IMG/VR virus record: IMGVR_UViG_3300022602_002120
Span: 32,001 to 96,000 of that record
Direction: 5' to 3' (one strand)
Source of the DNA: a virus
Length of the DNA stretch: 64,000 nt
Shown: one piece after another, positions 1 through 64,000 of the stretch
Position numbering within the stretch: position 1 is the stretch's first letter
Layout: each line of letters opens with the position of its first letter
Notes under the pieces: generated by a model
The model's input: only the letters and a program-made list of their open reading frames with translations
The model's database searches: none
Told to the model about the DNA's origin: nothing
Position numbers and translations under genes: made by a program

Positions 1-547
1 CATCGTATCCAGCAGTGCCAGCATAGACATTGTTATTCCAACCTGCTTCGTGACCATCAAATCCTATTAGGTATATCTTTTTATGCTCGTCAAATGCCGC
101 AATGTAAGCCGCAGTAGTACCAGCATCCGCATAGATATCGTACGGGATTAGATAAAATTTGCCAGGATGTTCTAATAAGTGAATAGCACTAGAATAAACA
201 ATATGTCCTTGTGTATATGTGCCATTTGCTATTTCAGCTACAATACCATTATTACCCACCGCTACTAAAAAATCTGGTTCAAAATCTCTATAAAGTGCGT
301 TACACCCATAGGTTTGTACAGTTCTTGACCCTAATAATCCGCTAGGCTTTTTAAAATTCTGTAGATCAAATCCTAAACGATTAGTTCCATTGCCTATTAC
401 AATAGCTGTGTTAGAAATCTGTCTGTTGGTAATACCACTAGGAACAGTTTCTGTGGTTGTTTTCCACATACTGTCCTCTAGTCTACGTTCAACAATGATT
501 TCTTCGCCTACATAACCTCTACGGAACTTTTTATTTACGTGTATCAT
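1..547 (-). CDS. Partial CDS (runs off window start); Maf/MptE-like or sialyltransferase-like Rossmann-fold protein
   Basis: Not in ORF track. Manual translation from ATG at 547 (AAAGG upstream): MIHVNKKFRRGYVGEEIIVERR...AIVIGNGTNR...YGCNALYRDFEPDFLVAV...KIYLIGFDG, with no stop to base 1. The IGNG, GCN and IYLIGFD motifs resemble Maf/CstII-type folds. Confidence 0.55.
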   Translation of the reverse strand, partial: MIHVNKKFRRGYVGEEIIVERRLEDSMWKTTTETVPSGITNRQISNTAIVIGNGTNRLGFDLQNFKKPSGLLGSRTVQTYGCNALYRDFEPDFLVAVGNNGIVAEIANGTYTQGHIVYSSAIHLLEHPGKFYLIPYDIYADAGTTAAYIAAFDEHKKIYLIGFDGHEAGWNNNVYAGTAGYD

Positions 548-556
548 TGATTACCT

Positions 557-3500
557 TTATACAATATAAGTTGTCATTACTTTAACATTACTATTTGTCA
601 GACTATTACTTGTATAGTAAAGGTTAACGTTGCCAGAACTAATGCTACATGAGAATACACCCATTATATTACCAACTACACCATATGTTGTTAAGTATGG
701 AGTAACAGTATCTTGAGTTAATAATATCTCTGCTGCTTCTGCTGTATTTCCAGTTTTAACCTGCACAATATACTTGGCTGTTGTATAACTTGATGTTGGG
801 AATGTATCAATTACTACAGGAGTACTTGCTGTTGGAATATTAACCACTGGTTGTGTGTATGTAACTTTATTGCCTGTTAGGTAGTTAAAGTTACCTGAGG
901 TATCAACGTTGATACGTTCAATTGTACCTGATGCATTAGTACCTGACCAAATTTGTGATCCGCTCGCATCACATAAGAATTGATTTAGGCCGTTACCACT
1001 AGTAATTGATGATACTACAGTAGTAGTTGCTAGTACACGAGCGTCAATTACATCATCTGGTGCCGGCGGTTCTGTAAATGTCAATGTTGATCCGCTTACT
1101 GAATACGCCAGTACTGGGAATTGTATCACACCATTAATACTTACGATTGTGGCACTAGTTGTCGAACTTGCTTGCAAGGTAAAGGATGTGTTAGTACCGT
1201 CTACGTGACCATATGCTCCTGAATTACCTGAGAATTGACGATCACTAATAACAGTAAACACAGAACCTGCTGTCTGCCATTGGCTACCATCGTAAAATTC
1301 TAACTGTGAAACTGTGGAGTTAAAACGCATCATACCTGCTACGTCAACGTTACCGCCACCACCGCTTGGACGTTGCGCTGTTGTACCTACAGGTACCATC
1401 ATTGAGTCTGTTGATTGTACTTTAAATGATGCACCAGGTGTTGTGCTTACACTGCCTGTGCCGTTGTAGCCACCACCGCCCACTGTAACTGCTGCATTGT
1501 TTGGATCTGCGTAGATTAATCCAGTGGTTGTAGAACCCATTACTACAAATGGATCATGTCCTTGTGTGCTGTTAAACACAGCGCCACCACCTGCACGTAC
1601 ATTGCCAGCTATACCAACCCCACCGTCTACACGTAGCGCACCAGTGTTAGTTGTTGTACTTACAGTAGTATATTTCAACCAAGCATTACCGTTATTGCTC
1701 ACGTTACTATGGAAGCGCATAACTTCTGCTGTGCTTTGGAAGCTACCAACACCAAATACAATATCGTTAAAGTTACCTGTTTGGCTAGTTGCTAGAACTA
1801 AGTTACCACCCCATGTACTGCTTTCCGGCTTAACAAAAAAGTAACCATCGTTTGGTTTAGTAATTGTGTAGTTGCCATCATTAAACGCATTGCCGGTGAA
1901 GCCCATGTCTGCCCAACCAGCAGTGTCGTTACCTGCGCTTGAGTATGCAGCGTAGTCTGCTGAACCTGTATTAGCAGTGTTCAATATAGCCATTTGTGCG
2001 TATGTTGATCCGTTATCAACTGCTACTACTGTTGGGTAGTTTAATGCTATACTAAATGCAGTCGCTCTGCCAACATAGATGTTTTTACCAGCGTAGATAT
2101 TACCAGCGGCACTAATACCACCTTGTGTAATAATTGCACCAGTTGTAGTTGATGTTGTATCTGTAGTGGAGTTTGCCCAAATAACACCTGTAGCAGCAAG
2201 CACTGTAGCATCTACACGTGTAGCCAACACATTACCAGTTACATTCAAATAACCAGTTACTGACTCATTACCGTTAACTGTCATTGCGTTAAACACACCT
2301 GCTGTTGCTAAAACGTTACCAGTTGTGTTAATTTGACCTGCATTTAGTTGTGGAGTTGAAATATTACCTGCGGCATTAATGTAGCCACTAATAGTTTCAT
2401 TTCCATTTACTGTTAATCCATTTAATACACCATTTTGTGCAATAACGTTACCTGAGGTATTCAATTGACTTGCAGTTACCACTGCAGCCATTACGTTACC
2501 AGTTACATTTAAATAGCCAGTTACTGATTCATTACCATTTACAGTAAGTGCGTTAAACACACCTGCTGTAGCTAGCACGTTACCAGTAGTGTTTAGTTGA
2601 CTTGCAGTTACCACGGCAGCCATTACGTTACCAGTTACATTCAAGTAACCAGTTACTGATTCATTACCATTGACTGTCAATGCGTTGAATGTGCCAGCAG
2701 TTGCTAAAATGTTGCCTGAGGAGTTAATAAAGCCACTTGATACTGTTAATGTACCATTTTGTGTTGTTGCTCCATTAACTGTCAAACCACTTAATGTGCC
2801 ACTAGCACCTAAAATATTACCAGTTACATTCAAGTAACCAGTTACTGACTCATTACCATTAACTGTTAGTGCATTAAATACACCGGCAGTAGCTAATACG
2901 TTACCTGTAGTATTAATTTGACCTGCATTTAGTTGTGCTGTCATTACGTTACCAGTTACATTCAAGTAACCAGTAATTGTTTCATTGCCATTAATTGTTA
3001 ATGCGTTAAATGTTGCAGCTTGACCTAGTACGTTACCTGTACTGTTTAGTTGTCCTGCTACTAGTGTTCCGCCGATACCAGCACCGCCTGCTACAATTAA
3101 AGCACCAGTGCCTGTTGTAGTTGCGGCTGTTGTATTAACTAAGTTTAAGTTACCAGCTTTAATTGGATCGTAAACAGTAGTACCATCAAGCGTGATATAG
3201 CTTGCACTTGGCTCTGCCAGGTTACTTACAAATTTCCAAGTGTTATCTGTAGGATCACGGAATACGCTAGTATGTTGGTATTGGTTGATTGTACCTAGAC
3301 CTACGCCAGTGAACGCACTGTAGAAACCAATATCATAATTGTATGGTGTTGTTACATTTGGTCTTAGATATAGTAGCGGATCTTGTACAGTAATAACGTT
3401 AGCTTGAACACCAATGATGTTGCTAACAAATAAATTACCGCCAATCCAAACGTCTTGGCTGAAGCTTGCGCCACCAGCAACCTGCAATGCACCAGTTGAT

Positions 3501-5320
3501 GCACCAGTTGCTTGAGTAGTGTTTGTTATTGTTGTAATGCCACCAACACCTAGTGTGTTGTTAATTTGTGTAGCACCACCAATAGTTGCTGTAAGTGCAA
3601 TATTCGCTGCACCTGCAACACTAATACCACCGTTAGGTACTACAATAGCACCTGTACCTTGTGTAGTAGTTGCTATACTTGCGTTAGCCCATAGACTGTT
3701 CGAAACCCCCAATATACTCAATGTACCAGTAGCACCCAAAATGTTACCAGTTACATTCAAGTAGCCAGTTACAGTTTCGTTGCCATTAACTGTTAGGGCG
3801 TTAAATGTACCAGCTTGTCCTAATACGTTACCAGTTGTATTAATTTGACCTGCATTTAGTTGTGGGGTTGAGACGTTACCAGCACTGTTAATATATCCAG
3901 TTGATGTAATACCACTAAATGTGCCTTGTGCGCCTAATATGTTGCCAGTTACATTCAAGTAACCAGTCACTGACTCGTTTCCATTTACCGTTAATGCGTT
4001 AAATATACCCGCTGTTGCTTCTACATTACCTGTAGTATTAACTTGGCCTGCATTTAACTGTGGTGTCGAAATGTTGCCTGCAGCATTAATATAGCCACTA
4101 ATAGTTTCATTTCCGTTTACTGTTAATGCGTTAAATGTACCAGCTGTTGCTAGAACATTACCTGTTGTATTAACCTGTCCTGCATTTAGTTGTGCAGTTG
4201 AAATATTGCCTGTGGTGTTGATATAACCGTAGGCTGAAATATTACCATTGACACGTAAGTCGTTGTATATACCAGCAGTGGCAATAACGTTACCTGTCGT
4301 ATTAATTTGTCCTGCGTTTAGTTGTGGTGTTGAAATATTACCACTGGTATTAATATAACCAGTTGAATTTATAGCACCAAACACACCAACAGCGGCACTT
4401 ACATTGCCTGTTGTGTTGAAATATACAGGGCCGCCTGCCGAAGTTTGTGTAATATTACCTACTACGTTAACCCATGATCCGCTAACTTGGCCTGCTAGAC
4501 CCAGTGAAGTATTACCAAATACGCTTAAGCCAGTTGATAGTACATTGCCTGGTGTATTAAAGTTAGCAGCAAACACAGTAGCATTACTATTAAATCCGCC
4601 TGCGCCTACTAGAATATTTGATACGTTAATAACTGAGGAATTTGTAGTACCGTTGACAGTTAATGCGTTATGTACTGCACCTGTTGATAATACATTACCA
4701 GTTGTATTAATTTGACCTGCGTTTAGTTGCGGAGTTGATATATTACCTGCGGCATTGATGTAACCACTAATGGTTTCATTGCCATTTACTGTAAGTGCGT
4801 TAAACACACCACCGCTGGCTAATACGTTACCACTTACGTTTAAACTTGCGGTTGTAATTATGTTTGTTACAGAAATAGTACCAATGTTTGCTTGACCTGG
4901 TACATTTAAGCTACCAACACTTAAACGTGATAAGCCTGCGCTGTTAACGTTACCGTAGGTTGTACCTGTTTCGTTAGTAGCAATAAGACGGAATTCGCCA
5001 AAGTACTCACTCCAGATAATAGCTTGGTTTTGACTAGTACCACGATTGAAAATTAAACCTTCATCGTAACTATTAGTACCACTAAAACCATTGTTTAGTA
5101 CTACCAATGGATCGTTAACGTAAGTGTTGGTACTAGCAATAGTTGTATATGAGCTAGAACCTAATACAAACAAGTTACCCGAAATTAATAAGTCACCTGG
5201 TACTGTTACGTTACTAGAAAATAGTGAACCTGTAATAGATCCGTCTGCAATTTTCTGACTAGCAATAATAGTTTTGCTATAGATTTGATTATTCAGTATT
5301 CTGGTTAATGCACCTGACAT
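557..5320 (-). CDS. Large repetitive virion fibre/structural protein (1587 aa)
   Basis: G/N/T/V-rich with many copies of a ~44-aa repeat; C-terminal MRFNS..LEFYDGSQW motif and TAKYIVQV domain shared with the neighbouring gene; upstream ATAAATA. Confidence 0.8.
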   Translation of the reverse strand: MSGALTRILNNQIYSKTIIASQKIADGSITGSLFSSNVTVPGDLLISGNLFVLGSSSYTTIASTNTYVNDPLVVLNNGFSGTNSYDEGLIFNRGTSQNQAIIWSEYFGEFRLIATNETGTTYGNVNSAGLSRLSVGSLNVPGQANIGTISVTNIITTASLNVSGNVLASGGVFNALTVNGNETISGYINAAGNISTPQLNAGQINTTGNVLSTGAVHNALTVNGTTNSSVINVSNILVGAGGFNSNATVFAANFNTPGNVLSTGLSVFGNTSLGLAGQVSGSWVNVVGNITQTSAGGPVYFNTTGNVSAAVGVFGAINSTGYINTSGNISTPQLNAGQINTTGNVIATAGIYNDLRVNGNISAYGYINTTGNISTAQLNAGQVNTTGNVLATAGTFNALTVNGNETISGYINAAGNISTPQLNAGQVNTTGNVEATAGIFNALTVNGNESVTGYLNVTGNILGAQGTFSGITSTGYINSAGNVSTPQLNAGQINTTGNVLGQAGTFNALTVNGNETVTGYLNVTGNILGATGTLSILGVSNSLWANASIATTTQGTGAIVVPNGGISVAGAANIALTATIGGATQINNTLGVGGITTITNTTQATGASTGALQVAGGASFSQDVWIGGNLFVSNIIGVQANVITVQDPLLYLRPNVTTPYNYDIGFYSAFTGVGLGTINQYQHTSVFRDPTDNTWKFVSNLAEPSASYITLDGTTVYDPIKAGNLNLVNTTAATTTGTGALIVAGGAGIGGTLVAGQLNSTGNVLGQAATFNALTINGNETITGYLNVTGNVMTAQLNAGQINTTGNVLATAGVFNALTVNGNESVTGYLNVTGNILGASGTLSGLTVNGATTQNGTLTVSSGFINSSGNILATAGTFNALTVNGNESVTGYLNVTGNVMAAVVTASQLNTTGNVLATAGVFNALTVNGNESVTGYLNVTGNVMAAVVTASQLNTSGNVIAQNGVLNGLTVNGNETISGYINAAGNISTPQLNAGQINTTGNVLATAGVFNAMTVNGNESVTGYLNVTGNVLATRVDATVLAATGVIWANSTTDTTSTTTGAIITQGGISAAGNIYAGKNIYVGRATAFSIALNYPTVVAVDNGSTYAQMAILNTANTGSADYAAYSSAGNDTAGWADMGFTGNAFNDGNYTITKPNDGYFFVKPESSTWGGNLVLATSQTGNFNDIVFGVGSFQSTAEVMRFHSNVSNNGNAWLKYTTVSTTTNTGALRVDGGVGIAGNVRAGGGAVFNSTQGHDPFVVMGSTTTGLIYADPNNAAVTVGGGGYNGTGSVSTTPGASFKVQSTDSMMVPVGTTAQRPSGGGGNVDVAGMMRFNSTVSQLEFYDGSQWQTAGSVFTVISDRQFSGNSGAYGHVDGTNTSFTLQASSTTSATIVSINGVIQFPVLAYSVSGSTLTFTEPPAPDDVIDARVLATTTVVSSITSGNGLNQFLCDASGSQIWSGTNASGTIERINVDTSGNFNYLTGNKVTYTQPVVNIPTASTPVVIDTFPTSSYTTAKYIVQVKTGNTAEAAEILLTQDTVTPYLTTYGVVGNIMGVFSCSISSGNVNLYYTSNSLTNSNVKVMTTYIV
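2240..4790 (-). repeat. Degenerate ~132-bp (44-aa) coding repeats in two blocks (about 2240-3060 and 3740-4790)
   Basis: Unit GQINTTGNVLATAGTFNALTVNGNE(T/S)(I/V)(S/T)GY(I/L)N..GN recurs; ttgacttgcagttaccac occurs at ~2465 and ~2597, 132 nt apart. Confidence 0.85.
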
Positions 5321-5404
5321 GGAAAACTCCGCTTTAAATTATATTTTACACTATTATTTGCCTGCGGTTCCATATCCCCAAGGCCTACGATGTGTGGTTT
5401 AATG

Positions 5405-5411
5405 TATTTAT
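5405..5411 (-). promoter_or_regulatory. Late promoter motif ATAAATA for the 1587-aa fibre gene
   Basis: Plus-strand tatttat in the intergenic gap; resembles the T4 gp55 promoter TATAAATA. Confidence 0.65.
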
Positions 5412-5427
5412 GCTGAGTTTGGGAAAA

Positions 5428-6876
5428 CTAAAGTGGGTAAAAATTGCGGCTAACTGTAAGATAAGTGTTAGATATCACAGGAGTATATTGAATTTGAACA
5501 TTACTACCGCTGATGCTTGCTGATATATTACCTAGCACATTACCAATAGTAATCACCCCATAGGTTGTCGAAGTTGCTGTAGTACCGTTATGTGTAACTA
5601 AGGTTTCGTAACTTTGTACATCACCGGCATTAACAGCTTGAATTACGTATTTTGCAGTTCTATAACTAGTGGTACTATAACTATCAATGGTTGCAGCCAC
5701 ATTAGGTGTTGCTATTAAGGTATTGGCTAGATTGTTATAGAATCCAGTGGTCTGGATGTTACCAACCATGTTTATATTATATCTGTCTAAGGTTACAGAT
5801 GTGTAATTATTAAAACTCAATCCGCCAACAGTAACAGCACTAGGTGCCATTAAACGTACTTCAATTGAATCCGTTGTTAATGGAATTTCAGTAAATTGAA
5901 TTTGGTTATTATTAATGATATTATATGAATAACCAGGTTGTTGAATAGTACCGTTGATGCTTACAAACACACCAGATGAAGTTGTATTAGAACTTAGTGC
6001 ATAGGTATTACTTGTGCCATCAGGGTTGATAGTCTGACTACTAATTGTTGCCTGTCCTGGTGATATCCAGTTAGTACCGTCATAGTATTCAATTGTTTTA
6101 CTTGTGGTATTAAAACGTGTATATCCTACATAAGCACTACTTGGTCTAGATGATTGATCACCAGCTGGCAGTCCCAATGCATCGGTACCTAAAATCTGTA
6201 CAATACCTGTGCCAGGTGCATTTAATACAATATTGCCGTTGGTCTCTTTAGTTGAAATAGTGTTACCACTAAATGTAAAGTTGCCTAAAATAGCATTACC
6301 AATATTGCTAGGCGTGGGTAATCCTAGATTGCCCGCATAAACCCCGCCGCTGATATAAACACTATTACCTGCAAAGCTAATAGGGCTACCACCGCTATAC
6401 GGTGTGTTGTTGCTGTTAAAGTTTAAGATACCTGCTTGATAGTCAAATACCCATAGGTCATTACTACCACTACCAGTGGCAAATACCTGTGTACCTTTAC
6501 TAGCTACGTTAGCAGCATTACCACTAGGTGCAATATAGACTTTAATTTGATAAGTTGATCCAAACTCTGGTGGTACCCAGAATGTACGTCCTGTTTGCCA
6601 TGTCAATGTTGGAGTAGGAATGCCTGCTGTGCTAGTACATTCTACAGGAAATGCTGTCGGATATACTGTTACAACACTGCTATTACTTGACGGAATAACT
6701 CCGGGAATTTGATCAGAATTTTGTAAGATTTTATCAGCACGAATTTGTAGCGGGCTTGGATTAGGTTCGTTAGTTGCGTCGATGTTACCACTAATATCAG
6801 TCTTAGCGGCACCGTAGACTATTTTCTTCCAAAGATAGTCAACCTTCTGCGAATCTGGTGCGTTCTGTATCGCCAT
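5428..6876 (-). CDS. Virion structural protein (482 aa); C-terminal half paralogous to the 1587-aa protein
   Basis: YTRFNTTSKTIEYYDGTNW, VSINGTIQQPG and TAKYVIQ motifs mirror the C-terminus of 557..5320. Confidence 0.75.
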   Translation of the reverse strand: MAIQNAPDSQKVDYLWKKIVYGAAKTDISGNIDATNEPNPSPLQIRADKILQNSDQIPGVIPSSNSSVVTVYPTAFPVECTSTAGIPTPTLTWQTGRTFWVPPEFGSTYQIKVYIAPSGNAANVASKGTQVFATGSGSNDLWVFDYQAGILNFNSNNTPYSGGSPISFAGNSVYISGGVYAGNLGLPTPSNIGNAILGNFTFSGNTISTKETNGNIVLNAPGTGIVQILGTDALGLPAGDQSSRPSSAYVGYTRFNTTSKTIEYYDGTNWISPGQATISSQTINPDGTSNTYALSSNTTSSGVFVSINGTIQQPGYSYNIINNNQIQFTEIPLTTDSIEVRLMAPSAVTVGGLSFNNYTSVTLDRYNINMVGNIQTTGFYNNLANTLIATPNVAATIDSYSTTSYRTAKYVIQAVNAGDVQSYETLVTHNGTTATSTTYGVITIGNVLGNISASISGSNVQIQYTPVISNTYLTVSRNFYPL

Positions 6877-9791
6877 TATGACACCGCCAATGTGGTAACT
6901 GTTTGACCACTTGCTAAAGCTATTCTAATCAATGCTACGTTGTTGGTTGCAGATGACATACTTACTGTACCTAGTGTCATTGTATATGCGGCATTTAATG
7001 CCACGTTGGCTGATACCAATGCTCCGCTACCGCAACCGTTTGATCCGTTACCGCCAGCTCCTGTATTAGCTCCAGGTTTACCACTACCAGCATAGCTAAC
7101 TGTAGCATCTAACCAACCATTTAATGTACTTGTACTATCAATTGCTGTTCCCGGTGCGGCTATCCATAATCCAGCAATCCCAGCCGGTGCTACTAAGTTT
7201 AAGTTAAAGTTTGAAATACCTGTACGTTGGAAGCCCATGGTAAAGTATTGATAACTTGTGCCGTCACCACTACGATTAGGTCCTACTGGCAGATATCCAG
7301 TGCTGTAATTAGCTGTTGAGTAACGTAGCACCCCTAAACGAATAGTAGCTTCTCTAGTACCAGCAACACCAGGATCACTAGTTTCATTATAAGTGTTTGC
7401 TGTAGACATAAAGTTTGTAGTGTTTACATAGCTAGGCGTATGTGTTGTACTTGATAAGAAGTATGTACTACGCACCGCTGGGTTTGTATTAGCTGATGTA
7501 TTTGCTGATATAGCAATTTCACTAATACCACTTTGTGCTGCTGTGTGTACTTGGATAGCTGTGTTTGTATAGTAGTTTGAACTAGTGCCATTAACACTAG
7601 TCACAGTTAATACTAAGTTTGCTATGCTACGAACAGCCGATGCAGTTACTGATACTGTTAGTGGGTTTAATGTATATGAACTGTATGCTCCAGTATTAGC
7701 GATAGGTGTACCACCACTTAACATTGTTACCGCAGTGTTGCTTACCGTTGCGTAGGTATACGTAGCCGCAGTGACTATGGCACTACTTGTACCTTCTTGG
7801 AATTGCCCTGTGCTGATGCTCACAGGACTGCCGTTATAATATGTTTGCCCTATCCAACTACTGATAGTAGTATTACCAACTAACACAGTAGGACTACCTG
7901 TATTATAATATGGTACACCAGAAACATATCTGTAAGTACCGTTGGTGCTAGGTATAGTAATACCAGATGCCGCTGTTGGAACTGATGTTATATTGTCAAC
8001 TACAAAGTCTACGTTACTAGTTCTACCAGTTGTTGAATGTATTATGCCGAATCTGTTTATGCCTATAGGTAATTTGCTACCAGTTGCGGTAACGTTGGCC
8101 GTAAAGCCAGACCCCCAACCTGGATAGTATATCGAGCTAGCAAAGGTTGTTGCAGCACCTGTTTGTGCAAATAAATTATAATCGCTAAGAGTAATGACCC
8201 AAAGATTGCCGTATAACCCTGTTGTTTGTGAGTTTGCAAAATTAACATTACCCGAGTCTACACCGTTGACTAAAGAAGCTAAAACTCCTGCATTAGCATT
8301 ATAAGTTAATGTGTTAGTTATTGTACCACCACTGGCACTAACAGTAGTTTGATTGTAGGTAGCGCGGTTAACTGAAGCTCCGACTGTTAATGTTGTTCCG
8401 CCTGTGTTATCTGTAACACTAGCTGCTAGGTACGGACTTGTACCTACACTTGTGCCGTATGTTAATGATCGTGTACTTACACCATATGGTGTAGCTGGTA
8501 CGTTGGCATAGACTTTTAATGCTACGTTTGAGTATAGCGGTAAGATTGCTGGGTTAGCAAGATTATCTGTTAGTAATGCTAGATTAACACCCCATTGCCC
8601 TGAGCCACTATTTCCATTATATGTATAGGCCAAGTTAGCACCTAATACCCCGCCAGGACTTGTATTGTTTGCTATGTTAGATACTGTACCATCACCCCAC
8701 AGTACTGACCAAGTTACTGTGCTGGTATTTGTGTTGGTTGTGGTATTTTGTAGATAAATTGTATTACCTTGGATGGCATATAAATTATTACCACTAAGAA
8801 TTGTTCCACCTGTATTAGTTCTATACAGATTGTAACTCATCACTGGGTTAGGACCGTAAATCTGTATGTACCCAGGAATTTGGAATGCCGCTGAATTACT
8901 TGGCACAGCACCATTGGTGTTGGTTGCTGTAACCGCTACAGTAAACGGAGTACCCGCATTAGTAGCGTAGGTATGTGTGGCTGTAGTAGAACTTGTTGTA
9001 GTATTTGCACTTCCGTCACCCCAACTAATTACATATTGGTTAACATTACCTTGCGGTACCATTGTTAATAAAATAGTTTGACCTTGGCCACCTGCTGTTA
9101 CATTGCTTGAGAATGTAACTGTACGAACAAAGGTATTAGTAAACAAGTTTTCTGCCACTGAATTTAAAATATCAATAGCATCTGTAACAGTAGTAGATGT
9201 AGTAAAGCCTAAATAGGCTGCATTGTTGCCAGCTAAGTTACCATCTGACGGAGTACCTAACGGAATTACATTGCCTATAACATCTGCAGAAATTGCACTA
9301 TCAACGTATGATTTAGTTGCAGCATCTGTACCTGTAATTGGAGTTGCAACGTTGATAATTCTATTGTTACCAGCGTTTAGATTGCCGCCAACAAACAAGT
9401 TGCCTATGCTTACGTTAGCTACTACTAGATTGCCGGAAATAGTTAAGTTTTGTAGTACACCAACATTAGTGATATTAGGTTGATTTGCAGTTACTAACGT
9501 ACCTGTAAGATAGTTAGATTGCACATTAGCAAAATAACCAGTGCGCCACCAATTAGTTGTAGTCCCGAGATCGTAACTTACATTGGCCCCAGTATAAACA
9601 TGTCCATTGCTAGTATTAATGTTACCGCTAACATCTAAATCGTATTGCGGTGCACTGTTGTTAATACCAATACGGTAGTTTGTTACGTCCCAGTATTGTA
9701 GAGTTAGGCCAGATGAGGTTATACTAAGGTCTGTACCTTGGCGGTCTAAATTACTTAGTAGTGAATACCCCGGAATGCGACTGATTGCCAT
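6876..9791 (-). CDS. Virion structural protein with PKD-like domains (971 aa)
   Basis: Two WGDG motifs (YVISWGDGS..ATHTY; WSVLWGDG..LAYTY) typical of PKD/Ig-like domains; PITGTDAATKSYVD fibre motif; S/T-rich. Confidence 0.7.
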   Translation of the reverse strand: MAISRIPGYSLLSNLDRQGTDLSITSSGLTLQYWDVTNYRIGINNSAPQYDLDVSGNINTSNGHVYTGANVSYDLGTTTNWWRTGYFANVQSNYLTGTLVTANQPNITNVGVLQNLTISGNLVVANVSIGNLFVGGNLNAGNNRIINVATPITGTDAATKSYVDSAISADVIGNVIPLGTPSDGNLAGNNAAYLGFTTSTTVTDAIDILNSVAENLFTNTFVRTVTFSSNVTAGGQGQTILLTMVPQGNVNQYVISWGDGSANTTTSSTTATHTYATNAGTPFTVAVTATNTNGAVPSNSAAFQIPGYIQIYGPNPVMSYNLYRTNTGGTILSGNNLYAIQGNTIYLQNTTTNTNTSTVTWSVLWGDGTVSNIANNTSPGGVLGANLAYTYNGNSGSGQWGVNLALLTDNLANPAILPLYSNVALKVYANVPATPYGVSTRSLTYGTSVGTSPYLAASVTDNTGGTTLTVGASVNRATYNQTTVSASGGTITNTLTYNANAGVLASLVNGVDSGNVNFANSQTTGLYGNLWVITLSDYNLFAQTGAATTFASSIYYPGWGSGFTANVTATGSKLPIGINRFGIIHSTTGRTSNVDFVVDNITSVPTAASGITIPSTNGTYRYVSGVPYYNTGSPTVLVGNTTISSWIGQTYYNGSPVSISTGQFQEGTSSAIVTAATYTYATVSNTAVTMLSGGTPIANTGAYSSYTLNPLTVSVTASAVRSIANLVLTVTSVNGTSSNYYTNTAIQVHTAAQSGISEIAISANTSANTNPAVRSTYFLSSTTHTPSYVNTTNFMSTANTYNETSDPGVAGTREATIRLGVLRYSTANYSTGYLPVGPNRSGDGTSYQYFTMGFQRTGISNFNLNLVAPAGIAGLWIAAPGTAIDSTSTLNGWLDATVSYAGSGKPGANTGAGGNGSNGCGSGALVSANVALNAAYTMTLGTVSMSSATNNVALIRIALASGQTVTTLAVS

Positions 9792-9794
9792 TAA

Positions 9795-9832
9795 TAATTA
9801 TCCAACCTTTACACTATTTATCTGGATAATTA
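9795..9832 (-). promoter_or_regulatory. 10-bp inverted repeat enclosing a late promoter (ATAAATA, 9815-9821) and overlapping the RBS of the 971-aa gene
   Basis: taattatcca (9795-9804) and tggataatta (9823-9832) are perfect reverse complements around an 18-nt loop. Confidence 0.65.
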
Positions 9833-10273
9833 AGCTATGTTTGAAACTGTGCTTGCGAATCCGCTAATGATTGTGATAGTTGCGCCGCTACTTGGGGGGC
9901 TACTAAAAATAATATTTCCTGTGCCATCGAATGTATAGTTGGTGTTAGGGATCTGATACACTGATCCTGCATGAACTATAACTTTAAGTTCGTCGCCTGA
10001 CACAAACGGCACCGGCGGATTCCAAAAGCGTGTTTTTGATCCATCAGCTCCTATTGGACTAAATGAAGATATAGTAACATTGCCTTGTGTGGCCACAGCA
10101 TTCCACCCGCCTACACCGGATGTGTTAGAAAAGAATTCTAACTTGTTTGTAGTGGTGTTCCAACGTACTTGCGCATTAGCGGCTGGGTTAGGCCCAACAG
10201 TACTAGTCCCAGTTGGCACACCTAGAGCATAAGCCGCACCACTGAATACTTGATTTTTAAGCATGCGTCCCAT
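9830..10273 (-). CDS. Small virion structural protein (147 aa)
   Basis: VRWNTTTNKLEFF..W and VYQIPNTNYTF..IIFSSPP motifs shared with the 482-aa and 1587-aa proteins. Confidence 0.7.
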   Translation of the reverse strand: MGRMLKNQVFSGAAYALGVPTGTSTVGPNPAANAQVRWNTTTNKLEFFSNTSGVGGWNAVATQGNVTISSFSPIGADGSKTRFWNPPVPFVSGDELKVIVHAGSVYQIPNTNYTFDGTGNIIFSSPPSSGATITIISGFASTVSNIA

Positions 10274-10276
10274 GAA

Positions 10277-10582
10277 TTAGATTCCTACGTAGTTTACTGT
10301 TGCACTAATTGAACCACCCGAGTTAGCTCTAATATAATCACCGCTAGCTAAAACTAATTTTTCTTTGTCAACAACATAGGTATCTGACGGAGCAATTTGA
10401 ATTTCTTTATATACAATGTTAGCTGTAGTGCTATATGGAGCTCCATTACCAGTAACCCAAACGTTCAAGTTAGCTGCACCTGATCCCCAATTACAAAAAT
10501 ACATAGTTGAAATAACTGTATTGCCTGTACTTGCATAGATATTACTTGTTGCTAGTGTAAGTGTTGTGCTAATTAATGCCAT
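10277..10582 (-). CDS. Small beta-rich structural protein (101 aa)
   Basis: Tightly packed ORF in the structural operon; KLVLASGDYIRA motif; function not recognised. Confidence 0.6.
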   Translation of the reverse strand: MALISTTLTLATSNIYASTGNTVISTMYFCNWGSGAANLNVWVTGNGAPYSTTANIVYKEIQIAPSDTYVVDKEKLVLASGDYIRANSGGSISATVNYVGI

Positions 10583-10592
10583 TTAATAAATC

Positions 10593-11234
10593 CTATAAGA
10601 ATAACGAAAAGCCAAATGCTCTACGTTTTGTAACTAATTCTTCGTTACTAGATGCTGTACCTGTTACATATATCCCTGTTTGACCTGCGCCTTCGGCAGC
10701 GGCATTAACTACAGTACTACCTAATGCTGATGTGTATGTAACATTAGCATACTTCATTTGTAGCGCACCTTGCAAAGTGATATAAGAAGTTGCTGTAACG
10801 TTGGCATATATAGTATAACCGTTAACATTTAGGTTAGCACCTAATACAGGCGCTTTATCGTCAAATACTGTAGTTAAACCAGTGCCAGATGTTGTTATAT
10901 TTGCAAAATTGCCACCAGTTTGGTCACTAACTTGCCAACTCTTTACTGTTTCATTCCATTGGAATTTAACATTTGGTAGTGTACCGCGATCAATAATAAC
11001 ACCAGAAGTAGTACCTAATGTACTAACACCTGCGCCAGTTTCGCCGTCATTCAATGTAATAAAGTTATCAGTGATACTTAAAACATTGCTTGAGATTTCT
11101 GCTGTGTTGCCACGAACGTATAAGTTACCAGTAATGTATACTGTATCAGTATCTAAGGTAATGTTACTAGTAACACCAGTTTTGAATGGTGTTTGTATAA
11201 CTAAATTACCATTGAGTTTTTTAACTGTAGCCAT
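10593..11234 (-). CDS. Virion structural protein (213 aa)
   Basis: ITDNFITLNDGETGAG..GVIIDRG..FQWNE motif related to the N-terminal VNDPLVVLNNG..GLIFNRG segment of the 1587-aa protein; upstream ATAAATA. Confidence 0.65.
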   Translation of the reverse strand: MATVKKLNGNLVIQTPFKTGVTSNITLDTDTVYITGNLYVRGNTAEISSNVLSITDNFITLNDGETGAGVSTLGTTSGVIIDRGTLPNVKFQWNETVKSWQVSDQTGGNFANITTSGTGLTTVFDDKAPVLGANLNVNGYTIYANVTATSYITLQGALQMKYANVTYTSALGSTVVNAAAEGAGQTGIYVTGTASSNEELVTKRRAFGFSLFL

Positions 11235-11253
11235 CTAAATATTCCGTTTACAT

Positions 11254-11260
11254 TATTTAT
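11254..11260 (-). promoter_or_regulatory. Late promoter motif ATAAATA
   Basis: tatttat 20 nt upstream of the 11234 start, just downstream of a terminator. Confidence 0.65.
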
Positions 11261-11279
11261 CACAAAAGTTAGAGATAAA

Positions 11280-11306
11280 AAAATAGCGGCTTAGAGCCGC
11301 TATTTT
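11280..11306. terminator. Intrinsic terminator, probably bidirectional
   Basis: aaaatagcggc-ttaga-gccgctatttt: 11-bp stem with A/T tracts on both sides, just after the 11320 stop. Confidence 0.85.
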
Positions 11307-11319
11307 CATTAACTAAAAA

Positions 11320-12228
11320 TTAGTTATTTGTTGCGATTTGAACTGATACACCATTAACTGGTGAGTTAGGACTTACTACCCATGCTACTTTCTGATCAAT
11401 AACAAATTGTACACCGTTAATTGGGTGTAAGGTTGCTGTACGATCACATAAGTGTTTAACATAGTAAGTATTACCATCGCTGTCTGTGGCTGTAATAGTC
11501 ATCCAACCTGCACCTAACGGACCACCGTTTGTAACTACTAAAGCATTACCTGTTAGTACGCAATTATCTGTACCATCAGCGTTAGTTACATTGTAACGAC
11601 GAGCACCTTTCTGTGCGTTGATGTCTGCTAATTTAGCAATAGTTCCGCTAGAAATCCAAGCATTGGCCGCAATAACGTTAGCTGTAACATCTGGTGTGTA
11701 TAATACCGCTGTTAATGCACCACCGTAACCTACGTCACCGAATGCAATAGTAGTACCTGCTAACGGTGCTGTGTTAGCACTTGACATAGTAACTACATTA
11801 GTACCGTATACGTTAATAGATGTAATAGTTGCCGAGGCACTGAACCCTACGTTAGCTACCATACCTAAGTATAAACCAGATGTAGTTGAAACAGTAACGT
11901 TGCCGTTAGCTGGATATACAGAAGTAGCAGTAACTACCACGTTAGATGGTTTAACAATTGAAATAGCCGGAGCCGTTACATAACCACTACCTGATGTAAT
12001 TACTGACGTTGTTGCAATAACCCCGTTAGCAAATTCAGTATCGCCAACAACCGCTGTAATACCACCAATTGGACTTGGTGCTACTGTGAAGCTAATACCT
12101 TGTGAATATGCTGTTCCTGGATTAGTAATAGTTACACTAGCTAGACCTTCGCCGCCTGCACCATCAAATACTTCGCCATCATTGACGTTACCAACGCCAA
12201 AATATTTTCTTTTAATTGGTCTTCCCAT
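11320..12228 (-). CDS. Putative head decoration/outer capsid protein, MGRPIK paralog 2 (302 aa)
   Basis: Lies downstream of the major capsid gene; starts MGRPIK like its neighbour; contains ITNPGTAY / ITSGSGYVTAPAISI fibre-type motifs. Role inferred from position. Confidence 0.55.
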   Translation of the reverse strand: MGRPIKRKYFGVGNVNDGEVFDGAGGEGLASVTITNPGTAYSQGISFTVAPSPIGGITAVVGDTEFANGVIATTSVITSGSGYVTAPAISIVKPSNVVVTATSVYPANGNVTVSTTSGLYLGMVANVGFSASATITSINVYGTNVVTMSSANTAPLAGTTIAFGDVGYGGALTAVLYTPDVTANVIAANAWISSGTIAKLADINAQKGARRYNVTNADGTDNCVLTGNALVVTNGGPLGAGWMTITATDSDGNTYYVKHLCDRTATLHPINGVQFVIDQKVAWVVSPNSPVNGVSVQIATNN

Positions 12229-12238
12229 GATATTCTCC

Positions 12239-12661
12239 TTAGTTTGTAGCTACGTTAGCCATTGTAGATGTAGCTGCAATTTGAATATCATAAGCCCAAC
12301 GATTGCCATTCCAGTCGACTACCCAGTGATCTTGTAATTCTTTAGCATAGAATTGTGTACCTGTGTAGTCATAACATATAACACTTGCTTGACCGGCTGC
12401 TAGATTACCAATGTCTGTGTTACGTAGATACACTGTAGTGTTAGCGTTAAAACTTGAGCTGTCGGCTACATCAAATCTGTGTTTACTACGTTGTTTGTAT
12501 GCAAAACCGTGTGCATGTGTTGTGCCTGTTGAGTCTGCATATTGGAAATCGATTGTGTATACGCCTGTTACTGCGTATGGTGCACCAATTGTACCACCAA
12601 TGCCACTAGCATATCCGATATCGTTTGTACTGCCTGATGTTAATTTAATAGGACGTCCCAT
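12239..12661 (-). CDS. Putative head decoration protein, MGRPIK paralog 1 (140 aa)
   Basis: Strong SD (AAGGAG), late promoter upstream; shares the N-terminus and core motifs with 11320..12228. Confidence 0.55.
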   Translation of the reverse strand: MGRPIKLTSGSTNDIGYASGIGGTIGAPYAVTGVYTIDFQYADSTGTTHAHGFAYKQRSKHRFDVADSSSFNANTTVYLRNTDIGNLAAGQASVICYDYTGTQFYAKELQDHWVVDWNGNRWAYDIQIAATSTMANVATN

Positions 12662-12682
12662 TTGTTTTTCTCCTTATGGTTG

Positions 12683-12737
12683 GCGTTCTAGGCCTACGCG
12701 GTGGGTGCCGCATAAACTCCCCTTACGGAGCGAACAC
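12683..12737 (-). ncRNA. Candidate structured 5' leader RNA (three-way junction)
   Basis: About 62% GC island. Minus-strand P1 GUGUUC/GAACGC, P2 CUCC-GUAA-GGGG, P3 UAUGCGG/CCGCGUA; lies between the late promoter and the SD. Confidence 0.55.
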
Positions 12738-12740
12738 ATA

Positions 12741-12747
12741 TATTTAT
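12741..12747 (-). promoter_or_regulatory. Late promoter motif ATAAATA
   Basis: tatttat immediately 5' of the structured leader. Confidence 0.7.
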
Positions 12748-12753
12748 CGTAGC

Positions 12754-12782
12754 TTGACTTTTAACAGCTTAGATAGTATAAT
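12754..12782 (+). promoter_or_regulatory. Host sigma70-type promoter TTGACT-N17-TATAAT
   Basis: TTGACT 12754-12759, 17-nt spacer, TATAAT 12777-12782; AAGGAG and ATG (12811) follow. Confidence 0.85.
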
Positions 12783-12810
12783 TACGGTTCATTTGTATAA
12801 GGAGTTTAAT

Positions 12811-13137
12811 ATGACTTGGTACAACGCAAAATACAAAGGTGTTAAGCCCGTTTTTAAGGGCGGTGCTACTAACTACAATACTATTAACGCTACTAAGAAA
12901 TATGTAGAATATTTTTTAGACATACAAGACATGAATGAATTACTTAGAACTACTAAAAGTTTTGATATTAAAATGGATTTGTTATATTGTTTAGATAAGG
13001 CAGAAAGTAAACGTGCGTGGAATTTTAGGCATCCTAACTTTTGTCAAAAGGATGCTAACGTACTGCTACAAGCTGTAAGAAATGTTAAACGCAAAGATGG
13101 CTATGATATAACAGAACGTTTTGAGTATTATGCTTAG
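12811..13137 (+). CDS. Hypothetical protein (108 aa), independently transcribed insert
   Basis: Start reassigned from 12676 to 12811 using the promoter and AAGGAG RBS; MTWYNAKYKG...; product not recognised. Confidence 0.75.
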   Translation: MTWYNAKYKGVKPVFKGGATNYNTINATKKYVEYFLDIQDMNELLRTTKSFDIKMDLLYCLDKAESKRAWNFRHPNFCQKDANVLLQAVRNVKRKDGYDITERFEYYA

Positions 13138-13141
13138 ATAA

Positions 13142-13169
13142 AAAAATAGCACCCGAAGGTGCTATTTTT
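13142..13169. terminator. Bidirectional intrinsic terminator (cUUCGg loop on the minus strand) ending the capsid operon
   Basis: aaaaatagcacc-cgaa-ggtgctattttt: 12-bp stem between converging genes. Confidence 0.9.
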
Positions 13170-13194
13170 ATTTTCATATCCTAAAGAATAAATC

Positions 13195-14364
13195 TTATTG
13201 GAATGATAGGTTGCTAATACCAATCGCTTCTAAGTAGTCAGCTGCATTACCTAGAGATGAAGCAGTATTTGTAAGCTCAGCATAACCATAACGTGTCATA
13301 AAGCCTACTACTGGTTCAAACGTATTTGGATCTAGAACAACACCAGAACTCATTAGAGGCACATATGGGCAATAGAACGCAGCTGCATCAGCTTCGCTAG
13401 AACCTTTGTAACCTACTAATACTGCTGTACCTGTTGCTGCAAATGAGTTAACATAGATCTTCATAGCATTGTTTAAAGTACCAACTAGTTTTGTGTTAGT
13501 TGGAGCTTCGAAAGTACCTTCTGTTGAACGAGCAAAAGCTGAAGTTGTAGCAGATTGTAGTACTGTTAATGCTTCTGGACTTACAACTGCCCAGTTAGCT
13601 GCACCGCGACGTGTACGTTGAGCGATCAAGTTTGCAGCGCGGTTAATTAAAACTGCTAGAGCTGCGTGCTCGTCACCTACGAATGTAGCTGTACCAGATA
13701 CTGTAGCTTGGTTGTAGTTGTATGTGTTACCTGAAAGTGCCATTAGAGATGCTAAAATCTCTTGGTCAATTTCAACTGTAATTTCTTGAGCCAAAGCTGC
13801 CATAATTTCAGCTTCAACATCTAAACCGTGCATACTTTGTGCATCTTGAGCTGCCTCAAATGTCCAACGTGCGCTTAATTTACGTGTTTTAGCTTCAACA
13901 ACTTGTTTCAAGATTTGTACGTTGATACGGTTACCAGGTACACCTTCAAGTGTTGATGTTGAAGCTGCTTTACCTGCTGTTGTACCAGAGTACGCTGTTG
14001 CAATCTTGAATGGACTTAATGCCTCATCACCACCGTTTGTGCTGTCGCCTGAAGTTGCAGTAACTTGATCAGCGTAACGAACACGTAGAGTGTGGATTTG
14101 AGCCACTGGGCCAGTCATTGGTTGTACACCAACGATTTCATTCGCAATAACTGTCGGCATTACACGACGAATTACTGGAAGAATAACGCGGTTTAATGTA
14201 GCTACGTTACCAACAGCAGTAGCGCCACTGGTTGCAGTTTCCATCAAGTGTTTCTTAGTATTTTCTAAGATAACAGCCATTGTAGTTCTTTTAGAACCTT
14301 GTAGACCTTCTAACAGGGCGTCTTTGGTCTCATTCCAACGGCCTTCTAATAGTTGGGTTGTCAT
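13195..14364 (-). CDS. gp23: Major capsid protein, T4 gp23 family
   Basis: VILPVIRRVMP..IVGVQPMTGP, KTRKLSARWTFEAAQD, EIDQEI, YCPYVPL and PVVGFMTRYG motifs; follows the scaffold and protease genes. Confidence 0.95.
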   Translation of the reverse strand: MTTQLLEGRWNETKDALLEGLQGSKRTTMAVILENTKKHLMETATSGATAVGNVATLNRVILPVIRRVMPTVIANEIVGVQPMTGPVAQIHTLRVRYADQVTATSGDSTNGGDEALSPFKIATAYSGTTAGKAASTSTLEGVPGNRINVQILKQVVEAKTRKLSARWTFEAAQDAQSMHGLDVEAEIMAALAQEITVEIDQEILASLMALSGNTYNYNQATVSGTATFVGDEHAALAVLINRAANLIAQRTRRGAANWAVVSPEALTVLQSATTSAFARSTEGTFEAPTNTKLVGTLNNAMKIYVNSFAATGTAVLVGYKGSSEADAAAFYCPYVPLMSSGVVLDPNTFEPVVGFMTRYGYAELTNTASSLGNAADYLEAIGISNLSFQ

Positions 14365-14393
14365 TTCTTATTTTCCTTAAAAAAAGTTTACTA

Positions 14394-15491
14394 CTATTTT
14401 AGCCCTGCTAAACGTTTGATATCAATGACATTGTCACCGTTTTCAATTACGTCAATTTTAGCAGATTTATCACCTGTCACTTCTTTACGACTTTCAGCAA
14501 TCATCACTTTCTCAGCTTTGACTGTTGGTGCGTTGTTTAGAACTGCTGGTAGATACTTATCGTATGCAGTTTGTAGTCTTTCTGTCTGCACACTCTCAAG
14601 AAGACTGATCATTACTTCAGCTTTCTCTTTGTTTAATGGTTTTAATAACTCTGTCATTTTCTCTTTACGAGCAATGCTTTCGTTAATAACTCGAACTTCA
14701 CGGTTCTTAGTTTCAACTAATGCTTCTTTTTCAGCAATAACTTGTTTGCTTTCAGCTAATTGACGTTCTTTCTTAGCTAATTGAGCTTGAAGTTTAGCAA
14801 ATTCTTTGTTCTCATTTAAGTGAGTAACAGCAAATTCTGCTGCGTATGCTTCAAATAAGCGACGACCGAACATGTTCTCACGAGCAGTTTGGATGTCTTC
14901 TTTTAGTTGAGCTAATTCTGACCCTAGGTTTTGTGCTACTGCTTCTTTAACAAGTTTAGAGCTACGTTTTACAAATGCTTGTTGTAATTCAGCTAATTTT
15001 GATTTAGCTTCAGCAACAAGTTTAACTTTTGTTTCAACTACAGCTTGTTTGTCTTGTTCAAACTCTTTGATCTCTTCAGCTAATGCACGGATAACAAATT
15101 TTTCTAACTTAGCAATGCTTTCGTTTTGAACTTTTTTATCTGTACGTAACTCTTTGATCTCTTCAGCTAATTTACCAACCATAAAGTCGTTAAATTTACC
15201 TGTGCTTTCAACCATTTGACGTTTAAATTTCACGCGGTCTTCTGCAAGAGCTTGTTTCTCATCGGCGAACTCTTTAAGTTCAGCGGTAAGACTTTCAGTA
15301 ACCATTTTGTCTAGAGCTTCAACCATTACAGCTTTGTCATGTGAATAGCGGTTTGCGAATTCTTCACGCAATTCAGCGCGAATCGTTTCACGTGCTTCAT
15401 TAATTTGACTTTCCCAAGCTTCTGTAATAGCAGTTTGGGTAGACTCATTAATAATGCCGCTTTCCAACAATGGTTTGATAGCGTCTAACAT
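14394..15491 (-). CDS. gp22: Prohead core scaffold protein, gp22-like
   Basis: Long E/K/A-rich coiled coil located between protease and capsid genes; many L/I-x-E motifs. Confidence 0.85.
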   Translation of the reverse strand: MLDAIKPLLESGIINESTQTAITEAWESQINEARETIRAELREEFANRYSHDKAVMVEALDKMVTESLTAELKEFADEKQALAEDRVKFKRQMVESTGKFNDFMVGKLAEEIKELRTDKKVQNESIAKLEKFVIRALAEEIKEFEQDKQAVVETKVKLVAEAKSKLAELQQAFVKRSSKLVKEAVAQNLGSELAQLKEDIQTARENMFGRRLFEAYAAEFAVTHLNENKEFAKLQAQLAKKERQLAESKQVIAEKEALVETKNREVRVINESIARKEKMTELLKPLNKEKAEVMISLLESVQTERLQTAYDKYLPAVLNNAPTVKAEKVMIAESRKEVTGDKSAKIDVIENGDNVIDIKRLAGLK

Positions 15492-15500
15492 TCTGATCTC

Positions 15501-16142
15501 CTATTTAATTTTAAGATCTTTGATTAAGCGTGTTACATGCTCTTTCAAATACTTTTGTACTTTTTGATCTGCACTGGCTTCACGTGCCATTTCGAATACC
15601 TTACTGCCACCACGCATATTCATCAGTCCTTCGTAAATCGCTGTTGGATACGCATTAGGTGCGCTTGGTTGTGCAACTACATCTACTGTGACTATTTCAA
15701 AGTCACTTACTTTGCCATCAGCCTCGTTAACGTTACCGCTACCGCGACTAGATACGCCTAGTTTCACACCTGACTCTAACATAGTCTGAACTAACTGACC
15801 CATTGGAGTAGGTAAAATCTTTAATTTGCCAAAGCCATTAGGTCCATCCATCCACATATCTGTAATCATGTGGCTTACACGGTCTAGGTTAATTTTCAAA
15901 TCATCAGGGTGATCTACTTCGCCTAAAACGCTGTAGCCACCCTTGATTTGTTCATTTAACGTAGAAACGGCTTTTTCAATTTCATTTACAGGGTACACAC
16001 GCTCATTGTGATTACGTACACCACCTTGAATGAATATACCTTTCATATAACAGTTCTTGCCTTTGCCGTCATGTGAATCCTCAGTAAGGATCTCCAATCT
16101 TGCCGCATCGTATGTTAAGTTTTCTTTAAGGTATAAAGCCAT
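15501..16142 (-). CDS. gp21: Prohead protease, gp21 family
   Basis: GIFIQG..NHNERVYP, LGEVDHP, RVSH, LGVSSRGSG and TVDVVAQPSAPNAY motifs. Confidence 0.95.
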   Translation of the reverse strand: MALYLKENLTYDAARLEILTEDSHDGKGKNCYMKGIFIQGGVRNHNERVYPVNEIEKAVSTLNEQIKGGYSVLGEVDHPDDLKINLDRVSHMITDMWMDGPNGFGKLKILPTPMGQLVQTMLESGVKLGVSSRGSGNVNEADGKVSDFEIVTVDVVAQPSAPNAYPTAIYEGLMNMRGGSKVFEMAREASADQKVQKYLKEHVTRLIKDLKIK

Positions 16143-16155
16143 TTTTGTTTCCTAA

Positions 16156-17082
16156 TTAAGCACGTGGTTTAAGTGTGCTTTGTTTGTTTACTGGACGACT
16201 ACCGTCATTACCAGCTAATTTACCTTCACCAGCGCCTTTCTTCTCAGCACCGTGGCCGCCGTCACCTTTACCGTCCCAAACTTTCTTGCTACCTGGTACG
16301 TTTTTGAATTGACCTGCGTGTGGTAAATCACCTTTCTTTTTAGCATTTGGATGTGGTGTTGTGCCATCTGGAGCAGTTTCTGCTTTACCAGTAGCAATGT
16401 TTTTGCCGCTAGCTGAACCGGCACCTAGTGGATTTTTACCTGCTACAATACCTTTATCATTAACTGTTGGTTTTTGGCTACGTGCACCTGTACCAGCTAA
16501 AGCACCTTCTGAATTACCAGGAGCTGCTACTTTTTCTACATATTCACGAACGATAGATTCATCCAAATCTTCGTCGTCTTCTTCGTCTTCGTCATCTTCT
16601 TCTTTTGACTCGTACATGCCTTCCATTTCATCTTCAGCACCAAATTCTTCTTCGTGGCCAAATTCTGGATCATCAATACCGTCATGATGTTCTGGCTCGT
16701 GAGCTTCATCAGCCATTAGTGCATCAAATTCAGCTTTAAGTTCGTCAAGTGCATCTTCAAGATCTAAAACGCGATCTTCGATTTCTGCTTCTTCGTGTTC
16801 TTCGCCGCCAAATTCTTCTTCACCGCCGAATTCACCTTCTGTGTCTTCATCGCTACCAAAGTCTTCATCTTCTTCTTCAGAAATGCCTTCTTCGTCTGAT
16901 GTAACTTCGTCAACTAAGTTTTCAACTTCGTTGCCGCCGATTGTTTCATCTAAATCTTCTTCTTCTACTAAGCTCTCATAGATGTCGCGAGATTTCTCAA
17001 CAACGATCTGATGGAATAATTCACGAGCTTTGTCATTTTCATCATTAATGATGAACTCAACTAACTGTTCGTATTTGTTCAT
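16156..17082 (-). CDS. Acidic prohead core/internal protein (position of gp67/gp68)
   Basis: Very D/E-rich N-terminal half and G/K-rich C-terminal half; lies between portal and protease; SD AAGGAG. Confidence 0.65.
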   Translation of the reverse strand: MNKYEQLVEFIINDENDKARELFHQIVVEKSRDIYESLVEEEDLDETIGGNEVENLVDEVTSDEEGISEEEDEDFGSDEDTEGEFGGEEEFGGEEHEEAEIEDRVLDLEDALDELKAEFDALMADEAHEPEHHDGIDDPEFGHEEEFGAEDEMEGMYESKEEDDEDEEDDEDLDESIVREYVEKVAAPGNSEGALAGTGARSQKPTVNDKGIVAGKNPLGAGSASGKNIATGKAETAPDGTTPHPNAKKKGDLPHAGQFKNVPGSKKVWDGKGDGGHGAEKKGAGEGKLAGNDGSRPVNKQSTLKPRA

Positions 17083-17209
17083 TATGAACTCCTTGTGATA
17101 ATATAAGTTTCGAAACTTACATCTGTATGATGTATTATGTTTATATATTTACAAAATTTATTAAAAAGTGGGGTTTTATGCTATGTTTTTGAGTCAAAAC
17201 GAGAGATAA

Positions 17210-17434
17210 CTACATTCCACCTTGTTCTTGCGGTGGTGCTTTGTATTGAATTTGCACAGCGTCAATCTTCTTTTCATGTTCTAATTTACGAATGTCATTC
17301 ATGATTCTTAGACGATTTAGCTGTTTTAAAGTTAATTTAGTCTTGCGGAGGTCTTTGAGTTTGATAACAGAATTGTCATCTTTCTCATCATAATATCCCG
17401 CAGGAGTAGGTTCAAGAATTTCAAATAGGTTCAT
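17210..17434 (-). CDS. Small hypothetical head-module protein (74 aa)
   Basis: Start moved to the ATG at 17434, 5 nt after TAAATA; DLRKTKLTLKQLNRLR motif. Confidence 0.7.
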   Translation of the reverse strand: MNLFEILEPTPAGYYDEKDDNSVIKLKDLRKTKLTLKQLNRLRIMNDIRKLEHEKKIDAVQIQYKAPPQEQGGM

Positions 17435-17454
17435 AACGTTATTTACCAAAAATA

Positions 17455-19176
17455 TTATAAACCTAATCCGCCACCTTGTGAGCCAGCACCTGTGGGTGCG
17501 CTTTGAGGAGCACCTGCTTCTTGTGCGCCTCCTTGTGGCGTACCTTGTGCGCCTGCTTCCGGTGCTTCTTGTGGACTTAGAGTGTCCATATCTTGTTGCA
17601 GACCGGCATTTGTAACACCTACAGCACGTAGACCAGCTTGTGGTATTTCTGTATCTTCAACAGCACCGTTTTCTTGTGCCCATAATTCATCATTACGTTG
17701 CATTTCTTCTTCACTTAGGTCCAAGTAACGTTCTAATAAGAAACGTTTGCTCAAGTAAGGAATAGGCTCTAGCTGTGTAAATGTGCTAATACGAACTTGA
17801 TCGACTTCTGCTTGACGATACTTAGCAAAGTTTTGTGGTTCGTTAAAACGCAATTCAAATAGTGCATTATCAATATTAATACCTCTCCAACGCATAAACA
17901 TCTTAAATTCGTTGTCAAGTTTTTCTGCAATCATCTTTTGAAGGCGCATACAATATTGATTAAAGCGCCACTCTTGGATCAATGCTGTGGTTGTTTTACC
18001 GTCACTGAATGTACGTTCACCTTCATCTGTACCTGTAGGTAAGTATGAGCTAGGTATACGTAGACCACGGAACATTTTGTTAGTAAAATAACGCAGGTCA
18101 GTAATTTCACCTAGGTTTTGACCACCTGGGAATACATCTACGCTACTACCACGGCCGTCTGCTGTAACAGGGAAGAAATAATCCTCGTTCGTTGACAGTG
18201 GATTGTATGTAGCATCCATCATGTTAACACCGCCACCAGTTTGTGTAGGGATACGACGTTGGTGAATTTCATTTTTAACACGATCAACATAGGCCATGGC
18301 CATGTGGGTTGGCATGTTACCTACGTCAATTTTGAATACACGACGTTCTGGTGCACGTTGTATGCGGTAAATGATAATACTATCTTCTAATAGTTCTTTT
18401 TGTTTAAAAATCTTAAAGATACTTTCTAATACACTAGTACCGAATGGCCAATTTAGGTCTAGACCTTCTGTTAGACTTAGATGTACTACGTGTTCTGCAT
18501 CAATAACAGCTTCGTTTTTAGCATGACTAAAACGGCTACCCCCACTGTACGGAGTTTGCGGTTGTACATAACTACCACTAGGTCCACCTACTTGTGGGTG
18601 ATTAATAAATGTATCACTCGAGCTTAAGGCTGTGGCTGTTAAGTTTTGGAAGTTAATATTTAGATCTTTGATAACATATTGTTCCGGCTTCTTGCCTTCT
18701 GCTTCGTTAACAATAACCTTAGTTACTTTAAACATTTCTGTCCAGTATAACTTAAAGTCTTCTGGATCACGTAGGAATACTTGATCACCGTACTTAATAC
18801 AGTTACGGAATAGTTTAAACAGGCGTTTGTTTAGGTCGTTTAATGTTACCCACTGTTGTAGTTGATCTTTTAGAATCTTAACTTCGTTGTCTGTTGGATC
18901 TTCTTTGAAGAATAGGTCAAATCCTGTGCCGTTTTCAATGTTAGTTTGTGTACTAAACTCAGCAATAATGTCTAGGGCAGCATTAATTTCACTGTCCATG
19001 TCCATTTGCTCGTATTGGTTGTATCGTTCTGTACGATTTGGATGCCCAATGTACACTTCTGGTAGTTGACTCGCAAAGTTGCGATAGCCTGCGTCTGGTA
19101 AATTATTATTACCACCGCCCAGTGGGCTCATCATACCGCTAGTGTTAGCAGTCTTAAAATACTTTTTCCACGCCAT
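17455..19176 (-). CDS. gp20: Portal vertex protein, gp20 family
   Basis: YNQYEQMDMDSEINAALD, LLEDSIIIYRIQRAPERRVFKIDVGNMP, EDYFFP and LRIPSS motifs. Confidence 0.95.
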   Translation of the reverse strand: MAWKKYFKTANTSGMMSPLGGGNNNLPDAGYRNFASQLPEVYIGHPNRTERYNQYEQMDMDSEINAALDIIAEFSTQTNIENGTGFDLFFKEDPTDNEVKILKDQLQQWVTLNDLNKRLFKLFRNCIKYGDQVFLRDPEDFKLYWTEMFKVTKVIVNEAEGKKPEQYVIKDLNINFQNLTATALSSSDTFINHPQVGGPSGSYVQPQTPYSGGSRFSHAKNEAVIDAEHVVHLSLTEGLDLNWPFGTSVLESIFKIFKQKELLEDSIIIYRIQRAPERRVFKIDVGNMPTHMAMAYVDRVKNEIHQRRIPTQTGGGVNMMDATYNPLSTNEDYFFPVTADGRGSSVDVFPGGQNLGEITDLRYFTNKMFRGLRIPSSYLPTGTDEGERTFSDGKTTTALIQEWRFNQYCMRLQKMIAEKLDNEFKMFMRWRGINIDNALFELRFNEPQNFAKYRQAEVDQVRISTFTQLEPIPYLSKRFLLERYLDLSEEEMQRNDELWAQENGAVEDTEIPQAGLRAVGVTNAGLQQDMDTLSPQEAPEAGAQGTPQGGAQEAGAPQSAPTGAGSQGGGLGL

Positions 19177-19195
19177 ATTTGTTTAACCTAGGTTG

Positions 19196-19202
19196 TATTT
19201 AT
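19196..19202 (-). promoter_or_regulatory. Late promoter motif ATAAATA for portal
   Basis: tatttat 20 nt upstream of the portal start; a second tattta at 19203-19208. Confidence 0.65.
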
Positions 19203-19234
19203 TATTTAACTAAAATTACAGTTTGCTATAAATT

Positions 19235-21838
19235 TTAATTAGTGTTTGCTGCTACTCTAGCTGTATGATCTACGTTTTGTTTCATTAGTCTAGCAATTTC
19301 TGCTAAATGAGCTGTAGCTTCTGCAGAACTAACATCACCGCGTTCCTCGTCGTCCCATTGTTTATATACTTTCTTAATAGGATCTGCTTCTGGACGTTTC
19401 ATAAACTCTTCTTGCAGTTGATTTACGTCAAAACCTTCAAAGCCTTTCATACGATCTTTAATCACACCCCAACGATCTTCATTCATGCTAACCTTTGGTT
19501 GATAATCGTTTTCTCCGAATCGCTGACCTTTCATTTCACGCATAGCATCAATAGCTGTTACCAGACTTTCAACTGTGGCATTACTCAATACGCTACTAGG
19601 TCCGTTAGTAGTAACCGGACTAGTTGCTGTTTGATTAAATCCTTGAAGTTGTTTAGCTATTTCAGCTTGCAATACCGGCGAGTTGACTACAGTTTTGTCC
19701 ATACCGTCATCGCCGGTTAGGTTTCCAGATTGTAACTTCATGGCATTTATTACATCAAGTAATTTACCAGTTGATACTGTACTTAATACACTACTCGGGC
19801 CACTAATAAGTTCAGGGCCGTTTTCACCAGCAATACCTAGTTTACCTACACCAATTGCACCACCTTTATCATGTTTAGCAACGGATTTCATGTAATCAGA
19901 TTGCCAATCACTAGGCTTATTAGCCTGTGCAGCATTTGCATTTTGTGTAGCAGCAAAATCTCTTATACGTTTTTCATATTCTGCTTGCGTTTCATTTGGT
20001 TGTTTTAAGAACGCTGTACTTGATGCTCCTACTCCTTCGGCTTTATTTTCGCCTGTAGCTACTTGTGTCATAGCCGCAGTTCTATTTTCTTTTGCGATCC
20101 CAGGAGTATGAGTTTTAATACCAAGATCAGCAAGCATATCCTGTACTTGGCTTAACATTGCTTTGCTTACTTCGGCAAATTTTGCTATAGCAGGTGTTAA
20201 TTCTTGTTGAAGTGCTTTTTTCAAATCTTGCGCAGCTTCTTCTGCGCCTGTTACACTCTTAGTTAGATCATCATTTGCATCTTTTTGTGTTACTCCAGCC
20301 TCTGCTCCATCTACAGCAGCTTTTGTATATTGATTGTTGGCATCAATTTGTTTAGACATTGATGCAGAAAGATCTTTTATAGCACCATCAGCAAAATATC
20401 CAGCACGAGCCAATCCTTGGTTAGAGAGAATAGATTTATTAATCGTTTCACCGTACTTGGCATTTAAATCTGCACCTTTTTTGTAAGTTAATGTATTACT
20501 TTCCCATGCTGCATATAATTCACTGGCTTTATCTTTAGCACCTCTTACTTGTGCTTCATACATTGCACCTTCTTCGTTAATAACTGCGCCATGTGATGCA
20601 ACACGATCTTTGAAATTTTTCAGCTCAAGATCTGTCATACTTGTCATAGCCTGCTGAATAGCAGCTTGTTGTTCAGGTGATTTTTTAGCCAATTCCTGTC
20701 TAAATATTAGTTCTTTAGATGCTTGTTCAGCAACTTCCATTTTCTTTTTAGCATCTTCACCTGTAATACTAGCAATTAAACGTAGATTTTCTGCATATTT
20801 TTGTGTAGCATCTTGCACATTCTTATCAGTAACTGTTTTACCAGTGATACGCATCTGTTTAGTAACATCGGCCATTAGACCTACTTGTTCTTCAAACCCG
20901 TAACCTAATTTTAATAGCTGTTCTTGTGCGCCCGATTCTTTTAGTGCCTTACCGACACGACCTAACATCTTAGTGCCTTCAGTTACACTAATGCCAGCTG
21001 ATGCAATCTTTTCACTGCTGGCTTTAACAACATTTGACATTTGCTCAATAGTTAAACCGGCATCTCCTGCGGCATTGCGCATACCAGTCATGCCATCAGT
21101 AAACAGAGCCCCGCTAGCCGACATTTGATTAAATGCTTTGTATGTTTTTTCTACTTCTTTGCTTAAGATCTCAACACCAAACTTAGCTAATTTAGTCATT
21201 GACTCTGAACTAGCGTCTAGTGCTGATCCGAGTATTTTTGCCGCGCCGCCGACTATAAATCCAAGTCCTTCAGTTTCGACTCCTGCAGCCATAGCTACAT
21301 CACCAAAGGTACTTAATAGCTTACCAGCGCCTTTAGCCGCAGATCCTGCCATGTCAATGCCTGCGGTCATCAGATCTGTAGATAATTGTGTTCCGCTAGC
21401 ATCGTCTTGAAGATTTTTTACAAATTGTGCTGTACCTTGAGCAGCTCGACCTAGTATGTCTTTAGTTGCTTTACTAGTTGCATCTGCATATTTCTTAGTG
21501 GCTTCTTCAGCCATTTTAGTAGCAGCGGTCTTGGCTAACTCTGCTTTCATTGATTTCTTAACCGCTATTTCAGCCGCATCAGTAGTTTCATCTAGATCTT
21601 CAATAGAATCATTGAGTTCATCAATTTTCTTTTTTAGGTCGTCATAGGTGGCTTTTTGCTTTTTAGCGTCTTTGGTTAACTTGTCAATTTCTTTTTGGAA
21701 TTTTTCAGCAGATTTTCCAGACTTTTCGTAGATATCGTTTAAGTCCTTGCTGTTTGCGCCAAATCGTTCTAGGAATTCAGCAAACGCTCTTAATTGTTCT
21801 TCATTCATGCTTTTATAGACCTTGGTTTTAGCTACCAT
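19235..21838 (-). CDS. Probable tail tape measure protein (start uncertain: 21838 or 21808)
   Basis: Long alpha-helical A/K/E-rich protein; HDKGG..GIAGENGPEL motif common in tape-measure C-termini; adjacent to the gp26-like gene. Confidence 0.65.
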   Translation of the reverse strand: MVAKTKVYKSMNEEQLRAFAEFLERFGANSKDLNDIYEKSGKSAEKFQKEIDKLTKDAKKQKATYDDLKKKIDELNDSIEDLDETTDAAEIAVKKSMKAELAKTAATKMAEEATKKYADATSKATKDILGRAAQGTAQFVKNLQDDASGTQLSTDLMTAGIDMAGSAAKGAGKLLSTFGDVAMAAGVETEGLGFIVGGAAKILGSALDASSESMTKLAKFGVEILSKEVEKTYKAFNQMSASGALFTDGMTGMRNAAGDAGLTIEQMSNVVKASSEKIASAGISVTEGTKMLGRVGKALKESGAQEQLLKLGYGFEEQVGLMADVTKQMRITGKTVTDKNVQDATQKYAENLRLIASITGEDAKKKMEVAEQASKELIFRQELAKKSPEQQAAIQQAMTSMTDLELKNFKDRVASHGAVINEEGAMYEAQVRGAKDKASELYAAWESNTLTYKKGADLNAKYGETINKSILSNQGLARAGYFADGAIKDLSASMSKQIDANNQYTKAAVDGAEAGVTQKDANDDLTKSVTGAEEAAQDLKKALQQELTPAIAKFAEVSKAMLSQVQDMLADLGIKTHTPGIAKENRTAAMTQVATGENKAEGVGASSTAFLKQPNETQAEYEKRIRDFAATQNANAAQANKPSDWQSDYMKSVAKHDKGGAIGVGKLGIAGENGPELISGPSSVLSTVSTGKLLDVINAMKLQSGNLTGDDGMDKTVVNSPVLQAEIAKQLQGFNQTATSPVTTNGPSSVLSNATVESLVTAIDAMREMKGQRFGENDYQPKVSMNEDRWGVIKDRMKGFEGFDVNQLQEEFMKRPEADPIKKVYKQWDDEERGDVSSAEATAHLAEIARLMKQNVDHTARVAANTN

Positions 21839-21870
21839 AAATATAAAATATGGTACTATCAATTATTTAT
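21837..21870. promoter_or_regulatory. Face-to-face late promoters: ATAAATA plus (21837-21843) and minus (21864-21870)
   Basis: Both motifs lie in the short divergent gap between the tape measure and gp26-like genes. Confidence 0.6.
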
Positions 21871-21883
21871 AGGAAATAAAAAC

Positions 21884-22750
21884 ATGAGTCAAACTCCATC
21901 GTTTAATCAAGCTAACCCATTAGCTAGACACTTTAGACAACCAGTGATCTACACTAAACTACCTAGTCGCGGTCAGTTTTGGCCAGAAGGTAGTATAGAC
22001 ATCCCTGTTACAGGTGAAATTCCTATTCTAGCAATGAGTACTAAAGACGAAGTTATTCTACGCACACCAGATGCACTGTTAAACGGGCAAGGTGTTATTG
22101 ATGTTATTCAAAGTTGCTGTCCAACTATTAAGAACGCATGGGAAACTCCTAGTATTGACGTAGACAGCATTATTATCAGTATTCGTATTGCTAGTTATGG
22201 TAATAATATGGAGTTTACCAGCACTTGCCCACACTGTAATACCCAGCATGACTATAGCGTTGATCTAGGAGTAGTTCTACAGGGCATCGAAACACCTAAC
22301 TACAGTAGAGGTGTTGACGTAGATGGTCTTAAAATTAAACTACGTCCGCAACCATACTTTAGTCTTAACAAAACTAACATCATTGCTTTTGAAGAACAGC
22401 AATTGTTACGATCACTACAGATGATTGAAGATAATTCAGACGAAGCACAGGCTAAATTTAATGCACAGCTGAATAAACTAATCGATCTTAACATTATGAT
22501 CACTGCCGACAGTACAGAAAGCATTACCACAGAAGACGGACAACTAGTAACTGATCGTAGTTTTATCAAAGAGTTCTACACAAACTGTGATAATAAAACA
22601 GTTAAAGCGGTTAAAGCTCGTTTAGATGAATATAACAAACAAGCCAACATTAAACCATTTAATGTTATCTGTAGCGAAGAAGACTGCGCTAAGCCATTTG
22701 ATATTGATATTATATTCGATTTTGCAAGTTTTTTCGGAAAAGGCTCTTAA
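21884..22750 (+). CDS. gp26: Baseplate hub/tail assembly protein, gp26-like
   Basis: NPL..HFRQP..Y.KLPS.G motif, KDEVILRTPDALLNG, CPHC, ends FDFASFF; start moved to 21884 (AGGA RBS). Confidence 0.8.
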   Translation: MSQTPSFNQANPLARHFRQPVIYTKLPSRGQFWPEGSIDIPVTGEIPILAMSTKDEVILRTPDALLNGQGVIDVIQSCCPTIKNAWETPSIDVDSIIISIRIASYGNNMEFTSTCPHCNTQHDYSVDLGVVLQGIETPNYSRGVDVDGLKIKLRPQPYFSLNKTNIIAFEEQQLLRSLQMIEDNSDEAQAKFNAQLNKLIDLNIMITADSTESITTEDGQLVTDRSFIKEFYTNCDNKTVKAVKARLDEYNKQANIKPFNVICSEEDCAKPFDIDIIFDFASFFGKGS

Positions 22751-22770
22751 CTCTAGATAACGCCAGCGTC

Positions 22771-22965
22771 GTGTCCTTACTCGAAGGATATGACAAAGAA
22801 GTAAGAGCCTTAAAAGATGATGCGTTACGTATGTGTTGGTATATGCGTGGTGGGTTAAGTTATGATGATGCTATGTTGCTAAGTCAAACAGAAAAAGAAA
22901 TTATCAATAAGATAGTTAAAGATAATTTAGAAACTACCCAAAAGAGTCATTTGCCTTTCTTTTAA
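22771..22965 (+). CDS. gp51-like small tail/baseplate assembly ORF; possibly the -1 frameshift extension of the gp26-like gene
   Basis: W/Y motif (WYMRGGLSYDDAMLLS); no SD before the GTG; this frame is open from 22708, across the slippery site T TTT TTC (22729-22735). Confidence 0.65.
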   Translation: MSLLEGYDKEVRALKDDALRMCWYMRGGLSYDDAMLLSQTEKEIINKIVKDNLETTQKSHLPFF

Positions 22966-23062
22966 TAAAAGTCATTATATTACATACAAGAGTAGTTGTG
23001 TGGCATATATTCTAGACTAATCCATTTGTGTAGTATAATTCGTAATATATTCCATACAAGAA

Positions 23063-23510
23063 AGATGTCTCTGACATCTGCGTTATCGCTATCGCTCAAC
23101 GCTTTTTCTTCTAATCTAAATTACGTTAGTTATTTTGAATTACTGTACTGCTCTTAAACGTTATCATCCAGATTTGGTCATACTTCACCTATCCGAGGCA
23201 AAGTATAAGTCGCATCATCCGAGTTGACAGTCATACTAACTAAAAGAGATTGTTAATCAATAACACGGAGGCGGTCAGCCGGTACCCCCTACTCTAGCTT
23301 CTTCTGACGGGTGCTGTATAGCCATAGTTAGCTAACTATACTAGTCACGTGAGTTGTATTGCTTTTTCTTCAGAGCTCACATCATTTGGCGTTTAGGCCT
23401 AATTGATCGTCGGTGCCATCCAGTGTGTAGTCTACTCTACACGTTCCAAGTGCGGCCATTACGCGAGCACCATCTCCTCTGGATACAGAACTTAATCTGC
23501 AATAGGGCTA
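23063..23510 (-). ncRNA. Candidate large structured ncRNA or cis-element; strand inferred from the upstream operon
   Basis: Largest non-coding gap; about 45% GC by hand count over 23161-23510 against AT-rich spacers elsewhere; many helices and a possible pseudoknot (see findings). Confidence 0.5.
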
Positions 23511-23512
23511 AT

Positions 23513-23950
23513 TTACTTCTTTATTACTAGATCTTTTACTGAATTCTTGCCAAGTTTAATTTGTATAATGCCGTTGTAGTTGTTTTCACGAAGTAATACA
23601 TGTTCTGTGAATTGGTAGTAGGCCTCTAAGTAGTTTGTTTCGCCTCTACTGTTACATAAATGAATTATGTCACGAGTAAAGTTTTCTTTGCCATGTGTGT
23701 CAATATCTGCTTGTAGTCGCGGACTAGATCCCCAGTAGGTCTTCCAATCTGTTTCTACAACTTCACGACGTTTGTTTTTCTTGCCTTTTAGAGGTGGTCT
23801 CTTTTTGATAGTAGTGAAATATTTGCGGCCAACATAATCGTGACCATTTATATTATTTGTAATTCTGTAGATAAAACCATAATAAGTGCCGATATCCTCG
23901 GATTCAAATGCTACACCGTTATAAATCCAAGGATAATCGTATGATGCCAT
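23513..23950 (-). CDS. Minimal GIY-YIG family nuclease (145 aa)
   Basis: GFIYRITNNINGHDYVGRK (GIY-YIG box), WKTYWGSS, YLEA (Glu) and YNG (Asn); no obvious C-terminal DNA-binding domain. Confidence 0.8.
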   Translation of the reverse strand: MASYDYPWIYNGVAFESEDIGTYYGFIYRITNNINGHDYVGRKYFTTIKKRPPLKGKKNKRREVVETDWKTYWGSSPRLQADIDTHGKENFTRDIIHLCNSRGETNYLEAYYQFTEHVLLRENNYNGIIQIKLGKNSVKDLVIKK

Positions 23951-23953
23951 AAG

Positions 23954-24145
23954 TTATTTAGCGGCTTTAGCTGCGTTTTTCTTCTCTTGAATTTCTGCAC
24001 GACGAGCTTTGGTTAGTTTACCTAGGTCGCCCAATGCACCACGAGCACGTGTTCCTGCCGCTGCTACACCTTTTTCTTCAAATTTAGCATGTTCTGTTAA
24101 GTATGCTTCATATGCTGCTACGATTTGTTCATGATTTGTTGCCAT
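23954..24145 (-). CDS. Histone H1-like (Hc1-type) nucleoid protein (63 aa)
   Basis: EKGVAAAGTRARGAL.DL.KL.K..R pattern resembles bacterial Hc1-family proteins; basic C-terminus; SD AAGGAG. Confidence 0.7.
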   Translation of the reverse strand: MATNHEQIVAAYEAYLTEHAKFEEKGVAAAGTRARGALGDLGKLTKARRAEIQEKKNAAKAAK

Positions 24146-24166
24146 TTTTTACTTCTCCTTGTGAAA

Positions 24167-25183
24167 TTACCATTCTGTTGCGTACTGCTGATTTACCACT
24201 GATATATTACATTTAGTCCTACATTCGGTCCTGGAGAAAATTTCAAACTCTTCGCTCCAATACTGGTCATTTAGGACCTCATTTAATGATCTTTGATTCA
24301 GATCAAACTGGTTCTTACTTACATCTAACCACTCGTTGTTATGTGAATATCTATTTGCTACCCAACAACAAGGAAATAAATGTCCTTGACTGTTGATAAA
24401 CAAACCCTTATTACCGATTCCACATAACGGAGTTACTTCGCCAAACGTTTCTGCTTGGTTATATAATCTTAAATTAGTTTTTGCACCTACTGTACTTTCT
24501 TTACGTTCATTGAATTGTGTAAAAATCCGTTGGAATCTGTAGTTAGTACTAATTAAGTTATCCTTGGGCTGTAATTGGTCGCTTTCTGGGTATATACTAT
24601 ATACTTTATTAAACTTTGTACTTAACGTCAACTGAAATTGATCAAACCCTAGTTCTTTGGCCAACAATTTCATATCATCTAATTTATCTTCGTTAAATTT
24701 AAATGCAATAGCATCCCAGGTCATATAAACATGACTGCTATTGCGTAAGGTAGTAACGCCTTGAATGATACTCGACCAATTGCTGTTTATACGATATTGT
24801 TCGTTACTGCCTTGATCCCATCCATCCAAACTAAAGTGAATATGATCATTATGATCTAATGCTTGCCCTAGTCTAGCCCACCAGTCAACATTTTTATAGC
24901 TACCGTTGGTAACAATAACAAATTTCACTGGTTTAACACTTTTAATATATTCGATCACGTCTATTAAGCTATGTGCATATATAGGATCACCATCGTCGCC
25001 ACAAAACGTAATCTTTTCTACGTTGTCTTGTATAAATTCTGGAGTAAAATTCTTCTTAAAGAAATTTAAACTTAATTCTGTGTTTACTAAGGTGTCGGGA
25101 ACTTCTGTGCGAGCACAGCGCGGACATTTTAATGTACACTTACTGGATATTTCGATATGCCAATGCCACGTTGCTAATTTCAA
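24167..25183 (-). CDS. Radical SAM enzyme with SPASM/twitch-like C-terminus (paralog A)
   Basis: CTLKCPRC (CxxxCxxC), FCGDDGDP, FSLDG, C-terminal CG..GHLFPCCW..C..KC. Confidence 0.9.
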   Translation of the reverse strand: MKLATWHWHIEISSKCTLKCPRCARTEVPDTLVNTELSLNFFKKNFTPEFIQDNVEKITFCGDDGDPIYAHSLIDVIEYIKSVKPVKFVIVTNGSYKNVDWWARLGQALDHNDHIHFSLDGWDQGSNEQYRINSNWSSIIQGVTTLRNSSHVYMTWDAIAFKFNEDKLDDMKLLAKELGFDQFQLTLSTKFNKVYSIYPESDQLQPKDNLISTNYRFQRIFTQFNERKESTVGAKTNLRLYNQAETFGEVTPLCGIGNKGLFINSQGHLFPCCWVANRYSHNNEWLDVSKNQFDLNQRSLNEVLNDQYWSEEFEIFSRTECRTKCNISVVNQQYATEW

Positions 25184-26043
25184 AATTCGACCTCACGTTG
25201 CCATTGGTTTGAGTAACTTGTACCATTTAAGTTTTTTGTACAGGTTGCAACACAAGTTGCATTAGGTGATATCGAATCCCAGGATTCTTGCACAATGTTA
25301 AAATAGTCAATAGTGTGACTAGTATTGCCCAACCAGCAACACGGATACACTATACCCTTGGTAGAAATATATAGACTTTGTTCTTTAAGAGCAACACAAT
25401 CAATAGTTCCGATATTTACACTAGGATTTTTCCATCCGGTAGGGGGATTTAAAAAAGATATAGGGTGATTAGTATGCCGACGACTAACTTTAGCTCGAAA
25501 CCATTTAAATCCTAATTCTTTTGCTAATGTTTGTGCTTGATCTACCTGATGTTGATTATGTTCAAATACTAACATTTCCCAGTGAGCTCTACCGCCGGCG
25601 GCAATAAATGCCTGCGCATTTTCTATAACCTTATCCCAACCAACATTTACTCTGTATATGTGATTGGTATCGTTTAATCCGTCGATACTAAAAATTACAT
25701 AATCTTTCTGATAAGATAACATTGCACCTAAAGAACTCCACCAAGTAGTAGACCGTAGACCTCCATTAGTATTCATACCTAATGTTATTGTGGGATTTAA
25801 TTTACGAAAATAGCTATAAATTTCTAAGGTGTGCTTGCCTGCGGCAGGATCGCCATAATTTCCACACATATACATCTTGTCTAATGCTTTGATAGTATCT
25901 TCTGAAATAGCATCTGCTATATTATCTACAGTTAAATGGTGCAGCACAGACTTATCAAACGTAGGATCAGTTTCTCTGCTACATTGCGGACATGCAGCAT
26001 TACAAGCATCTGTAGGTTCTACGTGTAATATTTTAGGTAACAT
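25180..26043 (-). CDS. Radical SAM enzyme with SPASM/twitch-like C-terminus (paralog B)
   Basis: CNAACPQC, MCGNYGDP, FSIDG, VYPCCW..C.ATC; start moved to 26043, overlapping the gp46 stop. Confidence 0.9.
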   Translation of the reverse strand: MLPKILHVEPTDACNAACPQCSRETDPTFDKSVLHHLTVDNIADAISEDTIKALDKMYMCGNYGDPAAGKHTLEIYSYFRKLNPTITLGMNTNGGLRSTTWWSSLGAMLSYQKDYVIFSIDGLNDTNHIYRVNVGWDKVIENAQAFIAAGGRAHWEMLVFEHNQHQVDQAQTLAKELGFKWFRAKVSRRHTNHPISFLNPPTGWKNPSVNIGTIDCVALKEQSLYISTKGIVYPCCWLGNTSHTIDYFNIVQESWDSISPNATCVATCTKNLNGTSYSNQWQREVEF

Positions 26044-27808
26044 CAACATCAGTATTATATGTAGTAAATCCATTCTCTTTTACTACTGTTAAAATATTGT
26101 TTACACGACCCGCTAGTTCATCTTTATGCGATACTAACCAAATAGATTTGTTATTCTCTCTGGTCATTTTCTTAAGGATAGCAAGAGCATTTTCTACACC
26201 CGACGTATCCATACCGCTGTCAACAAGTTCGTCGATAAACAATAAGTTAATTGGTTGATATAAACTTTCCCACACATCACGGAATGCCCATGATAAGCTA
26301 AGGATAAGTCTATTGCGCTCTCCACGGCTTAAGTTATCAAAATCTAACTCTCTGCCTAATTCTTCAATTTGTACACTTAGATCATTTAAGAATTTAACCT
26401 GATGTGGTAATCCAATTTTATCTAAGTAGTGGCTTAAGCGAGCATTTAAATAGCTTAAGTTCTGATCAATAATGCGTTTACGAATATAACTGTCTTTATT
26501 AGTTAGTAATTTATGTAGGAACTCTTGGTGTTCTTTAATACGTACTAGTTCATTCATATTAGTATAATCAATTTCAGCAAGTGCTGTAGTGCGCATTTCA
26601 GCTATCTGTTCTGTATAAGGATCAGTTTCTGCTTGCTTACTTATTAATTGTGTTTGTAAACTAGCCACAGTACTACGATGATGGATAGCATCTTCTTCTT
26701 TATCATAGTAAACTTTAGGTGGCGCACCTAATTCTCCTAATGCTGATTTGGCATCGCCTAGGTCTAATAGTAATTTCTCAGCGGTACTATAAGCTAAAGC
26801 TGACTCCTCTAATGATGCTTGTTTAGTTGCTAATACTTCTTCATGCTTGCTATCGTGTAAGTCTTGACCGCAAGCATAACATTTGTGATTGTTTAAGTCG
26901 GCAATTTCTTTGTCTAATTTTTTAATAGTTTTTTGCTCGCGATCCATATCGTTGCTAGCACGCTGTAAAGCTGTGTTAAGGTCTGTTAGGTCTCTACGCT
27001 TTTGATTGTATGCTGTGAGTTTTTTGTGAGCAGCAATTTCAGCGTCAATGTCGATGTGGGATAATTCTTCAATGGCAGCTACTAGCTTTGACACATCCTC
27101 AATATGTTTAGTAGTCCACATAGTTTGGCGACGTTCTAAGCTAACAATCTGTTCTTCGATACGCTTATTAGCATCAGTAATTGCTTTGATGTTAAATTCT
27201 TCTTGAGTAATCGCATCTCTGGTTGCTTTACTTTGCTCTTTAAGTGCTTCTGCTTTTTCACTTAATAGAGTAATACCAAGTAATTGTTCAATAATAGCAC
27301 GCTGATCATTCGCCTTAAGACTTAAAAACGGTTCTGTGTAGGTGTTAAGTGCAACAATGTGCTTGAACATGTCATGAGACATGCCTAGCAAGCGTTCAAT
27401 TTCGGCTTGTGTTTCTCGACTGTCACCTTGACTGTTATCATCTTTAGCTTCTTGTTCGATATCTCCAATATAAAACTTCATTACATTATGTTTACGACCG
27501 CGCTCAATCTTATAGTCGACCCCATTTACTTCAAAATCAATAGTAACTAACATGTTCTTAGCGTTAGTTTTATTGATCAAGTTATCTTTACGAATATTAG
27601 TTAGAGCATTGCCGTATAAGGCATAACTTAATGCGTTAATGATAGTAGTTTTACCTGTACCATTACGTGCTCCGCTGTCATCACCACCTAAGTCAATATT
27701 CTCGCCTAGGACTAAGGTCAAGTCCTTGCGATCAAAGTTGACGGCCTGCGTAGCATTACCCACACTCATAAAGTTTTTAACTGTAAGATATTTGATACGG
27801 AAACTCAT
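26033..27808 (-). CDS. gp46: Recombination endonuclease ATPase subunit, gp46/SbcC/Rad50 family
   Basis: Walker A NGTGKTT, coiled coils around a CYAC zinc hook, LSRGE signature, FIDELVD Walker B, VSH. Confidence 0.95.
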   Translation of the reverse strand: MSFRIKYLTVKNFMSVGNATQAVNFDRKDLTLVLGENIDLGGDDSGARNGTGKTTIINALSYALYGNALTNIRKDNLINKTNAKNMLVTIDFEVNGVDYKIERGRKHNVMKFYIGDIEQEAKDDNSQGDSRETQAEIERLLGMSHDMFKHIVALNTYTEPFLSLKANDQRAIIEQLLGITLLSEKAEALKEQSKATRDAITQEEFNIKAITDANKRIEEQIVSLERRQTMWTTKHIEDVSKLVAAIEELSHIDIDAEIAAHKKLTAYNQKRRDLTDLNTALQRASNDMDREQKTIKKLDKEIADLNNHKCYACGQDLHDSKHEEVLATKQASLEESALAYSTAEKLLLDLGDAKSALGELGAPPKVYYDKEEDAIHHRSTVASLQTQLISKQAETDPYTEQIAEMRTTALAEIDYTNMNELVRIKEHQEFLHKLLTNKDSYIRKRIIDQNLSYLNARLSHYLDKIGLPHQVKFLNDLSVQIEELGRELDFDNLSRGERNRLILSLSWAFRDVWESLYQPINLLFIDELVDSGMDTSGVENALAILKKMTRENNKSIWLVSHKDELAGRVNNILTVVKENGFTTYNTDVDVT

Positions 27809-28821
27809 AGATGTCTGTAGATATCCAATAATAAATTAGGATCGTAATGATCACTGTTAATGTTTGTTAGATTATTTGTAACGATAGTATCAATACTTTC
27901 AAACTGTACATTACCTAGTTGAATATCTTGGCCGATATCCATATTTTTAGCAGGTATCAGTGTAAGCTCACGTAAATTATAAGTTCCTACAAAAGTTTCT
28001 TTAATAAAAGTAGCTTCTTCGTAGGTAATATCAACATCAATATTAACGCGACAGTGCATATCCTTCAGTAACAAGTTTTCTGGAATACGTAGAATATCAC
28101 TTAGATTGTACACACGATATTTAGGTTGGTCAGGCCAATTGTGAAACTCTGGTTCCTTGCCCCAATCTAAGATCATCATACCTCTGTCGTCGTCACTAGC
28201 ATCGGCATAATTATGTGGGAAACAATTACCGATATAGGTAATATTTTTAGAATGTTGACGCTTATGAAAGTGTCCGCTGAATACGTGTTCTATATGACCA
28301 AAATGTTCACCACGTAGTTCGCCGTGTTCTGGCATTTGTACCATAGCATTCATAAAGAAATGCGGCAATTCAAAATGCCCAAATACGTATTTGCCCTTTA
28401 GCTTAGGTATCCGCTTATGATCGTCGCCGACAAGCCAAGGAGCAATGACAACGTCACTGTCTGAAAACCAGTCATTAACAATTTTAACGTTGGGTAGGTG
28501 TTTTGCCCATTCCACGCTTTGTACGTCACGCTTGTCTCTATAGTAGAGATCGTGATTGCCAGGGATAAAATATACAATATCAAATGCGGCATTTAATAAC
28601 TCCAGGGCTTGTAAACTGTAGTTAAGAGTGACAATGTTAATTGCCGCACGATTATTATGCCAGTCGCCAAGGAAGAAACAGGTTTCACACCCTTCTTCTT
28701 TAGCTTTAGTAATAAACCATTTAACAAAGGTTAAACAATCGTCATTGTGTGCTTGGCTGTTAGACTTTAATCCGAAATGAATGTCAGTACAAACAGCCGC
28801 TTTTTTAAATAAATTAGCCAT
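27805..28821 (-). CDS. gp47: Recombination endonuclease nuclease subunit, gp47/SbcD/Mre11 family
   Basis: TDIHFG, LGDWH, PGNHD, FGHFE and SGHFH metallophosphoesterase motifs. Confidence 0.95.
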   Translation of the reverse strand: MANLFKKAAVCTDIHFGLKSNSQAHNDDCLTFVKWFITKAKEEGCETCFFLGDWHNNRAAINIVTLNYSLQALELLNAAFDIVYFIPGNHDLYYRDKRDVQSVEWAKHLPNVKIVNDWFSDSDVVIAPWLVGDDHKRIPKLKGKYVFGHFELPHFFMNAMVQMPEHGELRGEHFGHIEHVFSGHFHKRQHSKNITYIGNCFPHNYADASDDDRGMMILDWGKEPEFHNWPDQPKYRVYNLSDILRIPENLLLKDMHCRVNIDVDITYEEATFIKETFVGTYNLRELTLIPAKNMDIGQDIQLGNVQFESIDTIVTNNLTNINSDHYDPNLLLDIYRHL

Positions 28822-28873
28822 AGTTATAGTGTATACGAATCCTTGTAGTAAGGTCTAGTTAAATGTAGCCAAA

Positions 28874-29755
28874 TTATTCATCCGCACCCCAACCACCTCC
28901 ACCCCAATCGCCTTGTCGAGTGTACGAAGGAGTATAGTTGTTCATTTCTAAGATATCATCACGAATGTTTTGATTGCGCTTTTCGATGTTTAGAACACGA
29001 GTAAATGAATTTGTAATTGCAGCTGTATAATAAGCGAATGGATTTTGTGATTTGCTTTCGTCGAATTGAAGACCGATTTGACTTAATTGTAGTAGTGCTT
29101 GACTACGCATTTCGTCATTGTAGGTATAACCACGCCAGTTACTACGTGTAGCATAACGTTCGCATAATTTGATGAACATGTGTGCTAGTTTAGCTGTCAT
29201 AGCACCATGATCTTTACTAAACTTGCCTTTTTCTAAGTCACCTTTCCAATGGCTTTTGCCTACTAGATAAGGAGTATTATTTTCATCTACTTTATAGTGC
29301 ATGAATGGAGGGAAGTTACATTTAGTATACTTAGTTGCACCTTTAACTACAACTGGCTCGTCGTATTCGGTTTCAAAGTTGTCTTCATCTGCGTCGTATT
29401 CTTCTTGAGCTTTGGCATCAGCTTTCTTTTGCTTCGCTTCGTCGATGGGTATATGTTCCCAGGTCATAACACGGAACACTACATCTGTACTTGGAGTATC
29501 TTTTAAAGGGGAAGTGTATTCGTCTAATTTCTTTTTAACACCGTTGAGTAGATCTTGTTCTTGTAGTTCTTTACCTAAACGTTCTATACGGGCTTTGCGT
29601 GCTTCTTCTATATGTTTTTTAGTAATTTTGTCGACGCTAGGTACAATCATATCGTAGTCTTTATAACTAGGATCTATAAAACTACAAAACGTTGACTTAC
29701 TTTTGTGAATTTCTTTTAATATATCTTTATTATTTAGGTAATTTACCTTTCTCAT
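28874..29755 (-). CDS. gp55: Late-transcription sigma factor, gp55-like
   Basis: NYLNNKD.L.EI, NWRGYTYNDEM..ALLQ, FDESKSQNPFAYYT..ITNSF motifs. Confidence 0.85.
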   Translation of the reverse strand: MRKVNYLNNKDILKEIHKSKSTFCSFIDPSYKDYDMIVPSVDKITKKHIEEARKARIERLGKELQEQDLLNGVKKKLDEYTSPLKDTPSTDVVFRVMTWEHIPIDEAKQKKADAKAQEEYDADEDNFETEYDEPVVVKGATKYTKCNFPPFMHYKVDENNTPYLVGKSHWKGDLEKGKFSKDHGAMTAKLAHMFIKLCERYATRSNWRGYTYNDEMRSQALLQLSQIGLQFDESKSQNPFAYYTAAITNSFTRVLNIEKRNQNIRDDILEMNNYTPSYTRQGDWGGGGWGADE

Positions 29756-29798
29756 GGTTAGAGGAATCCTTTTAATATACTACTATAATACAGTCAAT

Positions 29799-29805
29799 AA
29801 ATACA
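29799..29805 (+). promoter_or_regulatory. Late promoter motif ATAAATA at the start of the baseplate operon
   Basis: ataaata 22 nt before the 29828 ATG, with an AAGAGG RBS. Confidence 0.7.
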
Positions 29806-29827
29806 GTAAAGCAAGAGGTTTTAGATA

Positions 29828-30880
29828 ATGGCATTAAATTTAGGTGGTTTATTCAACCAATCAGCTGGTAGCTCAACCACCCAGGCATTAACTGGGGGTA
29901 CTAGTGTATTCTCTTTATTAGATCCAAGCAATGCTCGCAACGCTATTTCTGGGCTATTGCCAGGCGGAATGAGTAGTGCTGCCAAAGCTACACCTAATAT
30001 AGGCTTCCAAACCGCTGGTGGAAATGGTGGTGCAACGGCCGCAAATGAAAATGACTGGCGAGTAAGAATAAGTTTATCTCCAGGAGCCAAGATTTGGTAT
30101 CAAGATCCAACATTGATATCAAATGCTCTAATGTATCCACTAGTTGAAACCAATGGTGTAGTGTTCCCATATACACCAGCTATTACTATCAACCATAATG
30201 CTAACTACAGTACTGCACAGCTTACACATAGTAATTATCCCGCGCATTTCTACAACTATTCAGAAGTGGCAGACATACAGATAGGCGGCGAATTTACTGT
30301 ACAAAACCCAAGCGATGGCCAATACCTAATGGCGGCCATATACTTTTTCCGTTCAGCAACTAAGATGTTCTTTGGACAAGGTGATAATGTAGGTAACCCA
30401 CCACCAATGGTATATCTAGATGGATATGGAAGTCACTACTTTCCGCATGTTCCTTGCGTAGTTACTAGCTTTCAGCATCAATTACCTGATGATGTAGACT
30501 ACATTCAAGTGCCTATCAGCAGAACTACTATGCAGGAGTCGCAGATTTCTCCATCTAGTGCTACAAATAATACAACACCAGACCTTGCAACCAACAGTAT
30601 CACAGGTCCTAACGGTGAAACGTATACTCCAAATTGGAACTTTACCGGATCAGCAACGGGTGATGCTGCCCTAGCAGCTAACAATAACACAATGAATACT
30701 ACAAAAACACAGTATAGTACTATTACAACTACTACACGCTTACCAACGAGAAGTAGCATTTCAATTACATTAAAACCAATGTATAGTCGTAAAAATCTTG
30801 CTGATAACTTTGATCTTAACAAATTTGCCCAAGGAATGTTGTTGGCTAATCCAACCACAGGTGCAGGAGGATTTATCTAA
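29828..30880 (+). CDS. Baseplate tail-tube initiator/cap-like protein (gp48/gp54-type fold)
   Basis: GVVFPYTPAI, FTVQN, FFRSATKMFFG and PPP.VYLDGYG..F..VP.VVTSF motifs; immediately precedes the gp53-like gene. Confidence 0.6.
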   Translation: MALNLGGLFNQSAGSSTTQALTGGTSVFSLLDPSNARNAISGLLPGGMSSAAKATPNIGFQTAGGNGGATAANENDWRVRISLSPGAKIWYQDPTLISNALMYPLVETNGVVFPYTPAITINHNANYSTAQLTHSNYPAHFYNYSEVADIQIGGEFTVQNPSDGQYLMAAIYFFRSATKMFFGQGDNVGNPPPMVYLDGYGSHYFPHVPCVVTSFQHQLPDDVDYIQVPISRTTMQESQISPSSATNNTTPDLATNSITGPNGETYTPNWNFTGSATGDAALAANNNTMNTTKTQYSTITTTTRLPTRSSISITLKPMYSRKNLADNFDLNKFAQGMLLANPTTGAGGFI

Positions 30881-31182
30881 TGACTGTTAATTATAGTAAA
30901 TCTAGCCCATACGCTAACACAAACTTTTACGGTTTCTTTTTAGATGTCGCTACATTGCCTAATATTCCTATAGATCCTACGGATGTACTATATGAAATTG
31001 ATGCTATCTATGAAAGTCGCCCAGACTTATTAGCCTACGACTTATATGGTGATCCTAGCCTATGGTGGGTATTTTGTATACGTAATCCTAATGTACTTCA
31101 AGATCCTACATATGATTTTGTTCCTGGGGTAACTATCTATATCCCGCAAAAACAAAATTTAGTAGCGGCTCTAGGACTATAA
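30880..31182 (+). CDS. gp53: Baseplate wedge protein with LysM-like fold, gp53-like
   Basis: YESRPDLLAYDLYGDPSLWWV motif. Confidence 0.8.
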   Translation: MTVNYSKSSPYANTNFYGFFLDVATLPNIPIDPTDVLYEIDAIYESRPDLLAYDLYGDPSLWWVFCIRNPNVLQDPTYDFVPGVTIYIPQKQNLVAALGL

Positions 31183-31187
31183 TATAA

Positions 31188-34100
31188 ATGTCAATAACTC
31201 CAGCACCATCACTTAGTCAGGTAATACAAAGTGCTAGCGGCTATTTAATAGCTCTAACCACAGGCGGTGAAACAGTTAAGCTAACTGGTAATGCCAATTG
31301 GCGCAACAACAATCCTGGTAATCTGCGCCCTACAGCATTTACAAGAGCTCAACCCGGTTTCATTGGTGTAGCTGATACAAGCAGCGGACAATTTGCTGTG
31401 TTTGACACTTATGCACACGGCGCACTAGCTCAGCAGACCCTATTGTTTAGTACTACAGCGTATGCAGGACTTACTATAGCTCAGGCAATTGCCAAGTATG
31501 CTCCGGCAACTGAGAATAATGTACAATCTTATATTTCATCTGTGGTTAATGCCCTAGGAGTTGCAGCCAGCACATTAATGAACGCATTGACCCCTAGTCA
31601 ACAGCAGACATTAGTGACATCTATGCAGAAAGTGGAAGGATATGTTCCAGGACAAGTACAAAAAATATCAGACCCTTCATCTTTAACTAATGCGTCTACA
31701 CCTAATCCGTCGGAGGCTAATTCTGCAGATGCTTCTCAAGTTTATGTAGTGAATAATTCGCCACCTATACCTAACAGATTAGCTAATTATGCAAACTACA
31801 TATATTCGTTAAGTTTACACATGTTAACAAATGAGGAATATAATAATATTGTAGTCACACAACAATATACTCCTAAGAATGTTATTATTGCCAGTGCTGG
31901 CCGTCATGGTGTTAATTTTCCTCGTAACCCTAATTGGAGTGAAGATTTTTACTTTGAAAACTTTACTATGCAGACTATTATTAGTCCCAATGATGAAAGT
32001 AGAAACACCAATGCTATAAAATGTAGTTTTGAAATCATAGAACCATATGGTTTTACTATGGTTGAAAGAATTCTTAAAACCACACAAGATCTGGGTGGTA
32101 GCAACTATCTTGACATGCCATATCTAGTGCAGATTGATTTCTTCGCAATGGATGATGCAGGCACGATCACAGGAGCATTGCCTGATTTACAAAAACGTCT
32201 TCCTGTTAAATTTACCAAGATGGATATCAAGGTAACTGAGCGCGGCGCATCATATACTGTGAATGCTATACCATTTGGCCATGATGGATTTACTGGCTCG
32301 GCAATCACAGTACCATCTAACATGGAAGTTACAGCAAAAACCGTAGCAGACTTTTTCCAAAGCGTTGAAGGAACATCAGCAGACTCATTTGCACAAGCTG
32401 TAGTAGCTAGCTCAGATTTGTCACAACGTCAAACAACAGATGCTCAAGCAGCGGCTAATCTAAATGCTCCTACTATGTTGTACAATTCTCTACAACAAAA
32501 TTCTGTTATTAATGTAGATTCTTTTGGTACAGCAATTAACGCTTATTTTGCTGGTCTTAAAAATGCAGGCAAAATTTCTATAGCAGATATCTATAGATTT
32601 GAATTCTTGCCAGACCCCGATACAGGGCAGGATGTTATAGGATCATCTACTTTTGTTGATCCTGCAGCTAATACTCCTAAAGCAACGCCAATGAAGAAGA
32701 ATTCAGACGTTAAAGAAACTATTAGTATGAAATTGTCTGATGTAGGTAATAGTCAAAATACATACGATACTACCCGTGGCATTTTTAGTATTAACTATGG
32801 TACAGCAATTGATAAACTATTAGAATATGTAATACGTAATAGTTCTTATATACATGATCAATTGGTTATCCCTGATGGTATGTCAGATGCTGACTATCAA
32901 GCACGTAAAGATCAAATGAAAGATAAGCCACTTAAATGGTTTAAGATTGTGCCTAAGATTAGACTATTGGGATATGACACAATAAGAAAATTATGGGCTA
33001 AAGAATATACCTATTCAGTACAGCCTTATAAAATGTATAATCTACGTAGTGATATTGCACCACAAGGTATTGTAGTAAATCCAGTCAAGGCCTACAACTA
33101 TATATTCACAGGTAAAAATAGTGATATAATACATTTAGACATTGTTTTTAATACTTTGTTCTATACTCAACAGACAGCTTATAGAAATAATCAAGGTGAA
33201 ACAAGCCCAACAGCTGAAAGTATTAACACTGATTACCAATATCAGAATGCACCTAATTATTCTGGCGGTGATGCTCCATTAGGAGTTAATTACGATGCTG
33301 TGATGCCGTTAGTTATGAAACCTGTGGTGCAGAACTCTAAGGCTGTGGCTACGGGTAATCCGACAGATGCCAAAGCTGTGGGCGCTGCGGATTTAGCAGA
33401 AAGTATTATGAGTAGTAGTTCAGCTGACATGCTGACTATTAAGATGTCAATTATTGGTGATCCTGATTATATCAAACAAGATGACGTATTTTATGGGCCA
33501 TCGGCGGCACTTACTACTGAAATAGCCAACTCATTTGATCCACGACTATTACCAAATGGTGGTAGTTTAACTATGGATCAAAGCGGATTATATGTTCAAG
33601 TATTGTTTAAAGTTCCTAGAGATATTGATGACAGTACAGGATTTATGAAATATGATGCTGGCCAACGAAACAGTGTATTTAGTGGCTTATATCAAGTTCT
33701 TACTGTGACTAGTACTTTTACTAAAGGTGAGTTTACACAAGAACTTACAATGAATCGTATACCACGACAAGTGGCCTTTGATTATGTAAGTGCTACTAAC
33801 AATACAACCTCTAATGCAAGACCAGCATCTAGTAATGTCGCGTCAACTATAGTAAATTCAGTAACAGCAACACCAACCCCTAGTTCAGCGGCCGCAGCAG
33901 ATACCGCGGTTGATCAAACTCCAGGACAAAATCAACAAACAGCGGCAACTAATATCTCAGCTCAAGATGCAGCCGATACGCCTACACCAACAGCAGCACA
34001 ACAAGATTTAGCCAACGTAAGAGCTAGTGGTACTACTACAGATATTAATAGTCAAAATGCTCCACAAGAAACACCACAAGTACAGACACCAACAGTAACA

Positions 34101-34517
34101 GATATTAATACACAATTCTTAGGTACCGCAAAAACTACAGCAATAGAAGTTAGAGATTTAGTAATGCACAGAAATAGTGTATATAATTTAGCACGAGCTA
34201 CAGATAGTGGACTAACTAGATTAATTGACCAATATATTGCACAAGACCCTGCTAACGGTGACCTGACAGATAATGAATTGGCAGCTAAATATCCAGACGT
34301 TGCTACACTAGTAGCAAGAAAACAAAACTTATTAGCACAACAAAAACAATTGAATCAACAGATTACAGATACAGCAAATTCAATAGTTCAAAGCGAACCG
34401 CAGAAAGCTACACTCAACGTAGATATTACGTTTAATAGTACAGCTAAAGGCCCGTCGCCAACTATAGTAGTAGGCGGCCAACGACTATTAGAATTTGGAA
34501 CTACACCAGGATCATAA
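31188..34517 (+). CDS. Baseplate hub protein (gp27-like position) with N-terminal lysozyme-like domain
   Basis: N-terminal NWRNNNPGNL..FAVF..TIAQAIAKYAP..ENN..Y domain; hub-like body ending MSIIGDPDYI..SGLYQVLTV.STF..GEFTQ.L; sits between gp53 and gp5. Confidence 0.65.
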   Translation: MSITPAPSLSQVIQSASGYLIALTTGGETVKLTGNANWRNNNPGNLRPTAFTRAQPGFIGVADTSSGQFAVFDTYAHGALAQQTLLFSTTAYAGLTIAQAIAKYAPATENNVQSYISSVVNALGVAASTLMNALTPSQQQTLVTSMQKVEGYVPGQVQKISDPSSLTNASTPNPSEANSADASQVYVVNNSPPIPNRLANYANYIYSLSLHMLTNEEYNNIVVTQQYTPKNVIIASAGRHGVNFPRNPNWSEDFYFENFTMQTIISPNDESRNTNAIKCSFEIIEPYGFTMVERILKTTQDLGGSNYLDMPYLVQIDFFAMDDAGTITGALPDLQKRLPVKFTKMDIKVTERGASYTVNAIPFGHDGFTGSAITVPSNMEVTAKTVADFFQSVEGTSADSFAQAVVASSDLSQRQTTDAQAAANLNAPTMLYNSLQQNSVINVDSFGTAINAYFAGLKNAGKISIADIYRFEFLPDPDTGQDVIGSSTFVDPAANTPKATPMKKNSDVKETISMKLSDVGNSQNTYDTTRGIFSINYGTAIDKLLEYVIRNSSYIHDQLVIPDGMSDADYQARKDQMKDKPLKWFKIVPKIRLLGYDTIRKLWAKEYTYSVQPYKMYNLRSDIAPQGIVVNPVKAYNYIFTGKNSDIIHLDIVFNTLFYTQQTAYRNNQGETSPTAESINTDYQYQNAPNYSGGDAPLGVNYDAVMPLVMKPVVQNSKAVATGNPTDAKAVGAADLAESIMSSSSADMLTIKMSIIGDPDYIKQDDVFYGPSAALTTEIANSFDPRLLPNGGSLTMDQSGLYVQVLFKVPRDIDDSTGFMKYDAGQRNSVFSGLYQVLTVTSTFTKGEFTQELTMNRIPRQVAFDYVSATNNTTSNARPASSNVASTIVNSVTATPTPSSAAAADTAVDQTPGQNQQTAATNISAQDAADTPTPTAAQQDLANVRASGTTTDINSQNAPQETPQVQTPTVTDINTQFLGTAKTTAIEVRDLVMHRNSVYNLARATDSGLTRLIDQYIAQDPANGDLTDNELAAKYPDVATLVARKQNLLAQQKQLNQQITDTANSIVQSEPQKATLNVDITFNSTAKGPSPTIVVGGQRLLEFGTTPGS

Positions 34518-34520
34518 CAC

Positions 34521-36593
34521 ATGGCATTAGATCATAGAGTTGGCAATAAGGTTGTTAAAAATGCTCGTCGCGAAGAAGCATCAGGTACTCGCGTTGATCC
34601 TTATCCATATATAGGCATTGTTAAAAATAATTTAGATCCAACACGTAGCGGACGTTTACAAGTTTATATTCCAGATCTAGGTGGTCCACCGGATGATCCT
34701 AAAAACTGGCGCACAGTAAGTTATAGTAGTCCGTTTATGGGATATACTAGTCAGACAGAACTTTCAACAGATCGCCCACCCACTACTAACGCATTTGGCA
34801 CAGTTCATCATACCTATGGTATGTGGATGGTCCCGCCTGATGTGGGTATAGAAGTTATTTGTATTTTTATCGCGGGTGACCCTCTACGTGGATACTGGAT
34901 AAGCTGTGTTAATCCTAACCTTAGCCACTACATGGTTCCTGGTCTAGCTGGAACGCAAAATGTCGATCTTACTAGCCTAACGCCAGGACAACGTAAAACA
35001 GTTCAAGACGGTGATATCTTACCAGTAGTTGAATTTAATGAATATACCAGCGACTTTACTAATGCCGCTTTTTACAATAACAATAAACCAGTACACACAT
35101 ATCAATGGGCAATATATCAAAAGCAAGGTCTAGATAAAGACGTCGTACGTGGCCCACAATCTAGTAGTAGTCAACGTGAAAGTCCTAGTTATGTATTTGG
35201 TATTAGTACACCGGGTCGTCCTGTAAATGATCCAGCAGATGATACTAACTATTTGTCAAACCTCACAACAGGTACAATAGATCCTAAGTACAATACTGTA
35301 AAATCACGTAAAGGTGGCCATGTATTTGTTATGGACGATGGTTCTACCCTAGGTGATGATCAACTTATACGTTTACGTACCGCAGGTGGACATCAGATAT
35401 TAATGCACGATTCGAACGAGTCGTTATATATTTCTCATGCTAATGGCTATAGCTGGGTTGAACTAACTAAGGACGGCAAGATTTTAGCCTACAGTAAGAA
35501 CGGCATGGCTTTGCGTACAGAAGGCGATTTTAATATTGTGGCAGGTGGTGACTTTAACCTTGATGTAACAGGTAAAATTAACATTAAATCAGGTGCTAGC
35601 GTAGCATTAGAAACACCGTTGGCAAACTTTCTTGTAGCTGGTAAGTTAAGTGTAACAGCCACAGGTGGAACAGAATTAAAAACAGGATCATTTAAAGTAG
35701 ATAGTGATGGCAAAATAGGTCTTAATGCAGGTGGTCCTATCGCTGTCCAAGGTGCAAGTTTTAAACAACAAAGTGGAGGTACAGATTCACTTAAAGCACT
35801 GACTCCTATTACACCTAACAAACTACCAGATACAGCATCAACAGGTGCTAGCTGGGTTAGTACTCCTGGTAAGTTAGAAACTATTGCTACAGTGGCACCA
35901 ACACATGAACCATATGCTCGAGGTACTAAGGCCACAGCATTTACTCCATCTAGCCCTGGAATTCAACCGGGCGGCTATAGCGGTAGTGTTGATCAAACTA
36001 AACAAAATGATACATCTGGAGTAAAAAATCCAGCAGGTCTTAAAGATATACGCAATCAGCCTGCGGCAACTAATGCTGTAGCAAATCTAACCAAAGATCA
36101 AACAACAGCATATCTCGCACAGATAGGCAAGAGTGAAAGTGGTGGTAACTATAATACCACTAACCAATTAGGCTATGTGGGCAAATATCAATTTGGTTGG
36201 CCTGCACTCTTTGATGGTGGCTATATTAAGAGCACAGTTAAAAGTAATGCAGGTCTACAAAATCCAAATGCCTGGACTGGCAAGAATGGCATTAGTAGTG
36301 TACAAGACTGGCTAAACAACGGCAACGAACAAGAAGCCGCTATGTTGGTATATACCCAAAGAAACTATACTAGTATGTGTAATATTGGTGCTGTATCAGC
36401 TGACCAAAGTCCGGAAGATGTTGCAGGTATGTTGGCATGCGCACACTTACTAGGCCCAGGCGGTGCTAAACAATGGCGTAATGGGCAAGGTGGATCAGAC
36501 GCTAATGGAACCACAGGTGATACATACTTCCAAAAAGGCAAATATGCTGTAGCTGTGCTAGCCCCACAATTACAGTCAGTAAATAACGGCTAA
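34521..36593 (+). CDS. gp5: Baseplate central spike gp5/VgrG-like with C-terminal lysozyme-like domain
   Basis: OB-fold DPTRSGRLQV..GMWMVPPDVG, RKGGHVF.MDD..RLRTAGGHQI beta region, C-terminal SESGGNY..YVGKYQFG..AHLLG. Confidence 0.8.
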   Translation: MALDHRVGNKVVKNARREEASGTRVDPYPYIGIVKNNLDPTRSGRLQVYIPDLGGPPDDPKNWRTVSYSSPFMGYTSQTELSTDRPPTTNAFGTVHHTYGMWMVPPDVGIEVICIFIAGDPLRGYWISCVNPNLSHYMVPGLAGTQNVDLTSLTPGQRKTVQDGDILPVVEFNEYTSDFTNAAFYNNNKPVHTYQWAIYQKQGLDKDVVRGPQSSSSQRESPSYVFGISTPGRPVNDPADDTNYLSNLTTGTIDPKYNTVKSRKGGHVFVMDDGSTLGDDQLIRLRTAGGHQILMHDSNESLYISHANGYSWVELTKDGKILAYSKNGMALRTEGDFNIVAGGDFNLDVTGKINIKSGASVALETPLANFLVAGKLSVTATGGTELKTGSFKVDSDGKIGLNAGGPIAVQGASFKQQSGGTDSLKALTPITPNKLPDTASTGASWVSTPGKLETIATVAPTHEPYARGTKATAFTPSSPGIQPGGYSGSVDQTKQNDTSGVKNPAGLKDIRNQPAATNAVANLTKDQTTAYLAQIGKSESGGNYNTTNQLGYVGKYQFGWPALFDGGYIKSTVKSNAGLQNPNAWTGKNGISSVQDWLNNGNEQEAAMLVYTQRNYTSMCNIGAVSADQSPEDVAGMLACAHLLGPGGAKQWRNGQGGSDANGTTGDTYFQKGKYAVAVLAPQLQSVNNG

Positions 36594-36601
36594 ATATTAC
36601 T

Positions 36602-36979
36602 ATGGCTACAGTATATAAAGGTTTTAGTACAATAGGTCCAAGTAACAATTTCCGTTTAACGGATTTTGACCTAATCAAACAGGATATTATTAACCACTTT
36701 AACATTCGTAAAGGTGAGAAATTAATGAATCCTAACTTTGGTACGATTATATGGAATGTACTATATGAGCCATTCACTGAAGATCTAAAAAGTGTAATTA
36801 TCACAGATATCACAGCCGTTGCTGGCTATGATCCTCGTGTGAGCTTTGATAACATTATTGTTACAGAATATGATCAGGGCATACAAATAGAACTACAATT
36901 ACGCTACGTTTTAACCAATCAAGTCAACACTATGCTGCTTAATTTTAACGGCACAACACAGAAACTATCCGTGATGTAA
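36602..36979 (+). CDS. gp25: Baseplate wedge protein gp25
   Basis: YKGFS..DFDLIKQD..NHF..RKGEK.MNPNFG..DPRV motif. Confidence 0.9.
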   Translation: MATVYKGFSTIGPSNNFRLTDFDLIKQDIINHFNIRKGEKLMNPNFGTIIWNVLYEPFTEDLKSVIITDITAVAGYDPRVSFDNIIVTEYDQGIQIELQLRYVLTNQVNTMLLNFNGTTQKLSVM

Positions 36980-37003
36980 TTAACTACGCTGTTTATTTCT
37001 AAG

Positions 37004-37010
37004 ATAAATA
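37004..37010 (+). promoter_or_regulatory. Late promoter motif ATAAATA for gp6
   Basis: gataaata in the gp25-gp6 gap, with an AGGA RBS. Confidence 0.65.
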
Positions 37011-37030
37011 CATTATATTAGGAATAAAGT

Positions 37031-40000
37031 ATGGCAACCACAACGAGACAGACTAGTTTATTAGTCGCAGAAGACTGGACTAAACTATATCAAACGTTCC
37101 GCAACGCAGACTTTCAAAGTTACGACTATGAAACGCTACGTGCTTCGATGATCAGTTATCTTCAATTATACTATCCTGAAGATTTTAACGATTACATTGA
37201 AAGTTCTGAATTTATTGCGCTAATTGATATGATTTCCTTCTTAGGACAATCATTAGCCTTCCGCGGCGATTTAAATGCTCGTGAAAACTTTATCGATACA
37301 GCACAACGTCGTGACAGTATCTTAAAATTAGCACGTCTGATCTCATATAATCCTAAACGTAATATTAACAGCAAAGGCTATTTAAAATTTGACAGTGTGT
37401 CAACTACAGAAACAGTATATGATAGCAACGGGATTAATCTAAGCAATCTAATTATCAATTGGGCCGATAGTGCTAACAGTAATTGGTTAGAACAATTTAC
37501 TATCGTATTAAATGCGGCACTACAAAGCAATCAAGTAATTGGTAAACCAGCTAGTAGTCAAATTATTGCTGGAGTAACTACAGAAGAATATAACATAAAT
37601 TATATTCCTAGTAGACTAGCTATCTATCCATTTAAATCTACAGTTGGTGGTACCAGCATGGATTTTGAATTTGTAAGCCCAACCACTACAGGCCAAAATT
37701 ATGTTTATGAGGCAGCACCATTTATAAGTGCACCATTTAATTTCCTATATAAAAATGACGGTCTAGGTAATGGTAGCAACAACACAGGCTATTTCTTATA
37801 CTTTGTACAAGGTACACTACAAAGTCAAGACTTTAATTTTGCAGAAAGTATTCCAAATCGCACCTATAGTATCAACGCTAATAATATCAACAATAGTGAT
37901 ATTTGGCTTTATATGGTAAACAGTGATGGCACATTGGGTGAGATGTGGACACAAACTCCTGCTGTGGCTAACACTAATGTTATCTATAATAATAGTTCAA
38001 CACGTGACATTTATCAAGTTAATACACGTGCTAGTGATCAAATTGATCTAGTATTCGGTGACGGCGCATTTGCGACCATTCCACAAGGTAATTTCCGTTT
38101 ATACTATAGAATATCAAACGGTCTACAATACAAAATTACACCTGACGAAATGCAAGGTGTGGTTATGTCACTTAACTACCTAAGTCAATCAGGTCGTGTA
38201 GAAGTATTAAACATTACAGCTAGTCTACAGTATACAATTGCTAATGCAACTACACGTGAAAGTCTGGACGAGATTAGACAAAAAGCGCCGCAACAATTCT
38301 ATACACAGAATCGTATGATCACAGGTGAAGACTACAACATCTTACCTTATACGCTATTCTCAAACATTTTAAAAGTAAAAGCTGTTAACCGTACTAGTTC
38401 TGGTATTAGTCGTTATCTTGATGTTATTGACGTAACAGGCAAATATTCTAGTACTAATATTTTTGCTGAAGATGGCATATTGTATCGTGATAATTTTACC
38501 AGCACATTCAGCTTTGATTATTATACATCAAATGACATTTATCGTGTTATCTACGATCAAGTTGCTCATATAGCGCAGGCATCAGAAACACTTCAATTGT
38601 TCTATGCTGACTATCCACTGATTACATTAACTAACATCTATTGGCATACATCGACAACTATTGCTAATGGTAGCACAGGTTACTTTGTTGACGTAAACGG
38701 AAATATTTTACAAATCGGCAACTATGTTGCTAACAGTAACAAATATATTCAACAAGGTAGTATTGTTAGACTTAGTGCAGGTCCAGGAAACTACTTTAAC
38801 AGTCAAAATTATGTTCAAACAGGAACACCAAGCAAACCGGGTGACAAATATTATATCTACGCAGCTATCGAATTGGTTGATGCTGATGGTACTAATAGTG
38901 GTCAAGGTAACCTTGCTAGTGGTGCAGGACCTGTAACTATTAACCAAGTTATTCCAGCAACAGGGCTTAACGGATCAGCGCAAACAATCATTGGTGACAA
39001 AGTATTTGCTGTATTTAATAACAACTTTTCTAATACCTTAGTACAATCAATGGTAGGTTACATACAGGCCTATGCTAACTTCGGTCTACGTTATGATACA
39101 TCAACAGGTGCTTGGACTATTATTCTGCCAGGCAATTTAAATTTAAACGGTGAGTTTGACTTAACTTATGCAGGCGATACTAGTGGGCAAGCATTAGACA
39201 GCAGCTGGATTATTGCATTCCAGACAGTAGGTAAAACTTATACAGTACTATATCGTGGGTTAAGCTATATTTTTGAAAGTGTCCAAGAAACTAATTTTTA
39301 TTATGACGGCACAACTAAGATTTACGACTCTAAGACAGGACTAACAGTTCACGACCAAGTTAAAGTATTAAAAGTTAATAGTAATCCAGATGACAATAAT
39401 CCATTGGCTCTGGACTATACTTGGTATATTAATAAGGCCATTACTGAAGTTGATGGTTATGTAGATATTAATAAAATTTCCGTGACATTTAGTGATAATA
39501 ACAATGACGGTATTCCAGATAATCCTGAATTATTTGATCTTATTGTTAATCCAAGTGTAAACACCATTGACAAATATGTGTATTTCCAAGAAACTGTGGG
39601 GTATGATAACTTTACAGTTCAAACTCCTGTAGACAACGCTACAGTTATTTCGATGTACTCTACATTGCGTGCTATTGAACAGGCTAAAACACTATATCAA
39701 AATGGACAATTGTTCTATATTCCGGCAATTGATACATTCTATCAATTAAGTGTAAGTGGTGCTGTTTATACTGTTTCTGAAGTTACTGGTTATACAGCTA
39801 AATTAGGTCGTCAAGACCTGTACTTCCAATATCGTCATAACAGTCCAAATAATAGACGTATCGATCCCAGTCCTAATAATATTATTGACTTATATGTATT
39901 AACACAACAATATACGGCAGATTATCTAGCTTGGATACAAGATACATCGGGTCAAGTTACACAACCAATTGCACCCACTAGCGAAGAATTAGAATCAGAT

Positions 40001-40450
40001 TATAGCACACTAGATAACTATAAGGCCATCAGTGATACTATCATTTACAATCCTGCGGCATTTAAACCCTTGTTCGGTGCCAAAGCAGACCCAACACTAC
40101 AAGCAACATTTAAAGTAGTTAAGAATCCTAATGTAGTTATTAGTGATAATGAAGTTAAAACAAGTTTGATTGCTGCAATCAATAGTTATTTTGATGTAGC
40201 AAATTGGGACTTTGGTGAAACATTCTACTTCAGTGAATTAGCAAGTTATTTGCATGTTCAATTAGCTCCAAACGTTTCAAGTATTATCCTTGTTCCAGCT
40301 AACCAAGCAGAAGTATTTGGCAGTTTGTTACAGGTAAATGCTAATATCAATGAAGTTATTACAAGTGCAGCCACAGTTGATAATGTACAAATTATCACAG
40401 CAATTACAGCAGCACAAATAAATCAAACTGGTACAGTAATAGTAGCTTAA
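37031..40450 (+). CDS. gp6: Baseplate wedge protein gp6-like, extended (1139 aa)
   Basis: DFQSYDYETLR, FIDTAQRRDS..LA..ISYNP, FGDG.F and TQNRMITGEDY motifs. Confidence 0.9.
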   Translation: MATTTRQTSLLVAEDWTKLYQTFRNADFQSYDYETLRASMISYLQLYYPEDFNDYIESSEFIALIDMISFLGQSLAFRGDLNARENFIDTAQRRDSILKLARLISYNPKRNINSKGYLKFDSVSTTETVYDSNGINLSNLIINWADSANSNWLEQFTIVLNAALQSNQVIGKPASSQIIAGVTTEEYNINYIPSRLAIYPFKSTVGGTSMDFEFVSPTTTGQNYVYEAAPFISAPFNFLYKNDGLGNGSNNTGYFLYFVQGTLQSQDFNFAESIPNRTYSINANNINNSDIWLYMVNSDGTLGEMWTQTPAVANTNVIYNNSSTRDIYQVNTRASDQIDLVFGDGAFATIPQGNFRLYYRISNGLQYKITPDEMQGVVMSLNYLSQSGRVEVLNITASLQYTIANATTRESLDEIRQKAPQQFYTQNRMITGEDYNILPYTLFSNILKVKAVNRTSSGISRYLDVIDVTGKYSSTNIFAEDGILYRDNFTSTFSFDYYTSNDIYRVIYDQVAHIAQASETLQLFYADYPLITLTNIYWHTSTTIANGSTGYFVDVNGNILQIGNYVANSNKYIQQGSIVRLSAGPGNYFNSQNYVQTGTPSKPGDKYYIYAAIELVDADGTNSGQGNLASGAGPVTINQVIPATGLNGSAQTIIGDKVFAVFNNNFSNTLVQSMVGYIQAYANFGLRYDTSTGAWTIILPGNLNLNGEFDLTYAGDTSGQALDSSWIIAFQTVGKTYTVLYRGLSYIFESVQETNFYYDGTTKIYDSKTGLTVHDQVKVLKVNSNPDDNNPLALDYTWYINKAITEVDGYVDINKISVTFSDNNNDGIPDNPELFDLIVNPSVNTIDKYVYFQETVGYDNFTVQTPVDNATVISMYSTLRAIEQAKTLYQNGQLFYIPAIDTFYQLSVSGAVYTVSEVTGYTAKLGRQDLYFQYRHNSPNNRRIDPSPNNIIDLYVLTQQYTADYLAWIQDTSGQVTQPIAPTSEELESDYSTLDNYKAISDTIIYNPAAFKPLFGAKADPTLQATFKVVKNPNVVISDNEVKTSLIAAINSYFDVANWDFGETFYFSELASYLHVQLAPNVSSIILVPANQAEVFGSLLQVNANINEVITSAATVDNVQIITAITAAQINQTGTVIVA

Positions 40451-40468
40451 TAGAAAAACGGAACCATA

Positions 40469-43400
40469 ATGGCAACAAGAAAAACCTATAAATTTTTACC
40501 TACAGTATTTCAAAGCGATACGAATAAGAAATTCCTAGCCGCTACGATGGATCAGTTAGTAACTGAACCTAATTTAGAAACGCTGTATGGATATATTGGT
40601 CGTAAATTTGCTCCTACTTATAGGTCAGGTGATAGTTATGTTATTGAAAATAACACTACTAGACAAGACTATCAATTAGAACCTGCGGTGGTAATTCGCA
40701 ATAATCAAAACGATGTTACCTTTGTTGCAGATTATGTAGACCTACTAGACAAGATTGGTTATTATGGTGGATTAACTAATGATCATAGTCGCTTGTTCCA
40801 ACAAGAATACTATTCATTTGATCCTAAGATTAGTTTTGATAAATTAATCAACTTTAGTCAATACTATTGGATACCTAATGGTCCTGATCCAGTGGGGGTA
40901 AGCACGACTGGAGTTCAATTAACAGAAACATACACTGTAACACGTGATGCAGCAAACGGTCGTTATGTCTATACTACTAACGGTGTAGTTGATAATAGTA
41001 TTACACTTGCACGCGGAGGTTCTTATCAATTTGTTGTAGATCAACCAGGTGTACCATTCTGGATACAAACAGAAACAGGTATAGATGGTGTAATAAGTGC
41101 TACACCGACACTAAGCTCACGTAACATATATGGTGTAACCAACAATGGTACAGACGTAGGCACTATTACATTTAACGTACCACAAATTACAGGGCAAGAT
41201 CGTTGGGTAAACATGCAGACTGTTTTCAATGCAGATTATGCTACTCCTATCCCATACACTCAATTATCAAACAAAACGCTTAGCCAGTTCCTAGCCGCGT
41301 ATCCACAATACGGTGGCATCACAGGACAATTAAATGGCAAATACACAATCTTTGTTGATGTAAGCTCATGGTCTAATGTCGGTGAAGCCGCGTGGACTAA
41401 TCCTACTGTAGTAGATGATGATGGTGATGTAATTCCAGGATATGATGCCGGAATAGTTATCCCTAATGCACAACGATATAATGTATGGCGTGTGGTTTAT
41501 GTTGATCTGGGTCAAAAATTACGTCTAGATACGCCTATTGCGGCCGATGTTGCCGCAGGCTCAAGTCTAACTGTAGGTGGTAATGTAACTGTATTATCAT
41601 ATGATGCTGTAGCTGGACAACAATATGTTTATATTCCTAGCAGTGTAGACGTACCAGCTAATGCCACAGTTAAACGTACTGATGTAGTAACATCATTGTC
41701 AGCAACACAATCAGGAACAAATTATATCACAGTAACATCAACAGTTGGATTAGAAGCTAAAATGCCTGTGGTATTTGTAGGCAATCCTGCTACCGGCGGA
41801 ATTGTATCAGGCACTACTTATTATATTAGTCAGGTAATTGATCAACGAACATTTACTATCAGTGCAACATCTGGAGGTAGTGTATTTGCGTTAACTACTG
41901 ACACTGGTATTATGGCTGTTACAGCATCTTACACTGAAATTTTACCAAGCACTATGGTAGTAAGCATATCTAAAGGTGATCCACTATTAAAATTAGTTCA
42001 CACACAAACTGTAAATGTAAATGAACAAGTATATATTAAGATTGGTCTAGTAAATGCTAATAAAAAATTCTATAAAGACTATGATGGATTCTTTTATGAA
42101 TCACCGTTGATCACAGCACCTATTAGTCAACTATGGATTCAAGATGGTAGTCTTGCTGAAATCTACTCTCCGATTAAACTCGTAGACTATTCCGGTTGGA
42201 CGATTGACGTTGAAAATGACATTATTGGCCAACAAAATTATACAAGTCCTAATGGAGTTGAATTTACCACAGGTCTTAAAGTACAATTTGGTGACGACGT
42301 AACTCCTGCATACTATCAAAATTCTCAGTTCTATGTAGAACAAGTGGGTGATCAAAATGAAGGTATTCAACTAGTAAAAGTGGATGAACTAGTAACACCT
42401 GAATTATACAATGACGAAATAGCTATCAATTACCCAGGTGAATATTTCCCTGACTATATTACAATTAACCGTGCTAGTAAAGATCGTAACGCATGGTCAC
42501 GTAATAATCGTTGGTTCCATATAGATGTAATTACAGCTACAGCGGCCTATAATGGCACTGTACCTACATTTTCAAATGGTATACGCGGTCAACGCCCTAT
42601 TGTACAATTTGAAGTTGATTTGCAATTGTTTAATGCTGGACGTATTGCTAAATTGCCTATTGACATTTTAGATACTACTATCCAGGACGCATTTACACAA
42701 TTACAAGGGCAATCTTATACTAATGTATTTGGTATAGACCTATTTGACAGCAACGGAAATCCATTATATCCAAACGGCTTACGTGTTATTTTTGGTGCAG
42801 ATAACGATCCACTTGTTAAAAATAAAATATATCTATTAACACTAGTACAATATAGTGTTGATCAATTCCAACAACCAACAGGCACATATTACATTCAACT
42901 TACCAAAGCAGATGATGGTGACGTAAGTGCTTATGATACTACCGTAGTTAATCTTGGCATACATAAAGGTAGCCAATGGTGGTATGATGGTATTAATTGG
43001 AATTCGAGTCAACAAAAAACATATCTACAACAACCGCCGTTATTTGATGTATTAGACAGTACTATAGATTTAACCACAGGTAATATAGTTGAGGGTAAGA
43101 GCCTAAGTCAATATACACGTAGCACATTTGTTGGTACACAAATATTTGGATACAATCGTGTAACTACAGGAACAGCAGATATAGTATTAAGTAGAGGTCC
43201 AGTAGCACCTATTCTTGATGCTAATGGTAATTCTATTACTGATTTCTATTTAAGTTATAAAAACTTCGCCACTCAAGGTGATATTAATTTCCAAAACTTC
43301 TTTAATACTGATACCTTCAGTTACTTTAACGATGCTGGAAAAATTATTACAGAGAATGTTAATGTTGGATATATTCAAAAGATTCTAGATAATCAAACAT

Positions 43401-46400
43401 TGGTACCAAAAAATACTTGGTTAACAGTACCTGAGCAAAGTAAACAATATCAATTATTCAGTTATGTGTATAATGGAACCAATAATCCATTTGCAATTGA
43501 TATTGCTCCAGCAAGCGGTGAACAAAGTATTCCGTATGTTAAAGTTTTCCGAAACTTTGCTTATGTGACTCCGTCTAATTGGTCATTGGCAAATAACGCC
43601 GTTACTATATCGTCTACACTGTCTACTAATGATCAAATTGATATTTTAGTATATAGCGATGAAGTTAGTAAAACAGCATTTTACCAAGTACCACAAAATC
43701 TAGACTTAAATGCGCAAAACGTTGACATCGATATGTTGACCCTAGGCCAATTGCGTAATCACCTAGTAGGACTGGCACAGAACAGTACTATCGTTACTGG
43801 TGATGTATTAGCACAAAGTAATCTACGTGATGTTGATATTAAACAGCAAGGAGGTACTATTCTTAAACATAGTGCTCCTACTCCTTATGCTAGTTTATTC
43901 TTAATTGACGACCAAGCTAACTTTATCAACAGTGTTCGCTATGCTCAACAAGAATATACTAAATTTAAAAACAAGTTCTTAGAATTAAGTATAAGTCTTG
44001 AAGGTATCGATCCTACAGATCCAGTGACTAGTGTTGATACAATTTTAACAAAAATAAATCAAGTTAAAAATAAATCATTCCCTTGGTACTATAGTGATAT
44101 GGTACCTTACGGTCCACTAAAAAATATTGTAGGCCAAATTGGCAATGTTGATGGATTTGAAATATTTGATCCATTAAAAACTAATTATGAAATTACAGCT
44201 ATTTTTAACGATACACAATTAAGCAATCAAGCTGTACTAGTTTATCAAAATAATCAACAGTTAGTCAACGGAGTAGATTATAGTTTTAGTACAGATACTC
44301 CGAGTATTAATTTTAATGTAACATTAAATGTTGGCGACATTATTAAGATTGTTGAATATAGCAATACTGATGGTAATTATATACCAGAGACTCCTACTAA
44401 ACTAGGTTTATGGCCAAGCTATATTCCAGAAATATTTTTAGATGACACATATAGAACACCAACTACAGTTATCCGTGGACACGATGGTAGTGTTACACCT
44501 AGCTTCGGTGACTACCGTGATCAATTCTTATTAGAATTGGAACTACGTATCTATAATAATATCAAGTTACCTGCAAATACAACATTCAGCGATATTTTTG
44601 CTGTAATACCGGGTAAATTTAGATCAAGTGATTATACTCTGGCTGAACTAGATCAAATTCTGAGTAAGAGTTTCTTAACTTGGATAGGCAATAACAAACT
44701 TGACTATAGTACAAACAATACATTTAATTCCAATGATCCATTTACATGGAACTATGCGACAAGTCATGATCGTATCAGCAATGAATTACTACCAGGTAGT
44801 TGGCGTGCCTGTTACCAATATTTCTATGACACATATCGTCCACATCTAACACCATGGGAAATGCTGGGCTTTACAAGTATGCCAAATTGGTGGGAAGGTT
44901 TCTATGGTCCGGCACCATACACTGGTGGTAATACTGTTCTATGGGATGACTTAGAAGCAGGAAATATTCGTTATGGTGCTCGTCAAGGAATTGACCTACA
45001 CTATGCTCGCCCCGGACTATCATCAGTAATTCCTGTGGATGCTAACGGCAATTTACTAAGCCCGGCACAAATACTTTGCCAAACATTTAATAGTAAACGT
45101 TCTGGTGCAGCATGGGCGGTAGGACAACAAGGTCCTGTAGAATTTGCTTGGCGTATGAGTAGTGACTTCCCTTATGCTGTTCAGCAGGCATTGGCATTAG
45201 CAAAACCAGCTAAGTATTTTGGTACACTAATCGATGTAACCACATACTCTCCACTAAATGCCTTGTATACATATACAACTAGTTTAGAAGGTATTACCAC
45301 AGAAGTTACACAATATCTAGAAGCTACTACAAATCAACCAATAACACAATCGGCTATTGATTTTAATGGTGATACTACATCAGGTACTACCTATCGTGGT
45401 GCTGGGTATATTAACTGGATTGCCAATTATTTAATCAATCAAGGTGTAACTCCTTCTACATATTTGTTGTCTTTAATACAAGATTTCCAAGTCAATTTAA
45501 CTTACAAAGTAAGTGGTTTTACTGATCAAAATTATCTAGAAGTCCTTGCTGAACAAGTTAGTCCAACAAGTACTAACGATAGCATTCTTATACCTAACGA
45601 AAATTACACAGTATACCTAAATGAGAAACCTGTACCTATAGATGAAATTGTTTACAGTGCGGTGATCATTGAAAAAACAACCAACGGCTACACAGTTCGT
45701 GGCTACGACCTGTTTAATAGTTACTTTACAATTATTCCTAGTGTTGTGAATAACAATGCTAGTCAGATTAAAGTATTAAACAGTACCGCAACAATCTACA
45801 AAGACTATCAAAATGTACTAATGAATGTGCCGTACGGTTACGAATTTACTACACAACAACAAGTAGTTGACTTTATGATCAGCTATGAACGTTATCTAAT
45901 GTCACAGGGTTGGACATTCACTGATGTAGATCCTCAACTAAGTGAAATTAAAGATTGGAGATTGAGCAGTAAAGAATTCTTATACTGGGCACAACAAGGT
46001 TGGAAACCGGGCAGTATTTTGGTAGTAAGTCCTGTTTCAAATAGCCTAAATGCTATTACCAGCGGTAGCATAACAGAAGGTATTGAAGACAGCCAATACG
46101 GTAGTCGTGTTGTTGACCAAAACTTTAACTTAGTTAAAAATAACAAATATACTGTATACAGAACACCTACAGAATTCAATGTACAACTACAGGATCCTGC
46201 TAGTGTTATTGGTTATGTAAAAGTATCATTGGTTCAGTATGAACACTCATTGATATTTGATAATACCACAGTGTTTAATGATGTTATCTATCAACCAGAA
46301 AGCGGTAACCGTCAATTCCGTTTAAAACTAATCGGCCAACGCACAGCTAACTGGAATGGTAGTTTGAGTCCAGAAGGGTTTATATATAACAATGGTCAAG

Positions 46401-49400
46401 TGTCTGATTGGTATCAAGGTAAAGACTACTTACAAGGGGATCTTGTACAATACAAGAGCCAATACTATACAGCCTTGCAAGATGTACCTGCGAATACTAC
46501 ATTCCAGTTCCAATATTGGCAAGTATTGAGCTCAAATGAAATACAAAAAGGCCTATTACCTAATTTTAGCACACTTGCTGTAGAAAGTCAAGGATATTAT
46601 GATAGCTACGCTGCAATACGTAACAAAAGCCAATTGGCTTACAGTCACGCTCTTATTGGCTTTAGAGAACGTCAATATCTTGCTGATCTAGGTCTAACAG
46701 AAACTAGTCAAATTGAATTCTACAAAGGTTATATTGCACAAAAAGGTACTAAAAATGCGGTAGATGCGTTTACTAAAGCAACTATCAATAACATCACAAG
46801 TAATATTGCTCTTTACGAAGAATGGGCGGTGCGTGTTGGCGAGTATGGCGCATTGACTAGTAACCCATTTGTAGAAATTCCGTTAGATGAAAAAGCATTT
46901 GGCGTAAACCCGAGTGTAGCAAGTTTTGTAGATACAGCAGATAATAACCTAGCTGATGGAATTACAACATTCAATGATACACAGTTGTTTAAATCATACG
47001 GTGCATATTCTGCCAACGTAGCATTAAATAGAACCAGTGATAGCGATTATGACAATGACATTCCTACAGCAGGTTATGTAAACATTGACGATATTGATTT
47101 ACAAATCTTTGATCTGACTAACTATGTTGATCTAGACAATAATATTGCTGATATGGGTAGTGGTTATCTTATTTGGGTAGCTAAAGACTTTACACAAAAT
47201 TGGAATGTATACCGTGTAACTGAGACCAATAATCTAATTACCGCTGTAACAAACAGCCTAAATGGATATATCACTTATACTACTGAAAAACCGCATGGAT
47301 TTGTCAAATATGACATATTCTTGGTTAAGAATTTTGATTCATTGTTTGATGGATTCTATCAAGTATTACAAGTAAACGGAGCATCAACAGTATTAGTAAA
47401 ATATGCTGGATCGATTACAGATATTGCAAACCTAACTACTAAAACTGGTAGTGGTTTATTATTCCGCATGGACAGTATGCGTTTCCCATACATGGAAAAT
47501 AGCCGTATCTATGCGCTAACAAGCCCGCCAAATGGTTGGAAAGTAGGCGATAAGATTTGGATCGACAATGATGCTGCAACTACACCTGTGCAAGGTCAGC
47601 CATTTGGCACGCAACCTAGCGGAACATGGAAAGTATATGAAAAACAACATCCGTGGACACTAGAACAAGAAGTTAAAAAAGGCCTAAGCGAATACGCTAA
47701 TACTGATGCATTTGGTTCTAGTGTTAAAATGTCGGCTGATGGATTGATCATTGTTAGTGGTGCGCCAGGACACAATTCAGGTCAAGGCCAAGTAAGTACA
47801 TTCCTACGTGATTATAGCGGTAACTTCAATGAAGCACTAACATTAAATCCTCTAGGATCTAATACATCAGGATTTGGTTATGCTGTAGATATTGCAACAA
47901 CTCCAATTGGTGATTCTTCTATTGCTGTTGGTGCTCCTACTAGTTGGTCTGGAAATGGATTAGTTTATGTATATAATAAACTGTTAAACAGTTACTCGAT
48001 TGATGTTAGTCAAATTATTTCAGGCAACGTAGCAGGTGATCAATTTGGTACAAGCATAGCGTTTAACCAAGACGGTGAATGGATGTATGTAGGTGCACCT
48101 GGTAATAATTCAGTATATGCTTACGGTTTAAAACGTTATGTTCAAACACAACGCCAAATTACCAGTGTTAACAATAAAAATACCATGTACCTAAGTGGTG
48201 CTGTTACAGCCCTGCCGGGCGATGTTATTATTCAATCTAACACAGGTGCAAGAGCAACTGTGGTTAGTGTAACATCTAGCTCAGAAATTGTTGTAAGTAG
48301 TCTTACAAACTTTGTTGCGGCATCTTTGGGTACTAGTGGTAATGTAATACTAGGCAACTTAACTGTACTTGCTAACCTTAGTGTTTTAAGTAGTGGTAAT
48401 TTAACAGCTTATACAGTATATCCATTTAACTTTGCAAGTAATGCCGTGACTAATAGTATTAATATTACAGCATTTACTCCTGATGCTACTGTGGGCGGTG
48501 ATGCTAACAGTTTATCAATTACCAGTGTAAGTAACACTTATATTCCTAATGTAGATTATACATTTGACTATGCTAATTTACGAGTTAACTTTACAGCTAA
48601 TATTTCAGCGTCATCAATTACAATTACTCAACGCCCTTACTATGCTCTAGTACAAAAATTAAACACATCTAATACATGGGCACGATTTGGTTACGCTGTA
48701 GCATCTAGCTTCGATGGCGCACAAGTTGCTGTAGGTGCCCCTGGGGATACAGTAGCAGATGCTAACGGAGTGTTACAATCTGGCGCAGGTTCTGTGTTTG
48801 TATATGATCGTGTGATTGAAGCATTTAATTCAGTTACTGATGCGGTTCCTGGTACAGGCGGCCAAGATTATCAAACAGAAAATCCTATTGCTAATGTACA
48901 CAAAGTTACAGTTGATGATATTGAAACAACCGCCTATACTGTAGTCGGTACTAATAAAATTAGATTTACAAACCCACCAGACGTTGGCCATGTAATATTT
49001 GTTGAAGTTAATACATTTAACGTGCTAGAACAATTAATTGGTGTTAACAGTCTACAAGGTGGTTTGCAAGCTATCCAAGCTAATGCACAATTCGGTACCA
49101 CACTAACTATCTGTTCAAACAACTGTGCGATTTATGTAGGTGCTCCTTACTGGAACAACGGCACTGAATATAACAGTGGTGCTGTATGGAAATTCCATAA
49201 TCGTGGCAGACTATACGGTACTAACACTGGTTATCATTTAAACCCAGTATTTACTAAAGGTGATACAATACGTCTGAACAACTTCGAAATCACAGCCGCT
49301 AATATTAGTACACCAAGTTCTAGTGTAGTGTCATTAAATGACCTAGTTACAAACATTAACAATGCCAAGATCTTAGGTGTTACGGCTGTAAATCAAAATG

Positions 49401-52400
49401 GTTATTTAAGATTAAATTCAGATGTTACTATTGTTAAAGATCAATTGCGCATTTTATCGGGTATACGTCAAACAGGTAGTGCTGGTATCTACTCAGCAGC
49501 TGACTTACGTGTATTTGCATACATGCAGATTATTGTTAACCCATATGGTCAAGCTGGTGAATATTTTGGTAGTAAGATTAAACTGGCTAGCAACGCATAT
49601 ATGCTAGTAATTGGCAGCGGGCGAGGAACTACTAAGGAATTTACAACCTTTGACGTAAACACCACAACGAAGGGAACAATATTTGACACAGCAACTACTC
49701 GTTTACATGACCCTATACCAGGTAGTGGTAGCGTTTATATTTACGAACTATACGATGATCCACGTAATGCTGTAGAGCATCCGGGACGCTATAGTTTCTG
49801 CCAACAACTAGATCCAGGTACACTAGTGCCAGGTGCAGAGTTTGGATATGCCCTAGATATCGAAGGCACATATATTACTATTTCAGCACCGGGTGCAACT
49901 GTTACTGGGGCCGCAAATAACTCAGGCACAGTATATGTATTCCGTAATCCGACACTAGCACGTGGCTGGGGATTGATTAGATACCAACAACCTAAAGTTG
50001 ACTTAGATAGCGTATCACGTGCTTATCTATATAATAGTCAAACTAGCACAATTTTAGACAATTTAGAATTTATTGATCCAGCTAAAGGGCGTATCCTAGG
50101 TCAAGCAGAAGAAAATATTTCATTTAAAACTGAATACGATCCTGCTGTGTACAACAATGGATTTAGCACCACAGCTGATATCAATACTAATGTATTCTGG
50201 GGCGCCGACCAAGTAGGCAAACTATGGTGGGATCTAAGCACTGTTCGCTTTGTTGATTATGAACAAGATACCTTGACATATCGTAGTCTACATTGGGGAG
50301 AATTATTTGCAGGTAGCTCAATTAATGTCTATGAGTGGATTGAAAGTTCAGTACCACCAAGCCAATACATTAACACATATGGCTCTGCCCACGGCACTCC
50401 TAAAAATGCAGATGACAGTGCATACGTGGAAATAATTCGTGTAGATCAAACTACTGGCATCATCAGTAATGTTTACTATTTCTGGATATATGGTGATACA
50501 CACTTAGATGCAACATTATTAAATCGTTCACTACCTGTGCAAGCGGTTGCAGATTATATAGCTAACCCAGGATCACAGGGTATTGCTTATGCGGCAATGA
50601 TCAAGAGTGACGCTATTGCATTCTACAATGTTGCTGATTACCTAAGTGCCGATAATACAATCATGCACTTAGATCATCAGTTAGTAATTAACACTGATAT
50701 GATTCACAGTGAATATGAATTGTTACAAAAAGGTAATCCCAATGATCCTATTCCAACTAAACTGGTTAATAAATTAATTGACAGTCTAGCTGGTATTGAT
50801 CAACAAGGATCTACAGTTCCGGATCCAGCACTAAGTTTAGCTGATCGTTACGGTATTGATATTCGTCCACGTCAAAGTATGTTTGTTGATAGATTGGCCG
50901 CTGTTAATCAGTTAGTAGAATTTGTTAACAGTATATTTGCTGCTAATCCTATAGCTGAGCAATTTAGTCTAGGAGATTTAAATGCTCAAGAAGCAGAACC
51001 TAGCTTTAAACGCGGCGAATATAATCAAGCGGTAGCAACAGAAGTTGAATTGTCATACATTGATACGACAGCACTTGCTCCTGGATATCTAGTGCTGGTC
51101 CACAGCGATACTACACAAGATGGACTATGGGTATTGTATAGTCTAACCGCAGATAAAACATGGTTAATTGAACGAGTACAAAGTTACAAGACTAGTATCT
51201 ACTGGAACTATGCTGATTGGTATGCTAGCGGATATAGTGCAACAACTAGACCAGACTTTAGTGTAGAAACTACAGTTGATGCTCTTGCATTACAAGCGGC
51301 AGCAGGTATTGTAATTTATATTAAAAATGCCACAGGTAACAATACATGGCAATTAGTTGTAGCTAATAGTGACGGTACATTAAGTGTAGTAGGTATCCAA
51401 AATGGTACACTACAACTAGATACTACATTAGGTGATTATGTAGATAACGGCTTAGGATTTGGTAATCAAGACTTTGACAGTAATCGTTATGATCAAAACC
51501 CTAACAATGAACTACGTGCTATTGTAACAGCCTTATATAACGATATCTTTAAAAATACCCTACAAGGTGAATTTAACAATTTATTCTTTGTATTAATCAA
51601 CTACTTATTAACAGAACAAGTGTATGTAGATTGGCTATTTAAATCTAGTTTCATTAGTATTACACATCAATTGCGTACACTAAGTCAATTCCCAAGTTAC
51701 GTTGTTGACAATCAAACATATTATCAAGACTATATTGATGAAGTTAAACCATATCGTACTAAGATTCGTGAATATTTATTGAACTACACAGGCGATGATA
51801 CATTTGGTGGTGATATTACTGACTTTGATTTGCCTGCTTACTATGATACTACAGGTACTACACCAATATTCCGTAGTCCAAGCGGCGAAGCACCTTATAC
51901 TAATGCAGATTCAAACCTATGGACATCATGGCCGTATAACCAATGGTACAATAACCGTGCTCTTGTACTTGATAGCATCAGAATTGAAAATGCTGGCACA
52001 GGATATATTCTACCTCCAGTGGTTACTATTACCAGTATAGATGGCAATGGCAACGGTGCAGCAGCCACGGCAACTATAAATGGTAGCACAGGTAGTATTA
52101 CAGCAATTACAGTTACTAACAGTGGACAAGGATATACAGCAACACCAACAGTGACAATAAATGGTGCTGTAGTCGGAAACATCACAGTTATTGGTGGTAA
52201 TGCTAACTTAACATCATTAACTTATACTGTAAATTCAACTGCTGGTTTGTTCATGGGTATGAGTGCAAATGCTGTGTTTGCATCAGACACTGTAATTATA
52301 GCTGTCGATGCTGCGAATAGTCAAATTACTATGTCGTCGGCTAACATTACCACATTTACAAGCAATGCAATTAGCTTTGGCTACGCAGGTATTAACTCGG

Positions 52401-54172
52401 GTACCCAGGCAAAAGCCTATGCTGTAATGAAGAATCCGGTAGTGCGCTCATTTGATAGTACTCTTAAATTTGACCGTACTACATATACCAGCAATGTTAA
52501 AGTATGGTCAGCTAACACTACCTACACACAAACTAGTTTTGATGCCAACGGTCGTGTAACCAGTGGCGATATTATTACATACGCAATGCAAGATGGTAAT
52601 GTAATGATACGTAAAGCATACTTTGTAAATGCAAACATTACTACTACATCGCAATTTATACCTAGTGATTATACAGTATGTCCAACTAGTTACTTTAGTA
52701 ATGCCAATGATCGTATTGTTGGTTATTATGAACCTGCTAATACTATGCCAGTAGTAGACAGCGTACAAACCGCGGTAACTGTAGCTAATGCAGCTTCAAA
52801 TACTAATACTATCTATGTCTACAATTCTGCTAGTCTTACCAAGAATATGTATATTAGCGAAAGCGGTGTTACATCAGGTTATGTAACAGGCATATTAGGT
52901 AATATTACCTTACAGGTTAATAGTTTAGGTCACTTCTATGGTAATCTACGTAATGGTAGTACAGCAATTGAAAACATCAGTAACATGTCTAATCTACAAG
53001 TTGGTCAATATGTAACTGGTGCTAATATTGGGTTTGATGCTACTATCGTCAGCATCAACTATACTACAAATAGTGTTAATTTAACTGACACAATCAACGG
53101 CAATGTTACATTGGCTAATATTAGCTTTGGTGGCATTCCAATCAAAGTAAGTCAAGTTACTCTAACCACTAATGTAACATTGGCTACTGATACAACAATC
53201 TATGCTCGTTACGACAGCTTAGAGCAACTAATACCAGGTGTAACATATCCAGGTGCATTAACGCAAGGTGCATCATTCAAATTAAGTCCGCTATTTGGTC
53301 GTAACTATGATATTGCAGCATTCGATCCAGTACAATTTAATAAAGATGGCGTTGGTTTACTATCAATCAATACTTATGATCAAGTGTTGACCAGTGACTT
53401 CACTGACCTTGCGCTAGGCACACGACCAGAAGATATTACCACTTCGGGTGGCGAGTTTGTTGATACATATCACAGTCATGCTCCAGAAGAGTTGATCCCT
53501 GGTATTACATTTGACACATTAGACATGCGTGTTTACACTAGAATTAATGGTGGTAATGGCATTATTGCTTATCGTATTTTTGATAATATGATCAATAAAC
53601 CAGCATACTTGAAAATTTCAACAGCTAATACAACATCACTGGCAACTAGTTTAAGTATTACAGATGCTAATATCTATGTTGCTGATGCTACTAGACTAAC
53701 TGATCCTAGCCCACTGTATGCTGTTCCTGGTATAGTGTTTATCAATGGCGAACGTATTACATACTACCAAAAAACAATATACACCCCTGTAGCATGGTCA
53801 GCAAATACAGTTTATGCCAACGGTACAGCAATTAGTCATGCAGGTAATAACTATATTGTTACTGGTAATGTTGATGCTACAACCTGGACAAATGTAAACT
53901 CAGCTAATATTTCATACCTACCAGGCACAAATGTATTAAGTCAACTACGTCGAGGCACACAAGGTACAGGGGCAAATGTATTGTACCCGGTCGGTACTAG
54001 TGTAGTAGATGCTAGTGCTAGTCAAGAATTGCCTAATACAAGTTACGGTACACTAATGAACTACGCTAACGTTCTATATAATCCAGGCATAGGTATAGCC
54101 ACAGATGGTAAAGGATTAGCTGCATCAACAACAGCTGCTGCACAGTTCATGAAAGCATGGCCAATACTGTAG
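40469..54172 (+). CDS. Giant multidomain virion/baseplate protein (4567 aa; gp7-like position)
   Basis: Uninterrupted ORF after gp6; seven FG-GAP-like blades, CBM-like W..N..Y motifs, KPYRTKIRE motif. Confidence 0.75.
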   Translation: MATRKTYKFLPTVFQSDTNKKFLAATMDQLVTEPNLETLYGYIGRKFAPTYRSGDSYVIENNTTRQDYQLEPAVVIRNNQNDVTFVADYVDLLDKIGYYGGLTNDHSRLFQQEYYSFDPKISFDKLINFSQYYWIPNGPDPVGVSTTGVQLTETYTVTRDAANGRYVYTTNGVVDNSITLARGGSYQFVVDQPGVPFWIQTETGIDGVISATPTLSSRNIYGVTNNGTDVGTITFNVPQITGQDRWVNMQTVFNADYATPIPYTQLSNKTLSQFLAAYPQYGGITGQLNGKYTIFVDVSSWSNVGEAAWTNPTVVDDDGDVIPGYDAGIVIPNAQRYNVWRVVYVDLGQKLRLDTPIAADVAAGSSLTVGGNVTVLSYDAVAGQQYVYIPSSVDVPANATVKRTDVVTSLSATQSGTNYITVTSTVGLEAKMPVVFVGNPATGGIVSGTTYYISQVIDQRTFTISATSGGSVFALTTDTGIMAVTASYTEILPSTMVVSISKGDPLLKLVHTQTVNVNEQVYIKIGLVNANKKFYKDYDGFFYESPLITAPISQLWIQDGSLAEIYSPIKLVDYSGWTIDVENDIIGQQNYTSPNGVEFTTGLKVQFGDDVTPAYYQNSQFYVEQVGDQNEGIQLVKVDELVTPELYNDEIAINYPGEYFPDYITINRASKDRNAWSRNNRWFHIDVITATAAYNGTVPTFSNGIRGQRPIVQFEVDLQLFNAGRIAKLPIDILDTTIQDAFTQLQGQSYTNVFGIDLFDSNGNPLYPNGLRVIFGADNDPLVKNKIYLLTLVQYSVDQFQQPTGTYYIQLTKADDGDVSAYDTTVVNLGIHKGSQWWYDGINWNSSQQKTYLQQPPLFDVLDSTIDLTTGNIVEGKSLSQYTRSTFVGTQIFGYNRVTTGTADIVLSRGPVAPILDANGNSITDFYLSYKNFATQGDINFQNFFNTDTFSYFNDAGKIITENVNVGYIQKILDNQTLVPKNTWLTVPEQSKQYQLFSYVYNGTNNPFAIDIAPASGEQSIPYVKVFRNFAYVTPSNWSLANNAVTISSTLSTNDQIDILVYSDEVSKTAFYQVPQNLDLNAQNVDIDMLTLGQLRNHLVGLAQNSTIVTGDVLAQSNLRDVDIKQQGGTILKHSAPTPYASLFLIDDQANFINSVRYAQQEYTKFKNKFLELSISLEGIDPTDPVTSVDTILTKINQVKNKSFPWYYSDMVPYGPLKNIVGQIGNVDGFEIFDPLKTNYEITAIFNDTQLSNQAVLVYQNNQQLVNGVDYSFSTDTPSINFNVTLNVGDIIKIVEYSNTDGNYIPETPTKLGLWPSYIPEIFLDDTYRTPTTVIRGHDGSVTPSFGDYRDQFLLELELRIYNNIKLPANTTFSDIFAVIPGKFRSSDYTLAELDQILSKSFLTWIGNNKLDYSTNNTFNSNDPFTWNYATSHDRISNELLPGSWRACYQYFYDTYRPHLTPWEMLGFTSMPNWWEGFYGPAPYTGGNTVLWDDLEAGNIRYGARQGIDLHYARPGLSSVIPVDANGNLLSPAQILCQTFNSKRSGAAWAVGQQGPVEFAWRMSSDFPYAVQQALALAKPAKYFGTLIDVTTYSPLNALYTYTTSLEGITTEVTQYLEATTNQPITQSAIDFNGDTTSGTTYRGAGYINWIANYLINQGVTPSTYLLSLIQDFQVNLTYKVSGFTDQNYLEVLAEQVSPTSTNDSILIPNENYTVYLNEKPVPIDEIVYSAVIIEKTTNGYTVRGYDLFNSYFTIIPSVVNNNASQIKVLNSTATIYKDYQNVLMNVPYGYEFTTQQQVVDFMISYERYLMSQGWTFTDVDPQLSEIKDWRLSSKEFLYWAQQGWKPGSILVVSPVSNSLNAITSGSITEGIEDSQYGSRVVDQNFNLVKNNKYTVYRTPTEFNVQLQDPASVIGYVKVSLVQYEHSLIFDNTTVFNDVIYQPESGNRQFRLKLIGQRTANWNGSLSPEGFIYNNGQVSDWYQGKDYLQGDLVQYKSQYYTALQDVPANTTFQFQYWQVLSSNEIQKGLLPNFSTLAVESQGYYDSYAAIRNKSQLAYSHALIGFRERQYLADLGLTETSQIEFYKGYIAQKGTKNAVDAFTKATINNITSNIALYEEWAVRVGEYGALTSNPFVEIPLDEKAFGVNPSVASFVDTADNNLADGITTFNDTQLFKSYGAYSANVALNRTSDSDYDNDIPTAGYVNIDDIDLQIFDLTNYVDLDNNIADMGSGYLIWVAKDFTQNWNVYRVTETNNLITAVTNSLNGYITYTTEKPHGFVKYDIFLVKNFDSLFDGFYQVLQVNGASTVLVKYAGSITDIANLTTKTGSGLLFRMDSMRFPYMENSRIYALTSPPNGWKVGDKIWIDNDAATTPVQGQPFGTQPSGTWKVYEKQHPWTLEQEVKKGLSEYANTDAFGSSVKMSADGLIIVSGAPGHNSGQGQVSTFLRDYSGNFNEALTLNPLGSNTSGFGYAVDIATTPIGDSSIAVGAPTSWSGNGLVYVYNKLLNSYSIDVSQIISGNVAGDQFGTSIAFNQDGEWMYVGAPGNNSVYAYGLKRYVQTQRQITSVNNKNTMYLSGAVTALPGDVIIQSNTGARATVVSVTSSSEIVVSSLTNFVAASLGTSGNVILGNLTVLANLSVLSSGNLTAYTVYPFNFASNAVTNSINITAFTPDATVGGDANSLSITSVSNTYIPNVDYTFDYANLRVNFTANISASSITITQRPYYALVQKLNTSNTWARFGYAVASSFDGAQVAVGAPGDTVADANGVLQSGAGSVFVYDRVIEAFNSVTDAVPGTGGQDYQTENPIANVHKVTVDDIETTAYTVVGTNKIRFTNPPDVGHVIFVEVNTFNVLEQLIGVNSLQGGLQAIQANAQFGTTLTICSNNCAIYVGAPYWNNGTEYNSGAVWKFHNRGRLYGTNTGYHLNPVFTKGDTIRLNNFEITAANISTPSSSVVSLNDLVTNINNAKILGVTAVNQNGYLRLNSDVTIVKDQLRILSGIRQTGSAGIYSAADLRVFAYMQIIVNPYGQAGEYFGSKIKLASNAYMLVIGSGRGTTKEFTTFDVNTTTKGTIFDTATTRLHDPIPGSGSVYIYELYDDPRNAVEHPGRYSFCQQLDPGTLVPGAEFGYALDIEGTYITISAPGATVTGAANNSGTVYVFRNPTLARGWGLIRYQQPKVDLDSVSRAYLYNSQTSTILDNLEFIDPAKGRILGQAEENISFKTEYDPAVYNNGFSTTADINTNVFWGADQVGKLWWDLSTVRFVDYEQDTLTYRSLHWGELFAGSSINVYEWIESSVPPSQYINTYGSAHGTPKNADDSAYVEIIRVDQTTGIISNVYYFWIYGDTHLDATLLNRSLPVQAVADYIANPGSQGIAYAAMIKSDAIAFYNVADYLSADNTIMHLDHQLVINTDMIHSEYELLQKGNPNDPIPTKLVNKLIDSLAGIDQQGSTVPDPALSLADRYGIDIRPRQSMFVDRLAAVNQLVEFVNSIFAANPIAEQFSLGDLNAQEAEPSFKRGEYNQAVATEVELSYIDTTALAPGYLVLVHSDTTQDGLWVLYSLTADKTWLIERVQSYKTSIYWNYADWYASGYSATTRPDFSVETTVDALALQAAAGIVIYIKNATGNNTWQLVVANSDGTLSVVGIQNGTLQLDTTLGDYVDNGLGFGNQDFDSNRYDQNPNNELRAIVTALYNDIFKNTLQGEFNNLFFVLINYLLTEQVYVDWLFKSSFISITHQLRTLSQFPSYVVDNQTYYQDYIDEVKPYRTKIREYLLNYTGDDTFGGDITDFDLPAYYDTTGTTPIFRSPSGEAPYTNADSNLWTSWPYNQWYNNRALVLDSIRIENAGTGYILPPVVTITSIDGNGNGAAATATINGSTGSITAITVTNSGQGYTATPTVTINGAVVGNITVIGGNANLTSLTYTVNSTAGLFMGMSANAVFASDTVIIAVDAANSQITMSSANITTFTSNAISFGYAGINSGTQAKAYAVMKNPVVRSFDSTLKFDRTTYTSNVKVWSANTTYTQTSFDANGRVTSGDIITYAMQDGNVMIRKAYFVNANITTTSQFIPSDYTVCPTSYFSNANDRIVGYYEPANTMPVVDSVQTAVTVANAASNTNTIYVYNSASLTKNMYISESGVTSGYVTGILGNITLQVNSLGHFYGNLRNGSTAIENISNMSNLQVGQYVTGANIGFDATIVSINYTTNSVNLTDTINGNVTLANISFGGIPIKVSQVTLTTNVTLATDTTIYARYDSLEQLIPGVTYPGALTQGASFKLSPLFGRNYDIAAFDPVQFNKDGVGLLSINTYDQVLTSDFTDLALGTRPEDITTSGGEFVDTYHSHAPEELIPGITFDTLDMRVYTRINGGNGIIAYRIFDNMINKPAYLKISTANTTSLATSLSITDANIYVADATRLTDPSPLYAVPGIVFINGERITYYQKTIYTPVAWSANTVYANGTAISHAGNNYIVTGNVDATTWTNVNSANISYLPGTNVLSQLRRGTQGTGANVLYPVGTSVVDASASQELPNTSYGTLMNYANVLYNPGIGIATDGKGLAASTTAAAQFMKAWPIL

Positions 54173-54198
54173 TTTAATAGTTGTAGATTATGGATAAG

Positions 54199-54205
54199 AT
54201 AAATA
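54199..54205 (+). promoter_or_regulatory. Late promoter motif ATAAATA, 5 nt before an ATG
   Basis: gataaata-agaat-ATG(54211). Confidence 0.65.
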
Positions 54206-54210
54206 AGAAT

Positions 54211-54351
54211 ATGGATGAAAATAAACAAGAACAACAAGTAAATCCGCAACCTCAAAAGCAACCTGATGAAAGGGGTGGAGTTTATGTTCAAGGATATATC
54301 AAAATATTTGACCCTGAGACTAAAGAAGAATTTGTAAATGGAAGAGCATAA
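54211..54351 (+). CDS. Small protein (46 aa) missed by the ORF track
   Basis: MDENKQEQQVNPQPQKQPDERGGVYVQGYIKIFDPETKEEFVNGRA*; directly follows a late promoter; C-terminus resembles the N-terminus of the next gene. Confidence 0.65.
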   Translation: MDENKQEQQVNPQPQKQPDERGGVYVQGYIKIFDPETKEEFVNGRA

Positions 54352-54354
54352 GAT

Positions 54355-54969
54355 ATGATGTCGATGACGAATTTAAGCATTAAAGGTTTTTTAAAGATAT
54401 TTGACCCTATCAGCATGGAAGTATATGTTGATAAGTGTAATGCTATCCATTATGAAAATTTTAGTATTGCTCTGGCACAAAATGTCGCTAATAAAGGTAC
54501 TAATTTTATTACAGAAATGCACTTTGGTAACGGCGGCACTACCGTTGACCCTACTGGTGTTATTACATACTTGCCTACAAATACTAACGTAGCTAATGCT
54601 GATCTATATAGTCCAACATATTGGAAAATTGTAGATGACACAAATGCAGCTAACCAAGATCCAGTTAATAATAAGATGGTTGTAAACCATACTCCTGGTT
54701 TAAAATATACTGACATTGTAGTTAGTTGTCTATTAGACTATGGTGAGCCGAGTGGTCAGGCTGTATTTGATAACAGCCAATCATTAAATGGTGATTTTGT
54801 ATTTGATGAACTAGGTTTATTTGGCTATGTGCAAGGTGCAAGCGGTCTAGGAGCTGGCTTGCCACTATTAACACATGTAATTTTTAGTCCAGTGCAAAAG
54901 GCACTGAATAGACTTATTCAAATTGACTACACCGTGAGAGTTCAAACGTTAACAAACTTGACAGCATAA
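54355..54969 (+). CDS. Baseplate/tail-fibre attachment structural protein (204 aa)
   Basis: FGNGGT, FDELGL and LTHVIF.PVQK..NR.IQIDYTVR motifs resemble fibre-base/baseplate domains. Confidence 0.6.
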   Translation: MMSMTNLSIKGFLKIFDPISMEVYVDKCNAIHYENFSIALAQNVANKGTNFITEMHFGNGGTTVDPTGVITYLPTNTNVANADLYSPTYWKIVDDTNAANQDPVNNKMVVNHTPGLKYTDIVVSCLLDYGEPSGQAVFDNSQSLNGDFVFDELGLFGYVQGASGLGAGLPLLTHVIFSPVQKALNRLIQIDYTVRVQTLTNLTA

Positions 54970-54982
54970 TTAGGATAATAAA

Positions 54983-56677
54983 ATGTCGTACATAATTAAT
55001 TTACCAAACGGATCATTACTAACAACAATCTTAGATGGAACTATAGATAACACCGCATCGAGTTTAACGTTAGTTGGTCGTAACTATAGTGGATATGGGC
55101 AGATCATAGCTACTGACTTAGTGGCCTTGCTTGTTAATTTTAGTAACAATGTAAGCCCTGCTAGTCCATTACAAGGACAAATTTGGTACGATAGTGGTAA
55201 TAATGTATGTAAAGTATACACAGGTAGTATCTGGAAAAACATTGGCGCTGCTACAGTAGCACCGCCTACATCAATACCTAGTACAACAATTGCTGGCGAC
55301 TTCTGGTGGGATAGCCAAAACAAACAATTATATTGCTACGATGCTACATTGGGGTGGACTCTAGTAGGTCCAGGTTATAGCTATGTATCAGGTAAGAGTG
55401 GTGCAATTACCGAACAACTTTCAGACGGTACTGTGTGGCATGATGTTGTATCATTGTACTTAGATGGTAATCGTACAGCAATTATCAGCCAAAATCAATT
55501 TACTCCAAATGTCAGCATTACAGGATTCAGCGGCCAACTACAAGTTGGTTATAATATGTCTAGTTCTGGGACACAGGGTTATATCTGGGGTACAGCTAAC
55601 AACTCTAGTTACCTAGGCGGCCAACCAGCGGCTAATTATTTTACAAACTATCAAAACAATATCGGTACAGGTAGTTTAACTTTACAAAGTAATGCAGGTG
55701 TTACTCTCGGTACTCTTGGTACACTAGTGGCTAACGTTACTAGTAGCGGCACTGGTAGATTGTACAATACATATCTAGGCGGTAATGTAAGTTTCCATGT
55801 AAACTCGACATTAAACGGCCAAGAAAAATCATTATGGGTTAACGGTTACGATGGCTATGTATATGTTAACTCAGACCCAATTGGACTAATGGGTGTTACT
55901 ACTAAACAATATGTTGACGGTAACATTGTATTAAAAGCAAATATAGCAAGCCCAACACTAACAGGCACACCAGCAGCACCAACACCTACAGCAGGCGATA
56001 ACAGCACAACTATTGCTACTACAGCATTTGTGCAAGGTGCAAATTTGGCATTAAAAGGTTACGTTGATTTTGCTAACACTATTCAAAGCCAACAGACTTC
56101 ACTGAGAGCAAATATTGCTAGCCCAACCTTTACTGGAACACCACAAGCACCAACGCCATTAGTTGGTGATAATAGTGCCAATGTTGCTACAACAGGATTT
56201 GTATACCAAGCCAATGTCGGTATGCAAGGTTATGTGATAAGCAAATTTAACGACACTATATTATACGGTTCACCTACAGCACCAACAGCGCCAGTAGGTA
56301 CAGCTAACTCTATGGTTGCTACAACGGCATTTGTTGTTAATAATTCAGGTTTATTCCCATACAAAATTTATCAACAAAATAGTTGGATGTGGATCAACGA
56401 TACTGGCGTAGGCAGTGCTAACCTAGTACTTGACGGTACAACTGTATTGACAGCTACCTCAAGTGGTGTAGTATTAGCTAGCGGAGCAACCGCAACAACA
56501 CAAAGCCAAACTTATAATGGTTCTGGTGATAGCACAGTGGCTACTACACAATATGTTAAATCAGCTACAAACTGGTGGGGCGGTAGTGCTAAGTGGGTAA
56601 GTACTGATGCGCCTAACCCAGGTGTAAACGATGTTGGATCTAATGATGGTGACATCTGGTTCCAATATACTAATTAA
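54983..56677 (+). CDS. Tail fibre protein 1 (564 aa)
   Basis: N-terminal LTLVGRNY.GYG..NF..P..GQIWYD domain; SPT.TGTP.APTP..GDNS..ATT.FV repeats. Confidence 0.8.
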   Translation: MSYIINLPNGSLLTTILDGTIDNTASSLTLVGRNYSGYGQIIATDLVALLVNFSNNVSPASPLQGQIWYDSGNNVCKVYTGSIWKNIGAATVAPPTSIPSTTIAGDFWWDSQNKQLYCYDATLGWTLVGPGYSYVSGKSGAITEQLSDGTVWHDVVSLYLDGNRTAIISQNQFTPNVSITGFSGQLQVGYNMSSSGTQGYIWGTANNSSYLGGQPAANYFTNYQNNIGTGSLTLQSNAGVTLGTLGTLVANVTSSGTGRLYNTYLGGNVSFHVNSTLNGQEKSLWVNGYDGYVYVNSDPIGLMGVTTKQYVDGNIVLKANIASPTLTGTPAAPTPTAGDNSTTIATTAFVQGANLALKGYVDFANTIQSQQTSLRANIASPTFTGTPQAPTPLVGDNSANVATTGFVYQANVGMQGYVISKFNDTILYGSPTAPTAPVGTANSMVATTAFVVNNSGLFPYKIYQQNSWMWINDTGVGSANLVLDGTTVLTATSSGVVLASGATATTQSQTYNGSGDSTVATTQYVKSATNWWGGSAKWVSTDAPNPGVNDVGSNDGDIWFQYTN

Positions 56678-56691
56678 AGTAAGGTAAAAGA

Positions 56692-57975
56692 ATGGCATAC
56701 TCAATAACGACTACATCAGGTGCTCAAGTAGCAACTGTACAAGACGCAACAATTAACACTACGTCTACAGCTCTAACACTTATTGGTAGAGACTACGCAG
56801 GATATGGTGCGTTTCTTAATGAAAACTTTGTACATCTATTAGAAAATTTTGCCAATGGTACAGCACCGGGACAAAAACTTACAGGTCAAATTTGGTATGA
56901 CACTAGTGTAAACACATTAAAAGTTTGGAACTCAAATCTAAATGGTGGTGTTTGGAAACCAATTAGCAGTTCACTGGCACAAGATTCACAACCTAGTAAC
57001 TCAACATCAAGCCAAGGTGACCTATGGTTTGATACTATTAACAATCAACTACATGCTTATAATAATGGTTGGCAATTAATTGGTCCACCTAACGCAACCA
57101 CAGGTGGTATTACATCTGGTGCGGTAGTTCAATCAGTTAAAGATAGTAGTGGTAACCCACACGTATGTGTATTCATATACATTCAAAACATTGTAATGGG
57201 TATTTGGAGTGACGTTAGTGCGTTTACTCCACAAACTTCTATCAACGGATTTACTATAATTAATCCTGGCCTTAATTTAGTTAGTTCATCAGCTGTACCT
57301 GGATCACAATTTACAGGCGATGTAAGCAACGCTCTAGCATTAAATGGTGTTACGGCTAGCCAATTTCTACGTGCAGATCAAAATACAAATACCCCATACC
57401 AATTAGGTGTTGGTAATTTAATAGTCGGCTCATCACTGGGTCTATCTCAATTTAGTAGTAATAATGAAGTAAGAGTTACTAGTTTAGTGAATGGATACAA
57501 TTTAAATATCTATTCCAATGTTGGCGTTACTCCTACTAGATCTATAGGTATTAGTGGCTCTGATGGTAGCGTTACTATAGATAATAATCTAACAGCAAGT
57601 GGCTCGTTTAATGTTGCTGGTACTACTACATTAAGTGGTGCAACTACGTTGGTTAATATAACAACATTACAAAATAAGATTGTGCCAAATGCTAATGGAA
57701 CAATTGACATTGGCGCCAGTGCAACGGCATTTAATAATGTCTATGCTACAAACTTTAATGGTACGTTAGTCGGTAATGTGGTTGCTAGTGCGGCTACAAT
57801 AGGCAATGCAACGGTTAACGGATCTATAATAATTGCTGGTAATGTGGTTGCTACGCAAACATACGTGGCAAGTTATACACAAACAGCTGGCCAAAATTCA
57901 CAAGGTGCAAAAATTATCAGTACAAGTGCACCAACTGGCGCAGCTAATCAAGGTGACATTTGGTACCAAGTTTAA
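56692..57975 (+). CDS. Tail fibre protein 2 (427 aa)
   Basis: Same N-terminal domain (LTLIGRDYAGYGAFLNENFVHLLENF); ends GDIWYQV. Confidence 0.8.
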   Translation: MAYSITTTSGAQVATVQDATINTTSTALTLIGRDYAGYGAFLNENFVHLLENFANGTAPGQKLTGQIWYDTSVNTLKVWNSNLNGGVWKPISSSLAQDSQPSNSTSSQGDLWFDTINNQLHAYNNGWQLIGPPNATTGGITSGAVVQSVKDSSGNPHVCVFIYIQNIVMGIWSDVSAFTPQTSINGFTIINPGLNLVSSSAVPGSQFTGDVSNALALNGVTASQFLRADQNTNTPYQLGVGNLIVGSSLGLSQFSSNNEVRVTSLVNGYNLNIYSNVGVTPTRSIGISGSDGSVTIDNNLTASGSFNVAGTTTLSGATTLVNITTLQNKIVPNANGTIDIGASATAFNNVYATNFNGTLVGNVVASAATIGNATVNGSIIIAGNVVATQTYVASYTQTAGQNSQGAKIISTSAPTGAANQGDIWYQV

Positions 57976-57978
57976 TCT

Positions 57979-58503
57979 ATGACAATCAATGTTTATGATA
58001 ATTACCAATGGAAAACACCAAAAGCAATGTATGTTTGGAATGCCAATGCTTGGACTGAAACAAAGTCAGTAAGCATTTATTCAAATGGCTCTTGGCATAC
58101 TCTGCATAATACCGCTGTAATTTCGTCTAATGTTACTAATGCAAACTTGTATTCGATTATGGGTAGTCCTACTGAACCTATTAACATAAAGGTCACAGTA
58201 GCTGCTGGGGTATGGGTTACTAGTGTTAACGCTAACGTTGCTAGTTTTAGCGTAAGCGGATTTCCAGCAGGTAGTAGAATTTATTTGGTTAACCAAGGCA
58301 CTATTCGGGGTGCTACAGGTAATACAGGATGGCCGGGCGGCAATGCTATATCGACTGTAAATTCATTAACCATTAACAACACTGGCTCTATCATTGGTGG
58401 ATCAGCAAATGCCATCGTAAGTGCAGGACAGGGTTATTATTTAAGTGGTAGCTCACTTACTAATTTTGAGAATAGCGGAACATTGCTAGGACTAGTTAAA
58501 TAA
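57979..58503 (+). CDS. Putative fibre-tip adhesin, gp38-like but short (174 aa)
   Basis: Trp-rich N-terminus, then LVNQGTIRG..G..GGNAI..LTINNTGSIIGG pattern resembling T-even gp38 adhesins. Confidence 0.5.
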   Translation: MTINVYDNYQWKTPKAMYVWNANAWTETKSVSIYSNGSWHTLHNTAVISSNVTNANLYSIMGSPTEPINIKVTVAAGVWVTSVNANVASFSVSGFPAGSRIYLVNQGTIRGATGNTGWPGGNAISTVNSLTINNTGSIIGGSANAIVSAGQGYYLSGSSLTNFENSGTLLGLVK

Positions 58504-58508
58504 CTAAG

Positions 58509-58515
58509 ATAAATA
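58509..58515 (+). promoter_or_regulatory. Late promoter motif ATAAATA
   Basis: gataaata upstream of tail fibre 3. Confidence 0.6.
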
Positions 58516-58540
58516 ATATAATATTAAATAGGTTACAAAT

Positions 58541-60427
58541 ATGTCATATACAGTTACTACAACAGCTGGTAAAACCGTAGCTACAGTAGCAGACGGTACA
58601 GTTAATACCACAGCTACAAGCCTTACCCTTATTGGTAAGAACTATGCTGGTTATGGTATTTTCTTAAACGAAAACTATGTTACTTTACTAGAGAACTTTA
58701 GTAATAGCACACCACCAAGCGCACCATTAACAGGTCAACTATGGTACGATAATGTAAATGATATCTTAAAAGTATATAACTCAGCTTCAAACGTTTGGAA
58801 ACCTATTTCAAGTTCAATTTCCCAAGGTACCGCACCTAGTGCTAGCATTTCAGTTACCGGTGATATCTGGTGGGACACAACTAACGCACAATTAAAAATA
58901 TGGTCAGGTAGTGCTTGGATCACGATTGGTCCTACATACACAGCAACATCTGGTACATCAGGCCCAGTTACACAAAGCATCAACGATACTGGCGGCAACC
59001 CACACGTAGTAACTATGTTCTATGTGTCGAATAGTATTATTGCTATCTTAAGCAAAGATGCTACCTTTACACCACAAACAGCAATACCTGGATTTAGTAC
59101 AATTATTCCGGGTATGAACTTAATCAGTCAAAGTACACTATCAGGTGCACAATTCACAGGTGCTACAACAGGAGCAAGTACATTGGGTGGACTATCAGCT
59201 AGCCAATTCTTGCGTAGTGATATTGCACAAACAACCAATTACGCATTTGGTGCAGCCGGCGGCTTAACTGTAGGTAGTGATCTAAGTATTACTACTAGCT
59301 CGGGTACAGCGGTATTTGCAGAAAGCACAAATAATAAAAATATTGTATTTAATATAAACCAAAGCAATACCCCAACTACAGCATTAACCCTACAAGCATC
59401 TACTAACACAGTAGCAGTAGCTGGCCCATTAACAGTAGGCAGCGGAGCAACAGTTACAGGTGCTATTACAGGTACAAGTTACTTAAACGTAGCAGGCAAT
59501 GTCATGTCTGCTGGTGGTATCTTTAACGGATTAACAGTCAATGGAGCAACAAACCATTCTGGAAATATTACACCAACAGCAAATAATGTATCGTATTTAG
59601 GTAATGCCACAAATAGATACAACACAATTTACGGTGTAAACTTAGATGTGTTGACATTAACTACTGGCGGTGCAACAACATTTACACAGGTTAATAGTAG
59701 CGGTAACGTATTAGCACAAGCTGGTACATTTAACGACATGACCATTAATGGTATTACTAGAGTTACTGGTCTTACAAACTACTTAAATGTAACTGGTAAT
59801 ATTATGGGTGCTACGGCTACGTTTGGCACAGCAAACGTAAACGGTGCGATTAACTCAACTGGCCTTATTAATACAAGCGGCAACGTAAGTGCTAGCCAAG
59901 GTAGCTTTGGATCTATTGTTATCACAGGTAGCATGACACCATCTGCTAACATTTCAGCTAGCCAAAACTTAGGTAGTGCATCTAATTGGTTTGGTACTGT
60001 ATATTCTAATAGATTCCAAGGCGTATCAGTTAACGCATTATACGCTGACTTGGCAGAAAATTATTCAGCTGACGCCGCCTATGAGCCAGGTACAGTTGTA
60101 CAACTCAGTGGCGAACAAGAAATTACTATTTGTGATATAGATCTAAGCGATAATGTATTTGGAGTAGTAAGTACTGATCCGGCATATTTGATGAACAGTG
60201 GATTAACTGGTGAATATGTTGCAGCTGTGGCGTTAATAGGACGTACACCTGTTAGAGTAACAGGACAGGTTACAAAAGGTGATCGTTTAGTATCGGCAGG
60301 TAATGGTCTAGCACGAGCAGCAACTAATGGTGAAGCAACATCATTTAATGTAATTGGCCGTAGTTTAGAAGACAAAACAACGTTGACAGAAGGCATCGTT
60401 GAAGCTATAGTTAAATTAAACAGTTAA
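58541..60427 (+). CDS. Tail fibre protein 3 with C-terminal peptidase G2-like (intramolecular chaperone) domain (628 aa)
   Basis: Shared N-terminal domain; C-terminal YADLAENY..YEPGTV..GVVSTDPAYLMN..VAL.GRTPVRV.G.V.KGDRLV. Confidence 0.8.
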   Translation: MSYTVTTTAGKTVATVADGTVNTTATSLTLIGKNYAGYGIFLNENYVTLLENFSNSTPPSAPLTGQLWYDNVNDILKVYNSASNVWKPISSSISQGTAPSASISVTGDIWWDTTNAQLKIWSGSAWITIGPTYTATSGTSGPVTQSINDTGGNPHVVTMFYVSNSIIAILSKDATFTPQTAIPGFSTIIPGMNLISQSTLSGAQFTGATTGASTLGGLSASQFLRSDIAQTTNYAFGAAGGLTVGSDLSITTSSGTAVFAESTNNKNIVFNINQSNTPTTALTLQASTNTVAVAGPLTVGSGATVTGAITGTSYLNVAGNVMSAGGIFNGLTVNGATNHSGNITPTANNVSYLGNATNRYNTIYGVNLDVLTLTTGGATTFTQVNSSGNVLAQAGTFNDMTINGITRVTGLTNYLNVTGNIMGATATFGTANVNGAINSTGLINTSGNVSASQGSFGSIVITGSMTPSANISASQNLGSASNWFGTVYSNRFQGVSVNALYADLAENYSADAAYEPGTVVQLSGEQEITICDIDLSDNVFGVVSTDPAYLMNSGLTGEYVAAVALIGRTPVRVTGQVTKGDRLVSAGNGLARAATNGEATSFNVIGRSLEDKTTLTEGIVEAIVKLNS

Positions 60428-60436
60428 GGAATAGAA

Positions 60437-61375
60437 ATGGCGTACTCATCAGGTGGATTAATAGCAGCAACGGACTATAACACATTTGCGTCCGGTGCAA
60501 CAACTAACGCTTCAAATAATTTAAATTTTGTTTGGAGTACGGGCAATGGATCTTATGGATATGGACAAACCGCTGTTGGGCAAGTAGCATCTACTAACAC
60601 AGTAACAGCTACTCAATGGGCTAGTCTTATTAATACATTAAATAATGCGTTAACACACCAAGCTGGTTCGGGTAGTGGTATTAGTGCGCCAACCGCAGGT
60701 GGTACTATTACTTGGTTAAGTACACTGTCAAGCAGTATTGGTACAGCATATTCTAATAGGTTAAATTATGCTGCCCAAGGTAGTACAACTACAGGTAGCG
60801 GATATGGCTATGAGATTACTGGCACAAATGCTACATTTTCTGGGACATTTACGCGAACAATAACATGGTCAAGTGGAGATGCAGCACGTTATTTCTTTAA
60901 CTGTGGTGGCCAAATTAATTGGGTAATTACAAGTGCAGCAAATAATAACGGAACGCTACGTAGTGCTGACTTAGCTACTCAGTGGGCAACATATCAAGCA
61001 GGCGGTAGCATTAAAAATAACTCAGCTGTGCCTCGTACGGGTTCCGGTGGTACAGTAAATACCAGCGCAACTAGTTTAGGATACTGGAGTTTAACGACAT
61101 CGGCTCAGACTATTAGTCAAATTACATCAGCTAATTATCGTTATGAATATAACAGTGATTATACCTATGTTCAAGCATACACAAGCGCACAGAATGCGTC
61201 AGGCAACGGCGATCACGGTGCTGTAATTTATCTAGTATTTGGTTGGTATATGTATGAAACATACGCTGGTCTAAATGACAACGTCGACGTAACGGTTAAC
61301 CATCGTATTGACATTGTAGCTCCAAGTACTAGCGGTGGTCTTTCAGCATCGTGGGGTCTTCCAACTATCACATAA
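60437..61375 (+). CDS. Virion structural protein (312 aa)
   Basis: S/T/G-rich; GYGQ..V..T.TQW and ARYFFNCGG motifs; AAGGA RBS; last gene of the fibre operon. Confidence 0.65.
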   Translation: MAYSSGGLIAATDYNTFASGATTNASNNLNFVWSTGNGSYGYGQTAVGQVASTNTVTATQWASLINTLNNALTHQAGSGSGISAPTAGGTITWLSTLSSSIGTAYSNRLNYAAQGSTTTGSGYGYEITGTNATFSGTFTRTITWSSGDAARYFFNCGGQINWVITSAANNNGTLRSADLATQWATYQAGGSIKNNSAVPRTGSGGTVNTSATSLGYWSLTTSAQTISQITSANYRYEYNSDYTYVQAYTSAQNASGNGDHGAVIYLVFGWYMYETYAGLNDNVDVTVNHRIDIVAPSTSGGLSASWGLPTIT

Positions 61376-61379
61376 TTGG

Positions 61380-61408
61380 TTGCTTTTTGCAGCCATTGGT
61401 GCTATACT
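61380..61408 (+). promoter_or_regulatory. Host sigma70-type promoter TTGCTT-N17-TATACT with extended -10 (TGn)
   Basis: -35 at 61380-61385, TG at 61400-61401, -10 at 61403-61408. Confidence 0.75.
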
Positions 61409-61422
61409 AGATAATTACTAGT

Positions 61423-61737
61423 ATGAGCGACTTAGACAAACTTACCCAAGAAATACGTTTAGCCACTGACTATCAAGTCAATAAGCGTATCTTACGAGAA
61501 AAAATTCAAACTGACCTACAGGTAACACATAACAGCGGACTGTTTAAGGTTAACCCAGAGCTGATAGCGTTCCTCAACGCCTGGGACTCTAGTGAATTAT
61601 ACCTAGAAGATACCTATAACAACCCAATCAAAGTAAACAGACTTGAGTTTCTAGAACTGTGTAAACAACATTATCAAATGGTAATGAACACATGGCATAT
61701 TCAACATGATGAAATCAAACGTGCCCGCAAAGTCTAG
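61423..61737 (+). CDS. Hypothetical protein (104 aa)
   Basis: Clean ORF after the promoter, overlapping the next gene; function not recognised. Confidence 0.7.
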   Translation: MSDLDKLTQEIRLATDYQVNKRILREKIQTDLQVTHNSGLFKVNPELIAFLNAWDSSELYLEDTYNNPIKVNRLEFLELCKQHYQMVMNTWHIQHDEIKRARKV

Positions 61738-62515
61738 AGGTGTACTACTATTTGCATTTAACACAGAAAAGACCAGCTATGTTACTATAGCTGAACGTTC
61801 TGCACGCATTGTTAAACACACCACAGGGCTTCCTGTTACCTTGGTTACAGAACAAGGAACCACCGCAGAAGGGTTTGACAACATAATATATGTTGGCAAT
61901 GAACTTAAAAATTACAAAGTGGGCGAGCAAGGAAGCTGGCGTAATGGCGACCGTTGGCGTGCATATGAACTAAGTCCCTACGATGAAACTATCCTAATAG
62001 ACAGCGACTATCTAATGTTAGATGATAATTTACTTAAGTTATTAGAACAAGACTTTGACTATCGCATAATGTCATACAATAATAAACCTGCCACAGCCTG
62101 GACTCTAAAGATGGGCTTGTTTAGTCATGATTACCTTTGGGCTACTGTAGTTCTATTCCGCAAAACAGCTCGTACTAAACTGTTATTTGATCTAGTTGGG
62201 CGCATTCAACGCAATTATCTATACTATGTGAAACTCTATCACATGCGTGAAGGTAACTTCCGCAATGACTATGCTTTTACTATTGCTAACAATATCCTAA
62301 ATGGCTACGATCTAAGTTTTGGTCAAGGTATAGTTACACCTATGCTGACATTTGCTGATGTAACTACTAGCATTACAGTTAAAAACTCTATGCTAGTGGT
62401 CAAAGAACGTGAAAAAGCCTATGTAATACCTCGTCAGAACATACATGTTATGGACAAAGGATATTTACTCAGCGATAACTTTGGCAACTTTGTGGATACT
62501 GTATGCGCAGAATAG
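61706..62515 (+). CDS. GT-A fold glycosyltransferase-like protein
   Basis: GVLLFAFN..Y, YELSPYDETILIDSDYL (DxD), WATV.LFRK motifs. Confidence 0.7.
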   Translation: MMKSNVPAKSRGVLLFAFNTEKTSYVTIAERSARIVKHTTGLPVTLVTEQGTTAEGFDNIIYVGNELKNYKVGEQGSWRNGDRWRAYELSPYDETILIDSDYLMLDDNLLKLLEQDFDYRIMSYNNKPATAWTLKMGLFSHDYLWATVVLFRKTARTKLLFDLVGRIQRNYLYYVKLYHMREGNFRNDYAFTIANNILNGYDLSFGQGIVTPMLTFADVTTSITVKNSMLVVKEREKAYVIPRQNIHVMDKGYLLSDNFGNFVDTVCAE

Positions 62516-63369
62516 CTCAACATCAAGCACAGCAAGGTTTCTTTACCATTGCGCAGAATACTCCAGATGTAGATTATCTACAGCTAGCATACCTACAGGC
62601 CTTGAGCATTAAGTTAACCATGCCAGATAGCCTATATGCTGTGGCTGTTGATAAACCAACACTAGAATCTGTAACTGACCAGCATCGCCAGGTATTTGAC
62701 TATATTATTACCATAGAGCATGATGAAGCTGTCAATGACGATTGGAAGTTACGCAATGAATGGCAAGTGTTTTTCCTAACTCCGTTTAAAGAAACTATTA
62801 AATTAGAAAGTGATATTGTGTTTACCCGTAGTATTGCTCATTGGTGGCATACCTTTAGATTAAAGAACATTGTACTTAGTCAAGGATGTAAAGATTACTA
62901 TGGTAAGAACAGCATGGATAGAACATATCGCCAACTGTTTGATGATAATCAATTACCTGATGTATATAATGGACTGATGTATTATCGTTATAGCCCGGAA
63001 GCCGCTGAGTTCTTTTGGTACGCACGACACATATTTCAAAACTGGAATATAGTTAAAGACCTATTAATTAAGTGCTACGACGATGAGCCTACTACAGATG
63101 TAGTGTATGCTCTAGCGGCTAAGATAGTAGGGGTAGAAACCTGTACTATTCCTGGTGTAGATTTTATTAACTTTACACATATGAAGCCTGCAATTAACAA
63201 ATTTAGTTCAGCATTACCATGGCATGAATTAGCTGTATACGAACTTGAATTACCTATGGTTAGAATTAACAACATTAACCAATACCACCCTCTACATTAC
63301 CAAGATAAGAGTTGGGCCTCAGATGAACTAATCAAGGAATACGAAGATGGATTGGCAAGAAGAGTTTAA
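62503..63369 (+). CDS. GT-A fold glycosyltransferase-like protein, paralog of the previous gene
   Basis: QGFFTIAQN..DY, LTPFKETIKLESDI (ExD variant), VYNGLMYY, FTHMK, LHYQDK. Confidence 0.65.
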   Translation: MRRIAQHQAQQGFFTIAQNTPDVDYLQLAYLQALSIKLTMPDSLYAVAVDKPTLESVTDQHRQVFDYIITIEHDEAVNDDWKLRNEWQVFFLTPFKETIKLESDIVFTRSIAHWWHTFRLKNIVLSQGCKDYYGKNSMDRTYRQLFDDNQLPDVYNGLMYYRYSPEAAEFFWYARHIFQNWNIVKDLLIKCYDDEPTTDVVYALAAKIVGVETCTIPGVDFINFTHMKPAINKFSSALPWHELAVYELELPMVRINNINQYHPLHYQDKSWASDELIKEYEDGLARRV

Positions 63370-63700
63370 TGCGGCTATAGCTGCAATGGCAATCGTGCCA
63401 GAACCTATAGAATATCGCTTGCATTATGATGATGGCGGTAATATTATTATGTGTACGATGCAGCAACACCCAAAAGACACAGAATACTTGGTTGTAGATA
63501 AAGAAATCTACGAAAATTATGCTCGTTATCGTGTAAATGTTGATAAAAAACGTCTAATAAAGATTGACATAAACCCAGGGGTGAGTGTACAATTAAAACG
63601 TAGCAATCAAGGATTTAAAACTGTAAAACATCATGCTGGCTTATTAATAGAGCCAGATGAAACCTATGAAGATATAGAATACTATGACACAACTTATTGA
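63347..63700 (+). CDS. Hypothetical protein (117 aa)
   Basis: Overlaps both neighbours in the GT cluster; YRLHYDD.G.I motif; function unknown. Confidence 0.65.
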   Translation: MDWQEEFNAAIAAMAIVPEPIEYRLHYDDGGNIIMCTMQQHPKDTEYLVVDKEIYENYARYRVNVDKKRLIKIDINPGVSVQLKRSNQGFKTVKHHAGLLIEPDETYEDIEYYDTTY

Positions 63701-64000
63701 TATAGCTGACTTGGACGTAATTTACCTAACATATGACGAACCTAATAAAGAACAAAATTGGATTAAAATTCAAAACATGGTACCATGGGCAAAAAGGGTT
63801 GACGGGGTTAAGGGATCTGACGCCGCACACAAAGCGTGCGCTGACATCAGTGATACAGATCGTTTTGTGGTCATTGACGGTGATAATATTCCCGATCCAC
63901 AATTTTTTAACCTTCAGCTTGCTCTCGATGATACTAGTAGCGGATGCGTATTTCGCTGGCGTGCTCGCAACTTTATTAATGGGCTACAGTACGGAAACGG
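63684..64000 (+). CDS. Partial CDS (runs off window end); GT-A/GT2-like protein
   Basis: Manual translation: MTQLIDIADLDVIYLTYDEPNKEQNW..RVDGVKGSDAAHKACA..FVVIDGDN (DxD). Confidence 0.65.
   Translation, partial: MTQLIDIADLDVIYLTYDEPNKEQNWIKIQNMVPWAKRVDGVKGSDAAHKACADISDTDRFVVIDGDNIPDPQFFNLQLALDDTSSGCVFRWRARNFINGLQYGN

What the first reader, a model, noticed from the sequence alone, without database searches (positions are those of the whole stretch)
23063..23510. Large structured non-coding element fused to the 3' end of a minimal GIY-YIG nuclease gene: candidate RNA-protein system
Seen: about 550 nt without a credible ORF in an otherwise packed genome, about 45% GC. Minus-strand helices: UGCAGA/UCUGUA near the 5' end; AUCCAG (23484-23479) / CUGGAU (23423-23418) enclosing GUGUAG/CUACAC; GUGAG/CUCAC; a 16-bp palindrome (23324-23339); an interleaved pair GUCAG (23308-23304) / CUGAC (23278-23274) and GGGGGU (23289-23284) / GCCUCC (23272-23267) forming an H-type pseudoknot; AUACUU/AAGUAU (23206-23180); terminal hairpins at 23063-23102. 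It starts right at the stop of a 145-aa GIY-YIG protein with a basic insert (KKRPPLKGKKNKRR) and no evident DNA-binding domain. Established: IscB/TnpB nucleases pair with adjacent structured RNAs, and phages encode large ornate RNAs (GOLLD, ROOL). Inference: an undescribed ncRNA, possibly the partner or guide scaffold of the nuclease; a replication or packaging cis-element is the alternative.
Basis: partly seen in the sequence, partly recalled or inferred. Interest (0 to 1): 0.85.

Follow-up and report, generated by a model that had tools for sequence, protein, structure and literature searches.

The report
Twin-box structured RNA behind phage nuclease
The gene-free stretch behind a small nuclease gene of this uncultured freshwater T4-like phage encodes a real, doubly knotted non-coding RNA of about 450 bases that carries the same fast-changing 7-letter word twice; its job, and whether it works with the nuclease, is still unknown.

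Summary
Window 23512-23063 (minus strand) is a real structured RNA of about 450 nt. On 49 homologues, 96% of cells in a 90-pair model are paired. Forty pairs show compensatory changes, against 6-10 in slid controls. Both pseudoknots covary, and invariant G-U pairs fix the strand.

No Rfam model matches it here. In one divergent relative the 5' third is the orphan motif Polynucleobacter-1 (RF01718), so this is an uncatalogued, extended form of that family. This scan has already met the family on other DNA (103 notes, at least 73 genomes).

The family occurs in more than 120 IMG/VR contigs. In 134 of 139 loci a small nuclease gene lies upstream: GIY-YIG in 123, an unrelated PD-(D/E)XK in 11. Five loci have the RNA with no nuclease, two of them behind a TTGACA-17-TATAAT promoter. 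The GIY-YIG family, basic loop included, is present in 586 cultured-phage records; the four whose flank I read lack the RNA, and blastn finds the RNA in no cultured-phage record.

Two 7-nt boxes, 51 nt apart, are identical in 132 of 134 sequences across 16 variants. No complementary partner was found.

Best reading: a trans-acting RNA that shows one short word twice, co-expressed with the nuclease but not shown to guide it.

The parts
23513..23950 (-). Small GIY-YIG nuclease gene (145 aa, catalytic domain only, basic loop KKRPPLKGKKNKRR)
   Evidence: Pfam PF19835 SegE_GIY-YIG, E 2.8e-37. Invariant Y28, Y39, R93, E109 and N126 in 10 diverse homologues. AlphaFold model pLDDT 85; best PDB fold is the I-TevI catalytic domain.
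23063..23512 (-). Twin-box structured ncRNA, whole gene. The 5' end is not mapped; the 3' end is the terminator stem, with a U-rich tail to about 23053.
   Evidence: 70-98% identity over this span in relatives. Covariation statistics. G-U pairs fix the strand.
23415..23508 (-). 5' domain: P1 (23508-23506/23417-23415) closing hairpin P1a (23500-23497/23488-23485) and P2 (23484-23479/23423-18), which holds hairpins P2a (23471-67/23453-49) and P2b (23442-37/23430-25)
   Evidence: In each of P2, P2a and P2b, 5 pairs have changes on both sides (5 of 6, 5 of 5, 5 of 6), and 99-100% of cells are paired. No RF01718 match.
23349..23399 (-). Hairpins P3 (23399-97/23390-88) and P4 (23380-76/23353-49), flanking the conserved AAAUGAU
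23236..23340 (-). Conserved knotted core: P5 (23340-33/23324-17); PK2, the P5 loop GCUAAC 23331-27 with GUUAG 23240-36; PK1, GUCAG 23308-04 with CUGAC 23278-74; P6, AGAG 23295-92 with CUCU 23248-45; P7, GGGGG 23289-85 with CCUCC 23271-67; P8 (23264-61/23255-52)
   Evidence: MI/APC pairs 319/347, 335/357, 338/354, 329/379 and 296/385 are all 96-100% Watson-Crick with two or more pair types. A 27-nt core pattern is found in more than 120 IMG/VR contigs.
23214..23220 (-). Twin box 1 (GGAUGAU), preceded by ACUC and lying in the loop of a local stem of variable sequence
   Evidence: Identical to box 2 in 132 of 134 sequences. Enclosed by a local stem in 125 of 134.
23178..23208 (-). Hairpin P9 between the boxes (13 bp)
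   Evidence: 99.4% of cells paired; 2 pairs with double changes and 6 with one-sided changes.
23163..23169 (-). Twin box 2 (GGAUGAU), preceded by AUCU
23103..23162 (-). A-rich linker, poorly conserved and variable in length
   Evidence: Alignment A1 columns about 410-495.
23063..23102 (-). 3' hairpins: P10 (GCNUU-GA-GC-GNRA-GC-GA-AAN'GC; 23102-23080) and the terminator-like P11 (23079-73/23069-63), followed by UUUCUUGUAU
   Evidence: Covarying pairs 525/541, 551/555, 548/558 and 549/557. Terminator scan hit 23079-23063 on the minus strand.
22771..22965 (+). Convergent 64-aa gene, followed upstream by the baseplate-hub gene 21794-22750. This is the conserved downstream neighbour and is not part of the RNA.

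Best explanation
Window 23512-23063 (minus strand) is the gene of a stable, doubly pseudoknotted non-coding RNA of about 450 nt. It belongs to a large family of uncultured T4-like freshwater and marine phages. The family's only catalogued piece is the orphan Rfam motif Polynucleobacter-1, and this copy has a different 5' domain that the model does not detect.

Shown: the RNA fold, the strand, the family, the synteny and the twin boxes.

Inferred: it is transcribed as the last element of the operon that ends with the small GIY-YIG gene. No promoter fits in the 4 nt between the stop codon and helix P1, and a terminator-like hairpin ends the RNA. The RNA then acts in trans. Its rigid knotted body is a scaffold that displays one 7-nt word twice, box 1 in a hairpin loop and box 2 in a single-stranded stretch 51 nt downstream. 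Both copies read the same short partner, most simply by base pairing with a complementary RNA or DNA that differs between phage lineages or hosts.

On this reading the nuclease is a co-expressed neighbour and not an RNA-guided enzyme. It is probably a DNA-processing enzyme that needs no DNA-binding domain, since in 11 loci a PD-(D/E)XK nuclease replaces it in the same slot.
For: RNA and strand: 96% of cells paired, 40 of 90 pairs compensatory against 6-10 in slid controls, 0 of 500 shuffles. Invariant G-U pairs exist only on this strand. Two pseudoknots are supported by MI.

Family: 70-98% identity over 450 nt in GIY-linked loci. The core pattern is in more than 120 IMG/VR contigs and only 3 GTDB contigs. 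RF01718 hits the 5' third of the L118 homologue.

Co-transcription: the RNA starts 4 nt after the stop codon. The same junction follows the PD-(D/E)XK gene. A contig from a freshwater metatranscriptome bridges 23414-23629 in a relative, which is only a weak hint. There is a terminator at 23079-23063.

Twin boxes: identical in 132 of 134 sequences across 16 variants. There are 46 changes of state on the tree. Phylogenetically independent pairs go the same way in 16 of 16, about 12 of 12 and about 10 of 10 cases. The boxes have no Watson-Crick partner inside the RNA. Box 1 is presented in a loop in 125 of 134 sequences.

Not dependent on the nuclease: 5 loci have the RNA with no nuclease upstream, and two of them (L101, L134) show a TTGACA-17-TATAAT promoter. 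The GIY-YIG family is found in 586 cultured-phage records, and the four flanks I read (Melnitz, P-RSM4, phiN3, P-SSM2) lack the RNA. Three of those homologues that I aligned keep the basic loop. blastn finds the RNA in no record of that collection. No GIY-YIG residue tracks the box state.
Against: No partner for the boxes was found. It was not within 5-10 kb of the RNA in 132 loci. It was not in the 35-70 kb alignable between 7 large contigs that carry 6 box variants. The word is not enriched in this 188.8-kb record.

Positions 1 and 5 of the box switch between A and G. A U in a partner could pair with either, so simple pairing does not fully explain why the two copies must be identical. A copying or realignment mechanism, or contacts between identical bases, is not excluded.

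The nuclease linkage (134 of 139 loci, two folds in one slot) is stronger than mere neighbourhood would predict.

No direct evidence of a discrete transcript exists. All RNA-library data are contigs of relatives.
Confidence: 0.4

Rival explanations
1. RNA-nuclease module. The RNA is the cofactor or specificity subunit of the upstream small nuclease (GIY-YIG, or PD-(D/E)XK in other phages). The twin boxes act as two short guides that direct cleavage, for example of co-infecting relatives or host DNA.
For: A small nuclease gene lies upstream on the same strand in 134 of 139 non-redundant loci, even where the GIY-YIG is only 31-48% identical. Two unrelated folds occupy the same slot: PF19835 in 123 loci and PF24608 in 11. 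Within the records searched they are mutually exclusive. The RNA abuts the stop codon. The nuclease has no DNA-binding domain. The boxes evolve fast and in concert, as a specificity element would.
Against: The RNA occurs without any nuclease in 5 loci, two with a sigma-70-like promoter of their own. The GIY-YIG family is found in 586 cultured-phage records; the four flanks I read lack the RNA and the three homologues I aligned keep the basic loop. Whole genes are inserted between nuclease and RNA in 26 loci, a NUMOD3 homing endonuclease and an SGNH hydrolase among them. Seven-nucleotide guides are far shorter than in any known RNA-guided nuclease. No complementary target was found.
Confidence: 0.12
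2. Cis-acting 3' element of the nuclease operon. The structure stabilises or regulates the upstream mRNA (3' UTR, processing or feedback element) and has no role in trans.
For: It is directly fused to the 3' end of the operon with no room for a promoter. A metatranscriptome contig bridges the gene and the RNA. A terminator lies at its end.
Against: About 450 nt with two pseudoknots and invariant single-stranded stretches is far more than is needed for stability. The same RNA follows unrelated genes: the PD-(D/E)XK nuclease, a homing endonuclease, an SGNH hydrolase and a nucleoside phosphorylase. In L101 and L134 it has its own promoter. The twin boxes have no partner in the upstream mRNA.
Confidence: 0.1
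3. A self-sufficient 'ornate' RNA, either a ribozyme or a multimeric RNA assembly as in ROOL or GOLLD. The twin boxes would be contact or reaction sites, for example two identical cleavage, ligation or realignment sites that flank the 51-nt P9 unit.
For: It is large, has multiple pseudoknots and carries invariant unpaired nucleotides. It is phage-borne like GOLLD and ROOL. Identity rather than complementarity of two sites that flank a hairpin recalls take-off and landing sites or template-switch sites. No pairing partner was found.
Against: There is no similarity to any Rfam ribozyme or large RNA. No joint that skips from box 1 to box 2 was seen in the RNA contigs, though coverage there was nil. 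No reverse transcriptase gene is in the record. No ORF runs through the boxes.
Confidence: 0.12
4. The feature acts as DNA (replication origin, packaging site or recombination site), or it is the decayed C-terminal half of a longer homing endonuclease gene.
For: It lies in a convergent intergenic region. Homing GIY-YIG enzymes normally have a C-terminal DNA-binding domain that is missing here.
Against: Compensatory changes keep Watson-Crick and G-U pairs on one strand only. The family is conserved at 70% or more over 450 nt with stops in all frames and indels that are not multiples of three. The 145-aa length is the family norm: the phrog_447 profile is 148 long, and P-SSM2, Melnitz and phiN3 have the same length.
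Confidence: 0.02

Closest known systems
Polynucleobacter-1 RNA motif (Rfam RF01718; Weinberg et al. 2010, PMC2864571)
   Same: Same family in the wide sense. In the relative L118 the RF01718 match (39.2 bits) is the 5' third of an RNA whose remainder has the same knotted core, twin boxes and 3' hairpins as the window's RNA. The genomic setting is also the same: downstream of homologues of cyanophage gene PSSM2_218, which is this small GIY-YIG.
   Different: RF01718 does not match the window at E up to 10, because the 5' domain here has a different architecture (P1/P1a/P2/P2a/P2b). The catalogued motif is 141 nt. It covers neither pseudoknot, nor the twin boxes, nor the 3' hairpins. Its function is unknown.
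HEARO / omega-RNA of IscB, and TnpB reRNA (nuclease-associated guide RNAs)
   Same: A large structured RNA is encoded next to a compact nuclease gene. HEARO was likewise first seen as an orphan motif in the same 2010 survey.
   Different: The nuclease folds differ: GIY-YIG or PD-(D/E)XK here, not RuvC/HNH. There are no transposon ends and no long variable guide at an RNA terminus. The RNA and the nuclease each occur without the other. No target was found.
GOLLD and ROOL large ornate RNAs of phages and prophages
   Same: Phage-borne, several hundred nucleotides long, multi-pseudoknotted, with no known function.
   Different: No sequence or structure match. This RNA is smaller, and it carries twin co-evolving boxes that are not described for those RNAs.
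Antisense immunity RNAs of P1/P7 (c4) and P4 (CI), recalled from my own knowledge and not tested here
   Same: These are phage RNAs whose specificity lies in very short repeated boxes that change in concert between related phages.
   Different: In those systems the complementary boxes lie nearby in the same transcript. No complement was found here within 5-10 kb or in the alignable parts of 7 contigs. Those RNAs are also under 100 nt.
I-TevI / Seg-type GIY-YIG homing endonucleases (for the protein)
   Same: Same catalytic fold and motifs.
   Different: The protein has no linker and no DNA-binding domain. Its gene is conserved in place and not sporadic. A true NUMOD3 GIY-YIG homing endonuclease is inserted next to it in L013.

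Membership tests
Polynucleobacter-1 RNA (RF01718) | Covariance-model score at or above the gathering threshold (37 bits) | tested here: not met
   There is no RF01718 row for window 22700-24200 at E up to 10 or in the whole window. It is met by the relative L118:9956-9817 with 39.2 bits. That is 1 of 15 sources scanned.
Polynucleobacter-1 RNA (RF01718) | Location downstream of a PSSM2_218-like (GOS11034) gene | tested here: met
   Weinberg 2010 supplement. PSSM2_218 matches PF19835 at E 8.8e-55. The window gene matches PF19835 at E 2.8e-37.
Extended twin-box RNA family (this scan's working name) | The 27-nt core GAGUARGGRGUACMGGNNNACCGCYUC forming PK1/P7, two identical 7-nt boxes about 51 nt apart flanking a hairpin, and a GNRA hairpin plus terminator at the 3' end | tested here: met
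RNA-guided nuclease systems (IscB/TnpB omega-RNA type) | Obligate co-occurrence of the RNA and the nuclease | tested here: not met
   Five RNA loci have no nuclease upstream. The GIY-YIG is found in 586 cultured-phage records; the four flanks read lack the RNA and blastn finds the RNA in none of that collection.
RNA-guided nuclease systems (IscB/TnpB omega-RNA type) | A variable guide of 12 nt or more that is complementary to a target | tested here: not met
   The only concerted-variable segments are the 7-8-nt internal boxes. No complementary site co-varies with them.
RNA-guided nuclease systems (IscB/TnpB omega-RNA type) | Physical binding of the RNA to the nuclease | not testable with these tools
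   The complex predictor offered takes proteins and small ligands only.
GIY-YIG nuclease superfamily (protein) | GIY and YIG motifs with the catalytic Arg, Glu and Asn; alpha/beta catalytic fold | tested here: met
   PF19835, E 2.8e-37. Invariant Y28, Y39, R93, E109 and N126. The top PDB folds are 1LN0/1MK0, the I-TevI catalytic domain (prob 0.99-1.0, E 0.04-0.08, TM by target 0.64-0.68).
Free-standing GIY-YIG homing endonucleases (Seg, I-TevI) | C-terminal DNA-binding module (NUMOD, zinc finger, HTH) and sporadic presence | tested here: not met
   The protein ends after the catalytic domain. The gene is kept in place in 123 of 139 loci. By contrast the inserted 237-aa ORF of L013 carries NUMOD3-like repeats.
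Group I intron with an endonuclease ORF | Ribozyme core match and flanking exons of a host gene | tested here: not met
   No RF00028 row at E up to 10. The upstream gene ends with its own stop codon, and the downstream DNA is not conserved and runs into a convergent gene.
Intrinsic terminator | GC-containing stem followed by a U tract | tested here: met
   23079-23063 on the minus strand: 7 pairs, then UUCUUGUAUG. The stem covaries. In many relatives the tail is UUAAAA, so its strength varies.

The most novel reading that the evidence does not exclude
The RNA is the shared specificity subunit of a new kind of phage RNA-nuclease system, in which interchangeable minimal nucleases (GIY-YIG or PD-(D/E)XK) are directed by two identical, fast-evolving 7-8-nt boxes. 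One possible use is to tell self from co-infecting relatives, acting as an RNA-encoded 'immunity type'.
Probability: 0.08. Interest if true: 0.95.

Novelty: new variant of a known kind. Interest (0 to 1): 0.6.

Why it matters
A doubly pseudoknotted RNA of about 450 nt, present in well over a hundred uncultured T4-like phage contigs, is missing from RNA databases except for a 141-nt orphan fragment. Large conserved RNAs of this size have repeatedly turned out to be ribozymes, guides or new kinds of assemblies.

Two features make this one directly testable. First, two boxes are kept identical through dozens of independent changes, which points to a reader that has yet to be found. Second, it is almost always linked to a minimal nuclease, and either of two unrelated folds can fill that role.

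Tried and rejected
1. The single-sequence fold of either strand is not significant (z -1.56 and -1.50).
2. Rfam finds only chance snoRNA-like rows with E above 0.2. There are no tRNA or tmRNA genes in the window or the 188.8-kb record.
3. blastn of the RNA against 50,697 cultured-phage records finds nothing, even at E 10.
4. Coding readings fail. There are stops in all three frames, and no ORF leads into the boxes, so a T4 gene-60-type ribosomal hop is rejected.
5. Partner of the boxes. There is no reverse complement at a fixed place in 132 loci and no Watson-Crick covarying column inside the RNA. The word is not enriched in the genome (8 and 12 copies against a mean of 10). Two suggestive sites, at genome 164313/164393 and 142317/142346, lie inside coding genes and are chance. 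Across 7 contigs only the boxes themselves switch with the variant.
6. No residue of the GIY-YIG, the Hc1-like protein or the 64-aa protein tracks the box state.
7. No reverse transcriptase is in the record, so template jumping by a phage RT is unsupported.
8. The basic loop as an RNA-binding adaptation is rejected, because RNA-less homologues have it too.
9. RNA-library contigs leave parts of the RNA uncovered and cannot show ends or levels. Absence of cover is not used as evidence.
10. The Endonuclease VII search found nothing in five records, but the controls did not ring either. The idea that the small nuclease replaces a resolvase stays an inference.
11. phmmer against PDB sequences found nothing.

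Full report
**What is there.** The window is part of a 188.8-kb IMG/VR virus record. It has T4-like genes: a gp46-like gene, a baseplate hub and a tape measure.

On the minus strand the order is two radical-SAM genes, a 63-aa Hc1-like gene, then a 145-aa GIY-YIG gene (23950-23513; PF19835, E 2.8e-37). After that come 547 nt with no credible ORF, up to a convergent 64-aa gene and the baseplate-hub gene. GC rises to 0.44-0.46 in the gap, against 0.30-0.40 around it.

**Is the structure real?** Folding the single sequence is not convincing (z -1.56). Comparison is.

- tblastn-guided retrieval of 80 loci with GIY-YIG relatives showed that the first 450 nt or so of the gap are conserved at 70-98% identity in nearly all of them.
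- An alignment of 49 distinct homologues (A1) gave 77 RNAalifold pairs, 31 with compensatory changes, and many invariant G-U pairs. These would be C-A on the other strand, so the RNA is the window's minus strand.
- I then wrote a 90-pair model with two pseudoknots (coordinates) and counted it on A1. Of all cells, 96.0% are paired. Forty pairs change on both sides, against 6-10 when partners are slid by 1-3 columns. The covariation score is 0.291 against at most 0.056, and 0 of 500 shuffles reach the observed values.
- The same analysis added a second pseudoknot, between the P5 loop GCUAAC 23331-27 and GUUAG 23240-36, and a helix AGAG 23295-92 / CUCU 23248-45.
- The 3' end is a GNRA-capped hairpin with tandem G-A pairs, followed by a terminator-like hairpin and a U-rich tail.

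**What family?** Rfam 15 has no match in the window apart from an unrelated freshwater-2 RNA at 12659-12732.

RF01718 does not hit this window at E up to 10. It does hit the 5' third of the homologous RNA in the divergent relative L118 (39.2 bits against a gathering score of 37). The rest of that RNA has the same core, boxes and 3' hairpins. So the family has one common knotted body and at least three different 5' domains, and only one of these is catalogued.

The 2010 supplement says that Polynucleobacter-1 RNAs mostly lie downstream of homologues of cyanophage gene PSSM2_218, and that none was found in a purified phage. I confirmed that PSSM2_218 is this GIY-YIG family (E 8.8e-55). No later paper mentions the motif.

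It occurs in only three GTDB contigs. Two of them (L207, L208; contigs of 148 and 183 kb binned as a Haliscomenobacter MAG) carry the phage synteny. The third (L209) is one of the nuclease-less loci described below. This scan has met the family before on other DNA (103 notes in at least 73 genomes).

**Link to the nuclease.** There are 139 non-redundant RNA loci with at least 750 nt of upstream sequence. They divide as follows.

| Gene upstream of the RNA | Loci |
|---|---|
| Small GIY-YIG, directly adjacent | 97 |
| Small GIY-YIG, with another gene inserted between | 26 |
| 170-aa PD-(D/E)XK endonuclease (PF24608), adjacent | 10 |
| PD-(D/E)XK, with an insert | 1 |
| No nuclease | 5 |

- The inserted genes include a 237-aa NUMOD3 GIY-YIG homing endonuclease in L013 and an SGNH hydrolase in L098.
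- The PD-(D/E)XK assignment rests on PF24608 at E 2.2e-24.
- In the records searched the two nuclease families exclude each other.
- The junction is the same for both: the RNA's AGCC start follows the stop codon by a few bases.

This is stronger linkage than plain synteny would give, and it is the best argument for a functional tie.

Four facts argue against an obligate partnership.

- Three of the nuclease-less RNAs (L101, L134, L209) follow a nucleoside-phosphorylase-like gene. L101 and L134 have a near-perfect TTGACA-17-TATAAT promoter of their own.
- The GIY-YIG family occurs in 586 cultured-phage records, among them cyanophages, Melnitz and phiM12-like phages. In the four flanks I read (Melnitz, P-RSM4, phiN3, P-SSM2) no such RNA follows the gene. 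The three homologues I aligned (Melnitz, P-RSM4, phiN3) keep the 'basic insert'.
- blastn finds the RNA in no record of that collection.
- The protein models as a bare I-TevI-type catalytic domain with an inserted basic beta-hairpin.

**The twin boxes.** I noticed two GGAUGAU copies in the sequence, at 23220-23214 and 23169-23163, 51 nt apart and flanking hairpin P9.

- Across 134 homologues the two 7-mers are identical in 132. The two exceptions are alignment slips. There are 16 variants, mainly all eight forms of RGAURAW.
- On a tree built without those columns the 7-mer changes state 46 times. Phylogenetically independent pairs go the same way in 16 of 16, about 12 of 12 and about 10 of 10 cases for the three variable positions.
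- The boxes covary with nothing else in the RNA.
- Box 1 sits in the loop of a local stem of variable sequence in 125 of 134 sequences.

- No reverse complement lies at a fixed place within the loci.
- The word is not enriched in this genome, and two suggestive sites proved to be coding-sequence coincidences.
- I fetched six large contigs of relatives, which together with this record carry six box variants. In the 35-70 kb alignable per pair, apart from the more distant PD-(D/E)XK contig (about 10-20 kb), the only sites that switch with the variant are the boxes themselves.
- No residue of the GIY-YIG, the Hc1-like protein or the 64-aa neighbour tracks the box state.
- There is no reverse transcriptase in the record and no ORF through the boxes.

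**Expression.** Only contigs of relatives from three metatranscriptome studies could be laid. They cover the GIY-YIG gene and parts of the RNA, and one freshwater contig bridges gene and RNA at 23414-23629. This is a weak hint of co-transcription and nothing more.

**Verdict.** This is a genuine large ncRNA, uncatalogued in this form, and it is strongly but not obligately linked to a minimal nuclease.

The mechanism I think most likely (about 0.4) is a trans-acting RNA whose knotted body displays one short word twice to a partner still to be found. It would be co-transcribed with the nuclease operon. A true RNA-nuclease system remains possible (about 0.1) and would be the exciting outcome.

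Noticed in passing
window 12659-12732 (-): A freshwater-2 RNA (RF02980) matches at 52.4 bits, above its gathering score. This is a second orphan RNA motif in the same phage.
   Followed up: no
window 23954-24145 (-): A 63-aa protein directly upstream of the GIY-YIG gene matches the chlamydial histone H1-like Hc1 family (PF07432, E 8.9e-11). This is unusual for a phage. It is present in only some of the related loci.
   Followed up: partly
window 24167-25183 and 25180-26073 (-): Two tandem, overlapping radical-SAM/SPASM-like genes sit between the gp46-like gene (26033-27808) and the Hc1-like/GIY-YIG/RNA block.
   Followed up: no
L092:4479-4991 (+); also L118, L119, L162, L169, L180, L185, L190, L200, L206: In these relatives a 170-aa PD-(D/E)XK endonuclease (PF24608) takes the place of the GIY-YIG directly upstream of the RNA.
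   Followed up: yes
L013:4445-5158 (+): A 237-aa GIY-YIG homing endonuclease with NUMOD3-like repeats is inserted exactly between the small GIY-YIG gene and the RNA. This relative's RNA is 94% identical to the window's. The insert is absent from the window and from L014.
   Followed up: partly
L101, L134, L209 (RNA core at about -200 to +250 around the pattern): These are stand-alone copies of the RNA, with box ACGAAAU, behind a nucleoside-phosphorylase-like gene. L101 and L134 have a strong sigma-70-type promoter. L134 and L209 are flanked by Bug-family and ferredoxin-NADP-reductase-like genes, which look bacterial (Burkholderiales-like).
   Followed up: partly
G007:C1:42929-43341 (L238) and G006:C1:38789-38862 (L217): ARAGORN calls a permuted tmRNA with a tag ending in ALAA in one large relative, and a tRNA with anticodon CUA (amber-reading) in another. 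Neither was checked further.
   Followed up: no
window 22966-23062: The last 97 nt of the gap, between the terminator and the convergent gene, are not conserved among relatives and seem to be plain spacer.
   Followed up: partly
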